A stretch of DNA of 64,000 nt, taken from Dehalococcoidia bacterium. GTDB lineage: Bacteria > Chloroflexota > Dehalococcoidia > Dehalococcoidales > BS750m-G39. Position numbers and translations under genes: made by a program. The notes below the pieces were generated by a model. The model was not told the origin of the DNA. It made no database searches and was given only the letters and a program-made list of their open reading frames with translations. Of the stretch, positions 1 through 64,000 are shown in pieces. The first letter of the stretch is position 1. The number at the start of each line of letters is the position of its first letter. Location of the stretch: NCBI GenBank assembly GCA_050123275.1, contig JASFHK010000007.1:659-64658 (forward strand), written 5' to 3'.

Positions 1-300
1 CACCAGCCCTTGAAAGAGACCGTCAACTACTTTTGCCCCGGCGCCGGCGGCATGGTCTGTCCTAACTGCCGCGCCGCCCAGCCCTTCTCCTACTCGCTGT
101 CGCCGGAGGCGCAGAAGGTGTTGCGCCTACTACAAAGCAGCGACTTCGAGAGCGTAAGCCAGATGGCGCTGACGCCGGAGCTGTCGCACCAGCTGAAGGT
201 AATCATCCGCAACTACATCCGCTACCTGCTGGAAAGGGACGTCAAGTCGGCCGCCTGGCTCGACTCCCCCAAGGCGCAGGGCATCCCACCCCACCCCTGA
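1..300 (+). CDS. recO: DNA repair protein RecO, C-terminal part (5' truncated)
   Basis: YFCPGAGGMVCPNC zinc-finger half and YIRYLLERDVKSAAWL C-terminus typical of RecO; frame open from window start. Confidence 0.8.
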   Translation, partial: HQPLKETVNYFCPGAGGMVCPNCRAAQPFSYSLSPEAQKVLRLLQSSDFESVSQMALTPELSHQLKVIIRNYIRYLLERDVKSAAWLDSPKAQGIPPHP

Positions 301-370
301 CCCCGAAATCGGGCGATTTTCGGCGGGGAGCTTGGCACATTCCAGCCTTTTGCTATATACTAGGGGCAAC

Positions 371-1855
371 ATGTCATCCCGATTAGATAAAATAGCCGAG
401 CAACGCCGACAAAAGCTGGACCGGCTTCGCGGCCGCGACATCGAGCCCTATCCCTACCGCTACGAGCGCACGCATACCACCCTCCAGGCCGTCGAGCTGC
501 TGGAGAAGCAGGAAGCCAAGGGCACTGCCAAACCGAAGGCAGTCAGCGTCGCCGGGCGTCTTACCGCAATAAGGCGCATGGGCAAGAGCGCCTTCGCCGA
601 CCTTCGCGACGGCGTGGGCAAGATTCAGCTTTTGTTCCAGAACACCCATGAGCTACCCGAAGCCCAGCGGGAGCTGTTCAGCGACCTGGACATCGGCGAC
701 ATTATCGGCGTCAAAGGCAATCTAATACGCACCAAGAGCGGCGAGCCTACCGTCGGCATCAAGGACTTCACCCTGATGGCCAAGTCGTTACAGCCCCTCC
801 CCGAGAAGTGGCACGGGCTGGCCGACGTTGACAAGCGCTACCGCCAGCGCTACCTCGACCTCATCGCCAACGCCGAGACTAAAGAGACATTCCGGGCGCG
901 CAGCCGCATCATCGCCGCCATCCGCCAGTTCCTCAACGGGCGCGGCTTCATCGAGGTGGAAACCCCGGTGTTACAGCCCGCCGCCGGCGGCGCCCTGGCC
1001 AACCCCTTCACCACCCACCACCAGGCTCTTGACCAGGACTTTTACCTGCGAATTGCTCTAGAGCTGCATCTGAAGCGGCTGCTCGTCGGCGGCTTCGACA
1101 AGGTCTATGAAATCGGGCGCACCTTCCGTAACGAGGGCGTCTCTACCCAGCACAACCCCGAGTTCACCATGCTCGAAAGCTACGAGGCTTATGTCAACTA
1201 CCTCGACGTCATGGTCATGCTGGAGGAGATGGTAGCCCAGGTATGCACGGAGGTTTTGGGCACGACCAAGGCCAAGTGCGGCGAGGCCACCATCGAGTTC
1301 AAGCCCCCCTGGAAGCACCTCACCCTGCGCGACGCCGTCAAGAAATACGGCGGCATCGACTTCGTCAAGTACCCTACCGCCGACGGCCTGCGCGACCGGA
1401 TGCGCTCCCTCAAGATGGAGCCCGACCCCCAGAAGAACTGGGCCAAGCTGGTCGACCAGATTATCAAGGAACAGGTGCGGCCCAAGCTGATTCAGCCGAC
1501 GATTCTATACGATTACCCCGTCTCCATGTCCCCCCTGGCCAAGACCAAGCCCGGCGAGGAGCGCGTCGCCGAGCGCTTTCAGGCCGTGGCCGGCGGGCTG
1601 GAGATTGCCAACGCCTACAGCGAGCTCAACGACCCCATCGAGCAGCGCGAGCGCTTCGAGGAGCAGATGAAGGAGCGCGTCGGCGCCGACGAGGAGCACT
1701 GGACCATCGACGAAGACTACCTGCTGGCGCTGGAATACGGCATGCCCCCCGCCGGCGGACTGGGCATCGGCATCGACCGCCTGGTGATGGTACTCACCGA
1801 CCAGCCTTCGATAAGAGAGGTAATCCTCTTCCCCCAGATGAGGGATAAAGAATGA
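371..1855 (+). CDS. lysS: lysine--tRNA ligase (class II)
   Basis: OB-fold N-terminus, RYRQRYLDL, FRNEG, HNPEFTMLE, YGMPPAGGLGIGIDRL; ATG 371 preferred over upstream TTG. Confidence 0.97.
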   Translation: MSSRLDKIAEQRRQKLDRLRGRDIEPYPYRYERTHTTLQAVELLEKQEAKGTAKPKAVSVAGRLTAIRRMGKSAFADLRDGVGKIQLLFQNTHELPEAQRELFSDLDIGDIIGVKGNLIRTKSGEPTVGIKDFTLMAKSLQPLPEKWHGLADVDKRYRQRYLDLIANAETKETFRARSRIIAAIRQFLNGRGFIEVETPVLQPAAGGALANPFTTHHQALDQDFYLRIALELHLKRLLVGGFDKVYEIGRTFRNEGVSTQHNPEFTMLESYEAYVNYLDVMVMLEEMVAQVCTEVLGTTKAKCGEATIEFKPPWKHLTLRDAVKKYGGIDFVKYPTADGLRDRMRSLKMEPDPQKNWAKLVDQIIKEQVRPKLIQPTILYDYPVSMSPLAKTKPGEERVAERFQAVAGGLEIANAYSELNDPIEQRERFEEQMKERVGADEEHWTIDEDYLLALEYGMPPAGGLGIGIDRLVMVLTDQPSIREVILFPQMRDKE

Positions 1856-2553
1856 CCGACAACATAGACCTCCAGTGGTATAAAGAGCTGTTCGAAGGGA
1901 TGGGCATCGAATACGAAGACCTCCCCTTCACCCAGGACACGGAAAACGAAGTCCGCTGGATGACTAAAGAGTATCTACTCTACCCCGCCATGAAGATTCT
2001 CGATATCGGCTGCGGTACGGGGCGTCACGCCATCAACCTGGCCAGCAAGGGCTACCAGAACATCACCGGCATCGACCTCTCGCCTTCTATGATTGGCGCC
2101 GCCAAAAAGGCGGCTGAAGCGAAAAAGGCAACGGTTGACTTCAGGATATGCGACGCCAGAGAGCTGCCTTTCGAGAACGAATTCGACGCCGCCCTCTGCC
2201 TCTGTGAAGGCGCTTTCGGCCTGCTCGAGGATGACGACGAGAACTACAAAATATTAAAGGCCGTGCACAAAGCCTTAAAGAAAAACGGCGTATTCATTCT
2301 CACCACCCTGAATCTTTTCCGTGACGCCGAGTTCGACCCCATGACCTGCCGCGTGGCGATGGAAATGGAAATCGAACAAAAAGACGGCTCCAAAAAGATT
2401 CTCAACTGCAGCGACCGCAGCTATACCTTCCCGGAGCTGAAATGGGTACTGGAACAAATCGGCTTCGAGATAATATTAGGCGCCGACCCTTTCAGCAGAG
2501 AGCCCATCAAGCACGGGGCTATGGAGTTTATGATCGTCTCTCGAAAGCGATAA
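1852..2553 (+). CDS. class I SAM-dependent methyltransferase
   Basis: ILDIGCGTGRH motif I, GIDLS, CDARELPF; ATGA overlap with lysS. Confidence 0.88.
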   Translation: MTDNIDLQWYKELFEGMGIEYEDLPFTQDTENEVRWMTKEYLLYPAMKILDIGCGTGRHAINLASKGYQNITGIDLSPSMIGAAKKAAEAKKATVDFRICDARELPFENEFDAALCLCEGAFGLLEDDDENYKILKAVHKALKKNGVFILTTLNLFRDAEFDPMTCRVAMEMEIEQKDGSKKILNCSDRSYTFPELKWVLEQIGFEIILGADPFSREPIKHGAMEFMIVSRKR

Positions 2554-2574
2554 CGGCAAAGGGAGCTGAAAATA

Positions 2575-3150
2575 ATGTCCCTCGTGCCCGCCTTTGAAAT
2601 CGGCCTCTGGAACGCCTGGCTCTTCATGTGCGTCTTTATCCTGCAAATGCTGGCGGTGATGCTTTTGGGCGACAAGCAGACCTGGGAAAGGAGCGGCCAC
2701 CCCGCCGACATGCCCAAGAGCAAGCTGGAGAAACAGGCGGGCCTTATCGGCAACATCGTCTGGGGGCTGGCCACCATCTATTCCGTCTTCCTCCCCCTCA
2801 AGCTGGGCACGCCCTGGTTCTACATCGGCCTGCCCGTCTTTCTGGTCGGGCTGCTGCTCCTGGCCGTAGCCACCGTCAACTTCACCAACACCCCCCTGGA
2901 AAAACCGGCCACCGGCGGCGTTTATCGCTTTTCCCGCCACCCCATCTACCTGGCGATGACCATAATCTACATCGGCGTTATCGTCGCCACCGCTTCCTGG
3001 GTTTTCCTGCTGTTGAGCATCGCCAACGTCTACTGGGTGGCCGTCGAGACGCGCGTCGAGGAGAGATACTGTTTGCAGTTATACGGCGAAGCCTACCGTA
3101 AATACCTGAAGCAGACGCCGAAATGGCTCGGACTGCCCAAACCGGTATAG
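2575..3150 (+). CDS. isoprenylcysteine carboxylmethyltransferase/PEMT family membrane protein
   Basis: hydrophobic helices, GVYRFSRHPIY, EERYC..YGEAYRKY..TPKW. Confidence 0.85.
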   Translation: MSLVPAFEIGLWNAWLFMCVFILQMLAVMLLGDKQTWERSGHPADMPKSKLEKQAGLIGNIVWGLATIYSVFLPLKLGTPWFYIGLPVFLVGLLLLAVATVNFTNTPLEKPATGGVYRFSRHPIYLAMTIIYIGVIVATASWVFLLLSIANVYWVAVETRVEERYCLQLYGEAYRKYLKQTPKWLGLPKPV

Positions 3151-3172
3151 AATAAGGAGGGGGAACGGTAAG

Positions 3173-3646
3173 ATGACGGAAAACATCGACCAAATCACCT
3201 ACTGCGGCATTTACTGCGGTGAGTGCTTTCTCGGCCAGGGCAAGGTCGCCGACCTGGCCCGCGACCTTAGAAAAGAGATGAGAAAATACCGCCTGGATAA
3301 GCTGGCCCAGACTTTCTCCGAGATACCCCACTTCGCCGCCTTTAAAGACTACCCTCAGTGCTATGATGTGCTGGGGGCGCTGGTAAAGCTGCGCTGTAAG
3401 AAAACCTGCCGGAACGGCGGCGGCCCCTCCTTCTGCGAGATGAGGAAGTGCTGCCAGCAGAAAGGCATCGACGGCTGCTGGGAGTGCGAAGAGTTCGAGA
3501 CCTGTGATAAACTGGACTTCGTCAAGACCTATCACGGCGACGCCCACCTCAAGAACCTGCGCAAGCTCAAGAAAGCGGGTGTCGAGGGCTTCCTGAAAGG
3601 CAAAAAATACTGGTATTACCCACCTAAAAGGAAAAAGAATGCTTGA
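3173..3646 (+). CDS. DUF3795-like Cys-rich protein
   Basis: YCGIYCGEC, CEMRKCC..KG.DGCWEC..F..CDKL; RBS AAGGAGG. Confidence 0.75.
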   Translation: MTENIDQITYCGIYCGECFLGQGKVADLARDLRKEMRKYRLDKLAQTFSEIPHFAAFKDYPQCYDVLGALVKLRCKKTCRNGGGPSFCEMRKCCQQKGIDGCWECEEFETCDKLDFVKTYHGDAHLKNLRKLKKAGVEGFLKGKKYWYYPPKRKKNA

Positions 3647-4877
3647 CTTGAAATTTATCCGCGAAAACACCGAAACCGTACGCCAGGCGATAAAGAACAG
3701 GCAGGACAGCGCCCCGCTGGACGAAATTTTGGCTCTCGACGGCGAGCGCCGCCAGAAGCTCTTCGAGCTTGAAGAGATGCGCCACCAGCGTAAGGAGCTG
3801 GCCAAGCAGAAGGACAAGGCCGCCGAGAAGGGCCGCGAGCTGCGCGACAGCATCAAGGCGCTGGAAGAGCAGGTGCGCACCCAGGACGAGCGGATGGAAG
3901 CATTGCTCCTGCAGTTACCCAACATCCCCCACCCCACCACGCCGGTAGGCGCCAGCGAGGACGATAACGTGGTCACCCGCTCCTGGGGCGAGCCGAAGCA
4001 GTTCGACTTCAAGCCCGCGCCGCACTGGAAGCTGGGCGAGGCTCTGGACATCATCGACTTCGAGCGCGGCGTCAAGCTCTCCGGCTCCCGCTTCTACGTG
4101 CTCAAAGGCCAGGGGGCGCGCCTGCAAAGGGCGCTCATCGCCTTCATGCTCGACTTGCACACCAGAGAGCACGGATATAAGGAAATCTACCCGCCCTACA
4201 TGGTCAAGCGCGAGTGCATGGTCGGCTCGGCGCAGCTGCCCAAGTTCGAGGAAAACATTTATCACGATGTCGATGACGATTTCTGGTTCATCGGCACCGC
4301 CGAGATACCTTTGACCAACCTCCACCGCGGCGAGATTATCCCCCCCGCCACCCTGCCCATCGACTACGTGGCCTATACCGCCTGTTTCCGGCGGGAAAAG
4401 ATGTCGGCGGGCAAGGACACGCGGGGCATCAAGCGCGGCCACCAGTTCGACAAGGTGGAGCTTTACAAGTTCGTCGAACCGGAGAAGTCCGATGATGAGC
4501 TTAATAAGCTACTGGACGACGCCGAGGATGTCGCCCGAAAGCTGAAACTGCCCTACCGCATCAAGCAGCTCTGCACCGCCGATATCGGCTTCGCCTCGCA
4601 GAAATCTTTCGACATCGAGATGTGGGCGCCCGGCTGCGAGGAATGGCTGGAGGTAAGCTCCTGCTCCAACTGCGGCGACTTCCAGGCGCGCCGTACCGAT
4701 ATTCGTTACCGCCCCACCCCCGAAGACAAACCCCGCTTCGTGCATACTCTCAACGGTTCGGGCCTGGCCCTACCCCGCGTCATGATTGCCATCATGGAGA
4801 ACTACCAGCAGCCCGACGGCTCGATTTTAGTGCCGGAGGTTTTGCAGGGGTTTATGGGTGAGAAGGTTATTAAGTAA
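3639..4877 (+). CDS. serS: serine--tRNA ligase
   Basis: MLDLKFIREN, GTAEIPL, FRRE, RGHQFDKVE, EVSSCSNC, HTLNGSGLA. Confidence 0.97.
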   Translation: MLDLKFIRENTETVRQAIKNRQDSAPLDEILALDGERRQKLFELEEMRHQRKELAKQKDKAAEKGRELRDSIKALEEQVRTQDERMEALLLQLPNIPHPTTPVGASEDDNVVTRSWGEPKQFDFKPAPHWKLGEALDIIDFERGVKLSGSRFYVLKGQGARLQRALIAFMLDLHTREHGYKEIYPPYMVKRECMVGSAQLPKFEENIYHDVDDDFWFIGTAEIPLTNLHRGEIIPPATLPIDYVAYTACFRREKMSAGKDTRGIKRGHQFDKVELYKFVEPEKSDDELNKLLDDAEDVARKLKLPYRIKQLCTADIGFASQKSFDIEMWAPGCEEWLEVSSCSNCGDFQARRTDIRYRPTPEDKPRFVHTLNGSGLALPRVMIAIMENYQQPDGSILVPEVLQGFMGEKVIK

Positions 4878-4943
4878 GAGTTACTTGACGCTTTAACTCC
4901 GTGCCATAGTAAGCACTGAAAAAAACAGGCAGGAGTCAAAAAG

Positions 4944-5408
4944 ATGTCTGACCAGCGGTGTCCTAGATGTGGAGGATATCAATGGTACGACGATGTCTGT
5001 CAAAGCTGTGGATATAGACTACCCGTCCAAACCCCAAGACTACCACACCATACCTTGAGCAACCGAGATATCGAAAAACTCCATGAGCTTGTACTAAAAG
5101 AAACGCTGGGAAAAATAAAACAATCGATACCTCGCCTCTCTGATTGCAGATTATATTGTCATAAACACTCGCTCTTCTACGATTTTATACACGACCAATT
5201 TGAATGCCTGAATCCCAATTGCGAGATTTACGGCAAACCCATCCAGTTCGGCACACAAGCTTATACAACTCTAATCAATGAGATGCAACGAAACGAAATC
5301 ATAAAACCGATACGGATGAAACAATTGGAATATACGATTTACACAAATTATCTAAAGGGACTTCACATCGAAAGTGTAATCTGCTTCGAAGTTACCATTA
5401 TAGATTAG
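4944..5408 (+). CDS. hypothetical Cys-rich (zinc-ribbon-like) protein, AT-rich
   Basis: CPRC..CQSC and CHKHSLFY..FECLNPNC; RBS AGGAG; AT-rich codons. Confidence 0.5.
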   Translation: MSDQRCPRCGGYQWYDDVCQSCGYRLPVQTPRLPHHTLSNRDIEKLHELVLKETLGKIKQSIPRLSDCRLYCHKHSLFYDFIHDQFECLNPNCEIYGKPIQFGTQAYTTLINEMQRNEIIKPIRMKQLEYTIYTNYLKGLHIESVICFEVTIID

Positions 5409-5432
5409 CAAAATAGAACTTCGAATCAAACA

Positions 5433-5590
5433 GGGAGTTTAAGAGGGGCGAAGCCCCTCTTTCATAAAAAACAATTCCCCCTCTCCTTTGACACCTCGTA
5501 AGGAGAGGGGGATACAGGGGGTGAGGTTGATATAATCTGGGTCCCCTGCAAAATCGCAGATTTTGTAGGGCTGAAGTGGGTGAGGTAGAT
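5433..5590. repeat. REP-like palindromic intergenic element
   Basis: hairpins AAGAGGGGCGAAGCCCCTCTT, TCCCCCTCTCCTT..AAGGAGAGGGGGA and CCCTGCAAAATC-GCA-GATTTTGTAGGG; GGGTGAGGTwGAT occurs twice. Confidence 0.65.
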
Positions 5591-5599
5591 AAAAACCCC

Positions 5600-6355
5600 C
5601 TAAACCACGAACAAGTCCAGTCCCCCCATCATGTTCATCGTCGCCCCGGTCATGTACTTCGCCTCGTCCGAAACCAGGTAGGCGATGGCGTCGGCAATCT
5701 CCGCCGGGTTGGCGGCGCGCTTCCAGAGGAGTCGTTTGCCCAGCGTGGCGGTGGCTTCGTCCGTCAAAGGCGCGTCGGTGTCGGCCAGCCCCACGACGAC
5801 GGCGTTGCCGGTGATATTAAACCGCGCGCCTTCGATAGCCACCGTCTTGGCCAAATTAATCAGCCCCGCCTTGGAAGAGCCGTAGCTCGCCTGACCGGCG
5901 CCGCCGAGCACGCCCGCCACCGAGGAAATGTTGACCACCCGCCCCCACTTGTTGTCGCACATGTCCTTCCAGACCGCCTTGATACAATAGAAAGCGGAGT
6001 TGAGGCAGATTTTGACCTCGTTATCGAACTCCTCGACAGTGGCCTTATAGATGGGCACGAAATGCCCCATCTGGGCGGCGTTGTTGACCAGTATGCTCAC
6101 CGGCCCCAGCTCTTTTTTGACCTTGTCCAGGCCCTTTTGCACTTCTTGAGCGTCGCGGACATCGATTTTGACGGCCACGGACTTGCGGCCCAGCTTTCTT
6201 ATCTCTTCGGCCACCGCCTCCGCCCCCTCCATGTGCCCGAAGCCGTGAACGGCGACGTCGGCGCCGTCCCGCGCCAGCGCCAGGGCGGTGGACCGCCCGA
6301 TACCGTGCGGCCGCGAAGAACCGCTCACAAAAGCAACCTTACCTTCTAAAGACAT
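5600..6355 (-). CDS. SDR family oxidoreductase (FabG-like)
   Basis: SGSSRPHGIG, ILVNNA, NISS, YGSSK (YxxxK). Confidence 0.9.
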   Translation of the reverse strand: MSLEGKVAFVSGSSRPHGIGRSTALALARDGADVAVHGFGHMEGAEAVAEEIRKLGRKSVAVKIDVRDAQEVQKGLDKVKKELGPVSILVNNAAQMGHFVPIYKATVEEFDNEVKICLNSAFYCIKAVWKDMCDNKWGRVVNISSVAGVLGGAGQASYGSSKAGLINLAKTVAIEGARFNITGNAVVVGLADTDAPLTDEATATLGKRLLWKRAANPAEIADAIAYLVSDEAKYMTGATMNMMGGLDLFVV

Positions 6356-6374
6356 TTAAGTGCCTCCTTTACAT

Positions 6375-6403
6375 TTGACCCTTGTTTATGGTTTATCTAT
6401 ACT
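6375..6403 (+). promoter_or_regulatory. sigma70 promoter of tRNA-Ser
   Basis: TTGACC-N17-TATACT, 12 nt before the tRNA. Confidence 0.75.
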
Positions 6404-6415
6404 ATAGACCGTTAC

Positions 6416-6506
6416 GGAGGGGTGTCCGAGAGGCTTATGGTGACGGTCTTGAAAACCGTTGTCCTCCACAAGAGGACCGTGGGTTCGAATCCCACCCCCT
6501 CCGCCA
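6416..6506 (+). tRNA. tRNA-Ser(UGA)
   Basis: acceptor GGAGGGG/CCCCTCC, anticodon arm ACGGT-CTTGAAA-ACCGT, long variable arm, GGTTCGAATCC, G discriminator and encoded CCA. Confidence 0.97.
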
Positions 6507-6513
6507 TTTTCCC

Positions 6514-7875
6514 CTATTTTAGCAGACCCGCCATGGCGCTGACCGCCCTTTCCGGCAAGGGAAAGACGGGCACGCCGGCGCTCTCCAGAGCCTCTATCTC
6601 GGCATAGGCCGCGCCTTTGGGGGAGTCCAGGCAAACCACGATTGGCTTTTGGGCGTCACGGGCGACATCGGCCACCGCCCGCATCAGCTCCATGTTGCTG
6701 TTGTAGAAGACGGCGGCGGCGATAACGGCATCGACGCCCTCGTCGGCCAGAGCCGTGAGGAGCATCTGACGACAAGCATTAAAGTCGTCCGAGGTCCAGG
6801 CCACGTCCACCGGGTTTTCCACCGAGTTCAGCGCCGACGAAAGCTTTTTTAGCTTTCTTTGCGTCGTCGGCGAGAATTCGGCTAACTGCAAGCCGAGGTC
6901 GGCGCACTTATCGGCCATGATGACCGCCGGGCCCGCCTGCACCGAGAAAACGGCCACCCGGTTGCCCTTCGCCAGCGGCTGGAAAGACAGCGCCTTGGCC
7001 TTGTCCACCATCTCGCCGATACTGTCCACGGCAATCAGGCCCGCCTGCTTAAAGGCGGCGCGGTAGTAGTCGTAGTTACCGGCGATAGCGCCGGTGTGGG
7101 CAAAAGCGCTCTTTTGCGTCGCTTCCGCCCGCCCCGCCTTATAGACGACGACGGGCTTGCGTCTGGCGACTTTACGGGCGGCATCGAGGAACTTACGCGG
7201 CTCGTCCAGCCCCTCGATGTATAGGGCGATAACTTTAGTGTCCCTGTCCTGCCCGAAATAGCTCACCACCTCGTCGAAGTCCAGGTTGCAACGGTTGCCC
7301 AACCCCACCGCCGTGCTGATGCCCACGTTGGCGTTGGTCAGGGCGTGCGCCGCGTAGATGGTGGCGCCGCCGCTCTGCGCCGCCAGCGCCACGTTGCCCG
7401 GCTTACACAGGGAAAGCGTGTACTGGAAAGAGGCGTTGAGACTGATTTTAGGATTGACGAAGCCCAGTGTGTTGGGCCCGATGAGCTTCAGACCGCCTTT
7501 GTCGGCGACGTCTTTGATTTGAGATTGCAGGCGGGCGCCGATTCGGGTGCCCACCTCTTTGAAACCGCCGCTGATGAGGATAACCCCTTTCACTTTTTTG
7601 GCAATGCACTCCTCGACGGCGGACAGCGCCGCATCGGCGGGAATGACCACCATGGCCAGGTTCACCTCGCCGGGAATGGCGCTCAGCGAGGAGTAGGCTT
7701 TCAATCCGAAAAGCTGCGCCAGCCCCGGGTTGACCGGATAGACTTTGCCCGCATATCCCGCCTCCAGCAGGTTGCCCACGCACATATAGCCTATCTTTTC
7801 CGGGTTGGCCGAGGCGCCGACGACAGCCACGCTGCGCGGGTTGAAGATAGGCTCCAGCTGCCTTACCGAACTCAT
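6514..7875 (-). CDS. acyl-CoA synthetase (NDP-forming) alpha-type, CoA-binding protein
   Basis: IFNPRSVAVVGAS, IGPNTLG, AQSGG, GLGN, AHTGAIAG phospho-His, NPVD; no ATP-grasp domain. Confidence 0.88.
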   Translation of the reverse strand: MSSVRQLEPIFNPRSVAVVGASANPEKIGYMCVGNLLEAGYAGKVYPVNPGLAQLFGLKAYSSLSAIPGEVNLAMVVIPADAALSAVEECIAKKVKGVILISGGFKEVGTRIGARLQSQIKDVADKGGLKLIGPNTLGFVNPKISLNASFQYTLSLCKPGNVALAAQSGGATIYAAHALTNANVGISTAVGLGNRCNLDFDEVVSYFGQDRDTKVIALYIEGLDEPRKFLDAARKVARRKPVVVYKAGRAEATQKSAFAHTGAIAGNYDYYRAAFKQAGLIAVDSIGEMVDKAKALSFQPLAKGNRVAVFSVQAGPAVIMADKCADLGLQLAEFSPTTQRKLKKLSSALNSVENPVDVAWTSDDFNACRQMLLTALADEGVDAVIAAAVFYNSNMELMRAVADVARDAQKPIVVCLDSPKGAAYAEIEALESAGVPVFPLPERAVSAMAGLLK

Positions 7876-7888
7876 CAGCGATTACTCT

Positions 7889-9520
7889 CTAGTTGCTATC
7901 CAGCCAGACCTCGTTGAGCATGGCGAAACCCTGCGGGTTGAGGTTATAGCCCTTGACATAGGGCTTGACCAGCAGGTAGTGCCTGCCGAAACAGAGGGGG
8001 ATACAGGCGGCGTCGTCCACCAGCATTTGCTCGGCCTGCCGGTAGAGCTCCAAGCCCGCCTCGCTGTCGGTCTCGGCGGCGGCCTCCGCCAGCAGGGCTT
8101 CGTAATCGGGGTTGTCGTAGCCGCCGTAGTTATTCTCGGCGTCCCTGCCGAAGAGAACTTCCAGAAAGTCCTGCGGGTGCGGGTAGTCGGCCACCCAGCC
8201 CGAGTAGAACATCTCGTCCTTTTCCTCGTCGAGGTGGTAGAGGAAAATCTGGGGGTCGAGCTGCCTGACGGTGATTTCCACCCCCAGGTTATCCCGCCAC
8301 TGCACCGCCAGCGCTTCTATCTCCTCCGAAATCAGGCCTCCCCACCCCGCCGTGGTCAGCGTAATCGGGGGCAGGTTTTCCACGCTGCCGTAGCTGGAGT
8401 TGGCAATCAGCTCCAGGGCGGCGTCGACATCGTAGCCCAGCCCCGCCACGTCCGGGTTATAGCCGGGTATGCCCGGCGGCAACACGCCCTCGGCGGTCTG
8501 CATGGTGCCGGCGAAGACCAGCGAAATGAGCTTCTCCTTGTCGATGGCCAGCGAGAAAGCGCGGCGGATGTCGGGGTCGTCGAAGGGCGGCTCCTCGGCG
8601 TTGAAGCCGACGTAGTAGAAGCTCAGCTCGGGGACGATGGAAAGCTGGTCGTAGAAAGGCCCCGCCTCGTCGGTAACCCGGGGTACGTAGTCCGTGCCCG
8701 CGGTGGTGACGTCTATCTCGCCCAGCTCGTACATGTTCATGGTCACGCCGCCCCAGAGCAGGAAAACGGCGTAGTCCAGTTGCGCCACCTGGCCGTAGTA
8801 ACCGTCGTAACGCGACAGGGCGAAAACGTCGTTATCCCGCCACTCGTGCAGCTTGAAGGGTCCCGTACCGTTGGGCTGCCGCCACCACTCCCCGCCTTCG
8901 GCCACATTGTTGCTGTCGACAACGAAGGCGGTGGGATAGGTCAGCTTGGAAAGGAAGTAGGACTTGGGCGAGTCTATGGTCACCTGCAAGGTAAACTCGT
9001 CGAGCACCCGTACCCCGCTGATTTCGGTGGCGGTGCCGTCCATCACGTCCTCGGCGCCGATAATATCGTTCAGGTAGAGGCCCGCCGTCCGCGAATTCGT
9101 GGCGGGGTCACAGGCGCGCTCCCAGGAATACTTGAAGTCGTCGGCGGTCACCCGGCGCCCGTCCTGGAAGTAGACGTCCTGCCTCAGATAGAAGGTATAG
9201 ACGGTGCCGTCGGCGCTCATCTCCCATCGCTCGGCGATGTCGCCCGCCGGCTCCAGCTCGTCGCCCAGTTTGAGCAGCCCGCTGAAAATCTGGACGATAT
9301 AGCTGTGAGAAGTGGCGTCGCTGGCGACGGCGGGGTCGAGCGTCCAGGGGTCGATGCCGTAGAGGGTGAGCATGTTGGTAGCGGGCTGTGCTTCGCCGTT
9401 GCCGTTAACGTGACCGTTGCCGTCGCCGCAGCCGGCGACGTTGGCGATAAACCAGACGCCCACCACGGCCAGCACCAGCACGGCGGCGGTGGTAACGATA
9501 TATAACGCTTTCCTTTGCAT
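7889..9520 (-). CDS. peptide ABC transporter substrate-binding protein (family 5)
   Basis: TLDPA, AERWEMSADGTVYTFYLR, VTADDFKYSW, NGTGPF, WVADYPHP. Confidence 0.92.
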   Translation of the reverse strand: MQRKALYIVTTAAVLVLAVVGVWFIANVAGCGDGNGHVNGNGEAQPATNMLTLYGIDPWTLDPAVASDATSHSYIVQIFSGLLKLGDELEPAGDIAERWEMSADGTVYTFYLRQDVYFQDGRRVTADDFKYSWERACDPATNSRTAGLYLNDIIGAEDVMDGTATEISGVRVLDEFTLQVTIDSPKSYFLSKLTYPTAFVVDSNNVAEGGEWWRQPNGTGPFKLHEWRDNDVFALSRYDGYYGQVAQLDYAVFLLWGGVTMNMYELGEIDVTTAGTDYVPRVTDEAGPFYDQLSIVPELSFYYVGFNAEEPPFDDPDIRRAFSLAIDKEKLISLVFAGTMQTAEGVLPPGIPGYNPDVAGLGYDVDAALELIANSSYGSVENLPPITLTTAGWGGLISEEIEALAVQWRDNLGVEITVRQLDPQIFLYHLDEEKDEMFYSGWVADYPHPQDFLEVLFGRDAENNYGGYDNPDYEALLAEAAAETDSEAGLELYRQAEQMLVDDAACIPLCFGRHYLLVKPYVKGYNLNPQGFAMLNEVWLDSN

Positions 9521-9922
9521 CTAGACAATCCCCCAGTCGCGGTAGCCCTGCATAATGGCCGCCCGGTACGCTTCCGAGGGCGGGTTAGCTTCGGCACTGC
9601 CCTTGCGGATATAAGCCACGGCGTCGATGCGGCGCCCCAAATCGTCATTTAATATAACGTTGATTCTGTTATAGGTTGCGGGGCAGTCCTCGTATCTGTC
9701 CAGCTTTCTCATGTCCTCTTCGGATACTTCGTAAACGGCCCCGATGACCTTCTCCCCCCTGAAGGGCTGGATATTGGCGTAGCCGCCCCGCCATTTCCGC
9801 GACCAGCCCATGAAGACGAGACGGTAGTGGCTCAACGTGGCCACCTGCAGCGGCCTGGCGTTGGGGCAACGCTCCTGCATCTGCTCTTTATTCAGGTTGG
9901 AGGCATAGGCGAAGTAATTCAT
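9521..9922 (-). CDS. gamma-glutamylcyclotransferase (AIG2-like)
   Basis: YFAYASNL..QM.ERCP, LDRYE, PSEAY. Confidence 0.85.
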   Translation of the reverse strand: MNYFAYASNLNKEQMQERCPNARPLQVATLSHYRLVFMGWSRKWRGGYANIQPFRGEKVIGAVYEVSEEDMRKLDRYEDCPATYNRINVILNDDLGRRIDAVAYIRKGSAEANPPSEAYRAAIMQGYRDWGIV

Positions 9923-9924
9923 GG

Positions 9925-10611
9925 TTAGAACAACCCCTCCCGCTTCAGGCTGGTAAAGCTGCCCTCGCCGACGATGATATGGTCCAAAACGTCGATGCCC
10001 ACCAGCTCTCCCGCCTCGGCCAGCCGCTTGGTCAACTTAACATCGTCGGGAGAAGCCTCGGCGTCTCCCGAAGGGTGGTTATGGGCGAAGATAACGGCGG
10101 CGGCGCTGGCGGAGATGGCCTCCTTGAAGACCTCCCTGGGGTGGACGATGCTGGTGTCCAGGCTGCCCACCGAAATCTGGGCGATTTTTATGAGCTGGTT
10201 GCGCGTGTCGAGCAAAACAGCCAGGAAATACTCCTTCTTCTTAGACTGTAACCTCTTCCCCACCAGCCCCATCAAGTCCTCCGGCGTCTTGACTACGGCC
10301 TTGACCTCACGGGCATGGCCGTCGAGACGGCTGGCCAGCTCGAAGGAGGCCTTAATCTGCGCCGCCTTGGCGATACCGATGCCGCGCACCTGGGCCAGTT
10401 CCTCCACCGAGGCTTCGGCGATGCCCTTCAGGTTCTCGAACTTCGACAGCAATCTTTGCGCGGTCACCATAACCGACTCGCCGGAAACGCCCCGCCCCAT
10501 TATCACCGCCAGGATTTCCTGCGCGGAAAGTGCCTCCACCCCCAGCTTTTGCAGTCTTTCCCGGGGGCGCTCCGATACGGGCAGATCGTGTATGGTAAAA
10601 GACCTATCCAT
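9925..10611 (-). CDS. radC: RadC (HhH + JAB) family protein
   Basis: ERPRERL, GIGIAKA, VHPREVF, HNHPSG, DVLDHIIVG. Confidence 0.95.
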   Translation of the reverse strand: MDRSFTIHDLPVSERPRERLQKLGVEALSAQEILAVIMGRGVSGESVMVTAQRLLSKFENLKGIAEASVEELAQVRGIGIAKAAQIKASFELASRLDGHAREVKAVVKTPEDLMGLVGKRLQSKKKEYFLAVLLDTRNQLIKIAQISVGSLDTSIVHPREVFKEAISASAAAVIFAHNHPSGDAEASPDDVKLTKRLAEAGELVGIDVLDHIIVGEGSFTSLKREGLF

Positions 10612-11710
10612 ATTTCTCTTCCGCGTATTGCCGCCAGAGGCCGTCCAGCGTGTCCGTGTCGAAACCGTAAACGCTCTCCAGGGCGCCGTCGTAGCTGCTG
10701 CCCCCGGCGAAGGTATTAAGCAACTCGAGCATCATGGGCTGTCCGTAGCTTTCCAGCAGGTAGTCCACCAGGCTGAAGCTCTGGGCGTAGCTCAGACCGG
10801 CCTGGTAGGAGTAGGCGGAAAAGGGGCTGCAAAGGCTCTGTACCGAGATAAAGTCGTCGTTTTCCGCCGCGTTCTCCAGGTAAGCGGTATGGGTATCATC
10901 CAGCTCCCCCTCGGTGTACATGGCCAGCCCTTCGTCGAGCCAGGTGGGCAGATCGTTATAGGGGTTGAGCGTAATCTGGTGCACCACCAGGTGCGCCAGC
11001 TCGTGGGCGATAGCCCGCTTGCCCCAGGTGGCGTTGGGAGGGGCGATGCCGATGGCGATAATGCCGTGCCGCGTATAGGCCACCCCGCCCGTCCACTCCT
11101 GCGGGTAAATCATGGCCCCCTGCAGGTCCATGGAATTAGAGTAGATATAGAGCTTTACCGGCTTTTCCAGCACGGCGCCCGTGTCCTCGGAAAGCCGCGC
11201 CAGCGCTTCCTGGGCGGCTTCCATCAAGTCGGCGACGAAATCATCGTCGTCCTGGTAACAGTAGAGGGTTATCTGCCCCTCGGTGAGGGCGTCCCATTCG
11301 TAGCGCTCGTCATCGAAAAGGACGCGCTGCGGCTCCGTTTGCAGGTAGTCCCCGTCGGCGTCCTCTATCTTCCACCAGTACTCCAGGCTGGAACCGGGCG
11401 GCAACCCGCCCAGCATTACCATATCCAGCGTCCAGCCGGTTTCAACCTCGGTGCCGGAGACAAAGCCCACGTCGGCCTCGGTGAAGACGTTGGCGAAGCT
11501 GGTGCGGTCCACCGAATAGCAGAGACGGATATCGGTAATGGGCGCGTCGCTGCGCGCCGAGAGATTGAAGTCGAGGCTCATCGGGAAATCGGCCTCGGCC
11601 CAGCTCTCGACGACGGACAGCTCGCCCTGGGCCTGAACGATAACGGGGCTGAACACCGCCGCCAGCAGGCAGAGCGTTAAGGCAATAAGCGCCAGTCTCT
11701 TCTTTATCAT
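10604..11710 (-). CDS. secreted peptidase MA family metalloprotease
   Basis: signal peptide MIKKRLALIALTLCLLAA, HELAH zinc motif, WLDEG; start overlaps prfB stop. Confidence 0.85.
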   Translation of the reverse strand: MIKKRLALIALTLCLLAAVFSPVIVQAQGELSVVESWAEADFPMSLDFNLSARSDAPITDIRLCYSVDRTSFANVFTEADVGFVSGTEVETGWTLDMVMLGGLPPGSSLEYWWKIEDADGDYLQTEPQRVLFDDERYEWDALTEGQITLYCYQDDDDFVADLMEAAQEALARLSEDTGAVLEKPVKLYIYSNSMDLQGAMIYPQEWTGGVAYTRHGIIAIGIAPPNATWGKRAIAHELAHLVVHQITLNPYNDLPTWLDEGLAMYTEGELDDTHTAYLENAAENDDFISVQSLCSPFSAYSYQAGLSYAQSFSLVDYLLESYGQPMMLELLNTFAGGSSYDGALESVYGFDTDTLDGLWRQYAEEKYG

Positions 11711-12796
11711 TCTTCCCCCATTATAGAGCGAAGATAAGCGGAGATAAAGCCGTCCAGCTCGCCGTCGAGCACGGCCTCGGCGTCCCCGCTCTGGTAATCG
11801 GTGCGGTGGTCTTTGACCATCTTGTAGGGATGAAGTACGTAGCTCCGTATCTGGTTGCCCCACCCCGCCGCCACCCGCTCCCCTTTGAGCTTGGCCCTCT
11901 CCTCGGCACGCTTTTCCAGTTCCATCTCCAGAAGCCGGGAAAGCAGTATCTTCATAGCGGTATCTTTATTGAGGTGCTGGGAGCGCTCGCTCTGGCAGGA
12001 TACCGTCGTCCCCGAGGGAATATGGGTCAGCCTCACCGCGCTGCTCGTCTTCTGCATGTGCTGCCCCCCCGGCCCGCTGGAACGGAAGGTTTCCACCTTC
12101 AGGTCTTCGGGGGCTATCTTGATGTCGACGTCGGCTTCGGCTTCGGGCATCACCTCCACCAGGGCAAACGAGGTATGGCGGGCGTGGTCGGCATCGAAGG
12201 GAGAAAGCCTGACCAGACGGTGCACGCCGTGTTCGGATTTGAGGTAGCCGGTGGCGTAATCGCCGCTGACGTCGATAACGGCGCTCTTGATACCCGCCTC
12301 ATCCCCCGGCGAAATATCGAGCACCTCGGCCTTGTAGCCATGCTGTTCCGCCCAGCGTAAATACATCCTCATCAGCATCTCCGCCCAGTCCTGCGACTCG
12401 GTACCGCCGGCGCCGGCGTGGACGGACAGAATAGCGTTGCGCTGGTCGTAGTCGCTGCTGAAAGCCCGCTCCAGCTCCATCTTGTCGAGCCGCGCCTCCA
12501 GCTTGTTGACCTCGGCCTCTATTTCGGCGGACAGCGACTCATCGTCGAGAGAGAGAAGCTCGGCGGCATCGGCGGCAATCTTTTCCACCCCCCGCCACCT
12601 TTCCACCACCTTTTTCTGGTCGGCAAGCTGGCGCATAATATCCTGCGCTTTCAGCTGGTCGGCCCAGAAGTCGGGGGCGGCGGTTCGCTTCTCCAGCTTC
12701 TTAATCTCTTTTTCCCGGTTGGCTACGTCAAAGATGCACCATGGCCATCGATATTCGAGACTGCAAGTCCTTGAGTTTTTCCCTTATTTCTTGCAT
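11707..12796 (-). CDS. prfB: peptide chain release factor 2, programmed +1 frameshift
   Basis: ORF1 MQEIREKLKDLQSRISMAMVHL from ATG 12796 ends at CTT TGA C; +1 frame continues DVANREKE..APDFW; SPF and GGQ motifs. Confidence 0.95.
12727..12742 (-). promoter_or_regulatory. prfB +1 frameshift cassette
   Basis: ATGGTG-CAT-CTT-TGA-C on the minus strand. Confidence 0.9.
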
Positions 12797-13507
12797 CTAG
12801 ACAAGCCTCCGCTGTAGTCCGGCCGCGATACTATCTTTCGGGTTGAGATTGCCCCCCGCCGCCAGGTGGGCCAGCCGTGTCGGCTCCGGCAGGCGGTAGC
12901 CGCGGCAGCACTGCATCGTCCAGTGAACGGCGTTGGCCAGGTCGACCTTGTGCCCGATGGAGACGTAAATCGGCTTTACCTTGAGTTTGGTGCGCAAAAC
13001 GGCGCCGATGGTTTCCGCCCCGTCTTTAAGCTCGGCGTAGCTACCCGGCTCATCGGCGGGAGCATGGTGAATGCCGTAGAGCCGCGACTTGGCGCAGCCG
13101 ATGGCGGGCACGCCCAGGAAAAGCCCCAGGTGCGAGGCCAGCCCCAGTCGCCGGGGGTGGGCGATGCCCTGCCCGTCCACCAGAAAAAGGTCGGGGGTAA
13201 TGGCAAGTTTGCGGCAGGCGGCCAACGTTATCGGCGCTTCCCGGAAGGAGAGCAGCCCCGGCACGTAGGGGAAGTCTATGCCGTCCTCTACGGTCTGGAC
13301 CTCGGCGATTTCAAGCCCGGGGTAGCTCAAGACCACCACCGCCGCCCTACCCGCCCCCCGCGCCCGGTCCACCGATATGTCCAGGCCGGCGATATAGCGC
13401 GGGGCGGACAGCTGGTTAGCCCTTGATACAAGCGACGCCAGCTTCGATTGCAGCTCTATAGCCTCCGGGGGCTTCAGTCGCCAGCCGTGCAAATCGTCTA
13501 TTTTCAC
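12797..13507 (-). CDS. nfi: endonuclease V
   Basis: IAGLDIS, FPYVPGLLSFRE, VDGQGIAHPRRLG, IGCAKSRL, RLPEPTRLAH; GTG start 13507. Confidence 0.95.
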   Translation of the reverse strand: MKIDDLHGWRLKPPEAIELQSKLASLVSRANQLSAPRYIAGLDISVDRARGAGRAAVVVLSYPGLEIAEVQTVEDGIDFPYVPGLLSFREAPITLAACRKLAITPDLFLVDGQGIAHPRRLGLASHLGLFLGVPAIGCAKSRLYGIHHAPADEPGSYAELKDGAETIGAVLRTKLKVKPIYVSIGHKVDLANAVHWTMQCCRGYRLPEPTRLAHLAAGGNLNPKDSIAAGLQRRLV

Positions 13508-13560
13508 AACCCGATTATAGCTGCTGGATAGCCCGATGACAACCGCGAAAACCCATACCA

Positions 13561-13589
13561 TTGACACACGACGAATAATACCGCATAAT
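13561..13589 (+). promoter_or_regulatory. sigma70 promoter of rpsP operon
   Basis: TTGACA-N17-CATAAT. Confidence 0.7.
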
Positions 13590-13615
13590 AGAGCCTAAAA
13601 AGGACAGGAACAAGA

Positions 13616-14188
13616 TTGGTTAAGATTAGACTACGACGCATTGGAGCCAAAAAACAGCCTAGCTATCGACTGGTGGTAGCCGATTCTCGCTCTCCCCGCG
13701 ACGGAGCGTTTATCGCTATCATCGGCCATTACAATCCCCTCACCGACCCGGAGACACTGGTTGTTGATGAAGAGAAAGCATCGGCATGGCTGAAACAAGG
13801 CGCTCAACCCACCGACACCGCCGCCAGATTACTGGCCAAAGCCGGCATTATTGAGGAGCCTGCCGCACGCAAGGATAAGATGAAAGCAGGCACCCCCGAC
13901 AAACCGAAGGCGAGCAAGAAGAAGGCTAAGGCCGCCGCTGCTGCTGCCGAGGAAGCCAAGGCGGAAGCCCCCGCCGAGGCCGAGGCGGAAGCACCCGCGG
14001 AAGCCGAAGCGGAAGCCACGGCTGAAGAGCCGAAGGCGGAGGCCCCCGCCGAAGCGGAAGCACCCGTAGAGGCGGAAGTCGAGGAGACTAAGGCTGAGGT
14101 TACTGAAGAACCAAAGGCGGAAGCCGAGGTTATAGAACCTGAGACCAGCGCTCCTGAAGCTCCCGAAGCTGGCGATAAACAAACCTAA
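13616..14188 (+). CDS. rpsP: 30S ribosomal protein S16 with long Ala/Glu-rich tail
   Basis: [36 protein letters not shown]; TTG start. Confidence 0.95.
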
Positions 14189-14205
14189 ACACCCAAGGAG
14201 ACGAC

Positions 14206-14433
14206 ATGAAAGAACTAGTCGAATACATCGCCAAAGCCATTGTCAATGCGCCTGATGACGTAGTCGTCACTGAGGAAACCGACGAGCAGGGTACCACCCT
14301 CAAGCTCCAGGTCGCCGATGACGACAAAGGACGAGTCATTGGCAAGCAAGGTCGTGTCGCTCAAGCCATGCGTACCCTGCTCAGAGTAATCGCCGCTAAG
14401 GCGGGTACCCGCGCCACTCTGGAGATTATCTAA
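14206..14433 (+). CDS. khpA: KH-domain RNA-binding protein KhpA
   Basis: MKELVEYIAKAIV, DKGRVIGKQGR; between rpsP and rimM. Confidence 0.9.
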   Translation: MKELVEYIAKAIVNAPDDVVVTEETDEQGTTLKLQVADDDKGRVIGKQGRVAQAMRTLLRVIAAKAGTRATLEII

Positions 14434-14449
14434 ACCTCGCTCGATACCG

Positions 14450-14965
14450 GTGAAACCTTCCGGGCTGGAATTCATCACCATCGGGCAAATCCTGGCCCCA
14501 TGGGGTGTGAAGGGTAAATTCAAAGTAGAAGTCATCACCGACTTCCCCGAGCGCCTAGCTCCCCACTCACATCTCTATGTCGACCGCCAGCCTGTAAACG
14601 TGACCGGTGCCAGCTGGCACAAAGGCAAGGCCATCATCAAGCTGGAAGGCGTCGACAGCCCCGAACAGGCCGCCGAACTGCGCGGCAAAAACCTCGAAAT
14701 CCACCGCGACCAGCTCCAACCGCTACCCGAAGGGCAGTACTACCATTTTCAGCTCATCGGCCTCGAGGTATGGACTACCCAGGGTCAACGGATAGGAAAG
14801 GTAGTGCGGGTTTTAAGCGGCAGCAGCAACGACAACTACGAAGTCAAAGGGGAAAAGGGCGAGATGCTCATTCCCGCCATCGAGGACGTGGTCAAGTCCG
14901 TGGACATCGATAACGGGCGCATTACCATCGAGGCGATTAAGGGATTGCTGGAGCTTAACGGCTAG
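14450..14965 (+). CDS. rimM: ribosome maturation factor RimM
   Basis: [37 protein letters not shown]. Confidence 0.95.
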
Positions 14966-15390
14966 CTCTTGACTACGGGGCGCTGACGGCGCCGGCGCTG
15001 CGCCACCTGCAACCGTATCAGGGAACGCCGCAAGGCCGCCTCGGCCCGCGACATATCCATATCCGGGGCATGCTCGGCGAGCCTGGCTTCGGCGCGACGC
15101 TTGGCCTCCTCGGCGCGGGCGATGTCAATCTCTTCCACCCTCTCGGCGGCGTCGGCCAGGACGATGACGTGGTCGGGGCGAACCTCGATAAAGCCCCCCG
15201 TTACCGCCAGGTAAAACTCCTCCCCACCCTTCTTTATCAAAAGCTCACCGGGTGAAAGCGTGGTCATCAGCGGGGCGTGGTGGGGCAAAATGCCCAGCTG
15301 GCCCTGCACGCCGGGAGCGACGACCTCGTCCACGTCGTCGCAAAAGACCTCACGCTCCGCGGTCACGATATCAAGCCTGGTGGTCGCCAT
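14962..15390 (-). CDS. atpC: ATP synthase epsilon
   Basis: [27 protein letters not shown]. Confidence 0.95.
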
Positions 15391-15393
15391 TGC

Positions 15394-16800
<1,407 letters not shown>

Positions 16801-17076
16801 CTACTTAAATTTCTTCAGCGGTATAAACCCTCTCACCTTTCGCAACTGGTAGTAGGTTTCTCCGTCCACGACCTTGGAAACGATTCTGCCCCCGTATTCC
16901 AGTGAGCTGAGCAGGTTGGATAGCTCATCGGCGTTTATCTTGACCTCCCGCTCGTTAAGCTCCGCCGTCAACTCTTTCAGGCTAAAGGCTTTGTAGAAAT
17001 TGGGGCGAAGAAAATCCATAAGCTCACCGACCGCTCCCGGGTCGTTTTTCTTGAATCTGGCGTCATTGATTGGCAT
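16801..17076 (-). CDS. hypothetical winged-helix-like protein inside atp operon
   Basis: RBS AGGAGGAGG; KAFSLKEL..LSNLLSSLEYGGRIVSKVVDGETYY helix-helix-wing pattern. Confidence 0.65.
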   Translation of the reverse strand: MPINDARFKKNDPGAVGELMDFLRPNFYKAFSLKELTAELNEREVKINADELSNLLSSLEYGGRIVSKVVDGETYYQLRKVRGFIPLKKFK

Positions 17077-17098
17077 AATAATTGTCCTCCTCCTTCTG

Positions 17099-17956
17099 CT
17101 AGGCCAGAGCCGCCGCTCCGCCGGTGATGTCGAGTAGTTCCTTGGTTATCGACTCCTGCCTTGCTTTATTATACATCAATGTCAGGTCTTCAATCAGCTC
17201 GTTGGCGTTCTCGGTGGCGTTACGCATGGCGACCATCTGAGCCGACTGCTTGCTGGCGATTGATTCCAGAATGGCGTGATATACCTGCATCTCGACGAAG
17301 CGCGGCAAAAGCTCCCCCAGCACCGCTTTGGGATTAGGCTCATAGATGTAGTCCACGTTCTGCGCCTGGGGAATGACCGCCGGTTCGACGGGAAGAATCT
17401 GCTGCATAAACGGTTTCTGCGCCATGGTCGTAATAAAACGGGTATAGACCAGGAATACCTGGTCTACCACTCCTTCGGTATAATCGTCGATAACGATACG
17501 CGATATGGGCAGGGTGTCCAGCAGGCTGGGCTGGTCGCCGAGCTGGGTGAATTCGGCGCGAATCTCCCGCCCGTACCGCCTCATAAAATCCAGTCCTTTT
17601 CGGCCGACGGTGATGAGGGTGACCGGCACGCTCTGCTCCAGAATAAAATTCGCCGTAAGGCGGTTGATGTTGGCGTTAAGCCCGCCGCACAGACCCCGGT
17701 CCGGGGTGATGTGCACCACGGCGATTTTGTTAACCGGGCGGCTCTGGAGCAGCGGGTGGGGGGCTTCCTCGCCCCCGGACAGGGCCGCCAGGTCGGCCAG
17801 TACTTGACTAATTTTATCAGAATAGGGCCTGCCTGCCAAGCCGCGCTCCTGCGCCTTGCGCATCTTGAGGGTGGCTATCATCTCCATGGCGCGCGTAATC
17901 TTGGCCGTGGACTGCACGCCCTTGATGCGCCGCTTGATTAAACGGATATTAGCCAA
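17099..17956 (-). CDS. atpG: ATP synthase gamma
   Basis: KITRAMEM, DRGLCGGLN, YNKARQESITKEL. Confidence 0.97.
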   Translation of the reverse strand: MANIRLIKRRIKGVQSTAKITRAMEMIATLKMRKAQERGLAGRPYSDKISQVLADLAALSGGEEAPHPLLQSRPVNKIAVVHITPDRGLCGGLNANINRLTANFILEQSVPVTLITVGRKGLDFMRRYGREIRAEFTQLGDQPSLLDTLPISRIVIDDYTEGVVDQVFLVYTRFITTMAQKPFMQQILPVEPAVIPQAQNVDYIYEPNPKAVLGELLPRFVEMQVYHAILESIASKQSAQMVAMRNATENANELIEDLTLMYNKARQESITKELLDITGGAAALA

Positions 17957-17959
17957 TAT

Positions 17960-18304
17960 CTATAAGCCTTTCCTTATCTCGTCGAGTACGCCCCGGAACA
18001 TGGGCGCCATCTCGAAGAACTTTTCCAGTTTATCGCAGGCGTAGTCCTCGCAGTAGGCGCAGTTGACCACGCCCCTCTTCGCCCCGCACTTCCTTATTTC
18101 GCAGACGTAGCAATGACCCACCAGACGGCCTGTGTTGGCCAGGCAGCCGTCGCAGTTGATGTCCTCCGGCTTGATGTCGGCGTGAAACTGCCGCTTCCAC
18201 TCCTCGGCGACCTCTTTACGCTTGGCGTCGTCGTTGTTCTGGGTGGCGATATAGGCACCGCAGTCGGTGCAAACTATACCGCAGTAGGCAATCATCTTCT
18301 CCAT
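17960..18304 (-). CDS. DUF3795-like Cys-rich protein inside atp operon
   Basis: IAYCGIVCTDC, INCDGC, CEIRKC..RGVVNCAYCEDYACDKL. Confidence 0.8.
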   Translation of the reverse strand: MEKMIAYCGIVCTDCGAYIATQNNDDAKRKEVAEEWKRQFHADIKPEDINCDGCLANTGRLVGHCYVCEIRKCGAKRGVVNCAYCEDYACDKLEKFFEMAPMFRGVLDEIRKGL

Positions 18305-18317
18305 GATTTACCCCCTT

Positions 18318-19829
18318 TTATAAGCTCATCCCCTGCTTGAACTCGGCGATGGCTTTCTTCAGCGCCTCTTCGTTCTGGGCGCTAAGTTCCTTGTCCTTAT
18401 TGATGGCCTTACCGATTTCGGGGTGGTTCGCCTCCAGAAAACGGTGGAAGTTAACCTCGAAGCTGGTGACCTTGTCCACGGCCACGTCATCCAGGTGCCC
18501 GTTGATGGCAGCGTAGAGAATGGTGACCTGCTTGTCCAGCGACATGGGCACGTATTGCGGCTGCTTCAAGACTTCGGTGAGGCGCTGGCCGCGCTCCAGC
18601 TGCGCCCGCGTCGCCTTGTCCAGCTCGGAGGTGCCGAACTGGGCGAAGGCGGCCAGCTCGCGGAACTGGACCAGCTCCAGCCTCAGCTTGCCCGCCACCT
18701 GTTTCATGGCCTTGGTCTGGGCGGCGCTGCCCACGCGCGAAACGGAAAGACCCGCGTTCAGCGCCGGGCGGTTGCCGGCGTTGAATAGGTCGGTTTCCAG
18801 GTACATCTGGCCGTCGGTGATGGAGATAACGTTGGTCGGGATGTAGGCCGACATGTCGCCCGCCTGCGTCTCGATGATGGGTATCGCCGTCAGCGAGCCC
18901 CCGCCGTATTTGTCGGCGTATTTGGCCGCCCTTTCCAGCAAGCGGCTGTGCAGGTAGAAAACGTCGCCGGGATAGGCTTCCCGCCCCGGCGGGCGCCGCA
19001 GCAACAGGGAAAGCTGACGGTAGGCCCAGCTGTGCTTGGAAAGGTCGTCGTAGATAACCAGCGCGTCCTTGCCCGCTTCCATGAAGTACTCGCCCATGGC
19101 GCAGCCGGCGTAGGGCGCCAGGTATTGCATGGCCACCGAGTCGGAGGCGTTGGCCGCCACCACGATGGTATGCTCCATCGCCCCGTGCTCTTCTAAAGTA
19201 GCCACCACCCGCGCCACTTTAGACGCCTTCTGGCCGATGGCGACGTAGATACAGACCAGGTCGCCGCCTTTTTGATTGATGATGGTGTCCAGGGTAATCG
19301 CCGTCTTGCCCGTAGAGCGGTCGCCGATAATCAGCTCGCGCTGACCGCGACCCAGCGGAATCAGGCTGTCGATAGCCTTGATGCCGGTCTGCACCGGCGT
19401 GTCCACCGACTGACGGCGGGTAACGTTGGGGGCGATTCTTTCCATGGCCATCGTCTTCTTGGTTTTGACGGCCCCCTGCCCGTCCAGCGGGTTACCCAGG
19501 GCGTCCACCACCCGCCCGATAAGGGCCTCACCCACCGGCACCTCGGCGATGCGCCCCGTGCAGCGCACCTCGTCCCCCTCCTTGATGGTGGTGTAGTCGC
19601 CCATGATAACGGAGGCGACGCTGTCCTCTTCCAGGTTCAGGGCAATGCCCATTATGTCGTTGGGAAACTGCAACAGCTCGTTGTACTTGGCTGCCGCCAG
19701 CCCGTGAATACGGGCGATGCCGTCGCCGATTTCAATAACATTGCCGACATCGACCATCTTCACCGGCTCCCCGAACTGCTCTATTTGCTGCTTAATAACC
19801 GAAACGATGTCCTGCCCTTTTATGGTCAT
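18318..19829 (-). CDS. atpA: ATP synthase alpha
   Basis: [34 protein letters not shown]. Confidence 0.98.
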
Positions 19830-19843
19830 TCAGGCCACCTCCT

Positions 19844-20386
19844 TCACTTTAGTCCGCCCGCGGCTAATTCATTCTTCAACGCCAGCAGTCGGCTGCGGGT
19901 GCTGCCGTCGAGCAGCTTGCCGCCGACCCGGGCAATCATGCCCCCCACCAGGCTTGGGTCAACGCTGACGTCGAGCACGATTTTCTTGCCCACCACCTTG
20001 CCCAGATGCTCCTCCAGCCGCTTTTTATCGGCGGCGTCCAGCGGCACGGCGGTGACCACCTCGGCGTGCTCGATGCCACGGTATTGGTCGAGCAGCTCGT
20101 GGTACTCCGCGGCGATGTCGCCGGCCATGCTCAAGCGCCCGCGCGCCACCAGCAGGTAGACCAGGTTGCGCGCCAGCGGGTTGACGCCGCCCAAGACTTT
20201 ATCCAGTATTTCCTTCTTCTTCTCGAAGTCGAGCTTGGGGTCTTCCACCAGCCTGACAAAGGCGGCATTCTCCCCCATCGGGGCGATTTTAGTTAAATCG
20301 TCCCGCCACTTATCCAGCTCTTTTCTTTCCAGAGCAATCTCGAAGACCGCCCTGGCGTAACGTCGGGCATAAACTCTGGCTGCCAC
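19844..20386 (-). CDS. atpH: ATP synthase delta
   Basis: ARRYARAVF, VDPSLVGG, LLDGS. Confidence 0.95.
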   Translation of the reverse strand: MAARVYARRYARAVFEIALERKELDKWRDDLTKIAPMGENAAFVRLVEDPKLDFEKKKEILDKVLGGVNPLARNLVYLLVARGRLSMAGDIAAEYHELLDQYRGIEHAEVVTAVPLDAADKKRLEEHLGKVVGKKIVLDVSVDPSLVGGMIARVGGKLLDGSTRSRLLALKNELAAGGLK

Positions 20387-20402
20387 GTTGACTCCCTAGC
20401 GA

Positions 20403-20915
20403 TTATTCCTTCTTCAGGGTCGGGGCTTCTTCCAGCACCTTGTCGATAATCTGGCGGTGGGCTTTCTTGTCCAGAGAACGGTCGATGACCTTCTCCGCCG
20501 CTTCCACCGTCAGGTCGGCGAATTCCTTACGCAGCTCGCCGACGGCCTCGTTGCGCTCCTGCTGAATCTCGGCCCGCGCCCTGGCCAGCAGGGTCTCGGC
20601 TTCCTGCCGCGCCTGCTCCTGCGCCTCTTTCCTCACCTCTTCACCGGTGCGCATCGCCCGCGCCACCACCTCTTCCCCTTCCCGGCTGGCATCGGTGATA
20701 CGCTTGGCCGCCTCTTCCTCGGCACGCTCCGCCTGCAGCTTGATTTGCTCCGTCTGATCCATGCTCTCTTTGATACGGCGCGAGCGCTCGTCGAGCATGC
20801 GCATCACGGGCTTATAAGCCACCAGGTAGAGCAGCCCGAAAAGGACGACAACGTTGATGAGCTGCGCTATCAACGACGGCAGGTTTATACCCAGTGATTC
20901 GAATAAAACTCCCAT
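20403..20915 (-). CDS. atpF: ATP synthase subunit b
   Basis: N-terminal TM helix, YKPVMRMLDERS, coiled coil. Confidence 0.95.
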   Translation of the reverse strand: MGVLFESLGINLPSLIAQLINVVVLFGLLYLVAYKPVMRMLDERSRRIKESMDQTEQIKLQAERAEEEAAKRITDASREGEEVVARAMRTGEEVRKEAQEQARQEAETLLARARAEIQQERNEAVGELRKEFADLTVEAAEKVIDRSLDKKAHRQIIDKVLEEAPTLKKE

Positions 20916-20933
20916 TTATATCCCCCTCGGCAT

Positions 20934-21041
20934 CTAGATAGCCAGCACCGCCGCCGTCACCAGCCCAGCCAGGATTAAAACACCCAGTATGGCCGCGCCG
21001 ATAATAATACCTATTGCCAGAGGCATTCCACCGTCTTCCAT
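20934..21041 (-). CDS. 35-aa single-helix membrane protein (below ORF-track cutoff)
   Basis: GAGGAGGT RBS, then ATG; MEDGGMPLAIGIIIGAAILGVLILAGLVTAAVLAI*. Confidence 0.7.
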   Translation of the reverse strand: MEDGGMPLAIGIIIGAAILGVLILAGLVTAAVLAI

Positions 21042-21066
21042 AATATTACCTCCTCAAAAATTCCGG

Positions 21067-21300
21067 CTAAACAACCATAGCCAGCAAGATAGCCACAATC
21101 AGCACGTAGATGCCGATGGCCTCGGCCAGACCGGCCACCAAAATCATGTTGGTGAAAATGGGGCCCCTCGCCTCCGGGTTACGGGCTATTCCCTGCAAAG
21201 CGGCAAAGCCGATAAGCCCCAGGGCAATGGCCGGACCCAGCATACCCAGCCCCACCGCCAGCCCTATCGACAGCATCTTCATGACTTCAGCTTCCAGCAT
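21067..21300 (-). CDS. atpE: ATP synthase subunit c (proton-type signature)
   Basis: ARNPE loop, catalytic Glu in LAEAIGIY; no Q..ES/T Na+ ligands. Confidence 0.95.
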   Translation of the reverse strand: MLEAEVMKMLSIGLAVGLGMLGPAIALGLIGFAALQGIARNPEARGPIFTNMILVAGLAEAIGIYVLIVAILLAMVV

Positions 21301-21345
21301 AGTTTAGTCCTCCTTTTGTTTTTATGTTTATCGCTGTTTTAAGTT

Positions 21346-22329
21346 TTATTCTTTTTGCGGCTCCTCTTCCCCATGCGTCTGTACCGCCAGCGTCAGGAAG
21401 ATGAGCGTCAGCCCGCCGAAGATAATGGCCTGGATGAAGCCGATAAGCAACTCCAGCCCGTAGAAAGGTATGGCGAAGAGCCAGGGAATCAGGAAGGCGG
21501 CTACGAGCAGCAATATCTCGCCCGCCGTCATGTTGCCGAAAAGTCGGAAGGTCAGGCTGATAACGCGGATAAAGACGCTGATAAGCTCCAGAACGGCGGT
21601 AAAGGCGGTCACCACGCCGGTGATTACGCCCAAAAAACCTTCCTTGAGCTTGCCGGTGAACAGCTTGCGCAGTCCCCTCCCCAGCTCCCGGAAATTAAGG
21701 AAATTCTCGACGAAACGGGCGCCGACGTCCTTAAAGCCGAAATACCAGAAAAAGGCGAAAGACAGCAAAGCCAGCGACAGCGGCATGTTGATGTCGGTGT
21801 TGGCCGCCCGTATCAGGTGCACCTCACCCGCGCTGGTATGGGCCAGAATGGAGCCGAAGCCGGGCAGCAAAGCCAGCCAGGCGTTAAAGCCGACGAAAAG
21901 GAAAATGGTGGCCACCACTGGGAAAAAGCGCCGCCCGTTCTTCTCGCCGGCCACGCTGACGCAGAGGTCGTAGAGCCAGCCGACTAAAAACTCGAAGGCA
22001 GCCTGCAAGCGCCCGGGAACCAGCTTCATGCGGCGGGTGATGAAATAGGAGAACAGCACCAGGAAGACGATGGTAATCCAGGCGCCGATAACGGCGTTAG
22101 AGATGGGGAAGCCGAAGATGGTGAAAACCGTCTCGGCGGGCAGGTGCGGGTCGGGGCTGCTCACGCTCAAGGCGGTCAGCCAGCCGGGCAGCTCGATGTC
22201 GAGCATACTCTGGCCCAGCGGCCCGATGAGAAAACCGCCGACCACGATAACCAGAAAAACGACCAGCAGCCCGATGAAGAGCGGGAAAGAACAGCCCAGG
22301 CAGCCCCGCTTTTTCTCCGGTTCAGCCAC
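21346..22329 (-). CDS. atpB: ATP synthase subunit a
   Basis: SLTFRLFGNM.AGE, FIQAIIF; extra N-terminal TM segment. Confidence 0.95.
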   Translation of the reverse strand: MAEPEKKRGCLGCSFPLFIGLLVVFLVIVVGGFLIGPLGQSMLDIELPGWLTALSVSSPDPHLPAETVFTIFGFPISNAVIGAWITIVFLVLFSYFITRRMKLVPGRLQAAFEFLVGWLYDLCVSVAGEKNGRRFFPVVATIFLFVGFNAWLALLPGFGSILAHTSAGEVHLIRAANTDINMPLSLALLSFAFFWYFGFKDVGARFVENFLNFRELGRGLRKLFTGKLKEGFLGVITGVVTAFTAVLELISVFIRVISLTFRLFGNMTAGEILLLVAAFLIPWLFAIPFYGLELLIGFIQAIIFGGLTLIFLTLAVQTHGEEEPQKE

Positions 22330-22553
22330 TAACGGTTCTCCCCGTTTCGCTTGTTACGCATGATAGGCAGCAGCATACGATAAACGCCATAGAAAGCCAC
22401 AAGCAGTCCAAAAATTAAGCCTAAAATCACTAGTATAGGCTTGGTGCCGAATTTGTTGTCGAGCCAGAGACCGCCCAACACCCCACCCACGATGCAGATG
22501 CCCACAAACCACCCCACCCCAATGAACCTTAGCGCCGCTGCCCACCTGCTCAT
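22329..22553 (-). CDS. AtpZ/AtpI family protein
   Basis: GLWLDNKFGTKP, two TM helices, first gene of atp operon. Confidence 0.85.
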   Translation of the reverse strand: MSRWAAALRFIGVGWFVGICIVGGVLGGLWLDNKFGTKPILVILGLIFGLLVAFYGVYRMLLPIMRNKRNGENR

Positions 22554-22561
22554 GCTCTGGC

Positions 22562-22590
22562 AGCATAGCAAATATGCTCTGGTTGGTCAA
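22562..22590 (-). promoter_or_regulatory. sigma70 promoter of atp operon
   Basis: TTGACC-N17-TATGCT, 8 nt before ATG 22553. Confidence 0.7.
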
Positions 22591-22605
22591 GCCTCCTAAG
22601 GCTAT

Positions 22606-22638
22606 AAAAAAGCCCCAGTTCTCGTCGTCCCAGGGCTT
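22606..22638 (-). terminator. intrinsic terminator after DUF151 gene
   Basis: AAGCCCTGG..CTGGGGC followed by TTTTTT. Confidence 0.65.
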
Positions 22639-22683
22639 CATAACGTCAAAGCTGTCCGCGTCGAAAAGCTCGGGTAAACCGGT

Positions 22684-23226
22684 TTAGGACTTGCGCTTGT
22701 CGAAGTCCTCCAGGTCGAGGGTGTTGATAAAATCGTAGAAAGCGGACATCTTCTTTATCTCTTCTTCGCTGGGCTTCTTGGCCGCGCCGCTCTCGTCCGT
22801 CTCGGCGATAGGCTTGCCCGTCTCCTTGTCCAACAATATGCCCGCCTTGTCCAGAACCAGCTCCTCGGCGAAGATGGGCACGTTGGCCCTCACCGCCAAA
22901 GCCAGCGCGTCGCTGGGGCGGGAATCCACCTCAACCTGGCTGCCATCCAGGTTGAGCACAATCTTGGCGAAAAAGGTGTCGTTCTTGAGCTCGCTGACGA
23001 CGATAGAGTTGATCTTCGCCCCCAGCGTGTCGATGACCGAGCGCAGCAGGTCGTGGGTCAAAGGCCGGGCCACGGTAACGTCCTGCAACTTCACGGCGAT
23101 AGCGTCCGCCTCGGCGGGGCCTATCCAGATGGGCAGGTAGCGGTCCGACTCCTTTTCTTTCAGAATCACCACCCGCTGGTAGTTCATCAGGCTCACCCTG
23201 ATGCTATCAATGAGCATCTCTATCAT
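22684..23226 (-). CDS. bifunctional nuclease family (DUF151)
   Basis: LPIWIGPAEA, RPLTHDLL, DSRPSDALALA. Confidence 0.92.
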   Translation of the reverse strand: MIEMLIDSIRVSLMNYQRVVILKEKESDRYLPIWIGPAEADAIAVKLQDVTVARPLTHDLLRSVIDTLGAKINSIVVSELKNDTFFAKIVLNLDGSQVEVDSRPSDALALAVRANVPIFAEELVLDKAGILLDKETGKPIAETDESGAAKKPSEEEIKKMSAFYDFINTLDLEDFDKRKS

Positions 23227-23260
23227 GAAAATCAGCCTCCTCTATCTCACCAGCACCTAA

Positions 23261-23289
23261 ATTTTACTCCGTCACCCCACCCCTGTCAA
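23261..23289 (-). promoter_or_regulatory. sigma70 promoter
   Basis: TTGACA-N17-TAAAAT upstream of the DUF151 gene. Confidence 0.7.
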
Positions 23290-23391
23290 TAAACTAATCA
23301 AGCCGCATCCCCCCTCGTTAACCACCGAAAACGCACTTTAACCCCATCATACCGAAGCCCCCGTCACAAGGACGAGGCCTAACGTCACTCC

Positions 23392-23554
23392 GTCATTCTG
23401 AGTCCTTCGTATCCCACAATGTCATTGCGAGGAGCATAGCGACGAAGCAATCTCTCCCCTTTTTAAAGGGGGATTAAGGGGGATTTTCGTTACATCAAAA
23501 CGCACGCTAACACAGTGGGTTGGAGGGGTAAAACCCCAGCTTAAAACCCACCCC
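23392..23554. repeat. composite REP-like repeat cluster
   Basis: GTCATTCTGAGTCCTTCG, GTCATTGCGAGGAG..CGACGAAGCAATCTC (also at 27132), CCCCTTTTTAAAGGGGG hairpin, partial ACGCTAACAnAGTGG unit. Confidence 0.65.
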
Positions 23555-23643
23555 TTCATTATGGTATAATAACCCAGTGAAAAATCGGCCCGTGGGCCAT
23601 ACTGTGTCTTCCACCACAAGATAAGCTTAAGGAGGCAAGCTAC

Positions 23644-25902
23644 ATGCAGCAAGGTCAAAAGGCGATTGTTCTTTTCAATGAAGTCGGCAAAGGAGACGTC
23701 AATCTGGTCGGAGGTAAGGGCGCCAATCTGGGCGAAATGACCCAGGCCGGCATCCCCGTTCCCCCCGGCTTCATTGTAACCGCCGGCGCCTACTTCGACT
23801 TCTTGGATAAATCGGCGGTCAGGGACAAAATCAACAGCTGGCTTAAGCCCCTCGACCCCAGCAACAGCAAACAGCTCCAGCAAGTAGCCGCCGTCATCAA
23901 AAAGATAATCCTGGAAAGCCCCATGCCTCCCGAGCTGGCCCAGCAGATTGAAAAGACCTACAAGAGCATCGGCAGCGGTCTGGTGGCGGTGCGCTCCTCG
24001 GCAACAGCGGAAGACCTCCCCGAAGCCTCCTTCGCCGGGCAGCAGCGCACCTTCCTCAACATACAGGGCGGCAAACAGGTGGTCAAGGCCGTCCAGGAAT
24101 GCTGGGCGTCGCTGTTCGAGCCGCGGGCCATCTTCTACCGCCACCACCAGGGCTTCGACCACTTCAAGGTCGGCATCGCCGTGCCCGTGCAGAAAATGGT
24201 GCAGTCCAAGACCTCGGGGGTCATGTTTACCCTGGAACCGGTGACCAGCGCCAGCGACCGCATTGTTATCGAGGCCGTCTACGGCCTGGGCGAAGCCATC
24301 GTCTCCGGCGAGGTAACCCCCGACCTCTATGTCGTCTCCAAGGAAAGCCTGAAGATACTCAAGATGAAATCGGTCACCCAGGAGACGCAGCTCATTAAGA
24401 ACCCCGACGCCAACGCCGCAGAGACCAACATCTGGGCGCCCCTCTCCGCCCCCACCAAGTCCAAGCAGAAGCTAAGCGAGAAAGAAATCACCCAGCTGGC
24501 GCAGCTGGGTAAAAAGATAGAAGCCCACTACCAGTTCCCCCAGGACATCGAGTGGGCCAAGGAAGACGGCAAGATTTATATCCTCCAGACTCGACCCGTG
24601 ACCACCATCAAGGAGAAGGTCGAGGTCGAGCCCGAAATCGCCAACCCGGTGCTACTGAGCGGCGAAAAGGCCAGCCCCGGCATCGCCTCAGGGCCGGCCA
24701 AGATAGTCCCTGACGCCTCCCAGATTGACGTGGTCAAAACGGGCGACGTGCTGGTGGCCGAGATGACCACCCCCGACTTCGTCCCCGCCATGAAAAAAGC
24801 GGTGGCCATCGTCACCAACCGCGGCGGCAGGACGGCGCACGCCGCCATCGTCAGCCGAGAGCTGGGCATCCCCTGCGTCGTCGGCGCCGAAAAGGCGACC
24901 ACCACCCTCAAGAACGGCCAGGTCATCACCGTTGACGGCTCCCACGGCAAAATCTACGACGGCAAAGTCACCCGACGCATCAAGACCACCGCCGTGGCCG
25001 ACGCCCTCCGCGAGTCCATCAAGACCAAGACCAAGGTCTATGTTAATCTGGCCCAGCCCGAGCTGGCCGAGAACGTGGCCAAGCGCAACGTGGACGGCGT
25101 TGGGCTGTTGCGCGCCGAGTTCATGGTCGCCCAGATTAACGAGCACCCGCAGTACATGATTAAGCAGAACCGGGGCAAGGAGTTCGTCGAAAAGCTCTAC
25201 GAAGGCATCAACACCTTCGCCAAGGCTTTCGACCCCCGCCCCGTCGTTTACCGCACCACCGATTTCAAGACCAACGAGTACCGCAAGCTCAAGGGCGGCG
25301 AGGAGTTCGAAGCCGAGGAAGAAAACCCCATGATCGGCTACCGCGGCGCCTCGCGCTACATCACCGACATCGAGGTCTTCAGTCTCGAAATCGAAGCCAT
25401 CAAGAGGGTCAGGGCCAAATACAAGAACCTCTGGGTGATGATTCCCTTCGTCCGCACCGTGGACGAGCTGGACAGGACCAAGCAGCTGCTCGAAGCCGAG
25501 GGCTTAAAGCGCTCCGACGACTTCAAGCTCTGGATGATGGTCGAGGTACCCGCCAACATCTTCCTCATCGACAAATTCCTGGAAGTGGGCATCGACGGCA
25601 TCTCCATCGGCTCCAACGACCTCACCCAGCTGACGCTGGGCATCGACCGCGACAGCGAAAAGCTGGCCAGCACCTTCGACGAGCGCAACGAAGCGGTACA
25701 AGTCGCCCTGGAGAGAGCCATCACCGTAGCCAAGAAAATGGGGGTCACCTCATCGATATGCGGGCAGGCGCCTTCGGTCTACCCCGAGCTTACCGAAAAG
25801 CTGGTCGCCTGGGGCATCAACTCGGTCTCGGTAAGCCCGGACATGATCGGCACCACCCGCGAGATAATCGCTAAAGCCGAAGCCAAGCTGGGAAAGAAAT
25901 AG
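23644..25902 (+). CDS. ppsA: phosphoenolpyruvate synthase
   Basis: VGGKGANLGE, VAVRSSATAEDLP, FAGQQ, TAHAAIVSRELG, SIGSNDLTQ. Confidence 0.96.
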   Translation: MQQGQKAIVLFNEVGKGDVNLVGGKGANLGEMTQAGIPVPPGFIVTAGAYFDFLDKSAVRDKINSWLKPLDPSNSKQLQQVAAVIKKIILESPMPPELAQQIEKTYKSIGSGLVAVRSSATAEDLPEASFAGQQRTFLNIQGGKQVVKAVQECWASLFEPRAIFYRHHQGFDHFKVGIAVPVQKMVQSKTSGVMFTLEPVTSASDRIVIEAVYGLGEAIVSGEVTPDLYVVSKESLKILKMKSVTQETQLIKNPDANAAETNIWAPLSAPTKSKQKLSEKEITQLAQLGKKIEAHYQFPQDIEWAKEDGKIYILQTRPVTTIKEKVEVEPEIANPVLLSGEKASPGIASGPAKIVPDASQIDVVKTGDVLVAEMTTPDFVPAMKKAVAIVTNRGGRTAHAAIVSRELGIPCVVGAEKATTTLKNGQVITVDGSHGKIYDGKVTRRIKTTAVADALRESIKTKTKVYVNLAQPELAENVAKRNVDGVGLLRAEFMVAQINEHPQYMIKQNRGKEFVEKLYEGINTFAKAFDPRPVVYRTTDFKTNEYRKLKGGEEFEAEEENPMIGYRGASRYITDIEVFSLEIEAIKRVRAKYKNLWVMIPFVRTVDELDRTKQLLEAEGLKRSDDFKLWMMVEVPANIFLIDKFLEVGIDGISIGSNDLTQLTLGIDRDSEKLASTFDERNEAVQVALERAITVAKKMGVTSSICGQAPSVYPELTEKLVAWGINSVSVSPDMIGTTREIIAKAEAKLGKK

Positions 25903-25984
25903 CCTGAAAACACCTTACTTACCGCTAGGAGACGGATATGAAAAAGGCAGCCAGAATTACCGTACCGGTGGTGAGCGTCTCCCG

Positions 25985-27106
25985 ATGATTGAAGAGCTAA
26001 ACGTACGCCAGCTGAACGAAGAGCGTGAGGAGAGCCTCTCCCCCAACGCCGTCAAGAGCCGCGACTCCAAAGGCCGGGCCCAACGGGAAGCGCCCTGCCC
26101 GGTGCGCACCGCCTTCCAGCACGACCGCGACCGCATCATTCACAGCAAGTCCTTTCGGCGCCTGAAGCACAAGACGCAGGTCTTCATCGCCCCGCTGGGC
26201 GACCACTACGTCACCCGTCTTACCCACACTTTAGAGGTGGCCCAAATCGCCCGCACCATCGCCCGCGCCCTTAACCTCAACGAAGACCTTACCGAGGCCA
26301 TCGCTTTGGGGCACGACCTGGGGCATACCCCCTTCGGCCACGTCGGTGAGGACGTATTAGACGAGCTTTACCCCGAAGGCTTCAGCCACAACGAGCAGAG
26401 CCTGCGCGTGGTAGACGTCCTGGAAAAGAACGGCAAAGGCCTTAACCTCACCTGGGAGGTGAGGGACGGCATCCTCAACCACTCCAAGGACGTTAAGGAC
26501 ACCAAGGCCAAAAGCGAAGAGCCCGGCACCTTCGAGGGCGCCGTGGTCAAGCTATCCGACATGGTGGCCTACATCAACCACGATATCGACGACGCCATCC
26601 GCGCCAATATGATTACCGAGCGCGACCTGCCCGTGCTGTCCATAGCCAAGCTGGGCAACAGCCACTCCAAGCGCATTAACACCATGGTCTGCGATATTAT
26701 TGAAAACTCCTGGGCCATCCGCGACACCGAAAGCGATAACATCACCGTCACCATGAGCCCCGAAATCGCCGAGGCCACCGATAATATGCGCGCCTTCCTC
26801 TTCGAGCGCGTCTACAACATACGCTCGGCGCAGGAGGAATCGGAAAAAGCGCGCGAAACGGTGCGCAAGCTCTACCAGCACTTCAACGACTACCCGGATA
26901 GAATGCCCCCCGAATACACCGCCTACAAGGGCGAAACGGAACGCCGCGTGGTGGACTATATCGCCGGCATGACCGACCTCTACGCGATGAGAATCGCCGA
27001 CGAGCTGGCCGCCTTCAAGGGCAAGGCCAAACCCAAGCCCGCCCGCAAAAAACCAAAAACCCCCAAAGATAAACCCCCGGAGACACAATCCCCCACCCTC
27101 TTTTGA
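25985..27106 (+). CDS. dgt: deoxyguanosinetriphosphate triphosphohydrolase-like protein
   Basis: DRDRIIHSKSFRRLKHKTQVF, RLTHTLEV, HDLGHTPFGH, DYIAGMTD. Confidence 0.92.
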   Translation: MIEELNVRQLNEEREESLSPNAVKSRDSKGRAQREAPCPVRTAFQHDRDRIIHSKSFRRLKHKTQVFIAPLGDHYVTRLTHTLEVAQIARTIARALNLNEDLTEAIALGHDLGHTPFGHVGEDVLDELYPEGFSHNEQSLRVVDVLEKNGKGLNLTWEVRDGILNHSKDVKDTKAKSEEPGTFEGAVVKLSDMVAYINHDIDDAIRANMITERDLPVLSIAKLGNSHSKRINTMVCDIIENSWAIRDTESDNITVTMSPEIAEATDNMRAFLFERVYNIRSAQEESEKARETVRKLYQHFNDYPDRMPPEYTAYKGETERRVVDYIAGMTDLYAMRIADELAAFKGKAKPKPARKKPKTPKDKPPETQSPTLF

Positions 27107-27131
27107 GGAATAGAAATGGGCAACCATCAAC

Positions 27132-27165
27132 GTCATTGCGAGGAGTGAAACGACGAAGCAATCTC
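27132..27165. repeat. GTCATTGCGAG-type palindromic repeat
   Basis: near-identical to 23421-23454. Confidence 0.65.
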
Positions 27166-27184
27166 AAGGTGGTGCGGGGTATAA

Positions 27185-27256
27185 GAGATATATAAGGGTC
27201 TAACCCTTATAGGGTGGGCACTGGGTGGGAAAACATTACGTACGCTAACATAGTGG
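27185..27256 (+). repeat. dispersed hairpin + G-quadruplex repeat, copy 1
   Basis: GAGATATATAAGGG..CCCTTATAGGGTGGGCACTGGGTGGGAAAA..ACGTACGCTAACATAGTGG. Confidence 0.8.
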
Positions 27257-27327
27257 GGGCAGGAGGTTCCCCCACCAAGAACCCTATAGAGTCCAACCCC
27301 CCAACTGTTGTAAAATAGAACCATCCT

Positions 27328-29100
27328 ATGAGCGTTATCGACGACGTAAAACAAAAGATAGACATCGTTGACGTTATCGGCCAGCATGTCGCCCTGACCA
27401 AGTCCGGGAAAACCTTCCGCGGGCTTTGCCCCTTCCACGGCGAAAAACACCCTTCCTTCTACGTCTATCCCGACCAGCAAAGCTGGCACTGCTTCGGCTG
27501 CAACAGCGGCGGCGACGCCTTCTCTTTCATCATGAAAAAGCAGGGCATCGACTTCGGCGAGGCGTTAAGGGAGCTCGCCCAGCGCGCCGGGGTCGTTATC
27601 CCCTCAAAACGCGAGCCTGCCGCCCAAACCGAGGCGAAGCAAAAGCTCTACCAGATTAACCAGGCGGCGGCGCTCTACTTCCAGAACATGCTCCAGTCAC
27701 CGGCGGGCGAAAAGGCGCGCAAATACGTTGAGAAACGGGGCTTCAACGAAAAGACCGTCGCCGACTTCCAGCTCGGCTACAGCCTCAACGGCTGGGAAGA
27801 GCTTAAAAAACACCTCGCCGGTAACGGCTACTCCGAAAAAGAGATGCTCGACGCCGGGCTGATTAGCGAAGGCAAAGAAGGCAAGCCGAGCCACGACAGG
27901 TTCCGCAACCAGCTGATGTTCCCCATCGCCGATGCCCGCGGTAAAATCATTGGCTTCGGCGCCCGCGTGCTGGACAACTCCCAGCCCAAGTACATCAATT
28001 CCCCCCAATCCCCCCTCTTCGACAAGAGCGGCAACCTATACGCCCTGCACCTGGCCAGAGAGGCCATCCGGGAGCAGGAGCGGGCCGTCATCGTCGAGGG
28101 CTACATGGACGTCATCACCGCCCGCCAGAACAGCTTTAATAACGTGGTCGCCTCGATGGGCACCGCGGTTACCGAAAAGCAGGTAAGCGCGCTGAAGCGC
28201 ATCACCAAAAACATAACGCTGGCGCTCGACGCCGACGAGGCCGGCGAGGAAGCCATGCTGCGCGGCGTCGAATTCGAAAATGCTTTAGGCGCCGAGGTCA
28301 AGGTGGTTATCCTGCCCGAAGGCAAAGACCCCGACGACGTTATCAAAGAAAACGCCGAGGCCTGGCCCCAACTCCTGGAAAAAGCGATGCCCGTGGTCGA
28401 TTTCACCTTCAACATGGTCGCCGCAGGTTTAGATTTAAGCACGGCCCAGAACAAGACGCTGGCCGTGGAAAAGCTGTTGCCCGTGGTCGCCCAGATTAAA
28501 GACCCCATCCGACGGGCGCACTATTTGCAAAAGCTGGCCGGGCTGGTGCAGGTCGGCGAGCGCGATATCGAAGCCGCCTTGAGCCGCCTCAAAACCAGGC
28601 CCAAATGGACGCCGAAGGCAGAGCCCAAGCCGGAGGCGCCCTATTTGCAACCTATACTGACCAACCCCGTCGAGGAATACTGCCTGGCGCTGCTTTTACA
28701 GCACGCCGAGCTCGACGCCAACGATGAAAACCTGCTTCCCGAATACTTCGAAAGCAGCCAGAACCGCGAAATCTTTATTGCGCGGCGGGAGAGTGCTAAA
28801 ATAGAAGAGTTGAAAGCGCGGCTCGACCCGGCCATGCACGAACAGGTGGACGCCCTGTTGAGCCGGCAGCTTTCGCCCAACCGCATCGGGCAGAAATACG
28901 CCGAGTGCACGCTGCGGCTGCGGGAGAGATACCTCCGCAGCCTGGCGACGAAAATAGAAGCCGTGCTGACCCAGGAAGCCGAGTCGGGAGGCAAAGCCGC
29001 CGACCTGGCCAAACTAAAGGAACAGGGCATCGAGGTAAACAGCCGGCTGGGCGAGGTTTTCGCCCTGAAAAGACAGTGGCGGTTGGAGCAAAGGGGGTAG
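27328..29100 (+). CDS. dnaG: DNA primase
   Basis: CPFH..PSF..WHCFGC, DRFRN, KYINSP, VEGYMD, LDADEAG, KDPD. Confidence 0.97.
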   Translation: MSVIDDVKQKIDIVDVIGQHVALTKSGKTFRGLCPFHGEKHPSFYVYPDQQSWHCFGCNSGGDAFSFIMKKQGIDFGEALRELAQRAGVVIPSKREPAAQTEAKQKLYQINQAAALYFQNMLQSPAGEKARKYVEKRGFNEKTVADFQLGYSLNGWEELKKHLAGNGYSEKEMLDAGLISEGKEGKPSHDRFRNQLMFPIADARGKIIGFGARVLDNSQPKYINSPQSPLFDKSGNLYALHLAREAIREQERAVIVEGYMDVITARQNSFNNVVASMGTAVTEKQVSALKRITKNITLALDADEAGEEAMLRGVEFENALGAEVKVVILPEGKDPDDVIKENAEAWPQLLEKAMPVVDFTFNMVAAGLDLSTAQNKTLAVEKLLPVVAQIKDPIRRAHYLQKLAGLVQVGERDIEAALSRLKTRPKWTPKAEPKPEAPYLQPILTNPVEEYCLALLLQHAELDANDENLLPEYFESSQNREIFIARRESAKIEELKARLDPAMHEQVDALLSRQLSPNRIGQKYAECTLRLRERYLRSLATKIEAVLTQEAESGGKAADLAKLKEQGIEVNSRLGEVFALKRQWRLEQRG

Positions 29101-29103
29101 CTA

Positions 29104-30570
<1,467 letters not shown>

Positions 30571-30579
<9 letters not shown>

Positions 30580-30888
30580 CACCCCGTCCGTCAAGCTGGC
30601 CGTAACCACATAGCTCTCGATATCGGGTTCCCCCCGGCAGATATCAAGGACGATAGCCTTATACGCCTCCGATTTCAGATACGCGTCGAAGTGCTCCTGT
30701 GTTTCCCATATCAAAAAAGCGGCCTGGGCCAGCGTTTCGGGATTCATGACGAAGAATTTCTGTCTAAGTCCGGGAACCTTCCTGGAGACTTTAACTACCT
30801 GGTCCAGATGCTTCCTCACGGCTTCGACATCGGCCAACTGCTGCTTCACCTCGTTCTTCACCTCGAATTTAACCCTGACGCCTACCAT
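30571..30888 (-). CDS. YdhR/ABM-like dimeric alpha-beta barrel protein
   Basis: [23 protein letters not shown]. Confidence 0.6.
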
Positions 30889-30964
30889 TTTTTTGCCCGT
30901 CCTTTCCGGCTGCTACTACCCGGATTATAGCATACGAAAAATCCCGAAATCGCGCCTTTTACAC

Positions 30965-30990
30965 GCAACCTATTGGCTGTTAGTTCGTTA
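30965..30990 (+). promoter_or_regulatory. putative ECF-sigma promoter
   Basis: GCAACC-N15-CGTTA; second copy at 32015-32040. Confidence 0.6.
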
Positions 30991-31014
30991 CATTAAGAAG
31001 AGGTACTATACGAT

Positions 31015-31395
31015 ATGAAATCTATCCGTCTCTTCGGATTAGCAGTACTACTCCTCGGGTTGGTGGTAGTATCGGTAAACTGTGCTTCAGCTATCAGGCC
31101 GATAGAAACAGAAGCGGATTTTCTCGGCTTTATCACTGAAATTAGTCCCGATGGAGAAAATGAAGTGCTCGGCCGAATCTCCGTAGAATCACACGCCGAT
31201 AAGATTGTCACCAAATACGTCATCACCATAGAAGACGAAACGTTAATTTTTGAGCAGGATGGAGATAATCTCCGCCAAACCGCCTTTGAGGCACTGGAAA
31301 ACAAACAATGGGTAAAAATATGGTTCGACGGGCCCGTAATGGAGTCTTTTCCGATGCAAGCCACGGCTGCGCAGGTTGTAATTACGGATTCTTAA
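31015..31395 (+). CDS. DUF3221/YobA-like exported protein
   Basis: signal peptide; VKIWFDGPVMESFPMQATA. Confidence 0.7.
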   Translation: MKSIRLFGLAVLLLGLVVVSVNCASAIRPIETEADFLGFITEISPDGENEVLGRISVESHADKIVTKYVITIEDETLIFEQDGDNLRQTAFEALENKQWVKIWFDGPVMESFPMQATAAQVVITDS

Positions 31396-31450
31396 GCCTT
31401 ACTTACCCGCAACAGGATTGTAGATTGTCAGCTGAGATAACAAAGAGGAA

Positions 31451-32011
31451 ATGGATTTAGAGCAGGAAAAAGTGCTCGTCCAGAAAGCCCAGGAGGACGT
31501 TCAAGCCTTCGGGGAGCTCTATGACGAGTACTACGCCCGTATCTTTAACTATGTCTTGAGACGGACGGCCAGCGTCGAAAGCGCCCAGGACATTACCTCC
31601 GACGTCTTCTTCAAGGCGCTGAAGAACATCAAACGCTTCCGCTGGCGCGGCGTTTCTCTATCTTCCTGGCTCTACCGCATCGCCACCAACGAAACCACCG
31701 ATTATTTCCGCAACAACCGGAACCATAATCACCACGACGCCGAAACCGCCCTGGACAACGGCGTGATGGCCAACCCTTCGGCGGAATCCGAGGTTATCGA
31801 GGCCGAAGCCGAGCTGAAGCGGAACGAGGAGTTCCTCGCCCTGCACCAGAACATCGCCCGTCTTTCCGTTAAATACCAGGCGGTACTCACCCTCCGCTTC
31901 TTCGAGAACAAGCGGTACAAGGAAATCGGCCGGATTCTGGGCAAGCGGGAGGGAACGGTAAAGTCCCTGCTGCACCGGGGACTTAAACAGCTAAGAAAGC
32001 TTATGGATTAG
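31451..32011 (+). CDS. ECF sigma factor
   Basis: AFGELYDEY, AQDITSDVF, WLYRIATN, GTVKSLLHRG. Confidence 0.93.
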   Translation: MDLEQEKVLVQKAQEDVQAFGELYDEYYARIFNYVLRRTASVESAQDITSDVFFKALKNIKRFRWRGVSLSSWLYRIATNETTDYFRNNRNHNHHDAETALDNGVMANPSAESEVIEAEAELKRNEEFLALHQNIARLSVKYQAVLTLRFFENKRYKEIGRILGKREGTVKSLLHRGLKQLRKLMD

Positions 32012-32014
32012 AAT

Positions 32015-32040
32015 GCAACCTTTTAGGAGACGCCAGGTTA
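32015..32040 (+). promoter_or_regulatory. putative ECF-sigma promoter (anti-sigma gene)
   Basis: GCAACC-N15-GGTTA. Confidence 0.6.
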
Positions 32041-32053
32041 TAGTAAGCGGAGG

Positions 32054-32893
32054 ATGGTCATGAAGGAAGAAGAGCTAATCGAAAAGCTGAAAAACGCCAA
32101 ACTTCCTGATATCGAGCTCGAAAGCCATAAAAGCCGGCTAAAAATGGCTTTGCTTGATGCTGGCTATCCGCAGAAGCAGCGGGGAGCTGCTTTCTGGGAA
32201 CTGGCAAAATCTAAGCTAAAAGGAGTGCAGGAAACTATGTTAAGAGGTTTGATCTCACGACAGCCAGTCTGGAAGACGGTGACTTTCGGCGCACTGGCCA
32301 TAGCGGTGGTCCTCGGGCTGAGCCTGACGATACCATCGCTTACCGCCGATTCAGCCTACGCGCAAGCCGAGGAAATCGCCCAGAACAGCCCGGAGGTACA
32401 AGCGGTGCTGGGCGAAGTGGGCGGGGAAGAGATAGTAATAGAGGTGATAGATATAGAGGACTCGGCGGGCACGGTAATTGTCCAGGGTGAAACGAGCTCC
32501 GTTTTGGCCAAGATAGACCTGGAGGCCCAAGCGGTAACCGAGGTGTTTAACCTCGTGGTCGACGAGCAGCTAGCTATCGAAATAGCCAAGGCCGACCCCA
32601 GGGTCCAGGAGCTTTTAGAGGCAGGGGCCACGATAGGTGACCTGTCGACGATGTATTCCTGCGGCATGATAGGCAACGTACAAACAGGCGAAACGGAATA
32701 CCTGACCGAAATCCTAGTTATGGTGGAAATAAAAAGCGGCGACACCGTTTATCTGGCCCACATCGACTTCGTTAAAGGCGAGCTGATCAGGTTAATCGAA
32801 ATCCCCCCCGACGCTTCGGGTGCGCCCGTCGAGCCCGACAGCTATTCCATACCCGATAAAGACCCCGAATTCGACACCGGCGAAACCAGCTAA
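32054..32893 (+). CDS. putative membrane-anchored anti-sigma factor
   Basis: directly after the ECF gene; one TM helix; repeated IA..(S/D)P.VQ..L extracytoplasmic units. Confidence 0.65.
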   Translation: MVMKEEELIEKLKNAKLPDIELESHKSRLKMALLDAGYPQKQRGAAFWELAKSKLKGVQETMLRGLISRQPVWKTVTFGALAIAVVLGLSLTIPSLTADSAYAQAEEIAQNSPEVQAVLGEVGGEEIVIEVIDIEDSAGTVIVQGETSSVLAKIDLEAQAVTEVFNLVVDEQLAIEIAKADPRVQELLEAGATIGDLSTMYSCGMIGNVQTGETEYLTEILVMVEIKSGDTVYLAHIDFVKGELIRLIEIPPDASGAPVEPDSYSIPDKDPEFDTGETS

Positions 32894-32930
32894 CCGAATC
32901 GCCCTTACCCAAAGATTCACCGCTAAAGGA

Positions 32931-32962
32931 AAAGCACCCCTTCACAGGGGTGCTTTCTTTTT
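32931..32962 (+). terminator. intrinsic terminator
   Basis: AAAGCACCCC-TTCACA-GGGGTGCTTT-CTTTTT. Confidence 0.85.
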
Positions 32963-33016
32963 CGAACAAGGTGGCGCGGTGAAGCGTACCCTTCAAGTTA
33001 AGGAGTTTACTCATTA

Positions 33017-33149
33017 GGACGGGCTGGGTTGGGATAGATAAGACGTACGCTGACAGAGCGGGGTGTGGTGACACAAATCCAAAGAGAGATATTTAAGGGA
33101 TTCCACCCTTATAGGGAGGGTTTTGGGTGGGAAATAAAGACGTTCGCTA
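33017..33149 (+). repeat. dispersed hairpin + G-quadruplex repeat, degenerate copy plus copy 2
   Basis: GGGCTGGGTTGGGA..ACGTACGCTGACAGAG, then GAGATATTTAAGGG..CCCTTATAGGGAGGGTTTTGGGTGGGAAA..ACGTTCGCTA. Confidence 0.75.
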
Positions 33150-34481
33150 CCCGAACATCTTCATCATGTTCTTCGACATCTTCAGCTTACCACCCGCGCC
33201 CATCTTCATCAGCTTCTGCATCTGGCGGAACTGGTTCAACAGCTGGTTGACGTCGTGCGGCTTACAGCCGCTGCCCCTGGCGATGCGCCGGCGGCGGCTG
33301 CCGCCGATGATACCCGGGTTCTGTCTCTCCTCGGGAGTCATCGAGAATATCATCGCCTCGATTTTCTTGAGCTGCTGCTCCTCCATACCCGCCGGCAACT
33401 GCCGCGCCATCTTCGACGCCCCGGGCAGCATCTCCAGCAGGTTGGAAACGGGCCCCATCTTACGCACCTCTTCGAGCTGGGTGAGAAAGTCCTCCAGGTT
33501 GAGGCTGGCGGACTTTACCTTCTTCTCCAGCTCCTTGGCCTTCTTCTGGTCGAAGCTCTTCTCCGCCTTCTCGATGAAGGTGAGCATGTCGCCCATGCCC
33601 AGTATGCGCGAGGCCAGCCGGTCGGGGTAAAAAGCCTCGAAGGCGTCGGGCTTCTCGCCCACCCCCATGAACTTGATGGGCACGCCGCTCACCCAGCGTA
33701 TGGAAAGCGCCGCCCCGCCCCGCGCGTCCCCGTCCATCTTGGTAAGGATGAGGCCGGTCAGACCTAACCGGGAGTTGAACTGCTCGGCGATTTGCACCGC
33801 GTCCTGGCCGGTCATGGCGTCCACCACCAGCAATGCCTCGTCGGGCTTTAGCTCTTTCTTGACCTGGACCAGCTCTTCCATCAACGGCTCGTCGATGTGC
33901 ATCCGCCCGGCGGTATCGACGATGACCCAGCTCACGCCCAGTTCTTTGGCTTTCTTCAGCCCGTGCTTGCAGATGTCCTGGCTCTTAGCGCTGGGCTTCT
34001 CCCGGTAGACGGGTATCTCGAACTGCTCGCCCAGCGTGGCCAACTGCTCGATGCCCGCCGGCCTGCGTGTGTCGGCGGCGACCAGTAAAGGTTTCTGTCC
34101 GGCGTGCTTTAAGTGAAGTGCCAGCTTGGCGGCGGTGGTCGTCTTACCCGAGCCCTGCAGGCCCGCCAGCATGATTACCGAAGGCGGCTTTGAGCCCGGC
34201 TCCAGCTTGCTCTCCCCCTCCCCCAGCGTCTTGGTCAGCTCCTCGTTGACGATTTTGACCACCTGCTGGGCGGGGGTCAGGCTTTCCATCACGTCGGCGC
34301 CCAGCGAGCGCGCCCGCACCCGCTCCACGAAGTCCTTGACCACTTTAAAGTTGACGTCGGCTTCGAGCAACGCCAGGCGCACCTGGCGCAGGGCCTCGTC
34401 GATGTCCTTCTCGTTGAGCTTGCCGCGGTTGCCCAGCCGCTTGAAGACCGCCGTCAGCTTGTCGGTTAATGCCTCGAACAT
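33147..34481 (-). CDS. ffh: signal recognition particle protein
   Basis: ALLEADV, GLQGSGKTT, DTAGR, TKMDGDARGG, SRRRRIARGSG. Confidence 0.97.
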   Translation of the reverse strand: MFEALTDKLTAVFKRLGNRGKLNEKDIDEALRQVRLALLEADVNFKVVKDFVERVRARSLGADVMESLTPAQQVVKIVNEELTKTLGEGESKLEPGSKPPSVIMLAGLQGSGKTTTAAKLALHLKHAGQKPLLVAADTRRPAGIEQLATLGEQFEIPVYREKPSAKSQDICKHGLKKAKELGVSWVIVDTAGRMHIDEPLMEELVQVKKELKPDEALLVVDAMTGQDAVQIAEQFNSRLGLTGLILTKMDGDARGGAALSIRWVSGVPIKFMGVGEKPDAFEAFYPDRLASRILGMGDMLTFIEKAEKSFDQKKAKELEKKVKSASLNLEDFLTQLEEVRKMGPVSNLLEMLPGASKMARQLPAGMEEQQLKKIEAMIFSMTPEERQNPGIIGGSRRRRIARGSGCKPHDVNQLLNQFRQMQKLMKMGAGGKLKMSKNMMKMFG

Positions 34482-34487
34482 GCGTCT

Positions 34488-34517
34488 ATTCTAAGCGGAG
34501 GAGGCACCAAGCGTCAA
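34488..34517 (-). promoter_or_regulatory. sigma70 promoter of ffh (leaderless)
   Basis: TTGACG-N18-TAGAAT, 6 nt before ATG. Confidence 0.7.
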
Positions 34518-34564
34518 GGCGACGGTTACATCGTCTCCGGCTAAGGCAGAACGACAGAACGCAC

Positions 34565-35578
34565 CTACAACGCGTAAACGGCGGCCTGCCTCAGCTTATA
34601 AGCGGCGTCGCCATCGAAGCTGTTAGCCGCCTTAGCCAGCGCCTGGCTCAGCTCGAACTTGCTGGTCGGTTTATCAGCCTTGCCGGGCAAAGCCCGGAGC
34701 GTAGCCCAAACCTGCTTCCGATTCAGCCGCCGGGTTTTCGCCAACTTATTGATAAAGGCCCTCGGGTTCTTTATCACCTCTTTTTGGGCATTCCTGAGAC
34801 TGCCGATAATCTCATCGTCACCGGTTTTCGCCCGGGCGAATGCCCTCAGGATTCGGTTGCGTAAACCCCTTATGGTACCGACGTGCTTAAAGCGGAAGAC
34901 CCTAGTACCGATGAACCCGTTGTCGCTCGACTCCCGATGGACATAGCTGGTAACGGTAACGCTGCGGGCGCCGACCTCGGAGTTGCTGAGGTGCAGTCCA
35001 CGCCGAACGGGGTCGCCGGGCTTGAACAATAGCCGCCGACGGGCCAACAGGTAGGCGTGTATCATTATCTCGTCGTTGAAGTACCAGCTAACCAGAACGG
35101 TACCCAGTATCGGCACCAGCATCTTCAGCAATTCGAGATTATCGAAGGGCCGGTACTTCTCCGAAAGCACGGCGCGCACGATATTACGGTCGATAATGCG
35201 CAGCCGGTACTTTTTCCTGGCGTAATCCCGGTGCTGCAGCAGATGGTTGATATTGCGGACGTTCAGCTGGTTCGGCAGCCGTTTATACAGCCCCATCGTA
35301 TAGCCCAGAGTATTGAGCAGCTGATTCAGCGCGTGCCTGGTCAGGAATAACCTCTTGGGCATTCCCGCTATCATCTTCCGCCGTACCAGAATGCCCTGTC
35401 TATCCGCACCTATCGTGAAGCGGAACCAGGACAGTCTCGGCAGCTTATCATAGGGCTTGTGCTTTTTCTTCCAGCGTTCCAGATCCTTGATAATAGCTTG
35501 CAACGTCGGCGGTGGCGGGGTTGGCGTCTTTGGCGGCATCGGGGCTGGTAACTCGGGGGGTGCTTTAGTTCCTCTCAT
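34565..35578 (-). CDS. DUF932-like protein, strongly basic
   Basis: ALNQL, RAVLSEKYRPFDN, GLHLSNSEVG, DNG motifs of DUF932; RBS AGGAGGT. Confidence 0.65.
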   Translation of the reverse strand: MRGTKAPPELPAPMPPKTPTPPPPTLQAIIKDLERWKKKHKPYDKLPRLSWFRFTIGADRQGILVRRKMIAGMPKRLFLTRHALNQLLNTLGYTMGLYKRLPNQLNVRNINHLLQHRDYARKKYRLRIIDRNIVRAVLSEKYRPFDNLELLKMLVPILGTVLVSWYFNDEIMIHAYLLARRRLLFKPGDPVRRGLHLSNSEVGARSVTVTSYVHRESSDNGFIGTRVFRFKHVGTIRGLRNRILRAFARAKTGDDEIIGSLRNAQKEVIKNPRAFINKLAKTRRLNRKQVWATLRALPGKADKPTSKFELSQALAKAANSFDGDAAYKLRQAAVYAL

Positions 35579-35589
35579 CTTTCACCTCC

Positions 35590-35730
35590 TGTCTATATAT
35601 AAAAAGGCGCCCGTCACCGCCTGATTATTCAGCGGTTTCAGCGCCTTTGTTCCTCATCCGTCACCCCCCTCCTCCTCCCCCAAAGCTTCCACTCGGATTA
35701 TACACCTCATTTCCGATATGTCAATAGTCC
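35590..35730 (-). promoter_or_regulatory. shared promoter + terminator-like leader hairpin, copy 1
   Basis: GGACTA-TTGACA-N16-TATAAT; hairpin AAAGGCGC..GCGCCTTTTT at 35601-35648. Confidence 0.7.
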
Positions 35731-35802
35731 ATATTCAGAGCCTGCCTAACGCTATCTGGCGTAATTCCCGCGCTTGACGACAACTATGCTATACTAATAC
35801 CA

Positions 35803-36522
35803 ATGTCCGATATCGCCCATATCATTCTTTACTCGTTCGCTTCCGGCATCACCGTGCTCATCGGCGGCTTGCTGGCGCGGCTGAAACTGGTGCCCGACAG
35901 CCCCGTGGGCAGGGAAATCTCCCACGGTGTTATCGCTTTCGGCGGCGGGGTGCTGGTGGCGGCGGTGGCTTTCGTGCTGGCGCCCAAGGGCATCGAGCAC
36001 CTCTCCCTGCCCGTCCTTATCGGCGTCTTCCTGCTCGGCGTGGTCAGCTTCCTCTTTTTCGATATGTACATCGCCCGCCGCGGCGGGCGGGCCGCCCAGC
36101 TTACCGCCATGATGATGGATTTCATCCCCGAAGCCATCGCGCTGGGGGCTATCTTTTCCACCGACCGCAAGACGGGGCTGCTTTTAGCGCTCTTTATCGG
36201 GCTGCAAAACCTGCCCGAGGCCTATAATTCCTTCGGCGACCTGCGACGCAGCGGGTTTTCCCCAAACAAGGCACTGCTGGTGCTGGTGCCCTTCAGCCTG
36301 GTGGGCATTTTAGCCGCCCTGGCCGGCCACGCTTTTCTCTCCGGCCACCCGCAGCTGGTCGCCGGGCTGATGGTGTTTGCCGCCGGCGCCATCCTCTACC
36401 TGGTCTTCCAGGACATCGCCCCTATGGTCAAGATGCGCAACCACTGGACTCCGGCCACGGGCGCCGCGCTGGGCTTTCTTCTGGGCATGATTGGCGAGAA
36501 GGTATTGAGCAGCGTGGTCTAG
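35803..36522 (+). CDS. ZIP family metal transporter
   Basis: multiple TM helices, AFGGGVL, DFIPEAIALG, LQNLPEA, AAGAILY. Confidence 0.85.
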   Translation: MSDIAHIILYSFASGITVLIGGLLARLKLVPDSPVGREISHGVIAFGGGVLVAAVAFVLAPKGIEHLSLPVLIGVFLLGVVSFLFFDMYIARRGGRAAQLTAMMMDFIPEAIALGAIFSTDRKTGLLLALFIGLQNLPEAYNSFGDLRRSGFSPNKALLVLVPFSLVGILAALAGHAFLSGHPQLVAGLMVFAAGAILYLVFQDIAPMVKMRNHWTPATGAALGFLLGMIGEKVLSSVV

Positions 36523-36563
36523 GCACGGCGCAGGTCAATCGCACGGCGAAGGCTTTTTGCAGT

Positions 36564-37691
36564 TCAGAGGTATTTCTCGATTAGGACAGCGACGTATTCG
36601 GCGATGGCCGGCGCGGCGGTCAGCCCCGGCGACTCGATGCCGATGAGGTTGATTAGTGCGGGCAAGCCCCGGTCCGCTTCGTCTTCGATAACGAAGTCCC
36701 TGATTTCCCCGCCCGGCTCTTGTAGCTTGGGCCGGATGCCCGCCATCTCCGGCGCCAGGTCGTCGTATTCTATAGCGGGCAGCAGGCGTTTCACCGACTG
36801 ATAAAAGGACTCTTTTTGAACTTCGTCGACGCTGTAGTCGAGGCTATCCACGTAGCACACGTTGGGCCCCAGGCGGGTGCGCCCCTCCAGGTCGAAGGTA
36901 ACGTGGATGCCCACCCCGACGATATTGGACGGCGGCACCGGGTAGACAAGGCGCTTGAGCCGCCCACCGTAGCGATTGGAGAGGCTGAAATACTCCCCCT
37001 TACAATAATGTAGCCGATAGCCCGCCCCATCGATATCCACCCCCGCCATCCCGGCTATTTTGTCGCTGTAAAGACCGGCGGCGTTGACCAGCGTCGTGGT
37101 GATAAAAGACGATTTCCCATCACTGTCCCCGACGGTGACTTCGTAGCCATCGTTCAGTTTATTTATGTCAACTACCCGGCTCCGGTAAGCGATGTCGGCG
37201 CCCCCCTCCCCGGCCCTGGCGACGAAGTACTGCATCAGGGCGTAGGCGTCGATAATGCCGCTCGACGGCGACAGCATGGCGGCCACCCCTTCCACGTCGG
37301 GTTCCAGCGTCTTCAGCTCGCGAGACGAAAGCAGCTTCAGGTCGGCGGCATTATTGCGCTTTCCCCTCTCCAAAAGCGTCTCCAGCTCCCCGGCTTCATC
37401 ATCGTCGGCGGCCACGATGAGCTTACCCGACTTTCGGCAGCCGATGTCGTATTGCCCACAGAGGTCATAGAGCTGACGGTTGCCCTCGACGCATAGTTTC
37501 GCCTTCAGCAAGCCTTGGGGATAATAGATACCGGCGTGAATCACCCCGCTGTGGCGGCTGCTCGTCTCCAGGCCGAAGCCCTCGTTCTTCTCCAGAACGT
37601 AAACGTGGCGGCCGGCTCTGGCCAACCGGGCGGCAATCGCCAGCCCCACCACCCCCGCCCCGATTACGGTTACATCGGCTCTATCCGTCAT
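36564..37691 (-). CDS. FAD-dependent oxidoreductase (L-2-hydroxyglutarate oxidase-like)
   Basis: IGAGVVG, TSSRHSGVIHAGIYY, KGEYF, GIRPKL, GIESPGLT. Confidence 0.88.
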   Translation of the reverse strand: MTDRADVTVIGAGVVGLAIAARLARAGRHVYVLEKNEGFGLETSSRHSGVIHAGIYYPQGLLKAKLCVEGNRQLYDLCGQYDIGCRKSGKLIVAADDDEAGELETLLERGKRNNAADLKLLSSRELKTLEPDVEGVAAMLSPSSGIIDAYALMQYFVARAGEGGADIAYRSRVVDINKLNDGYEVTVGDSDGKSSFITTTLVNAAGLYSDKIAGMAGVDIDGAGYRLHYCKGEYFSLSNRYGGRLKRLVYPVPPSNIVGVGIHVTFDLEGRTRLGPNVCYVDSLDYSVDEVQKESFYQSVKRLLPAIEYDDLAPEMAGIRPKLQEPGGEIRDFVIEDEADRGLPALINLIGIESPGLTAAPAIAEYVAVLIEKYL

Positions 37692-37780
37692 GCTTTCAGT
37701 TTACCATTCCAGCCGACAGGACGTCACCTGCAAAAAGCCCCTACCCAACAAGGCGGTACGGCGGGGCCGTAACCCTAAAG

Positions 37781-37860
37781 GAGATATTTAAGGTATTCCT
37801 CCCTTATAGGGTGGGCACTGGGTGGGAAAATCTTACGTACGCCAACAGAGTGGTGCGGGG
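37781..37860 (+). repeat. dispersed hairpin + G-quadruplex repeat, copy 3
   Basis: GAGATATTTAAGG..CCCTTATAGGGTGGGCACTGGGTGGGAAAA..ACGTACGCCAACAGAGTGGTGCGGGG. Confidence 0.8.
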
Positions 37861-37883
37861 CGGCGCCCCTTGTCATTTGAACG

Positions 37884-37910
37884 GTGTATGAAAAGTATGA
37901 TATCATACAC
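37884..37910. promoter_or_regulatory. putative operator (inverted and direct GTATGA repeats)
   Basis: GTGTATGA-N11-TCATACAC containing palindrome GTATGATATCATAC. Confidence 0.6.
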
Positions 37911-37940
37911 TTATCCTATCCTTTCCAGAGGAGGCTCAAG

Positions 37941-38222
37941 ATGAAAGTCGGACATCTTAAAGGCGACCCACCCAAATTCTACGGTTCGACCACTGTCGGC
38001 GAGCGCGGCCAGGTAGTTATCCCCGCCGAGGCGCGCCGCGATTTCGACATAGCGCCCTCCGCCAAGCTGCTCGTCTTCGGCAACCAGAGCCACGGCGGGC
38101 TGCTGCTGACCAAGGCGGAAAGCGTCTCCGAACTAATCAACACCGCCACCGACATGATCGCCAAGCTGCAAACGCTAAGCAAGACACTTGAAGAAGAAGG
38201 TGCAACGCATGGAAGTGATTAA
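37941..38222 (+). CDS. AbrB/MazE/SpoVT family DNA-binding regulator
   Basis: FYGSTTVGERGQVVIPAEARR; RBS GAGGAGG. Confidence 0.85.
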   Translation: MKVGHLKGDPPKFYGSTTVGERGQVVIPAEARRDFDIAPSAKLLVFGNQSHGGLLLTKAESVSELINTATDMIAKLQTLSKTLEEEGATHGSD

Positions 38223-39183
38223 AACCAGGAACCTGGTCAAGAAATTCGGCAAGCTGGAGGCGGTCAAAGACGTCTCCTTCGAGGTACAGCCGGGCGAAAT
38301 CTTCGGCTTCCTCGGCCCCAACGGCGCCGGCAAGACGACCACCATCAACATCTTATGCACCCTGCTCGCCCCTACCTCCGGCGAGGCTATCGTCAACGGC
38401 TTCGACGTCACCAGGCAGCGCGACGAGGTACGGGCCTCCATCGGTCTGGTCTTCCAGGAGCCGACGCTGGACGATTACCTGACGGCGGAGCAGAACCTGC
38501 GCTTTCACGGCATGGCCTACCGCATTCCCAAGGCCACGATGGAGCCGAGGATGAAGGAGCTGCTCGACATGGTGGAGCTCTGGGAGCGGCGCAAGGAGAA
38601 AATAGACACCTACTCCGGGGGCATGAAACGCCGCCTGGAGATTGCCCGCGGCCTGCTGCACCACCCCAAGGTTTTATTCCTCGACGAACCCACGCTGGGT
38701 TTGGACCCCCAGACGCGCAGCCGCATCTGGACTCACATCAAGGAGCTGCGCAAAAGGGAAAACCTGGCCATCTTCATGACCACGCATTATATGGACGAGG
38801 CGGAAAACTGCGACCGCATCGCCGTTATCGACTACGGCGCCGTCGTGGCGCTGGACACCCCCGACAAGCTTAAAGACGATTTCGGCGGCGACGTGGTCAC
38901 CATCAAGACCGAGGACAATAACAAGGCGGGAAACCTGCTCAAGGAGAAATATGACCTCGAGCCGTCACAGGAAGACGGCACGATAAGGTTCACCGTGACC
39001 CGCGGCGAGGAGTTCCTGCCCGGTTTCGTGGCCGGCTTCCCCATGAAGTTACTCTCCATCGGCCTGCGCCGCCCCACGCTGGAAGACGTTTTCTTGAAGC
39101 TCACCGGCCGCGCTATCCGTGACCAGGAAGTCAACCAGATGCAAGAGATGTTCAAACGACACCGGAGAATGGGAGGTCACTAG
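38209..39183 (+). CDS. DrrA-like ABC transporter ATP-binding protein
   Basis: [27 protein letters not shown]. Confidence 0.93.
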
Positions 39184-39188
39184 AAAAA

Positions 39189-39971
39189 ATGACGAAGTTC
39201 TTTAGCTCCATACAGGTAATTTCCTACCGCGAGTTCCTGCGCTTCATACAGGACCGGTCGCGCCTCATTTCCTCCTTCGCCATGCCCATTCTCTTCCTGA
39301 TAATCTTCGGCGCCGGTTTCGGCGAGCTCATCGGCCAGATGATGCCGGGGGTAAACTACCTCCAGTACATGTACCCCGGTATCCTCTCGATGACGGTGCT
39401 GATGGGCTCGATTATGTCCGGTGTCTCCATTGTCTGGGACCGGGAGTTCGGCTTCCTTAAAGAGGTGCTTGTCTCCCCCTTGAGCCGCAGCGGTATCCTC
39501 CTCGGCAAGGCGACGGGCGCCGCCGGCATCGCTATCATGCAAGCCGTTCTCATGCTGGTGCTGGCCCCTATCGTGGGCGTTTCCCTGAGCTGGGGCATCG
39601 TCTTGGGCCTGATTCCTCTCATCCTGATTCTCTCCTTCTCCATGTCGGGACTGGGCCTGCTCATCGGCGCCCGCATGCGCTCCCAGCAGGGCTTCCAGCT
39701 CACCATGCAGCTGGTCATCTTCCCCATGATGTTCCTCTCCGGTATCTTTTACCCGGTTACCAACGTAGCCGTCTGGCTGGAAGTGCTCTCCAAGATTAAC
39801 CCCGTCACCTACGCCATCGACGCCATCCGCCAGGTATTCTTAGGTACCCAGGTCGCCGGCGTCACTATTTTCGGCCACACCATGGCCATCTGGGAATCGG
39901 CGCTGCTGGTTGCCGCCATAGGCATAGTCATGCTCGTCGCCGCTATCTTCGCCTTCAACCGGGCGGAGTAG
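39189..39971 (+). CDS. ABC-2 type permease
   Basis: DREFGFLKEVLVSP, LSGIFYP, NPVTYAID. Confidence 0.92.
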   Translation: MTKFFSSIQVISYREFLRFIQDRSRLISSFAMPILFLIIFGAGFGELIGQMMPGVNYLQYMYPGILSMTVLMGSIMSGVSIVWDREFGFLKEVLVSPLSRSGILLGKATGAAGIAIMQAVLMLVLAPIVGVSLSWGIVLGLIPLILILSFSMSGLGLLIGARMRSQQGFQLTMQLVIFPMMFLSGIFYPVTNVAVWLEVLSKINPVTYAIDAIRQVFLGTQVAGVTIFGHTMAIWESALLVAAIGIVMLVAAIFAFNRAE

Positions 39972-39994
39972 CGGAAAGCCATCGACAAAAGCAT

Positions 39995-40032
39995 AAAAAG
40001 GCACCCGGGGAGGAGAGCTCTCCGGGTGCCTT
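39995..40032 (-). terminator. terminator between convergent genes
   Basis: AAAAAGGCACCCGG..CCGGGTGCCTT. Confidence 0.75.
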
Positions 40033-40052
40033 CATAAAAAGTCCCCGAAAGG

Positions 40053-41645
40053 TTAAGAGCCGTAGGTTACGGTCAGCACCGCGCAATCCACCGGACTGTC
40101 ATCGTCAACGGCCACGTCGAGGAAACCCTCGCCCTCTATGACATCCAGGATACTGGTGGTGCCGTCGCCATACACGTCGCCCAGATTCAGGGTAATCGTC
40201 TCTACCTCACCCACCTGGACATCGAAGAAGGTGAGGTCATGGTTGATTTCCCAGACATCATCGGCGCCGCTGATACAGCCCACCTTGAGGTGGTCGTTAT
40301 CATGGGCTTCATCATCGTTCTTCAGCGTTATCTCCAGTGTAGCCGCGATAATGTGACATCCGCACGGCGGCTCCAAATCGGTAAAGGTATGCGCCCAGTA
40401 TTGGTTGGCTCCGGTCTCGTCGCAGTCCCGGCTGCCCTGAAGATCGGGATTGATTTCGCCATCCCTGGTGGCGTAATTGACGTCTATCCAATCCAGCAAA
40501 AGCTTACTGGGGCTGGGCGACTCGCCGTTTGCCGCGAAGTCGTCACACTCGCAAACCGTCAGCGTCACCGTCTCCTCGGCGCAAACCCCGGCCAAGACGG
40601 CACAATCCAGGTCGCTGACGACCTGCTCGCCGTAGTTGCCTGCCACGGAAACGACGTTACAGCAGTCCTCGGCGCAGACCACGTGGGCGTTGAAAACGAC
40701 CTCAACCGAGTCGTTGGGCTGTAATCCAGAAGTACACTTCCAGATCGGGGTATGCGTTCCGGCCAAATTGTAATAAGGGGATTCAGACGCCTGGGTCCTG
40801 CAAACCTCCACGGCGGGTCCATCGACATACTCCAGACAATCGGGCATGGTATCGTTTATAACAATATCGGTCAGCGGCACGCCGCCGTCGTTGGTCACTA
40901 TAATCTTAAACATTACGTTCTGACAGATTGTTTGCTCCGCGCTGTCCGCCCAGGTCTCACCGCCGTCAACGCTTACCGATTTTTCAACGTCGATGCTGGG
41001 GCCCTCCGGGCACTCGCAGCTAAAACACCACGCCGTGAAGATAAGCCCGTAGATTACTCCGCCCGCATCCCAGTGGTCGATATAGATGGTATAGTCTCCC
41101 GGACTCAGGCAGACGGGCTGTTCCCCACCCAGGATAAGCCAGAACGTGTCCGGGACATCGCTATACATCGCATCGTCCGGGTCATGCTCATGGAAAAGCG
41201 TCGGGCCGTCGAAGCCGGGCCCGTCGATGTAGAATTTAGCGCCGTCGTCAACGTAGGCCTGAAATAGTAACATCTGGCAGCCGCCCTCGGCGGTCACTTT
41301 CAGGGGAAGCCGGTAGTACTCGTGGTCGTTGCTTGCCGGGTGCTCCCAATCGGTATTACCGTACACCCAGTTGGCGCAATCGTCGTACATCTCCGACCAG
41401 GGAATCTTGGGGAACCTTATCCCCCAGTCCGAAGCGTCGGCATCATCCTGCGGGATGGTATTAACCGGCCCCCAGTCCCCGGCATCGGGATTATCCATGT
41501 CCCAGTTCTCCCCCTCCAGCACCTCCATACTCTCCATGCCGCTGTAAAGACAAGGGCACCTCTGGGTAATCCCGCATCCCCCTACCCCCACCAACAACCC
41601 CAACAAAACCAGGCAGACCGCCACCCCCAAAATCTTTGTTTTCAT
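40053..41645 (-). CDS. acidic Cys-rich lipoprotein with DUF11-like Ig domain
   Basis: signal ending VGGC; IDVEKSV..FKIIVTNDG..LTDIVINDTMPDCLEYV. Confidence 0.65.
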   Translation of the reverse strand: MKTKILGVAVCLVLLGLLVGVGGCGITQRCPCLYSGMESMEVLEGENWDMDNPDAGDWGPVNTIPQDDADASDWGIRFPKIPWSEMYDDCANWVYGNTDWEHPASNDHEYYRLPLKVTAEGGCQMLLFQAYVDDGAKFYIDGPGFDGPTLFHEHDPDDAMYSDVPDTFWLILGGEQPVCLSPGDYTIYIDHWDAGGVIYGLIFTAWCFSCECPEGPSIDVEKSVSVDGGETWADSAEQTICQNVMFKIIVTNDGGVPLTDIVINDTMPDCLEYVDGPAVEVCRTQASESPYYNLAGTHTPIWKCTSGLQPNDSVEVVFNAHVVCAEDCCNVVSVAGNYGEQVVSDLDCAVLAGVCAEETVTLTVCECDDFAANGESPSPSKLLLDWIDVNYATRDGEINPDLQGSRDCDETGANQYWAHTFTDLEPPCGCHIIAATLEITLKNDDEAHDNDHLKVGCISGADDVWEINHDLTFFDVQVGEVETITLNLGDVYGDGTTSILDVIEGEGFLDVAVDDDSPVDCAVLTVTYGS

Positions 41646-41666
41646 TCGGATTACCTCCCTTTTTTA

Positions 41667-41801
41667 GTCTATATAAAAAAGACGCCCGTAATCGCCGAAC
41701 CATCGGCCTTTCTGGCGTCTTTGTTGCCTCCGCCGCTTCCCTTTTGGACTTTTGGAGCCCCGCCACAATTATAAACACAATTTAAAATATGTCAATAGTC
41801 C
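41667..41801 (-). promoter_or_regulatory. shared promoter + terminator-like leader hairpin, copy 2
   Basis: GGACTA-TTGACA-N16-TATAAT; hairpin AAAGACGCC..GGCGTCTTTTTT at 41675-41722. Confidence 0.7.
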
Positions 41802-42040
41802 ACAAATATTACGCTTTAATGGTCATTAGTCACTCCGCCCGTCAGCCGACATCGATACCCCACATCCCCCTACCAAGGGAGTGCCCCCTTCCTCTAAAAC
41901 GGGAGAGTTGTATAGGTGTCGAGCCTCCCAATGACTGTTGTGCCTATTGACAACAGGCTTGTTTTGCTTTAGTGTGTTAAGGTTAGCAGGAAAGTACGAC
42001 ACCAGTACCAAGACTAAACTCACAAGGAGGTACTTCAGTT

Positions 42041-44017
42041 ATGAAGAAATATATAAGTGTTATTTTAGCCCTGCTACTCGTAGCCACGTTAAGCCTCGTG
42101 GGCTGCAACGATAAGGAGACACCGACGGTGAGCCTGGAGACGCCGGCCAACGGCAGTTCGGTCACCTCGCTGACCCCCATCCTCTCCTGGGACTACGAGT
42201 ACTCTAACGCCAGCTTCCGTCTGCAACTGGCCAGCGACGGCAGCTTCCAGAACCTGGTCGTCGACCAATCGAACATCAGCAGCCCCAGCTACAACGTAGC
42301 CAGCGGTAAGCTGAGTGAAGGCCAGACCTATTACTGGCGGGTAAACGCCACCAAGGACGGCCAGGTATCGGCATGGTCATCGGCCTGGTCCTTCCAGACG
42401 CCCGGAGCGGCGGCCGAGGTGGGTACTATCGTCGTCCAGGCCACTCTGGACGGCTCGCCCTGGACGGGTAACGTTAGCTACAGCCTCAGCGGCGCCGAAA
42501 GCTACTCGGGCACCTCGGTAAACCAGACCATCAGCAACGCCGCCGTAGGCAGCTACACGCTGGGCTATAACTCCGGAGGGCCGGCTGCCGCCGCCCTGTC
42601 CGACATTTCGCCCAGCGCCAGCCAGACACTATCCGCCGGCGGCACCGTAACCTTCACCCTCAACTTCACCACTTCGTCCGTCAGCGGGATTCAGGTCCAG
42701 GCCACGCTGGACGGCGCCACCTGGACGGGCAACGTCAAATACACCATAACCGGCCCTCAGGCCGAGTCGGGCACCTACGTAAACGAGACTTTCAGCAACC
42801 TGCCCGCCGGCAACTACACCCTGGGCTATAACTCCGGCGGCCCCAGCGGGGCGACACTGGGCAGCATTTCACCGAACCCGACCCAGACCGTAACCACGGG
42901 TGCCACCACCACCTACACCCTTAACTTCCACTCGCAAAACACCAGCCAGATTAAGGTCCAGGCCACGCTCAACGGCGCTCCCTGGTCGGGCGGTGTCGTC
43001 TATACCATACACGGGGCGTTACAGGATTCCCACAACATAGCGCCCTACACCTTCACCAACCTTCCCGTGGGCACCTACAGCCTGGTCTATAAGTACGGCG
43101 GCCCCTCGGGCGCCAGCCTGATGAGCATTACCCCGCAACCGACCCAGACCACGGCGGCCAACCATACCACCACCTTCACCCTTAACTTCGCCACGGGCAC
43201 TTCGAACACGGTGAAAATCCAGGCCACGCTGGACGGACAGCCCTGGTCGGGCAACGTCAACTACTGCCTGAGCGGGCCTTACTCCGATTGCGACAGCACG
43301 GTGCCGCTGAACCTGACCAACCTGCCCGACGGCACCTACTCGCTCACCTATCGCTCGGGCGGCCCTTCGGGAGCCAGCTTCACCGGTATTTCCCCGTCCT
43401 CGAGCCAGACGGTAAGCGGCGGCGGTATGATAACCTTTACTCTTATCTTCCACTCCGCGGCGTCGGGCACGATATCGGTTAACGCCATGCTCGACGGCGC
43501 TCCCTGGGAAACCGCTATCGGTTCGGGCACCATTAATTACAGCATCAGCGGCCCCATTTCGGACGCCAGCACCAAGATGCCCGATACCTTTACCAACCTG
43601 CCCGGCGGAACCTACACCCTTACCTATAACTCCGGCGGGCCTATCGGGGCGACGCTAACGGCTATCTCGCCGAACCCGACACAAACCCTGCCCGCCGGCG
43701 GTAGCATAAGCTACACGCTATACTTCAGCTCGCAACCCACGGGCACCGTCACCGTCAACGCCACCGCCAACGGCGCTCCCTGGAGCGGCGCGGTCAGCTT
43801 TACCCTGTCCGGGCCTTACATGGATTCACACGGCTCCGTGCCCTATACCTTCGATGGCTGCCCGGCGGGGAGCTACACGCTCACCTACCGTTCCGGCGGC
43901 CCCGACGACATGACCCTCTACAGCATCGACGTGTCGGCGACACAGCAGTTAGACGCCGGAGGTAACATCACCTTCACCCTTGTCTTTGTAGGTGGAGGCG
44001 GCGGCGTTCTGGAATAA
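42041..44017 (+). CDS. surface lipoprotein: FN3-like domain plus six ~88-aa beta-rich repeats
   Basis: lipobox LVGC; TYYWRV; six repeats I.V.ATL.G.PW.G...Y.L.Y.SGGP.GA.L..ISP...QT...TFTL.F. Confidence 0.75.
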   Translation: MKKYISVILALLLVATLSLVGCNDKETPTVSLETPANGSSVTSLTPILSWDYEYSNASFRLQLASDGSFQNLVVDQSNISSPSYNVASGKLSEGQTYYWRVNATKDGQVSAWSSAWSFQTPGAAAEVGTIVVQATLDGSPWTGNVSYSLSGAESYSGTSVNQTISNAAVGSYTLGYNSGGPAAAALSDISPSASQTLSAGGTVTFTLNFTTSSVSGIQVQATLDGATWTGNVKYTITGPQAESGTYVNETFSNLPAGNYTLGYNSGGPSGATLGSISPNPTQTVTTGATTTYTLNFHSQNTSQIKVQATLNGAPWSGGVVYTIHGALQDSHNIAPYTFTNLPVGTYSLVYKYGGPSGASLMSITPQPTQTTAANHTTTFTLNFATGTSNTVKIQATLDGQPWSGNVNYCLSGPYSDCDSTVPLNLTNLPDGTYSLTYRSGGPSGASFTGISPSSSQTVSGGGMITFTLIFHSAASGTISVNAMLDGAPWETAIGSGTINYSISGPISDASTKMPDTFTNLPGGTYTLTYNSGGPIGATLTAISPNPTQTLPAGGSISYTLYFSSQPTGTVTVNATANGAPWSGAVSFTLSGPYMDSHGSVPYTFDGCPAGSYTLTYRSGGPDDMTLYSIDVSATQQLDAGGNITFTLVFVGGGGGVLE

Positions 44018-44042
44018 GCCGCGCGATATACGAGAATAACGG

Positions 44043-44075
44043 AGAAGCCCTCTCTTTCGAGAGGGCTTCTTTTTT
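44043..44075 (+). terminator. intrinsic terminator
   Basis: AGAAGCCCTCTC-TTTC-GAGAGGGCTTCT-TTTTT. Confidence 0.88.
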
Positions 44076-44192
44076 CCCGCTTAACTGAACAAGACCCTTG
44101 ATAGTACAAAGCGATGCAACCTTAAACTCGTCTTGGATTTCATCAAATCCGAAACTTTACCTAGAGTTTAAGCTTATTGCGCAATCTTAATA

Positions 44193-45152
44193 CTAAATAG
44201 CTTTACCCCAAATGATAGCCAGTGACTCCAATAGTTCTACTGGTAAAGCATCTGCCCAAAGGTGCTTTAAACGGAAAGGATCCTTATCAAGTCGCTCAAA
44301 AACTAATAAGGTCTCGGGTTGAAAAAGCAAGGGATTGCATCGTTCATCTTGTGCATAATCGCGAAAAATATCTTCTAACTTTCCTTGATTATGCTCTACA
44401 AAGTCATCAAGTAATGAACCAAAGCCTTCTAGTTCCTCAACTGAAAACAATGGAAGTAATTTCGGAATAATGGCCAGAGACAGCTTTCGATCAAATGTCC
44501 TTACCGTGAATTGCAAAAAGTTTTTCTCTACTTGGTCAAGAATACCTGCCTCTTGGAAGCCTGGCAATTCCAAAATGGTACTCCTAGCCTGTGCTATTTC
44601 TTGGTCGAATATCTCAACAAGGGACATCAGACGATAGATTGCTCGCTTGATTTCTACTGGCGGTGTTTGTAACGGTTTGTACATAAGCTCATGGGATACA
44701 TCAGCCCATAAGTTTTGAGCCCGTGTATGCAGTTGAATCTCGCAAATCAGTCCATGGAATCTCTCGGCATGCGATTCTTTGTTTTGTAAGGTAACTCTAA
44801 AGTGAATACCGAGGTATCCTAATTGGTCATAATCGAGCCCTACAATCTTATTTTCATACTTAAGCACATTGAACAAACCCCGAATGATTTTTTCCACATT
44901 GTCAAGTTGGTCGTAATAGGTCAAAACAACCCTGACACCCGCTTTATCGAAGATCTCATCATAGGGATTTGTGTAGCGCTTGCGCAGTGCTTTCTTAAGC
45001 AAGCTAGCAACTTCCTTTGCACGCGCACTCACGATACACGCGATTCCTCGCCGTCGTGTCTCAGCCTCCAAAATGCTTTTAACATACTCTGAAAAATCTT
45101 TATACAGCCCTCGCTCAGCTATCCACCTTTCACGCAGCGCTTCCAGTTCCAT
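44193..45152 (-). CDS. stand-alone RelA/SpoT synthetase-domain protein with C-terminal extension
   Basis: RAKEVASLLKK, DKAGVRV, GYLGIH, EIQLHT..QNLWADVSH; ATG overlaps upstream TGA (TGATG). Confidence 0.85.
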   Translation of the reverse strand: MELEALRERWIAERGLYKDFSEYVKSILEAETRRRGIACIVSARAKEVASLLKKALRKRYTNPYDEIFDKAGVRVVLTYYDQLDNVEKIIRGLFNVLKYENKIVGLDYDQLGYLGIHFRVTLQNKESHAERFHGLICEIQLHTRAQNLWADVSHELMYKPLQTPPVEIKRAIYRLMSLVEIFDQEIAQARSTILELPGFQEAGILDQVEKNFLQFTVRTFDRKLSLAIIPKLLPLFSVEELEGFGSLLDDFVEHNQGKLEDIFRDYAQDERCNPLLFQPETLLVFERLDKDPFRLKHLWADALPVELLESLAIIWGKAI

Positions 45153-46201
45153 CAACGCTTTCCCTGCAATCGCTTCACTCTATCTTCTATCTCTAAATGA
45201 GTCCGTCCATCATCTAGGTCTTTCATCTTAACATGCTCTTTAAAGGTTTCTGGGTTCCCTAACACCGCAAGGCCGCTCTGAAATTCGAGCTGTATTCGCT
45301 TTAGATGCGTCCCGATAAGTGATATATCCTTTTCAAATGGTTGTGGTAAAACCGAGGCATCACTTAAATAGTCTATATATTTCTGCCGATCTTCCACGTC
45401 TAAGTGGGCACGCGCGAATGATCTCGGATCGAATGTTCCCGCCTGACTTCCTAGCTCCGCTAGCAGAGCGATTTCGTAACGTGCCTTTGCTTCCGGCTCA
45501 GCGATTTCCTCATGGATGAAGCCCTCGGTAGCATGGAACAACCGTTTTGTCGTGACTTCAGGTGCCTCCCGAAGGTTGCAACCTAAAAACTTTCTCAAAA
45601 AGAAATCCGCCACTTCTGTAGTTGGATAGTATCCCCGTTGGTTATCCGATACAGCTCCCTCGATAGACTCCAGGGTAACACCTGTTTGCACAAACAATCC
45701 GACTTTAAACACCCTCGTCTTTTCAGTAAGCATAAGGTCACGAATATGCTCTAGGCGAAAAGTCGATTTCCCTTGCAACTGCTCTTGTTGCAGACGCACT
45801 CCGGCTTCTCTTTCTAATTTTATAATAGCGATGGCCCTTTGTTGAACAACCTCCGCTTGTACCACGCAAAGTAACCCGGCTGGATTTACACCTGTCTGCA
45901 TTCTGTAAAGATGGGATGCCACATCTCTAGACATTGATACGAAATCTGCCGTCTGTATGCCAAGATTATCAAGAACTAATGGCGGCACAGGAGATAGCGA
46001 ATCGGGGTCAAAAATTACATCGAACGCAGCTGTATCAAGTGTACCGATAATTTTCTCCCTAAAGTAATTCCTCAGTTCTGGAGTGAGAGGGCTCTCAATT
46101 TCACTGAGTACAGGGGGTTCCCCACCACCACCCACTGGTCTCGGCGGAACGTCGTGAACTATCACCTTTTCTACATGTAACCTACCTAAATCAATCCTCA
46201 T
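45152..46201 (-). CDS. nucleoid-associated protein, YejK/NdpA (NA37)-like
   Basis: VIVHDV, SRDVASHLY..Q, IAIIKLE, VADFFLRKFLGC, TKRLF pattern; 349 aa; RBS AGGAGG. Confidence 0.65.
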   Translation of the reverse strand: MRIDLGRLHVEKVIVHDVPPRPVGGGGEPPVLSEIESPLTPELRNYFREKIIGTLDTAAFDVIFDPDSLSPVPPLVLDNLGIQTADFVSMSRDVASHLYRMQTGVNPAGLLCVVQAEVVQQRAIAIIKLEREAGVRLQQEQLQGKSTFRLEHIRDLMLTEKTRVFKVGLFVQTGVTLESIEGAVSDNQRGYYPTTEVADFFLRKFLGCNLREAPEVTTKRLFHATEGFIHEEIAEPEAKARYEIALLAELGSQAGTFDPRSFARAHLDVEDRQKYIDYLSDASVLPQPFEKDISLIGTHLKRIQLEFQSGLAVLGNPETFKEHVKMKDLDDGRTHLEIEDRVKRLQGKR

Positions 46202-46363
46202 GTAGACCCCTCCTGCGATAGAATAGGTGTGACTTAAGTCTCTCTGTACTTCGGCTTTTCTTTTTCGATTATCCCAGCTTCTCCAGTTATACTTTACTGA
46301 CTCCTTCCAAACGAGCTAAAAACCTAAATCTGTAAAGAACTCACCTAACCTCAGACTCTTACC

Positions 46364-46400
46364 CCGATTATACACCCGATTTCTGTTATGTCAACAGTCC
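46364..46400 (-). promoter_or_regulatory. shared promoter module, copy 3
   Basis: GGACTG-TTGACA-N16-TATAAT; 31/37 nt identical to 35694-35730. Confidence 0.75.
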
Positions 46401-46439
46401 CCTTTCACACCCCGCCTATAGCCACCTGTCTCACCCCCA

Positions 46440-46576
46440 CTTTCCATAACGGACGCCAAAAACAATTCCCCTTTTCCCCAAAATCCGTGCCTGCTTACCA
46501 TAACGGCGCCCCGAAACAAATACCCCTTTTCTCCAAAACCCCGTTTACTTACCATAACTCTAAAAACAAATCCCCT
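46440..46576. repeat. three degenerate tandem repeats, 54-bp period
   Basis: CCATAAC at 46444, 46498 and 46552, each followed by AAACAA.T.CCC. Confidence 0.75.
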
Positions 46577-46657
46577 GCCCGTCCGCACCCGATTTGTTTC
46601 CCCCGATTTTTCTTGCCCGTATTTTTGTCGCCCCCACTTGTGCTAAAATAAACCCAT

Positions 46658-49225
46658 ATGATTCCCATCAAGCTTTCCATGCGCAACTTCATGCCCTACC
46701 GCGACCACGTGCCCCCGCTATACTTCAACGGCATCCACACCGCCTGCATCTCCGGCGATAACGGCAACGGCAAGTCGGCGCTCATCGACGCCATGACCTG
46801 GGCGCTCTGGGGCAAGGCGCGCTCGAAGAGCGACGACGACCTCATCCACCAGGGGCAGGACGAGATGGAGGTGGAGTTCGATTTCAAGGTGGGCGAGCAG
46901 GGCTACCGCATCATCCGCAAGCACTCCCGCCCCAAGCGCGGTGGCAAGACGGGCAAGAGCCTGCTGGAGTTCCAGGTGGCCTCCGACGACGGCTACAAGC
47001 CCGTCAGCGCCGAGAGCATCAGCCTTACCCAGCAGAAGATTATCGACACCCTCCACATGGACTACGCCACCTTCGTCAACAGCGCCTTCCTGCGGCAGGG
47101 GCACGCCGACGAGTTCACCAACCAGCCGCCGGCCAAGCGCAAGGACGTGCTGGGCAACATATTGGGGCTGGAGTTCTACGACGAGCTGGAGCAGCGCGCC
47201 AAAGAACTGGCGCGGGAACAGGCGGCGGAGGGAGAGCAGCTGGAAAGCGTCCTTGAGGAAATCAACCGCGAGCTGGCCCGGAAAGCGGAATACGAAGCCG
47301 AGCTGGCGCAGGCGCAAACGGCGCTGGAGGCAGCGGAGAAGGTCCTGAAAGAGCACGAAACCAGGCTGAACCGGCTCAAGAAGGACAAAGAAGCCCTGGA
47401 AAGCAAGAAACAGCAGCTGGCCCAGCTTGAGGAGCACGCCGCCGTCACCAGAAGCGACCTGGAGGGACGCCGTCAGGAAGTCGCCCGCTACCAGGAGCGC
47501 ATCAAAGAACACGAAGCGCTCATCGCCCGGCGCGCGGAGATCGAGGAAGGCTACGCTCAATTCGCCGACGCCCGCCGGCAGACCGAGGCGCTCAACCAGA
47601 AGCTGGGGCTGCTGCTCAAGCTCCAGAACCAGAAAAACCAGCTCGAGAAAGAAATCCAGGCGGCGCAGTCGGAGCTGCTCACCCGGCACAAGCTGGCCGA
47701 GAGCAAAATCGCCGACCTGGAAGCTAAAGCCGCCGAACTGCCCCGGCTCAAAGACGAGCTGAAGCAGGCGCAGGCGGAACTGCAAAAACTGGCCGAAGCA
47801 GAAGCGGCGCTGAAGGCGAAACAGCAGTCCGCCCGGGAAATGCGCACCGCTATCAACTACCTGGAATCGGAGATAAACGGCCTCAAAAAAGAGATTGACG
47901 GTATCGCCAAGAACATCGACACCCTCTCCCAGGCCGAAGCCAAATGCCCGGTCTGCGGCACCGAACTTAACGAAGACCACTTAAAAAAGATTCAGGGCAA
48001 CTACGCCGCCGAACGGGACGAAAAAACCAAGGCGATTGAGACAAAACAGGTCGAGTTATCTGCCAAAAAGCAAGAGCTAGCAACACTGGAAAACGAGATA
48101 GCCTCGCTGGAGACAGGGCTGAATAAGGATAAAGCCGCCGCCCAGAGCGGGGTCAGCCTGCTCAACAAGGACATCAGCGAAGCCCAGGCCGTCGCCAGCC
48201 AGCTCGATGAAGTCAGGGAAAGCCTTAAAGAAATCGAGCAAAGCCTGGCCGCCAAGGACTTCGCCGCCGCCAAAAAGCCGGCCCTGGAGCAAGTCGAGGC
48301 AGAGCTGGCCAAGCTCGATTACGACTCGCTAAAGCACGAAGCCCTGCAAAAGCGCCTTAAAGAACTGGAGCAGTACGAAGCCCCCCAGCGCCAGCTCGAA
48401 GAAGCCGACCGGCTCATCGAACAGGAAAAAGAGGCGCTGGCTAAAGCCGAAGCCGCCGGCCGGGAGCTGGAACAGCGGCTGGAAGCCGACACCAGCAAAG
48501 GGCAGGACCTGAAAAAAGCGCTGGAAAGCCTACCCCGGGTAACCGCCGATTTAACCCAAGCGGAAAGCGAGCACCAGCCGCTTTCGGCGGAGCAAAAGCG
48601 GGCGCAGCAGCTGGTCTGGAGCGTAAAAGCCAGGCTGGAGCGCTGCGACGAGCTGGAAACCCGCAAAAAGGAAAAGGAAAAGCAGCTGGGGCAAGCGTCC
48701 AAAGAGGCCAAAATCTACAAAGACCTGGCGCAGGCCTTCGGCAAAAAGGGCATACAGGCGTTAATCATCGAGATGGCGTTGCCCGAAATCGAGGCCGAAG
48801 CCAACCGCCTGCTGGCGAAAATGACCGACGGCCGCATGCACGTCAAGATGGAAACGCAACGGCAGACCAAGAAGGGCGAGCCGGTGGAAACGCTGGACAT
48901 CAAAATCAGCGACGAGCTGGGCACGCGCAACTACGAGATGTTCAGCGGCGGCGAGGCCTTCCGCATCGACTTTGCCGTGCGCATCGCCCTCTCCAAGCTG
49001 TTGGCCCGCCGGGCCGGGGCGCCGTTGCCCACCCTGATTATCGACGAGGGCTTCGGCACGCAGGACAGCAGCGGCATCGAAAAGCTGAAAGAGGCGATAA
49101 ACTCAATACAGGACGACTTCAAAAAGATACTGGTCATAACCCACATGGAGGATTTGAGAGACGCCTTCCCCACGCGCATCAACGTGGTCAAAACGGCGCA
49201 GGGTTCGACGATGGAGGTTAGCTAG
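46658..49225 (+). CDS. sbcC: SbcC/Rad50-like SMC ATPase
   Basis: GDNGNGKS, LRQG, coiled coils, CPVC zinc hook, FSGGE, IIDEGFG, VITH. Confidence 0.88.
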   Translation: MIPIKLSMRNFMPYRDHVPPLYFNGIHTACISGDNGNGKSALIDAMTWALWGKARSKSDDDLIHQGQDEMEVEFDFKVGEQGYRIIRKHSRPKRGGKTGKSLLEFQVASDDGYKPVSAESISLTQQKIIDTLHMDYATFVNSAFLRQGHADEFTNQPPAKRKDVLGNILGLEFYDELEQRAKELAREQAAEGEQLESVLEEINRELARKAEYEAELAQAQTALEAAEKVLKEHETRLNRLKKDKEALESKKQQLAQLEEHAAVTRSDLEGRRQEVARYQERIKEHEALIARRAEIEEGYAQFADARRQTEALNQKLGLLLKLQNQKNQLEKEIQAAQSELLTRHKLAESKIADLEAKAAELPRLKDELKQAQAELQKLAEAEAALKAKQQSAREMRTAINYLESEINGLKKEIDGIAKNIDTLSQAEAKCPVCGTELNEDHLKKIQGNYAAERDEKTKAIETKQVELSAKKQELATLENEIASLETGLNKDKAAAQSGVSLLNKDISEAQAVASQLDEVRESLKEIEQSLAAKDFAAAKKPALEQVEAELAKLDYDSLKHEALQKRLKELEQYEAPQRQLEEADRLIEQEKEALAKAEAAGRELEQRLEADTSKGQDLKKALESLPRVTADLTQAESEHQPLSAEQKRAQQLVWSVKARLERCDELETRKKEKEKQLGQASKEAKIYKDLAQAFGKKGIQALIIEMALPEIEAEANRLLAKMTDGRMHVKMETQRQTKKGEPVETLDIKISDELGTRNYEMFSGGEAFRIDFAVRIALSKLLARRAGAPLPTLIIDEGFGTQDSSGIEKLKEAINSIQDDFKKILVITHMEDLRDAFPTRINVVKTAQGSTMEVS

Positions 49226-49776
49226 AGCCCGAGGTCGTCGGCGATGCCCTTCATCGCCTTCAGTCCCAGTTCGATAAAATCGTCGAGCTGGATACCCAGC
49301 TCGGAGCAGAGCGCGATTTGCTCCCGGTTGGCGCCCGCGGCAAAGCTCTTTTCCTTGAATTTCTTCTTCACCGAACTGGCTTCGACGCTGCCCAGTTTCT
49401 TGTCGGGGCGCACCAGCGCCGCTGCGGTAATGAGGCCGGTGAGCGGGTCGGCGCAAAAGAGGGCTTTATCCAGCTTACTCTCGCGGGGAACGCCGTGGGC
49501 TTCGTTGTGGCAGAGTACGGCGTGGGCCATCGCCTCGCTGGCCCCCATCTCCCTGACCAGGTCGGCGCCCAAACGGCTGTGGGTGCTCATGTCGCCCTCG
49601 GTAAGCTCCATGTCGATGTCGTGCAACAGCCCGGTAAGCCCCCACTCCTCCTCGTCCTCACCCAGACGCCTGGCCAGCGCGCGCATGATGGCCTCGGTAG
49701 CCAGCATGTGCTTGATGGTGTTCTTGTTCTCCACGTTGGCGTCGATAGAGTCCAGTGCCTCGTCGCGAGTCAACAT
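49222..49776 (-). CDS. HD/HDIG domain phosphohydrolase
   Basis: KHMLATE, GLLHDID, CHN, KEKSFAAGANR. Confidence 0.85.
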   Translation of the reverse strand: MLTRDEALDSIDANVENKNTIKHMLATEAIMRALARRLGEDEEEWGLTGLLHDIDMELTEGDMSTHSRLGADLVREMGASEAMAHAVLCHNEAHGVPRESKLDKALFCADPLTGLITAAALVRPDKKLGSVEASSVKKKFKEKSFAAGANREQIALCSELGIQLDDFIELGLKAMKGIADDLGL

Positions 49777-49804
49777 CGCCTCCTTCGCGGGGGAAAAGGG
49801 GGTT

Positions 49805-52651
49805 CTAGCCTTTTAAAGCATACTCCATATCCTCGCCCCGATGCAACACCCTGCCCAGGTACTGGCCGGTGGCGGATGACTTTTTGCCGGCTATTTTTTC
49901 GGGGGTGCCGGTGGCGACGATCTTGCCGCCGCCGTCGCCCGCCCCCGGGCCGAGGTCGATGATATGGTCGGCGTTCTTCATCACGTCCAGGTGGTGCTCG
50001 ATAACGACCACGCTGTTGCCGGCGTCAACCAGCCGCTGGAGCACTCGCAGCAGCGCCGCCACGTCCTCGAAAGCAAGCCCCGTGGTCGGCTCGTCGAGGA
50101 TGTAGAGCGTCCTCCCCGTGGAGCGTTTGGATAGCTCCGTGGCCAGCTTCACCCGCTGCGCCTCGCCGCCGGAAAGGGTGGGTGCCGGCTGCCCCAGTCG
50201 GATATAGCCCAGCCCCACGTCCCGCAGCGTTTGCAGCTTGTTCTTCACCTTGGGGAAGTTCTCGAAGAAGGCCAGCGCCTGCTCCACCGTCATGTCGAGC
50301 ACCTCGGCGATGTTCTTACCCTTGAACCTTATCTCCAGCGCCTCGCGGTTATAGCGCTTCCCCTTGCATACCTCGCAGGCGACGGTGACGTCGGGCAGGA
50401 ACTGCATCTCAATCTGGATGTAACCCTCGCCGCGGCAGGCCTCGCAGCGCCCGCCCTTCACGTTGAAGGAAAAGCGCCCCGGTGCATAGCCCCGCATCCT
50501 GGCCTCGGGCACGGTGGCGAAAAGCTCGCGGATGGGGGTAAAGGTGCCGGTATAGGTGGCGGGGTTACTGCGGGGGGTGCGCCCGATAGGCGACTGGTCG
50601 ATATTGACCACCTTGTCGATGTGCTCGATGCCGGTGATGGCGTCGCACTGGCCGGGCCTCTCCTTGGCGTGGTAGAAGAGCTGCGCCAGCTTCTTGTAGA
50701 GAATGTCGTCGATGAGCGTGCTCTTGCCGCTGCCGGAAACACCGGTGACGCAAACGAACTGGCCCAGGGGTATGTGGACGTTGATGTCTTTGAGGTTATT
50801 CTGCTTGGCCCCCTCGATGACAATCTCGGCGCCGTTGCCGGGGCGGCGTTGGGGAGGCAAGGGAATCTCCTTGGCGCCGCTCAAGTACTGGCCGGTCACC
50901 GATTCGGCGCACTTCATGATGTCGTCCAGCGTGCCGGTGGCGACGATGTAGCCGCCGTGCTCGCCCGCGCCGGGCCCCATGTCGATAACGTGGTCGGCGG
51001 CGCGCATCATGGCTTCGTCGTGCTCGACGACGACAATGGTGTTGCCCAGCTCTTTCAAGCGTTTCAGGGTCTCGATTAAACGAAAATCGTCGGCGGGGTG
51101 CAGGCCGATGGTCGGCTCGTCGCAGATATAGAGCACCCCCATCAACCCGCTGCCGATTTGAGTGGCCAATCTTATGCGCTGCGCCTCGCCGCCGGCCAGC
51201 GTCGCCGAGGCGCGGTCGAGGTTGAGATAGTCCAGACCGACATCCTTGAGGAAGCCCAGCCGCGTTTTTATTTCCTTGTTTATCTGCTCGGCAATCAGCT
51301 TCTCCCGCTTGGTGAGCACCTTGCGGCCGATTTCATCGAACCAGTTTAAGGCCTGCACCACCGACATGGCGGCCACATCCATGATGTTCAAGCCGTTGAT
51401 GGTCACCGATAGCGATTCCGGCTTGAGACGCTTGCCCTCGCAGGCGGTGCAGGGCCGCGAGACCATGTAACGCTCGATATTGGCGCGGGAGTGCTCCGAC
51501 TCCGTGTCGCGGTAGAGCCTTTCCAGATTGGGGACGATACCCTCGTAGCCGTCGGAAATGCGCACCTTCCTGCCGAAACGGTTGCGGTAGGAGTGCGTCT
51601 CCCTGCCCTCGCCATAGAGCAGAAGTTTAATCTGTGCTTCACTAAGGTCCTTGACGGGTGTGTTCAGAGAGAAGCCCTTTTTGCGCGCCAGCGGCTCCAC
51701 CCGCCACAGATACCAGTTATGGTACTGCCAGGGGCGGATGGCCCCCTCCATAACGGAGAGCTCCTTGTTAAGCACCAGGTCGGGGTCTACTTCGAGACGG
51801 TAGCCCAGCCCGCTGCACTGGCGGCAGGCGCCGTGGGGGCTGTTGAAACTGAAGGTACGCGGGGCGATCTCGCCCAGGCTGACCCCGCAGTGGACGCAGG
51901 CGAAATGCTCCGAAAAGAGCAGTTCCTCACCGTCGATGATAGACACCAGCACCACCCCCGCCCCCAGTTTTAGCGCCGTCTCCACCGAGTCGGCGATGCG
52001 GCTCGGCTCGCTCTGCCCCATCACTAATCTGTCCACCACCACGGCGATAGAGTGCTTCTTGTATTTATCCAACTGAATATCCTCGGAAAGCTCCCTGATA
52101 TCGCCGTCAACGCGCACGCGTACGTAGCCCGCCTTGCGCAGGTCGTCGAAGACCGACTGGTATTCGCCCTTGCGGTCGCTAATAAGTGGCGCCAGTATCA
52201 TGATGCGGCTCTTGGCAGGGATTTTGAGCACGGCGTCCACAATCTGCTGCACCGTCTGCGCCGTTATCTCCCGCCCGCACTTGGGGCAGTGGGGATGGCC
52301 CACGCGGGCGAAAAGCAAACGCAGGTAGTCGTAGATTTCGGTGACCGTGCCCACCGTCGAGCGCGGGTTCTTGCTGGGGCCCTTCTGGTCGATGGATATA
52401 GCCGGGCTCAAGCCCTCGATATAGTCTACCTCGGGCTTTTCCATCCGCCCTAAAAACTGGCGGGCGTAAGCCGACAGCGACTCCACGTAGCGGCGCTGCC
52501 CCTCGGCGTAAATTGTGTCGAAAGCCAGCGAGCTTTTGCCCGAGCCGGAAACGCCGGTGATGACCACCAGCTTGTCGCGGGGAATGGTGACGTCGATATT
52601 CTTGAGATTGTGCTCGCGAGCGCCCTTGACGACGATAGCCTGTGACGGCAT
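49805..52651 (-). CDS. uvrA: excinuclease ABC subunit A
   Basis: two GVSGSGKS Walker A motifs, zinc fingers, LSGGEAQR. Confidence 0.98.
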
Positions 52652-52776
52652 GGGTAAACCTCTTTCCGTAGATTAATTGTAACATTTGCGGCGGAAGGGC
52701 AACAAGTTGACCCTATCGCCTAATGGCGAATTTTATGATACACTACTCGGCGGCGGACCTTTGTGCTAAACTAGGT

Positions 52777-54351
52777 ATGGGGGTAATCCGAGAGTTGACC
52801 GTATCAGAGATGCTGGCTCGCAACGGACGCATGTATCCCGACGATACCGCCCTCATCGAATTAAAACCCAGCGCCGGCTTAAGAAAAGAAATCACCTGGA
52901 AGCAGTTCGACGAGCGGGCCAACCGCGTCGCCAACGCCCTCATCGAGCGGGGCATTAAAAAGGGCGACAAGGTCATCCACTGGATGACCAACTCCATTAA
53001 CTGGCTGGAAGCCTACTTCGGCATCATCCGAACGGGCGCCTGGGTAGTGCCCCTTAATTTTAGATTTAACGAGCGTGATTTTAAATATTGCGCCGAAATC
53101 GCCGAGGCCAAGGCAATAATTTTGGGCGAACAGTTTATCGCGCCGGTGCAGGCCGCCCGCCCCCACCTCCCCACCATCGAGCACTATATCGTCGTCGGCG
53201 ACACCGTTCCCGAAGGCATGGAGAGCTTCGAAGCGGTAGTCAAGGCGGCTTCCCCGGAACCGGTGGAGATTGAGCTGAAAGGCAGCGACGAGTGCGGGCT
53301 TTATTTCACCTCGGGCACCACCGGCTCCCCCAAGCCGATACTGCTCACCCACCAGAACATGGAGTGCGCCGCCGTCACCGAGAGCCACCACCACCGCCAG
53401 CAAAAAGAGGACAATTTCATCCTCATCCCGCCGCTATACCACACCGGCTCCAAGATGCACTGGTTCGGCAGCCTCGTCGTCGGCGGCAAAGCCACCCTGC
53501 TCACCGAAATTTCCCCCCAGATTATTCTGGAAACGGTGGACCGGGAAAAAGGCAGCATCGTCTGGCTGCTGGTGCCCTGGGCGCAGGACATACTGACGGC
53601 ATTAGACAGCGGCGAGCTTAAAAAAGAGGACTACGATTTGAGCCGGTGGCGGCTGATGCACATCGGCGCCCAGCCGGTGCCTCCCAGCCTGATAAAACAC
53701 TGGAAGCAGCATTTCCCCGACATGCAGTACGACACCAACTACGGGTTGAGCGAGTCCACCGGCCCGGGGTGCGTCCACCTGGGCATCGAGAACGAGCACA
53801 AGGTGGGCGCCATCGGCCAGCCCGGCTTCAACTGGGAAACGCGCATCGTCGACGCGAAGGGCAACGACGTGGCTAAGGGCAAAATCGGCGAGCTGCTGGT
53901 CAGGGGCGACGGGGTGATGAAGGAATACTACAAGAACCCCCAGAAAACAAAAGAAACACTCAAAGACGGCTGGCTTTACACCGGTGACATGGCCAGAGAA
54001 GACGAGGACTGCTTTATCTACCTGGTCGACCGCAAGAAAGACCTGGTCATCACCGGCGGCGAGAATATCTATCCCGTCGAGGTAGAAGACACCATCCACA
54101 AGCACCCCGAGGTCTATGACGTCGGCGTCATCGGCATCCCCGACGAAAGACTGGGCGAAATCGCCCTGGCCGTCATCGACCCCAAGCCCGGCGCCACGCT
54201 GACCGAAGACGAAATAATGAAGTTCTGTGAAAAGAACCTGCCCCGCTACAAAAGACCGCGGCGTATCGTCTTCGACAAGGTGTCCCGCAACCCCACCGGC
54301 AAGATTGAAAAGCCGAAGCTGCGCCAGAAATACACCCGGCCAGGAGGCTAG
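52777..54351 (+). CDS. AMP-dependent acyl-CoA synthetase
   Basis: YFTSGTTGSPK, YGLSE, YTGD, DRKKD, NPTGK; start may be TTG 52795. Confidence 0.9.
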   Translation: MGVIRELTVSEMLARNGRMYPDDTALIELKPSAGLRKEITWKQFDERANRVANALIERGIKKGDKVIHWMTNSINWLEAYFGIIRTGAWVVPLNFRFNERDFKYCAEIAEAKAIILGEQFIAPVQAARPHLPTIEHYIVVGDTVPEGMESFEAVVKAASPEPVEIELKGSDECGLYFTSGTTGSPKPILLTHQNMECAAVTESHHHRQQKEDNFILIPPLYHTGSKMHWFGSLVVGGKATLLTEISPQIILETVDREKGSIVWLLVPWAQDILTALDSGELKKEDYDLSRWRLMHIGAQPVPPSLIKHWKQHFPDMQYDTNYGLSESTGPGCVHLGIENEHKVGAIGQPGFNWETRIVDAKGNDVAKGKIGELLVRGDGVMKEYYKNPQKTKETLKDGWLYTGDMAREDEDCFIYLVDRKKDLVITGGENIYPVEVEDTIHKHPEVYDVGVIGIPDERLGEIALAVIDPKPGATLTEDEIMKFCEKNLPRYKRPRRIVFDKVSRNPTGKIEKPKLRQKYTRPGG

Positions 54352-54352
54352 A

Positions 54353-56257
54353 ATGGGAAAATTAAGCATAACTTCCGACGCCCCCGGAGAACGTTTATTC
54401 GTCCTGGGTAACGAAGCCATCGCCCGCGGCGCTATCGAGGCCGGCGTCCAGCTGGCCGCCGCCTACCCCGGCACCCCCTCCAGCGAAATCGTGGAGACCT
54501 TGAGCCAGGTGACTGAAGAGACGGGGATGTACGTAGAGTGGTCGGTCAACGAAAAGGTGGCCTTCGAGGTGGCTCTGGCGGCCTCCATCTGCGGGGTGAG
54601 AGCCATGGCGGCCATGAAACACGTCGGGGTCAACGTGGCCCACGACCCGCTGATGACGGCCAACTACATCGGGGCCAAGGGCGGGCTGGTGCTGCTCTCT
54701 GCCGACGACCCCTCGGCCTGGAGCTCCCAGAACGAGCAGGACAACCGCTACATCGCCCTGCAAGCGTACATGCCCGTCCTGGAGCCTTCATCGGTGCAGG
54801 AAGCCAAGGAGATGATGGCCGACGCCTTCAACCTCTCCGAGAAATTCCGCCAGCTCTTCATGCTGCGCTCGGTGACCCGCATCGGCCACGCCCGCAGCGA
54901 TTTGGTGCTGGGCAAGATATCGAAGGAAAAACGGGAGGGCAAGTTCGTCAAGAACCGCGACTGGCTGGTCTATACCCCCCGCGAAGCCCGGCTCAACAAG
55001 CCGCTGATGCTGGAGCGCTTCGACGCCATCAAGAAGGCGGCCAACACCATGCCCTACAATAAGCTCAAGCCGGCCAGCGGCGCCAGGCTGGGTATCATCG
55101 GCTGCGGGCTCGACTATAGTTACACTATAGAAGCCTTGAAGTGGCTGGAGCTTGAGGACAAGGTTTCGGTACTGAAGATCGGCACCCCCCACCCCCTGCC
55201 CGAGGAGCTGGTCGTCGAGTTGCTTAAATCGGTCAAAGAGGTGCTGGTGGTCGAGGAAATCGACCCCTTCGTCGAGCTCAAGGTGAAAGCCCTCGCCAAC
55301 GAGCACAATATAGCGGTCAAAGTCCACGGCAAGGACTTGCTGCCCCGCGCCGGCGAGCTGTCCACGCGCAAGGTCACCGAGGCTATCGCCAGATTGAGCG
55401 GGGCCAAAGCGCCGGTGGACTTCGCCAAACTGGACAAGCTGGTCGAAGAGACGGCCCCCCTCCTCCCCTGGAGGCCGCCGGCGCTCTGTCCCGGCTGTCC
55501 CCACCGCGCCACCCACTACGCCATCAAGGTCGCCTCGAAAAAGGTCTCCCGCGAGCTGGGCAAGGAGGTGGAAGCGGTCTTCCCCGGCGACATCGGCTGC
55601 TATTCGCTGGGCTATAACCCGCCCCTGGAGGCGGAGGACACCACCATCTGCATGGGCGGCAGTTTCGGTATCGCCAACGGGCTGGCCCACGTGATAAAAG
55701 CGCCCATCGTCGCCCACTTGGGCGATTCGACCTTCTTCCACGCCGGCATACCGCCCATGATAAACGCCGTCTATAACCAGGCCAACATCACCATGGTGGT
55801 CATGGACAACTCGGCGACGGCCATGACCGGCTTTCAGCCCCACCCCGGCACCGGCTACACGGCGGTGGGCGAGGCGACGGCACAGATAAAACCGGAGGAC
55901 GTAGCCCGCGCCTGCGGGGTGAAGTTCGTCGAGGTCGTCGACCCCTACGACCTGAAAGAGGCGGCCAAGACGATGGAAGCCGCCATCCGCTTCGACGGCC
56001 CCGCCGTGGTCGTTTCGCGGCGGCTCTGCGCCATCATCGACCAGCGGGAGAAGCGGAAACACAAGGAGGCCGCCGTCACCTTCACCGTCGACCAGGAGCG
56101 GTGCAGCGGCAAGTGCAACGCCTGCATCGAGCTGCTGGGCTGCCCAGCGATAATAAAAGAGGACGGTAAGACCATCATCGACCAGGCGCTCTGCACCGGC
56201 TGCGGCATCTGCGCCCAGGTCTGCCCTTACAAAGCGATAATAGAGGTGAGCCAATGA
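54353..56257 (+). CDS. iorA: indolepyruvate ferredoxin oxidoreductase alpha
   Basis: GNEAIARG, YPGTPSSE, MKHVG, CPGCPHR, GDSTFFHAG, C-terminal ferredoxin. Confidence 0.93.
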   Translation: MGKLSITSDAPGERLFVLGNEAIARGAIEAGVQLAAAYPGTPSSEIVETLSQVTEETGMYVEWSVNEKVAFEVALAASICGVRAMAAMKHVGVNVAHDPLMTANYIGAKGGLVLLSADDPSAWSSQNEQDNRYIALQAYMPVLEPSSVQEAKEMMADAFNLSEKFRQLFMLRSVTRIGHARSDLVLGKISKEKREGKFVKNRDWLVYTPREARLNKPLMLERFDAIKKAANTMPYNKLKPASGARLGIIGCGLDYSYTIEALKWLELEDKVSVLKIGTPHPLPEELVVELLKSVKEVLVVEEIDPFVELKVKALANEHNIAVKVHGKDLLPRAGELSTRKVTEAIARLSGAKAPVDFAKLDKLVEETAPLLPWRPPALCPGCPHRATHYAIKVASKKVSRELGKEVEAVFPGDIGCYSLGYNPPLEAEDTTICMGGSFGIANGLAHVIKAPIVAHLGDSTFFHAGIPPMINAVYNQANITMVVMDNSATAMTGFQPHPGTGYTAVGEATAQIKPEDVARACGVKFVEVVDPYDLKEAAKTMEAAIRFDGPAVVVSRRLCAIIDQREKRKHKEAAVTFTVDQERCSGKCNACIELLGCPAIIKEDGKTIIDQALCTGCGICAQVCPYKAIIEVSQ

Positions 56258-56862
56258 TTAAAGAATTCAACGTTCTGATAACCGGGGTCGGCGGCCAGGG
56301 GGTAATCCTGATGTCGGAGCTGCTGGGGGGGGCGGCGGTCAAGGATAAGCTCAAGGTCAGCGGCTCGGAGATACTGGGCATGGCGGTGAGGGGTGGCTCG
56401 GTAACCAGCGCCATCCGGCTCGGCGAAGACGTTTACGGCCCCCTCATCCCCACCGGCAAGTGCAGCGCCCTGGTGGGCATGGAGCCTTCCGAGGCACTGC
56501 GCAATATCAGCTACCTTTCCCCTTCCAGCCTGGTTATCGTCAACACCACGCCCACCGTGCCCTTCACCGTTCCTCTGGGGCAAAGCCGTTATCCCGACCT
56601 GGAGACGATTGTGGCCAAGCTAAAAAAAACCGCCGAAAAGGTAATCACCCTCGACGCCGCCAAGCTGGCTTTGAAAGCGGGCAGCCTGCTCACCACCAAT
56701 GTCATCATGCTGGGGGCATTGTTCGGCACGGAAAGGCTGCCCATAAAGATAGCAACCATCAAGGAGACGATTGAGGAACGCTTTCCGGCCAAGGTGGCGC
56801 CGCTGAACATCAAGGCCTTCGATTTGGGCTACGAAAGCTGCCGTAAGGCCCTCACCAGATAA
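56254..56862 (+). CDS. iorB: indolepyruvate ferredoxin oxidoreductase beta
   Basis: GVGGQG, SEILGMAVRGGSV, NVIMLGA. Confidence 0.9.
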   Translation: MIKEFNVLITGVGGQGVILMSELLGGAAVKDKLKVSGSEILGMAVRGGSVTSAIRLGEDVYGPLIPTGKCSALVGMEPSEALRNISYLSPSSLVIVNTTPTVPFTVPLGQSRYPDLETIVAKLKKTAEKVITLDAAKLALKAGSLLTTNVIMLGALFGTERLPIKIATIKETIEERFPAKVAPLNIKAFDLGYESCRKALTR

Positions 56863-56898
56863 AGACAAAGCCCGCCGTGCTTTTAGCAGGATGGGGCC

Positions 56899-57516
56899 CT
56901 ATATGGTGATGGAGTCTCTCATCACTTCCCAGACCGCCTCGAAATCATCCCATCCGTCCTCGGCTAAAATTATTACCATCGTGCCGACATCATTATCGGC
57001 TAGAACAATCAAAATACAGATTTTTACCGGCTCTCCGTCCATCTCGGCGGTGTAGATTGCCTCCCAAGCCTCGTAGCCCAGTGAAGCCATCGGTCGCATT
57101 GTTTCCTGGGCAACATCTGTAGAGTCACCCAACAAATCAAATTGGAGCATTTCGATGTATTCTCGCCCGGACATATTGATTTCTTCCAAGGCGACTTCCC
57201 AACCCGGCCAGTCCAAGCCCAGTTCCGTGTAATATTCCTCCATTCCAACCGTCATCATCACTGCCATGACTTCATCTGCTTCGTCGCCATATCCCTCAAG
57301 CTCTATGTACTGTAACTCCTCTTCGGTAAAAGACTTGGTAAAAGCCGCCAGCAACTCATCGTAGTCCGGCGGTCTCTGCCAATGCTGGGGAATACTCACC
57401 GTCATCGCCCCGGCCGATACGCTCCTATAATCCGTATCCGGCGGCGTAACCTGACATCCCGCCGCGAACCCCAACACCATCGTCAGCGCAACTAGCAGGC
57501 TCACTATGGTTCTCAT
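56899..57516 (-). CDS. acidic lipoprotein of unknown function
   Basis: lipobox AAGC; RBS GGGAGG. Confidence 0.6.
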   Translation of the reverse strand: MRTIVSLLVALTMVLGFAAGCQVTPPDTDYRSVSAGAMTVSIPQHWQRPPDYDELLAAFTKSFTEEELQYIELEGYGDEADEVMAVMMTVGMEEYYTELGLDWPGWEVALEEINMSGREYIEMLQFDLLGDSTDVAQETMRPMASLGYEAWEAIYTAEMDGEPVKICILIVLADNDVGTMVIILAEDGWDDFEAVWEVMRDSITI

Positions 57517-57549
57517 TTGACCCTCCCTTTAAATCGGTGTCCTCAAATG

Positions 57550-57712
57550 AAAAAGGGACGCTCCTACCGCTTATTCAGCGGTGCGAAGTGCCCCTGTCTG
57601 GCTCTCTATGCTTTCCCGGCAAAGCAACGCCCTGATTGTTAATGCCACCCCACCCTCCGGTATGCTTTACAAGCCAAGGAATAACATTTTATATACTGAT
57701 TGTCAATAGCCC
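57550..57712 (-). promoter_or_regulatory. related promoter + terminator-like leader hairpin, divergent copy
   Basis: GGGCTA-TTGACA with weak -10; hairpin AGGGGCACTTC-GC-ACCGCTGAATAAGCGGT-AG-GAGCGTCCCTTTTT. Confidence 0.55.
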
Positions 57713-57727
57713 GCTAGGCAGCCCCCC

Positions 57728-59014
57728 CTACTTTATAAGCTCCATAATATGCATCACCTTCACCGGCACCTTGTTGCGCAACGTGCTGTCGATGAGCTGA
57801 ATCTCGCACCCCGGGCAGCTGCTGACCACGATATCGGCCCCCGTCTCTTTTATCGAAGCCGCCTTCTTGTCGCCGATTTCCTTGGACAGGTCGTAGTAGT
57901 GCAGGCTGAAAGCGCCGGCCATGCCGCAGCAACGGTCGGCGTTGGGCATCTCGACGTATTCGATGCCGGGTATCGACTTTATCAGCTGTCGCGGCTGGCT
58001 GGTTATCCCCAGGTGACGGTTGAGGTGACAGGGGTCGTGCCAGGTCACCTTCTTGCCCTTGGCCGCCTTCGACGGCTTGTAAGCCGAGGCGGGCAGCTTC
58101 AGCACGTCGATGAGGAACTGGGAGATATCGTAGACCTTATCGCCGAACTCTTTATAAGCCTTTTCCCGCTCTGGCGTGTCGGCCAGAAACTTGGCGTAAT
58201 CTTTCAGCGCCGAGGTGCAGCTGGCGCAGTCGGAGATGACGTAGTCCACACCCTCGAAGGCTTTGACGTTGGCGTCGGCCATCTTGCGTCCCGTCTCGAA
58301 GTCGCCGGCGCCTAAGTATACGGGCGCGCCGCAGCAGCCCTGCTCGCGAGGCACGATAACCTCGACCCCGTTGCGGGTGAGGAAGTCGATGATGTGCTCG
58401 CCCAGCTCGGGCAGGACGAAATCGGTCATGCAGCCGCTGAAATAGCCGACCTTCATTACCGTCTTCACGCCCTTAGGGGGCCGGTTAACCACGGGTATTA
58501 TCTGCCGCAGGAATTTGGGGGCAATCTGGGGTATGTTTCTCCCTTTACCTAAGGCCGAGAGGAACATGGAGAGGTGGCGTATGGTGCCCTCCGTTCTGGG
58601 CATGAAGACCCCCTGGAACCAGGAAGCGAACCTGACCACCCAGCCGAAAAGCCGGCGGCGGGGCAGCAGCCAGCGGTAGACGATATTGTAGGGGAACTTC
58701 AGTCCCCGCGCCCTGACGGCGTCGGCCCGGGCGGCGACGATGACGTTGGGGATATTGGCCTTGGCCGGGCAGTTGGCGGTGCAGGTCATGCAGAGGGTGC
58801 ACTTGTCGAGGCGCTCGGCGTACTCCGCGGTGTAGTCCAGGTCGCCGGCCAGCAGCCCGCGTATCATCATGTTCTTGCCGCGCGCCACCGAGGACTCGAT
58901 GCGCTCCTCCTGATAGACCGGGCACCAGAAGGTGCAAAAGCCGCACTTCATGCACTGGCTCAGGTCGCTTTCGAACCGTTTTATCTGTTCGTATCTGTCC
59001 TTATCATCGGCCAT
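57728..59014 (-). CDS. GlcF-like Fe-S / CCG-domain protein
   Basis: CMKCGFCTFWCP, CTLCMTCTANCP, CCG twice, HDPCH. Confidence 0.88.
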   Translation of the reverse strand: MADDKDRYEQIKRFESDLSQCMKCGFCTFWCPVYQEERIESSVARGKNMMIRGLLAGDLDYTAEYAERLDKCTLCMTCTANCPAKANIPNVIVAARADAVRARGLKFPYNIVYRWLLPRRRLFGWVVRFASWFQGVFMPRTEGTIRHLSMFLSALGKGRNIPQIAPKFLRQIIPVVNRPPKGVKTVMKVGYFSGCMTDFVLPELGEHIIDFLTRNGVEVIVPREQGCCGAPVYLGAGDFETGRKMADANVKAFEGVDYVISDCASCTSALKDYAKFLADTPEREKAYKEFGDKVYDISQFLIDVLKLPASAYKPSKAAKGKKVTWHDPCHLNRHLGITSQPRQLIKSIPGIEYVEMPNADRCCGMAGAFSLHYYDLSKEIGDKKAASIKETGADIVVSSCPGCEIQLIDSTLRNKVPVKVMHIMELIK

Positions 59015-59015
59015 C

Positions 59016-60404
59016 TCAAACCCTCTCCTCCTCCCATATTTTACCGGGGTTGAGGATATGGTTGGGGTCGAGCAGTGATTTTATCTTTATCATCAGGTCG
59101 AGGGCGATGGGGTCCATGGCCCTCGCCAGGAAGCGCTGTTTCTCCAGCCCGATACCGTGCTCGCCGGAGAGGACGCCGCCCAGCGATAGCGCCGCCTCGA
59201 AGATTTCTTCCATCGCCTGCTGGGCGCGGGCGAACTCCTCTTTATTGCTGATGTCGGTGAAGATGGAGGGATGCAGGTTGCCGTCGCCGGCGTGCCCCAG
59301 GTGGCTGATGAAAAAACCCGTCTTTTTGGATATCTCCTCCAGCTTGCCGATGAACTCGGCGAGCTTGTCGCGGGGCACGGCCACGTCCTCGGCCAATACC
59401 GTCTTGGCGGCGCCGAAGGTGGCCGCGAAGCCGGCGCTGCGCATCTTCCAGTATTTAGCCGCCTCGGCGTCGTCCTTGGCTACCTTGACCTCGCGGGCGC
59501 CGCTTTTGTTGAGTATATCCACGATTTGCTTGGCCTCCGCTTCCACCGCCGCCGGTGAGCCGTCGGCCATGATGAGCAGCAGCGCCTGGGCGTCGGTGGG
59601 CAGTCCCATCCCCATCATCTCCTCGACGCGGCGCAGGATGAAGTTGTCCACGAACTCAATCTTGGCCGGCACCACGCCGCTGGCCAGTATGTCGGAGACG
59701 GCCTGGCCGCCCGAGGTCATGTCGTCGAAAACGGCCATCATCGTCTTGCTGGCCGGGGGCAGCGGGATGAGTTTCAGGGTTATCTTGGTGATGACCCCCA
59801 GCGTCCCCTCGGAGCCGGTGAAGAGCATCATCAGCTCGTAGCCGGTGCGGTTTTTCACCGTCACCCCGCCCAGCTCCATGATGTAGCCGTTGGCCAAAAC
59901 CACCTCCAGCCCCAAAACGTATTGTTTGGTAACCCCGTACTTGACGCAGTAGGGGCCGCCCGCGTTTTCGGCGATGGTGCCGCCGATAGTGCAGCCCAGG
60001 AAGCTCTGGGGGTCGGGGGGATAGAACAGCTTCTGCTTGGCTAAAGCCAGGTTGAAGTCGTGGAGCACCACGCCGGGCTCGACGGTGGCGGTGAAATTGG
60101 TCTTGTTGATGTCCAGTATCTGGTTCATCCGCACCGTGCAGAGCACGATGCCGCCCTTGATGGGTATCGAGCCGCCGCTGACGTTGGTACCCGCCCCCCG
60201 GGGCGTAACCGGCACCTTGTTGTCGTTGGCCAGCTTCAGTATCCGGGAAACCTGCTCGGCGCTGGCGGGTAACACCACCACGTCGGGCATGTGCGACCAG
60301 GTGGCGGTGCCGTCGTAGGAGTAGGTGGTCAGGTCTTCTTTGGAGGTGAGCACGGCGTCCTTGCCCACAATCTTCTCCAGTTGCGCTATCAGCTTCTTCT
60401 CCAT
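59016..60404 (-). CDS. GlcD-like FAD-linked 2-hydroxyacid oxidoreductase
   Basis: RGAGT, YPPDP, GSEGTLG, GHAGDGNLH, SGEHGIG, NPGK; ATG 60404. Confidence 0.9.
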   Translation of the reverse strand: MEKKLIAQLEKIVGKDAVLTSKEDLTTYSYDGTATWSHMPDVVVLPASAEQVSRILKLANDNKVPVTPRGAGTNVSGGSIPIKGGIVLCTVRMNQILDINKTNFTATVEPGVVLHDFNLALAKQKLFYPPDPQSFLGCTIGGTIAENAGGPYCVKYGVTKQYVLGLEVVLANGYIMELGGVTVKNRTGYELMMLFTGSEGTLGVITKITLKLIPLPPASKTMMAVFDDMTSGGQAVSDILASGVVPAKIEFVDNFILRRVEEMMGMGLPTDAQALLLIMADGSPAAVEAEAKQIVDILNKSGAREVKVAKDDAEAAKYWKMRSAGFAATFGAAKTVLAEDVAVPRDKLAEFIGKLEEISKKTGFFISHLGHAGDGNLHPSIFTDISNKEEFARAQQAMEEIFEAALSLGGVLSGEHGIGLEKQRFLARAMDPIALDLMIKIKSLLDPNHILNPGKIWEEERV

Positions 60405-60405
60405 T

Positions 60406-61215
60406 TTAACCCCCTTTAGCTTTTGTGGCCGACCCCGACGGGACCGCCTTTTCCAGGGCAATTAAAGCCGCCCCCAGCGCCGTCACGATTTGCGGCTCTT
60501 CGGGCAGCTGGAGCTCGCTGTCCAGACTCTGCTCGATGCTTTTCACCAGCCCGATATCCTTGGCCCCGCCCCCCACCACCGCGCAATCGGGCTCCAGTCC
60601 CACCCTTTCCACCATGGTCTGTATCTTGGCCGCCAGCGTACGGTGCAGGCCGGCCAGTATATCCTCTTTGAGCGCCCCCTCGGCGACGCGGGAGATTGCC
60701 TCCGACTCGGCGAAGACGGCGCAGCCCGTGTTGAAATCAACCCGGTTTTTCGACTTCAGCGACAGCTCGCCGATGTCCTTGAGCTCGACCCGCAGCACCC
60801 TGGCGATTACCTGCAAAAAGCGCCCGCTGCCGGCGGCGCACTTCTCGCTTTGCAAAAAGCCGGTCACCTTCCCCATCTCGTTGACGCGGAAGACCCGCGT
60901 GAACTGCCCGCCGATATCGATTACCGTCCTCACGGCGGGGAAGAGGTGGATTACCCCCCTCCCCTGGCAGGTCAGGTCGTTAACGACCTCGTCGGCCCGG
61001 GCAACGTTATTGGCGCCGTAACCGGTGGCGACGGTGTAACCGATGTCGTCGCGGGAAAGCTTCGCCTTCTCCAGAGCCTGCTCGACCACGGTCTCGGCGG
61101 TAGTCCGGTAGTTTCCCCCCGAGGGCATGACGTGGTAGGAGACGACTCCGTCTCCGGACATTACCACCGCTTTGGAGAAAGCGGAACCGATATCAACTCC
61201 GATTACGTATATCAT
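60406..61215 (-). CDS. acyl-CoA dehydratase/benzoyl-CoA reductase activase, divergent copy
   Basis: GVDIGS, ATGYG, DIGGQF, EKCAAGSGRF, TGCAVFAESE. Confidence 0.85.
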   Translation of the reverse strand: MIYVIGVDIGSAFSKAVVMSGDGVVSYHVMPSGGNYRTTAETVVEQALEKAKLSRDDIGYTVATGYGANNVARADEVVNDLTCQGRGVIHLFPAVRTVIDIGGQFTRVFRVNEMGKVTGFLQSEKCAAGSGRFLQVIARVLRVELKDIGELSLKSKNRVDFNTGCAVFAESEAISRVAEGALKEDILAGLHRTLAAKIQTMVERVGLEPDCAVVGGGAKDIGLVKSIEQSLDSELQLPEEPQIVTALGAALIALEKAVPSGSATKAKGG

Positions 61216-61237
61216 AGCTTTAACTCTATTCCCTATT

Positions 61238-61330
61238 GTCGCCCTGAGTCCTTCGCCTTTCCCACTGTCACCCTGAGCGCAGCGAAGGGCCTCTTGAGAT
61301 TCTTCAGTCGCTACGCTACTTCAGAATGAC
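61238..61330. repeat. GTCA-type palindromic REP-like element
   Basis: GTCACCCTGAGCGCAGCGAAG..GAGATTCTTC..TTCAGAATGAC; shares CTGAGTCCTTCG with 23392. Confidence 0.65.
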
Positions 61331-61338
61331 AATTAATA

Positions 61339-62178
61339 TTATGTAAACAAGGTCGCCTCGGTCAGTCGCCGCTCGGCTCTGTCTAACTTTGTCCCCTTCT
61401 TCTCCGCCTCTTTAACGATATCCCGGCCCAGCATGGCCGCCCCGATGGCGCCGGTAAGCAACGGCTCCGCCGGCACCAGCACCGGGAAACCCAGCTTGGC
61501 TTCCAGCGCCCTGACCAGCCCGATGTTCTTGGCGCCGCCCCCCGTCATCACCACCTCCCGTTCGATTTTGAGCCGCCGCAGCATGCCGTAAACCCGGGTG
61601 GCGATGGACTCATGCAGGCCGGCGATAATATCGGGCAGCGCCGCCCCGTCCGAGAGCTTGCCCACCACTTCCTGAGTGGCGAAGACGGTGCAGATGTTGC
61701 TTATCCTGACGGCGTTCTTCGACTCCAGCGCCAGCTTGCCCAAATCCTCCAGCTCGACGCCCAGCTCCTCGGCGGCGACCTCAAGAAAGCGTCCCGAACC
61801 GGCGGCGCACTTGTCGTTCATAACGAAGTCAACCGCCCGCCCGTCTTTAATCTTTATCCCCTTGCTGTCCTGCCCGCCGATATCGATTACCGTCCGCGCC
61901 TCGGGGAAAAGGTAAGCGATGCCCCGGGCGTGGCAGGAGATTTCGGTTATCTGGCGGTCGGCGAAGGGAACGTTGATGCGGCCGTAGCCGGTGGCCACCA
62001 GGTAGGTTATGGCGTCGAAAGACAGCTTCGCTTTCTTGAGGGCTTCCTCCATGACGCGGTTGGCCAGCTTGCGGTGCTCCGGGCCCGTGGGCCCGATGAC
62101 CGAAGCCAGCACCGAATCGTCCATAATAACCACCTTGGTCATGGTGGAGCCGATGTCGACACCGGCGAAATACTGCAT
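61339..62178 (-). CDS. acyl-CoA dehydratase/benzoyl-CoA reductase activase (HgdC/BzdQ-like)
   Basis: GVDIGSTMTK, TGYGR, EISCHARG, DIGGQDSK, MNDKCAAG, CTVFA. Confidence 0.92.
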   Translation of the reverse strand: MQYFAGVDIGSTMTKVVIMDDSVLASVIGPTGPEHRKLANRVMEEALKKAKLSFDAITYLVATGYGRINVPFADRQITEISCHARGIAYLFPEARTVIDIGGQDSKGIKIKDGRAVDFVMNDKCAAGSGRFLEVAAEELGVELEDLGKLALESKNAVRISNICTVFATQEVVGKLSDGAALPDIIAGLHESIATRVYGMLRRLKIEREVVMTGGGAKNIGLVRALEAKLGFPVLVPAEPLLTGAIGAAMLGRDIVKEAEKKGTKLDRAERRLTEATLFT

Positions 62179-62183
62179 AAAGC

Positions 62184-63524
62184 CTACCTCTTCACCGCCT
62201 CCAGGGTGTCGATGAAGGCGTCTATCCGGGCTTTGGTGTCGGCTTCGTTATAGGAGCTGATGTCGACGATGTCGCTCTCCAGGACCAGGGAAGGAATATC
62301 GCGGTAGACCTTCTTGAGCAGATTCAGCTGCCAGATTAAGCCCGGGTGCCAGCTACGGCAGGAGAAGGCTTCGTGCATGACGATGCCGTCTATCTTGTAG
62401 TCCTCGATGTATTGAATCAGCCTTTCCACGTCGGGGTGAGAGCCGGGGCGCTTCCGGGCCTTATCGTGCCAGTAGGTCCAGAACTTCACCCAGCGCCAGG
62501 CGATATGCTCCAGCGGGTCGCTGATTTTAGACAGGTCGATATCGAAGTTATAAATCGCCTCTACCATACGGTAGGTCGTCTCCACGGGGAAAACGGCGCC
62601 CTTGCTGTTGAAGTAGTTGAAATCGCTTAGAGCGAACCACGACGGCAAGCCCCCGCCCCACAGCAGCCGGTATTTCTCGTCGGGAATTACGCCCTCTTTT
62701 CTGGCTATCTTAGCTTTCAACTCATCGTATAAATCCTTATAATAGTCATAGGCTTCCTGTGTCCCCATCATGAACACCATCGGCACCATGGTATTCATGG
62801 CATCGCCGGTACCCATTGGCGTCGGCACGGCCTTACGCAGCTCGTACGCCTCCCAAATCAAGTTCCACGTCCTATCCGACAGGTCAACCAGTTCGCTCAA
62901 GCGCTCCCAGTCCATCTTCTTACCGGTATGCTTCTCCAGGAATTTGACCAGCCCTTTTAGCTCATCGACGATATACTTCACGTAGTATTCCTGGACATCA
63001 CGATAGTCATAATCATCCTCATAGAGCGGCCAGGGCAAACCCACATCATAGATAGGGACATCGGGCATATAGTGCTGGGCGGCCTGATACCATTTGTTGC
63101 GCGGGTCGCAGAGTATCTGGCCGCTGCCCAGCATCATATCCGGCCTCGCTTGCCCCCCCCAGGGAGCATCGGGAGGCATCTCGCCCAGTTCCTCGCGCCA
63201 GGCGTCGAAGCCCAGACCGCACAAAGCGTAAGTGCACAGCGAGCGCGAGAAATTCTCCGCCTCGGCCCTCTCCAGAAAACGCTGGGCGTCGCGCTTGGCC
63301 CCGCAGATGCCAGCATAGTTCTCGGTCCATATCGGGACAACATCCATAGCCCGAATAATCTCGTCATAACAGCAGACGATAAAGGTATAGGCCAGAGGTT
63401 TTCCTTCCTCCTTGGCTTTCACCGTTCCACCAATAGCCGCCTTGACCATGGGGCCTATCTTGCTGGCCGCCTCGGTGGCCGTCCTTCTCTTTTTTCGCTC
63501 CTCGGGCTTTTTCTCCTCGGTCAT
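62184..63524 (-). CDS. 2-hydroxyacyl-CoA dehydratase/benzoyl-CoA reductase subunit (HgdA/BzdO-like)
   Basis: ENYAG, FSRSLCTY, LCD, IDGIVMH..SCR, LESD, RIDAF. Confidence 0.85.
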   Translation of the reverse strand: MTEEKKPEERKKRRTATEAASKIGPMVKAAIGGTVKAKEEGKPLAYTFIVCCYDEIIRAMDVVPIWTENYAGICGAKRDAQRFLERAEAENFSRSLCTYALCGLGFDAWREELGEMPPDAPWGGQARPDMMLGSGQILCDPRNKWYQAAQHYMPDVPIYDVGLPWPLYEDDYDYRDVQEYYVKYIVDELKGLVKFLEKHTGKKMDWERLSELVDLSDRTWNLIWEAYELRKAVPTPMGTGDAMNTMVPMVFMMGTQEAYDYYKDLYDELKAKIARKEGVIPDEKYRLLWGGGLPSWFALSDFNYFNSKGAVFPVETTYRMVEAIYNFDIDLSKISDPLEHIAWRWVKFWTYWHDKARKRPGSHPDVERLIQYIEDYKIDGIVMHEAFSCRSWHPGLIWQLNLLKKVYRDIPSLVLESDIVDISSYNEADTKARIDAFIDTLEAVKR

Positions 63525-63552
63525 AACCGTTCTCCTTTATCTTCGACTTTTC

Positions 63553-64000
63553 TTAGCCAAGCATTTCCAGGAAAGCCTGGATGCGGGTGCGCAAGCGCCC
63601 GATGGTGGACATGGAGTACTCGTCCTCGAGGTAGAGTACCGGGGTGCCCTTGGCCTCGATATAGCTCTTTATCTGGGGCACCTCGAAGCCGAAGGGGTCG
63701 CAATACTTGTAGATGTAGAGCACCACCCCGTCCGCCTTGAAGTCCTCAATCATGCGCCCCATGTGGCCGAATCTGTCCTCCAGGTATTCCTGATAGCCAC
63801 CCTTTATCTCGCGGTAGGTGCGCCCGCACTTTATCCCGCGCAGGTAGCGCTCGGCCATACCCGACACCGGGTCGGCGGTTACGGGCACCGAGGCCATGAA
63901 CTCCCTGGCGCCGGGACAGAGGTCGTCGGCGACCACCCAGGCACCCGAGTCCTCGACCAGCTTGATAAAGGCGATGTCGTCCACCTGAGCGCCAATCACC
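63553..64000 (-). CDS. 2-hydroxyacyl-CoA dehydratase/benzoyl-CoA reductase subunit (HgdB/BzdN-like), 5' truncated
   Basis: VVADDLC, DGVV..KYCDP, RTRIQAFLE. Confidence 0.85.
   Translation of the reverse strand, partial: VIGAQVDDIAFIKLVEDSGAWVVADDLCPGAREFMASVPVTADPVSGMAERYLRGIKCGRTYREIKGGYQEYLEDRFGHMGRMIEDFKADGVVLYIYKYCDPFGFEVPQIKSYIEAKGTPVLYLEDEYSMSTIGRLRTRIQAFLEMLG

Follow-up and report, generated by a model that had tools for sequence, protein, structure and literature searches.

We place the probability at roughly 70% that a two-gene module in a Dehalococcoidia genome, encoding a YejK-like nucleoid-associated protein and a stand-alone RelA/SpoT-type synthetase, is a type I PANGU-like abortive-infection system, that is, a divergent member of already described systems and not a new category. 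The module lies in the window, the 64,000-nucleotide stretch of contig JASFHK010000007.1 that was analyzed. An earlier note on this DNA had proposed an anti-phage or toxin–antitoxin function and stated that no named system with this pairing was known. The latter statement is out of date, as type I PANGU, composed of the nucleoid protein Pag1A and the synthetase Pag1B/GRel, is named in the available text of a preprint that has not been peer reviewed (Li et al., bioRxiv 10.64898/2026.04.06.716658, April 2026). In the main-text literature searched, the pairing is described only there; the main text of Jimmy et al. 2020 (PMC7229694), in the portions available, mentions neither GRel nor a nucleoid-protein neighbor. 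As to function, anti-phage defense is the best reading of the module, and the toxin–antitoxin half of the proposal is disfavored by analogy with PANGU as the preprint's available text describes it.

Organization and insertion site of the module

Both genes lie on the minus strand, the NA37/YejK-like gene first and the RelA_SpoT synthetase gene second. The Pag1A-like nucleoid-protein gene (45152..46201; 349 aa, YejK/NdpA family) would encode the sensor and activator, and the Pag1B-like small alarmone synthetase gene (44193..45152; 319 aa plus stop) the effector. As the earlier note had described, the two co-oriented frames are joined by a TGATG stop/start overlap at 45150..45154 of the minus strand (plus-strand 45150-45155 reads CATCAA, the minus strand TTGATG), where the A of the nucleoid-protein gene's TGA stop is the first letter of the synthetase ATG; this arrangement suggests translational coupling of the two genes. 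The synthetase open reading frame, 44193..45155, encodes 320 aa if translation starts at TTG and 319 aa if it starts at the ATG at 45152.

Expression signals surround the operon. A Shine–Dalgarno sequence, AGGAGG (46209..46214, minus strand), precedes the nucleoid-protein ATG at 46201 by 7 nt, and a sigma-70-type consensus promoter of the operon (46367..46394, minus strand; TTGACA-16-TATAAT, 12/12) falls within the inserted segment. Because promoter-like sites over the whole region are no more numerous than in shuffled sequences (3 against 3.5 ± 2.1), only this perfect match and its position are considered notable. Between the promoter and sbcC, still inside the insertion, lies a tandem repeat with a 54-bp unit (46439..46558; 2.2 copies, 77% matches), of which a genome-wide search found no further copy. 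On the host side, a bidirectional terminator-like hairpin with a T run (44043..44075; 12-pair stem at 44043-44070) forms the left boundary of the insertion. Terminator, promoter, and repeats had all been listed in the earlier note, as had the AT-richness of the block, and each was recovered: GC is 0.40–0.50 in windows 44000 to 46400 against 0.61–0.65 over both 42200-43999 and 46600-47799 (0.40–0.47 for the module against 0.60–0.64 for the flanks), placing the module 15–20 points under host GC. In the metatranscriptomic run X2, whose library may hold DNA, two 151-nt contigs map to 44642-44934 within the synthetase gene, a weak hint of module expression; in run X3, whose library may likewise hold DNA, contigs cover the flanks only.

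The whole module sits in a 2,555-base insertion of low GC (44076..46630). A co-occurring contig from run X1 represents an empty site: position 44075 is followed there by 15 other letters and then by 46631. The same 15 letters occur in the 104-base lipoprotein–sbcC spacer of a same-genus genome, which is also an empty site and is preceded by the same hairpin as that at 44043..44075. Run X1 contigs diverge in the 54-bp repeat region, with loose ends at 46539-46574. Judging from its composition and these empty sites, the module is a horizontally acquired, mobile, AT-rich element, and the insertion is shown by the contig comparison to be, in all appearance, recent. No convincing direct repeat indicative of a target-site duplication was found at the insert edges; a 12-nt near-repeat, pairing TCACCCCCACTT at 46431 with TCGCCCCCACTT at 46628, was all that the comparison gave, and no integrase or transposase genes occur within the 2.5-kb insert. 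An empty site within one sample, at a variable spot upstream of sbcC, makes the locus a clear-cut natural case of gain or loss.

The flanks in the window are housekeeping in character, encoding an ABC transporter, surface proteins, SbcC, an HD protein, and UvrA; a defense island in the window was rejected on account of these neighbors. PADLOC matches of SbcC to LmuB or PbeC were also rejected, as they are most simply read as SMC/Rad50 similarity because NCBIfam assigns the protein to sbcC with an E-value of 2.6e-89.

Domain architecture of the two proteins

The nucleoid protein matches the Pfam family NA37 (PF04245) with an E-value of 8.3e-11 (42.3 bits against a cut-off of 24.6), and E. coli YejK (NdpA; PDB 9be2) is the only significant Foldseek match to its model (E 3.7e-10). 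A sequence search of solved structures returned no NA37-family match for it. The two proteins have the Pfam family and fold in common at 14% identity in the structural alignment; however, E. coli YejK is abundant and encoded by a stand-alone chromosomal gene, whereas the window's gene lies on a mobile islet and appears coupled in translation to that of an effector. It is the sole NA37 match in the genome, which is 87% complete, so its product may have a housekeeping role.

The synthetase matches RelA_SpoT (PF04607; E 8.8e-15, 55.4 bits against a cut-off of 27), and a Pfam scan found no hydrolase (HD) domain in it; both domains proposed in the earlier note stand after profile and structure searches. 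Its AlphaFold2 model (mean pLDDT 91.2) comprises a toxSYNTH-like synthetase domain (residues 1-165; 44658..45152, minus strand) carrying the catalytic residues and the G-loop Tyr113, a long linker helix (residues 166-195; 44568..44657, minus strand), and an acidic all-helical C-terminal domain (residues 196-319; 44196..44567, minus strand; helical over 200-315 in the model), predicted to correspond to the DMK domain on which the nucleoid protein docks. The translation and its alignment with B. subtilis SAS1 display the motifs R44-x-K46-xxx-S50-xxx-K54, D69-xx-G72-x-R74, G112-Y113-xxx-H117, E138-I-Q140, and Q146-xx-W149-A-xxx-H154, with K46, D69, G72, R74, Y113, H117, E138, and Q140 invariant in 29 sequences. 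These motifs, the missing hydrolase domain, the C-terminal extension, and a His in place of the usual Arg had been read correctly in the earlier note. The last of these, H142, aligns with an Arg in SAS1, and since the position varies within the family, the change is probably not diagnostic: in the 240 of 261 sequences in which the motif was found, the residue after E-x-Q-x is His in 139, Arg in 36, Leu in 32, Gln in 21, and another residue in 12.

The C-terminal domain, which contains LLFQPETLLVFERL, has a pI of 4.62 and a net charge of −9. It is net negative in 29/29 relatives and, in the larger family set, in 232/233, and the synthetase half ranges across the family from neutral to acidic (net −9 to +2).

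A fold search with the synthetase model gave B. subtilis SAS1 as the best Foldseek match (5ded; E 2.1e-8, TM 0.75 on the target), and phmmer returned an SAS1-type match with an E-value of 3.2e-13. SAS1 (YjbM/RelQ) and SAS2/RelP (PDB 5ded, 5dec, 6fgk, 6ewz) are the nearest solved relatives of residues 27-196; these housekeeping enzymes have the catalytic motifs in common with the window synthetase but possess neither its acidic C-terminal domain of 124 residues nor a linked nucleoid-protein gene. Assignment to SAS1/RelQ itself, a single-domain protein of about 200 aa, was rejected because of this extra domain and because the score against NCBIfam GTPPhKinYjbM is 53.6 bits, compared with a cut-off of 320.

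Among known defense proteins, CapRel(SJ46) (PDB 7ztb), a tRNA pyrophosphokinase, is comparable to the window synthetase: it is a small alarmone synthetase acting against phage, its C-terminal domain is regulatory, and the catalytic fold is shared (Foldseek E 5.6e-6). According to the available text of bioRxiv 10.64898/2026.04.06.716658, CapRel is a fused toxin–antitoxin that is auto-inhibited in cis, triggered by a phage capsid protein, and active on tRNA. In contrast to this single gene, the window has a separate partner gene, and the C-terminal domain of its synthetase fails to superpose on that of CapRel (rmsd 19 Å over 367 columns). PADLOC (2023) holds no model for the nucleoid-protein/synthetase pair, and its sole match for the module, PDC-S33, covers the synthetase domain alone (E 5.8e-13). 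PDC-S33 is a single-gene candidate defense system with no nucleoid-protein partner; membership was rejected, as only profile positions 47-175 of 349 were matched.

Conservation and distribution of the gene pair

Directly upstream of the synthetase and on the same strand, a substantial NA37 match is present in 28 of 30 related loci from species-representative genomes, which were collected with a 10-sequence alignment; of the remaining two, one has a 66-residue NA37 match only and the other is cut by a contig end. This association is far beyond chance, and the conserved pairing that the earlier note proposed to look for is borne out. Identities of the two proteins to the window pair co-vary (r = 0.91 over 28 loci, whose kin are not independent). 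Functional coupling of the nucleoid protein to a stand-alone synthetase with a C-terminal extension is supported.

The clade spans at least six phyla, with members in Chloroflexota, Actinomycetota, cyanobacteria, Planctomycetota, Methylomirabilia, and Dormiibacterota, and 1,857 cluster representatives reach E ≤ 1e-30 against the family profile. A search of 40 other genomes from the genus, family, and order to which the window belongs turned up no full-length relative. In 106 open reading frames scanned around related loci, type IIG restriction-modification, HmaC (in 2), DpdF, DarT with DarG, and methyltransferases were identified, along with a phage integrase in 3 and transposases. The defense context that the earlier note proposed to look for is seen in the neighbors of related loci and not at the window, with its housekeeping flanks. 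No phage-borne copies of the clade were found in viral contigs or in a phage collection: 23 pattern matches in viral contigs, obtained with the 10-sequence alignment, include no relative, and none of the 16 records returned by tblastn from the phage collection has at least 80% query coverage.

These data bear on whether the pair could be housekeeping, comprising the cell's own chromosome organizer and an ordinary stress-response synthetase that it controls, neither of them taking part in phage defense. Such a reading would accommodate the genome's only NA37 match, the housekeeping flanks, and a synthetase domain nearest to housekeeping SAS1, but it is highly improbable in view of the missing full-length relatives in the 40 related genomes, the GC deficit relative to the host, the insertion polymorphism with its empty site, and the scatter of the clade over at least six phyla near restriction-modification, DarTG, integrase, and transposase genes.

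Relationship to type I PANGU

In the available text of the preprint (bioRxiv 10.64898/2026.04.06.716658), PANGU systems are delimited by a YejK/NdpA-family protein of at least 300 aa with an effector in the same operon at a gap of less than 40 bp. In Pag1B, as laid out there, a helical linker joins the synthetase domain to an acidic "DNA-mimicking" (DMK) domain at the C terminus, with Y129 as the G-loop tyrosine of PANGU-Ff Pag1B and R258, R306, and H314 as interface residues; the members tested come from F. futtsuensis, P. aeruginosa, and E. coli, and some type I operons carry an extra SLATT gene. The window module has the corresponding features: a two-gene operon with the YejK-like gene first, its product being a 349-aa NA37 protein with a YejK fold; a 4-base overlap; and an effector whose synthetase domain is followed by a helical linker and then by an acidic, helical C-terminal domain, the surface of which is proposed by analogy to mimic DNA. 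The G-loop tyrosine is kept, with Y113 in L-G-Y-L-G-I-H aligned to Y129 of the K. pneumoniae-type family. The computed sizes of the window pair (nucleoid protein 39.2 kDa, synthetase 37.2 kDa) are close to the 40.6 and 37.5 kDa given in the preprint's available text for the P. aeruginosa pair. The window has neither a SLATT gene nor a defense island.

Homology of the window module to the tested PANGU proteins is indirect, running through a K. pneumoniae plasmid operon, assigned to type I by architecture only, that encodes a DUF4231 protein, a nucleoid-associated protein, and a RelA/SpoT protein. With DUF4231 taken as SLATT-related, this layout agrees with the type I operons that carry an extra SLATT gene. 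Over its whole length, the operon's nucleoid protein can be aligned with the window family (hhalign E 2.7e-24, 335 columns). For the synthetase, a gammaproteobacterial profile built from 118 sequences, among them an E. coli cluster with 112 members, was compared with the window family profile of 233 sequences, giving an E-value of 3.3e-40 at full length and 1.5e-10 over 112 columns for the C-terminal domain alone, against 0.1 for the reversed control. A single-sequence hhalign comparison of the C-terminal domain with the K. pneumoniae plasmid protein had given an E-value of 0.32, like that of shuffled controls, a negative overturned by the profile–profile result; the same procedure yielded 0.0024 over 22 columns for a C. 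botulinum plasmid protein and 6.4e-19 for a Streptomyces plasmid protein. The G-loop tyrosine of the gammaproteobacterial, K. pneumoniae-type family is residue 129, the same number as in Pag1B. Across 120 relatives of the K. pneumoniae protein, at most 3/7 of the PANGU residues Y129, R258, R306, H314, R279, E272, and E337 were matched in any one, and the F. futtsuensis protein is on that account not among these relatives. A megablast search of E. coli genomes with the K. pneumoniae operon gave no match, and a sequence search of solved structures gave no entry for the tested PANGU proteins.

The window clade is distant from the gammaproteobacterial family, with 23% identity over the full length and 17% in the C-terminal domain. 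Its C-terminal domain is also far more acidic (median net charge −10 against −2, with 84/118 gammaproteobacterial domains negative), and the two kinds of domain may not work alike. Consequences of this divergence can be envisaged in which nucleoid-protein gating is retained and the chemistry or trigger differs, e.g., (pp)pApp synthesis, tRNA pyrophosphorylation, or a cue besides nuclease-driven genome degradation. We consider this unlikely. The low identity and high acidity would fit it, as would the residue after E-x-Q-x, which is His here, mostly non-Arg in the clade, and Arg in SAS1 and in the K. pneumoniae and C. botulinum plasmid proteins; moreover, other toxic small alarmone synthetases are known that make (pp)pApp or modify tRNA. 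Nevertheless, the solved folds closest to the window synthetase are those of SAS1, SAS2, and RelP, which make (p)ppGpp (E 2e-8 to 2e-7), CapRel ranks only 38th in the Foldseek search, and the neutral-to-acidic synthetase half weakly argues against tRNA chemistry in that it does not suggest a basic tRNA-binding surface. The tRNA pyrophosphorylation product entertained in the earlier note is further disfavored by the (pp)pGpp that the closest characterized system, type I PANGU, makes according to the preprint's available text.

Type I PANGU-like membership would extend that architecture to a large, deeply divergent clade in little-studied phyla. That this clade forms a functionally distinct nucleoid-protein-gated branch, in which the sensor doubles as the cell's nucleoid protein and a free half-domain serves as an activation-buffering decoy, is, as a joint proposition, doubtful. 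Its components are that the hyper-acidic C-terminal domain or the relaxed position after E-x-Q-x could be tied to a product or trigger other than that of the gammaproteobacterial systems, and that the sensor, encoded by the sole NA37 gene of a genome of roughly 1.5 Mb, may also serve the cell as its nucleoid protein. The third component concerns Solirubrobacterales relatives, which have a third gene whose product corresponds to the second half of the C-terminal domain and stands on its own; this free copy could act as a decoy buffering activation, a regulatory layer absent from the available part of the preprint's description.

Proposed mechanism

According to the available text of bioRxiv 10.64898/2026.04.06.716658, Pag1A senses the loss of long host DNA and is an activator freed once phage nucleases degrade host DNA. 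The nucleoid-protein dimer then binds the C-terminal domain in a 2:1 complex and activates the synthetase, which alone is an inactive tetramer; without phage, the synthetase and the pair are both non-toxic, and the nucleoid protein is needed for activity. By analogy, we infer for the window module the binding, the activation step, the product, the trigger, and the protection against phage. In the uninfected cell, the nucleoid protein would occupy long chromosomal DNA, and the synthetase would be an inactive oligomer. Degradation of the chromosome by phage nucleases would release the nucleoid protein, which would bind the acidic C-terminal domain as a 2:1 complex and switch the enzyme on. The activated synthetase would convert ATP and GTP, GDP, or GMP to AMP and (pp)pGpp, and the resulting nucleotide drain would halt transcription and translation, aborting the infection. 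A complex prediction with two nucleoid-protein copies and synthetase residues 196-319 scored 0.00, but its controls did not fold, and it counts neither for nor against binding.

Gating of a stand-alone synthetase by a nucleoid protein, which the earlier note had derived from the nucleotide letters and translations, matches the mechanism in the 2026 preprint's available text; judged by that text, the coupling is supported, and the suggested antitoxin role and sensing of foreign DNA are not supported. A type II-like toxin–antitoxin arrangement, with the synthetase as a constitutive toxin neutralized by the upstream nucleoid-like protein, would be in keeping with an overlapping gene pair on a mobile AT-rich islet whose upstream gene is a putative antitoxin, and with the five small alarmone synthetase subfamilies that are validated toxins with adjacent antitoxins in the available portions of Jimmy et al. 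2020 (PMC7229694). We judge it quite improbable, given the non-toxicity of the synthetase alone and of the pair in PANGU and the requirement for the nucleoid protein there. The partner, moreover, is of a DNA-binding type and not a small labile antitoxin, and no antitoxin family was matched in Pfam, NCBIfam, or PADLOC. A FaRel/PhRel/CapRel toxin–antitoxin pair was rejected, the partner being a 349-aa YejK-fold protein where a known antitoxin would be expected.

For the type I PANGU-like mechanism, the very acidic C-terminal domain and the three-gene half-domain variant can be used to test the generality of the "DNA-mimic docking" model. In a protein atlas search with the C-terminal domain, the best score was 0.79, in a range where shuffled sequences also score; the entries matched, a lead at most, are fragments of putative GTP pyrophosphokinases.

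A probable type I PANGU-like system

[quoted passage not shown] The earlier note knew of no named system with this pairing, which did not hold, as the combination of NAP and synthetase had already been described as PANGU in a preprint (Li et al., bioRxiv 10.64898/2026.04.06.716658, posted 6 April 2026). In the text of that preprint, type I PANGU pairs a YejK-like nucleoid-associated protein (Pag1A) with a small alarmone synthetase of the GRel subfamily (Pag1B), in which a synthetase domain at the N terminus is joined through a helical linker to an acidic C-terminal domain termed "DNA-mimicking". The architecture of the window pair matches this description feature for feature. At least in its main text, Jimmy et al. 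2020 (PMC7229694) mentions neither GRel nor a nucleoid-protein neighbour.

The systems tested by Li et al. (bioRxiv 10.64898/2026.04.06.716658) came from F. futtsuensis, P. aeruginosa and E. coli. In the absence of phage, Pag1A, Pag1B and the pair were all non-toxic. Pag1B alone is reported as an inactive tetramer, and a Pag1A dimer binds its C-terminal domain in a 2:1 complex with a KD of 9.4 nM. This complex converts ATP and GTP, GDP or GMP to AMP and (pp)pGpp, and tRNA was not labelled. Pag1A binds DNA of at least 400 bp and departs from the nucleoid upon infection, the pair becomes toxic with a Pag1A mutant unable to bind DNA, and mutations in denA (EndoII) let T4 escape. The same preprint reports an added SLATT gene in some type I operons and places type I in more than five phyla. 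This mechanism is carried over from non-peer-reviewed work on distant relatives, and for the clade of the window we infer binding, product, trigger and protection. The value of the locus lies in the divergence of its clade, its hosts, a clean insertion polymorphism and a three-gene variant in relatives.

Operon structure and protein models

Gene 1, a 349-aa ORF, occupies 46201..45152 on the minus strand; gene 2, on the same strand, ends at 44193, and its product has 319 aa if translation starts at the ATG at 45152 and 320 aa if it starts at a TTG at 45155. They meet in a minus-strand TTGATG (CATCAA on the plus strand, 45150-45155), where the TGA stop of gene 1 and the ATG of gene 2 have an A in common. 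GC content falls to 0.40-0.50 over 44000-46400 from 0.61-0.65 in both flanks. A hairpin with a T run lies at 44043-44075, AGGAGG stands 7 nt ahead of the gene 1 ATG on the minus strand, and a 54-bp repeat (2.2 copies, 77% matches) spans 46439-46558. The minus-strand promoter-like site TTGACA-16-TATAAT (46394-46367) agrees with the consensus at 12/12 positions; the region holds 3 promoter-like sites versus 3.5 +/- 2.1 in shuffles, and only the perfect match and the position of this one are notable. Pfam recognized NA37 in gene 1 (E 8.3e-11) and RelA_SpoT in gene 2 (E 8.8e-15), and detected no hydrolase domain in gene 2. The earlier sequence observation was confirmed in full: the overlapping ORFs in an AT-rich block, the flanking terminator, consensus promoter and repeats, the stand-alone synthetase, and every synthetase motif that had been listed, including His142 in place of the Arg of SAS1, the housekeeping synthetase of B. 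subtilis.

In the AlphaFold2 model of the synthetase (29 homologues, mean pLDDT 91.2), a predicted alpha/beta synthetase domain is followed by a single long helix spanning residues 166-195 and by a domain made of helices only (200-315). The closest solved structures were the (p)ppGpp-making SAS1, SAS2 and RelP (Foldseek E 2.1e-8, TM 0.75 on target), matches limited to the N-terminal half, whereas CapRel ranked 38th with an rmsd of 19 A. The 29-sequence alignment shows no variation at K46, K54, D69, G72, R74, Y113, G115, H117, E138 and Q140, nor at D269, Q278-P279-E280 and W299 in the C-terminal domain. That domain (residues 196-319) has a pI of 4.62 and a net charge of -9, and is net-negative in all 29 aligned relatives and in 232 of the 233 members of a larger set. 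For the NAP, the predicted model (pLDDT 86.0) significantly resembled a single PDB entry, E. coli YejK (9be2; E 3.7e-10 over 361 columns), with the second-best at E 0.15. No other NA37 match was found in the genome (1.54 Mb in 29 contigs, 87% complete).

Homology to distant plasmid operons

Plasmid operons served as a stand-in for the tested PANGU proteins; homology to these would run indirectly through the K. pneumoniae operon, which we assign to type I by its architecture. A tblastn search of plasmids returned three operons of NAP and synthetase, from K. pneumoniae, C. botulinum and Streptomyces. The K. pneumoniae operon, on a conjugative IncFIB plasmid (L043, NZ_CP092398.1), encodes a DUF4231 protein (confirmed at E 6.2e-9), which we take to belong to the SLATT group, then a nucleoid-associated protein and a RelA/SpoT protein, the last two genes overlapping by 4 bases. 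It adjoins a DEAD/DEAH helicase and an IS110 transposase. The C. botulinum C/D pair lies on a phage-like plasmid (L042, CM003332.1) between a lysis amidase and structural genes. Distant operons of like architecture (L042, L043) are located on mobile elements.

The NAP family aligned end to end with the K. pneumoniae NAP (hhalign probability 99.6%, E 2.7e-24, 335 columns), and the synthetase family matched the single K. pneumoniae synthetase over 289 columns (E 2.2e-18). Because the C-terminal domain alone gave a non-significant E of 0.32 against this single sequence, equal to shuffled controls, the K. pneumoniae synthetase family was collected for profile-profile comparison (960 matches; those with a name were gammaproteobacterial, among them an E. 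coli cluster of 112 members). This yielded E 3.3e-40 over 313 columns for the full-length synthetases, 1.1e-34 for the N-terminal half and 1.5e-10 for the C-terminal domain alone (112 columns, 17% identity), against 0.1 in a reversed-column control. Both synthetase domains are thus homologous to those of the gammaproteobacterial, K. pneumoniae-type family. The G-loop Tyr of that family is residue 129, the number that the preprint text gives for Pag1B (bioRxiv 10.64898/2026.04.06.716658), and this agreement lends circumstantial support to equating the family with GRel. The gammaproteobacterial family differs in that its C-terminal domains are far less acidic (median net charge -2 versus -10 in the clade of the window) and in carrying Arg at a position that is mostly His, Leu or Gln in this clade.

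Conserved pairing and genomic context

Word-indexed searches retrieved 266 full-length synthetase relatives and 170 full-length NAP relatives, many of which lay on contigs of identical length. Against 1.84 billion cluster representatives, the synthetase profile gave 12,938 matches at E <= 1e-3, of which 1,857 reached E <= 1e-30; the weaker matches in these counts include other synthetase families, whereas the top 150 all lay below E 2e-73 and were mostly full length. Thirty related loci were found in species-representative genomes of Chloroflexota, Actinomycetota, Planctomycetota, cyanobacteria, Methylomirabilia and Dormiibacterota. The pairing is conserved: in 28/30 loci the sequence directly upstream on the same strand gives a substantial NA37 match, with 225 or more residues aligned by tblastn. 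One exception (L008) has its upstream region cut by a contig end; in the other, an Actinomycetota MAG (L002), only the last 66 NAP residues are detectable (1882-2079) upstream of an intact synthetase gene, perhaps because the assembly is frameshifted, the gene has decayed or another sensor has taken its place. The remainder of the L002 upstream region contains two long overlapping ORFs with no Pfam match. NAP and synthetase identities to the window pair co-vary (r = 0.91, 28 loci); because these loci are kin and not independent, the correlation points to co-inheritance and is not a statistical test.

Four of the 30 loci, all from Solirubrobacterales, carry a third ORF of 127 aa overlapping the synthetase stop (L011, 6966-7349; L012, L015 and L016, about 7131-7346). 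This ORF encodes the latter half of the C-terminal domain as a protein of its own (matching residues 248-319 by tblastn at E 3e-8 to 5e-9), which might act as a decoy or regulator of NAP binding. The preprint text (bioRxiv 10.64898/2026.04.06.716658) contains no description of such an ORF.

In the window, the neighbours of the module are housekeeping genes. Neighbours elsewhere were scanned at 29 related loci, taking on each side the nearest two ORFs that reach 120 aa (106 ORFs in total). Among the matches listed, PADLOC gave a type IIG restriction-modification enzyme (E 2.5e-284), HmaC (2 ORFs), DpdF, DarG, DarT, PsyrT and several methyltransferases, and Pfam gave phage integrases (3), transposases (3) and a resolvase.

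Insertion upstream of sbcC

The module is a recent insertion. A search of 40 other genomes from its genus (12), family and order, several of them incomplete, turned up no full-length synthetase relative; what remained were weak matches to long RelA/SpoT proteins of 720-775 aa and to a single synthetase of 235 aa. SbcC orthologues were present in 9/12 same-genus genomes, with differing upstream content. In G010 a lipoprotein gene is followed by a 104-base spacer and sbcC, where the window has 2,640 bases (44018-46657). At this spot G004 carries a UvrD/GajB-like helicase and a 118-aa ORF, G002 a 465-aa ORF of unknown kind and G009 about 1.1 kb of other sequence, and three more same-genus contigs end just upstream of sbcC. 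The spot may be an integration or recombination hotspot.

Both forms also appear in one DNA sequencing run (X1), possibly that of the source sample. One contig carries the module (44046-46750, 0 differences, depth 8.68); a second joins 44075 to 46631, skipping 2,555 bases (depth 13.6), and the 15 letters at the joint are those filling the G010 spacer. This second contig is short (165 nt, of which its shorter side makes up just 30) and has 11 differences; it is from a related strain and not isogenic. Flank depths of 20-24 approximate the sum of both forms, depths not being equal to cell shares. Neither an integrase or transposase nor a clear target duplication was detected at the insertion, and a 12-nt near-repeat of the right junction is present (TCACCCCCACTT at 46431, TCGCCCCCACTT at 46628).

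A 14-bp repeat (3.2 copies, within 46439-46633) accompanies the 54-bp repeat; both lie inside the inserted segment, between the module promoter and sbcC, and have no other copies in the genome. Three X1 contigs diverge in this repeat region (46539-46574). The product of the sbcC gene (46658-49225) is an ATPase that resembles SbcC/Rad50 and contains a zinc hook (NCBIfam sbcC E 2.6e-89, under the curated cut-off); sbcD is absent directly upstream of it in the window, and the upstream gene in relatives is likewise not sbcD. On the other side, a 658-aa lipoprotein-like ORF (42041-44017) has several internal Ig-like repeats, giving staggered self-similar tblastn matches to orthologues (46-52% identity) and only weak Ig-like matches in Pfam. 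In a metatranscriptome library from a wetland (X2), two contigs of 151 nt are identical to parts of the synthetase gene (44642-44934), a weak hint of its expression in nature.
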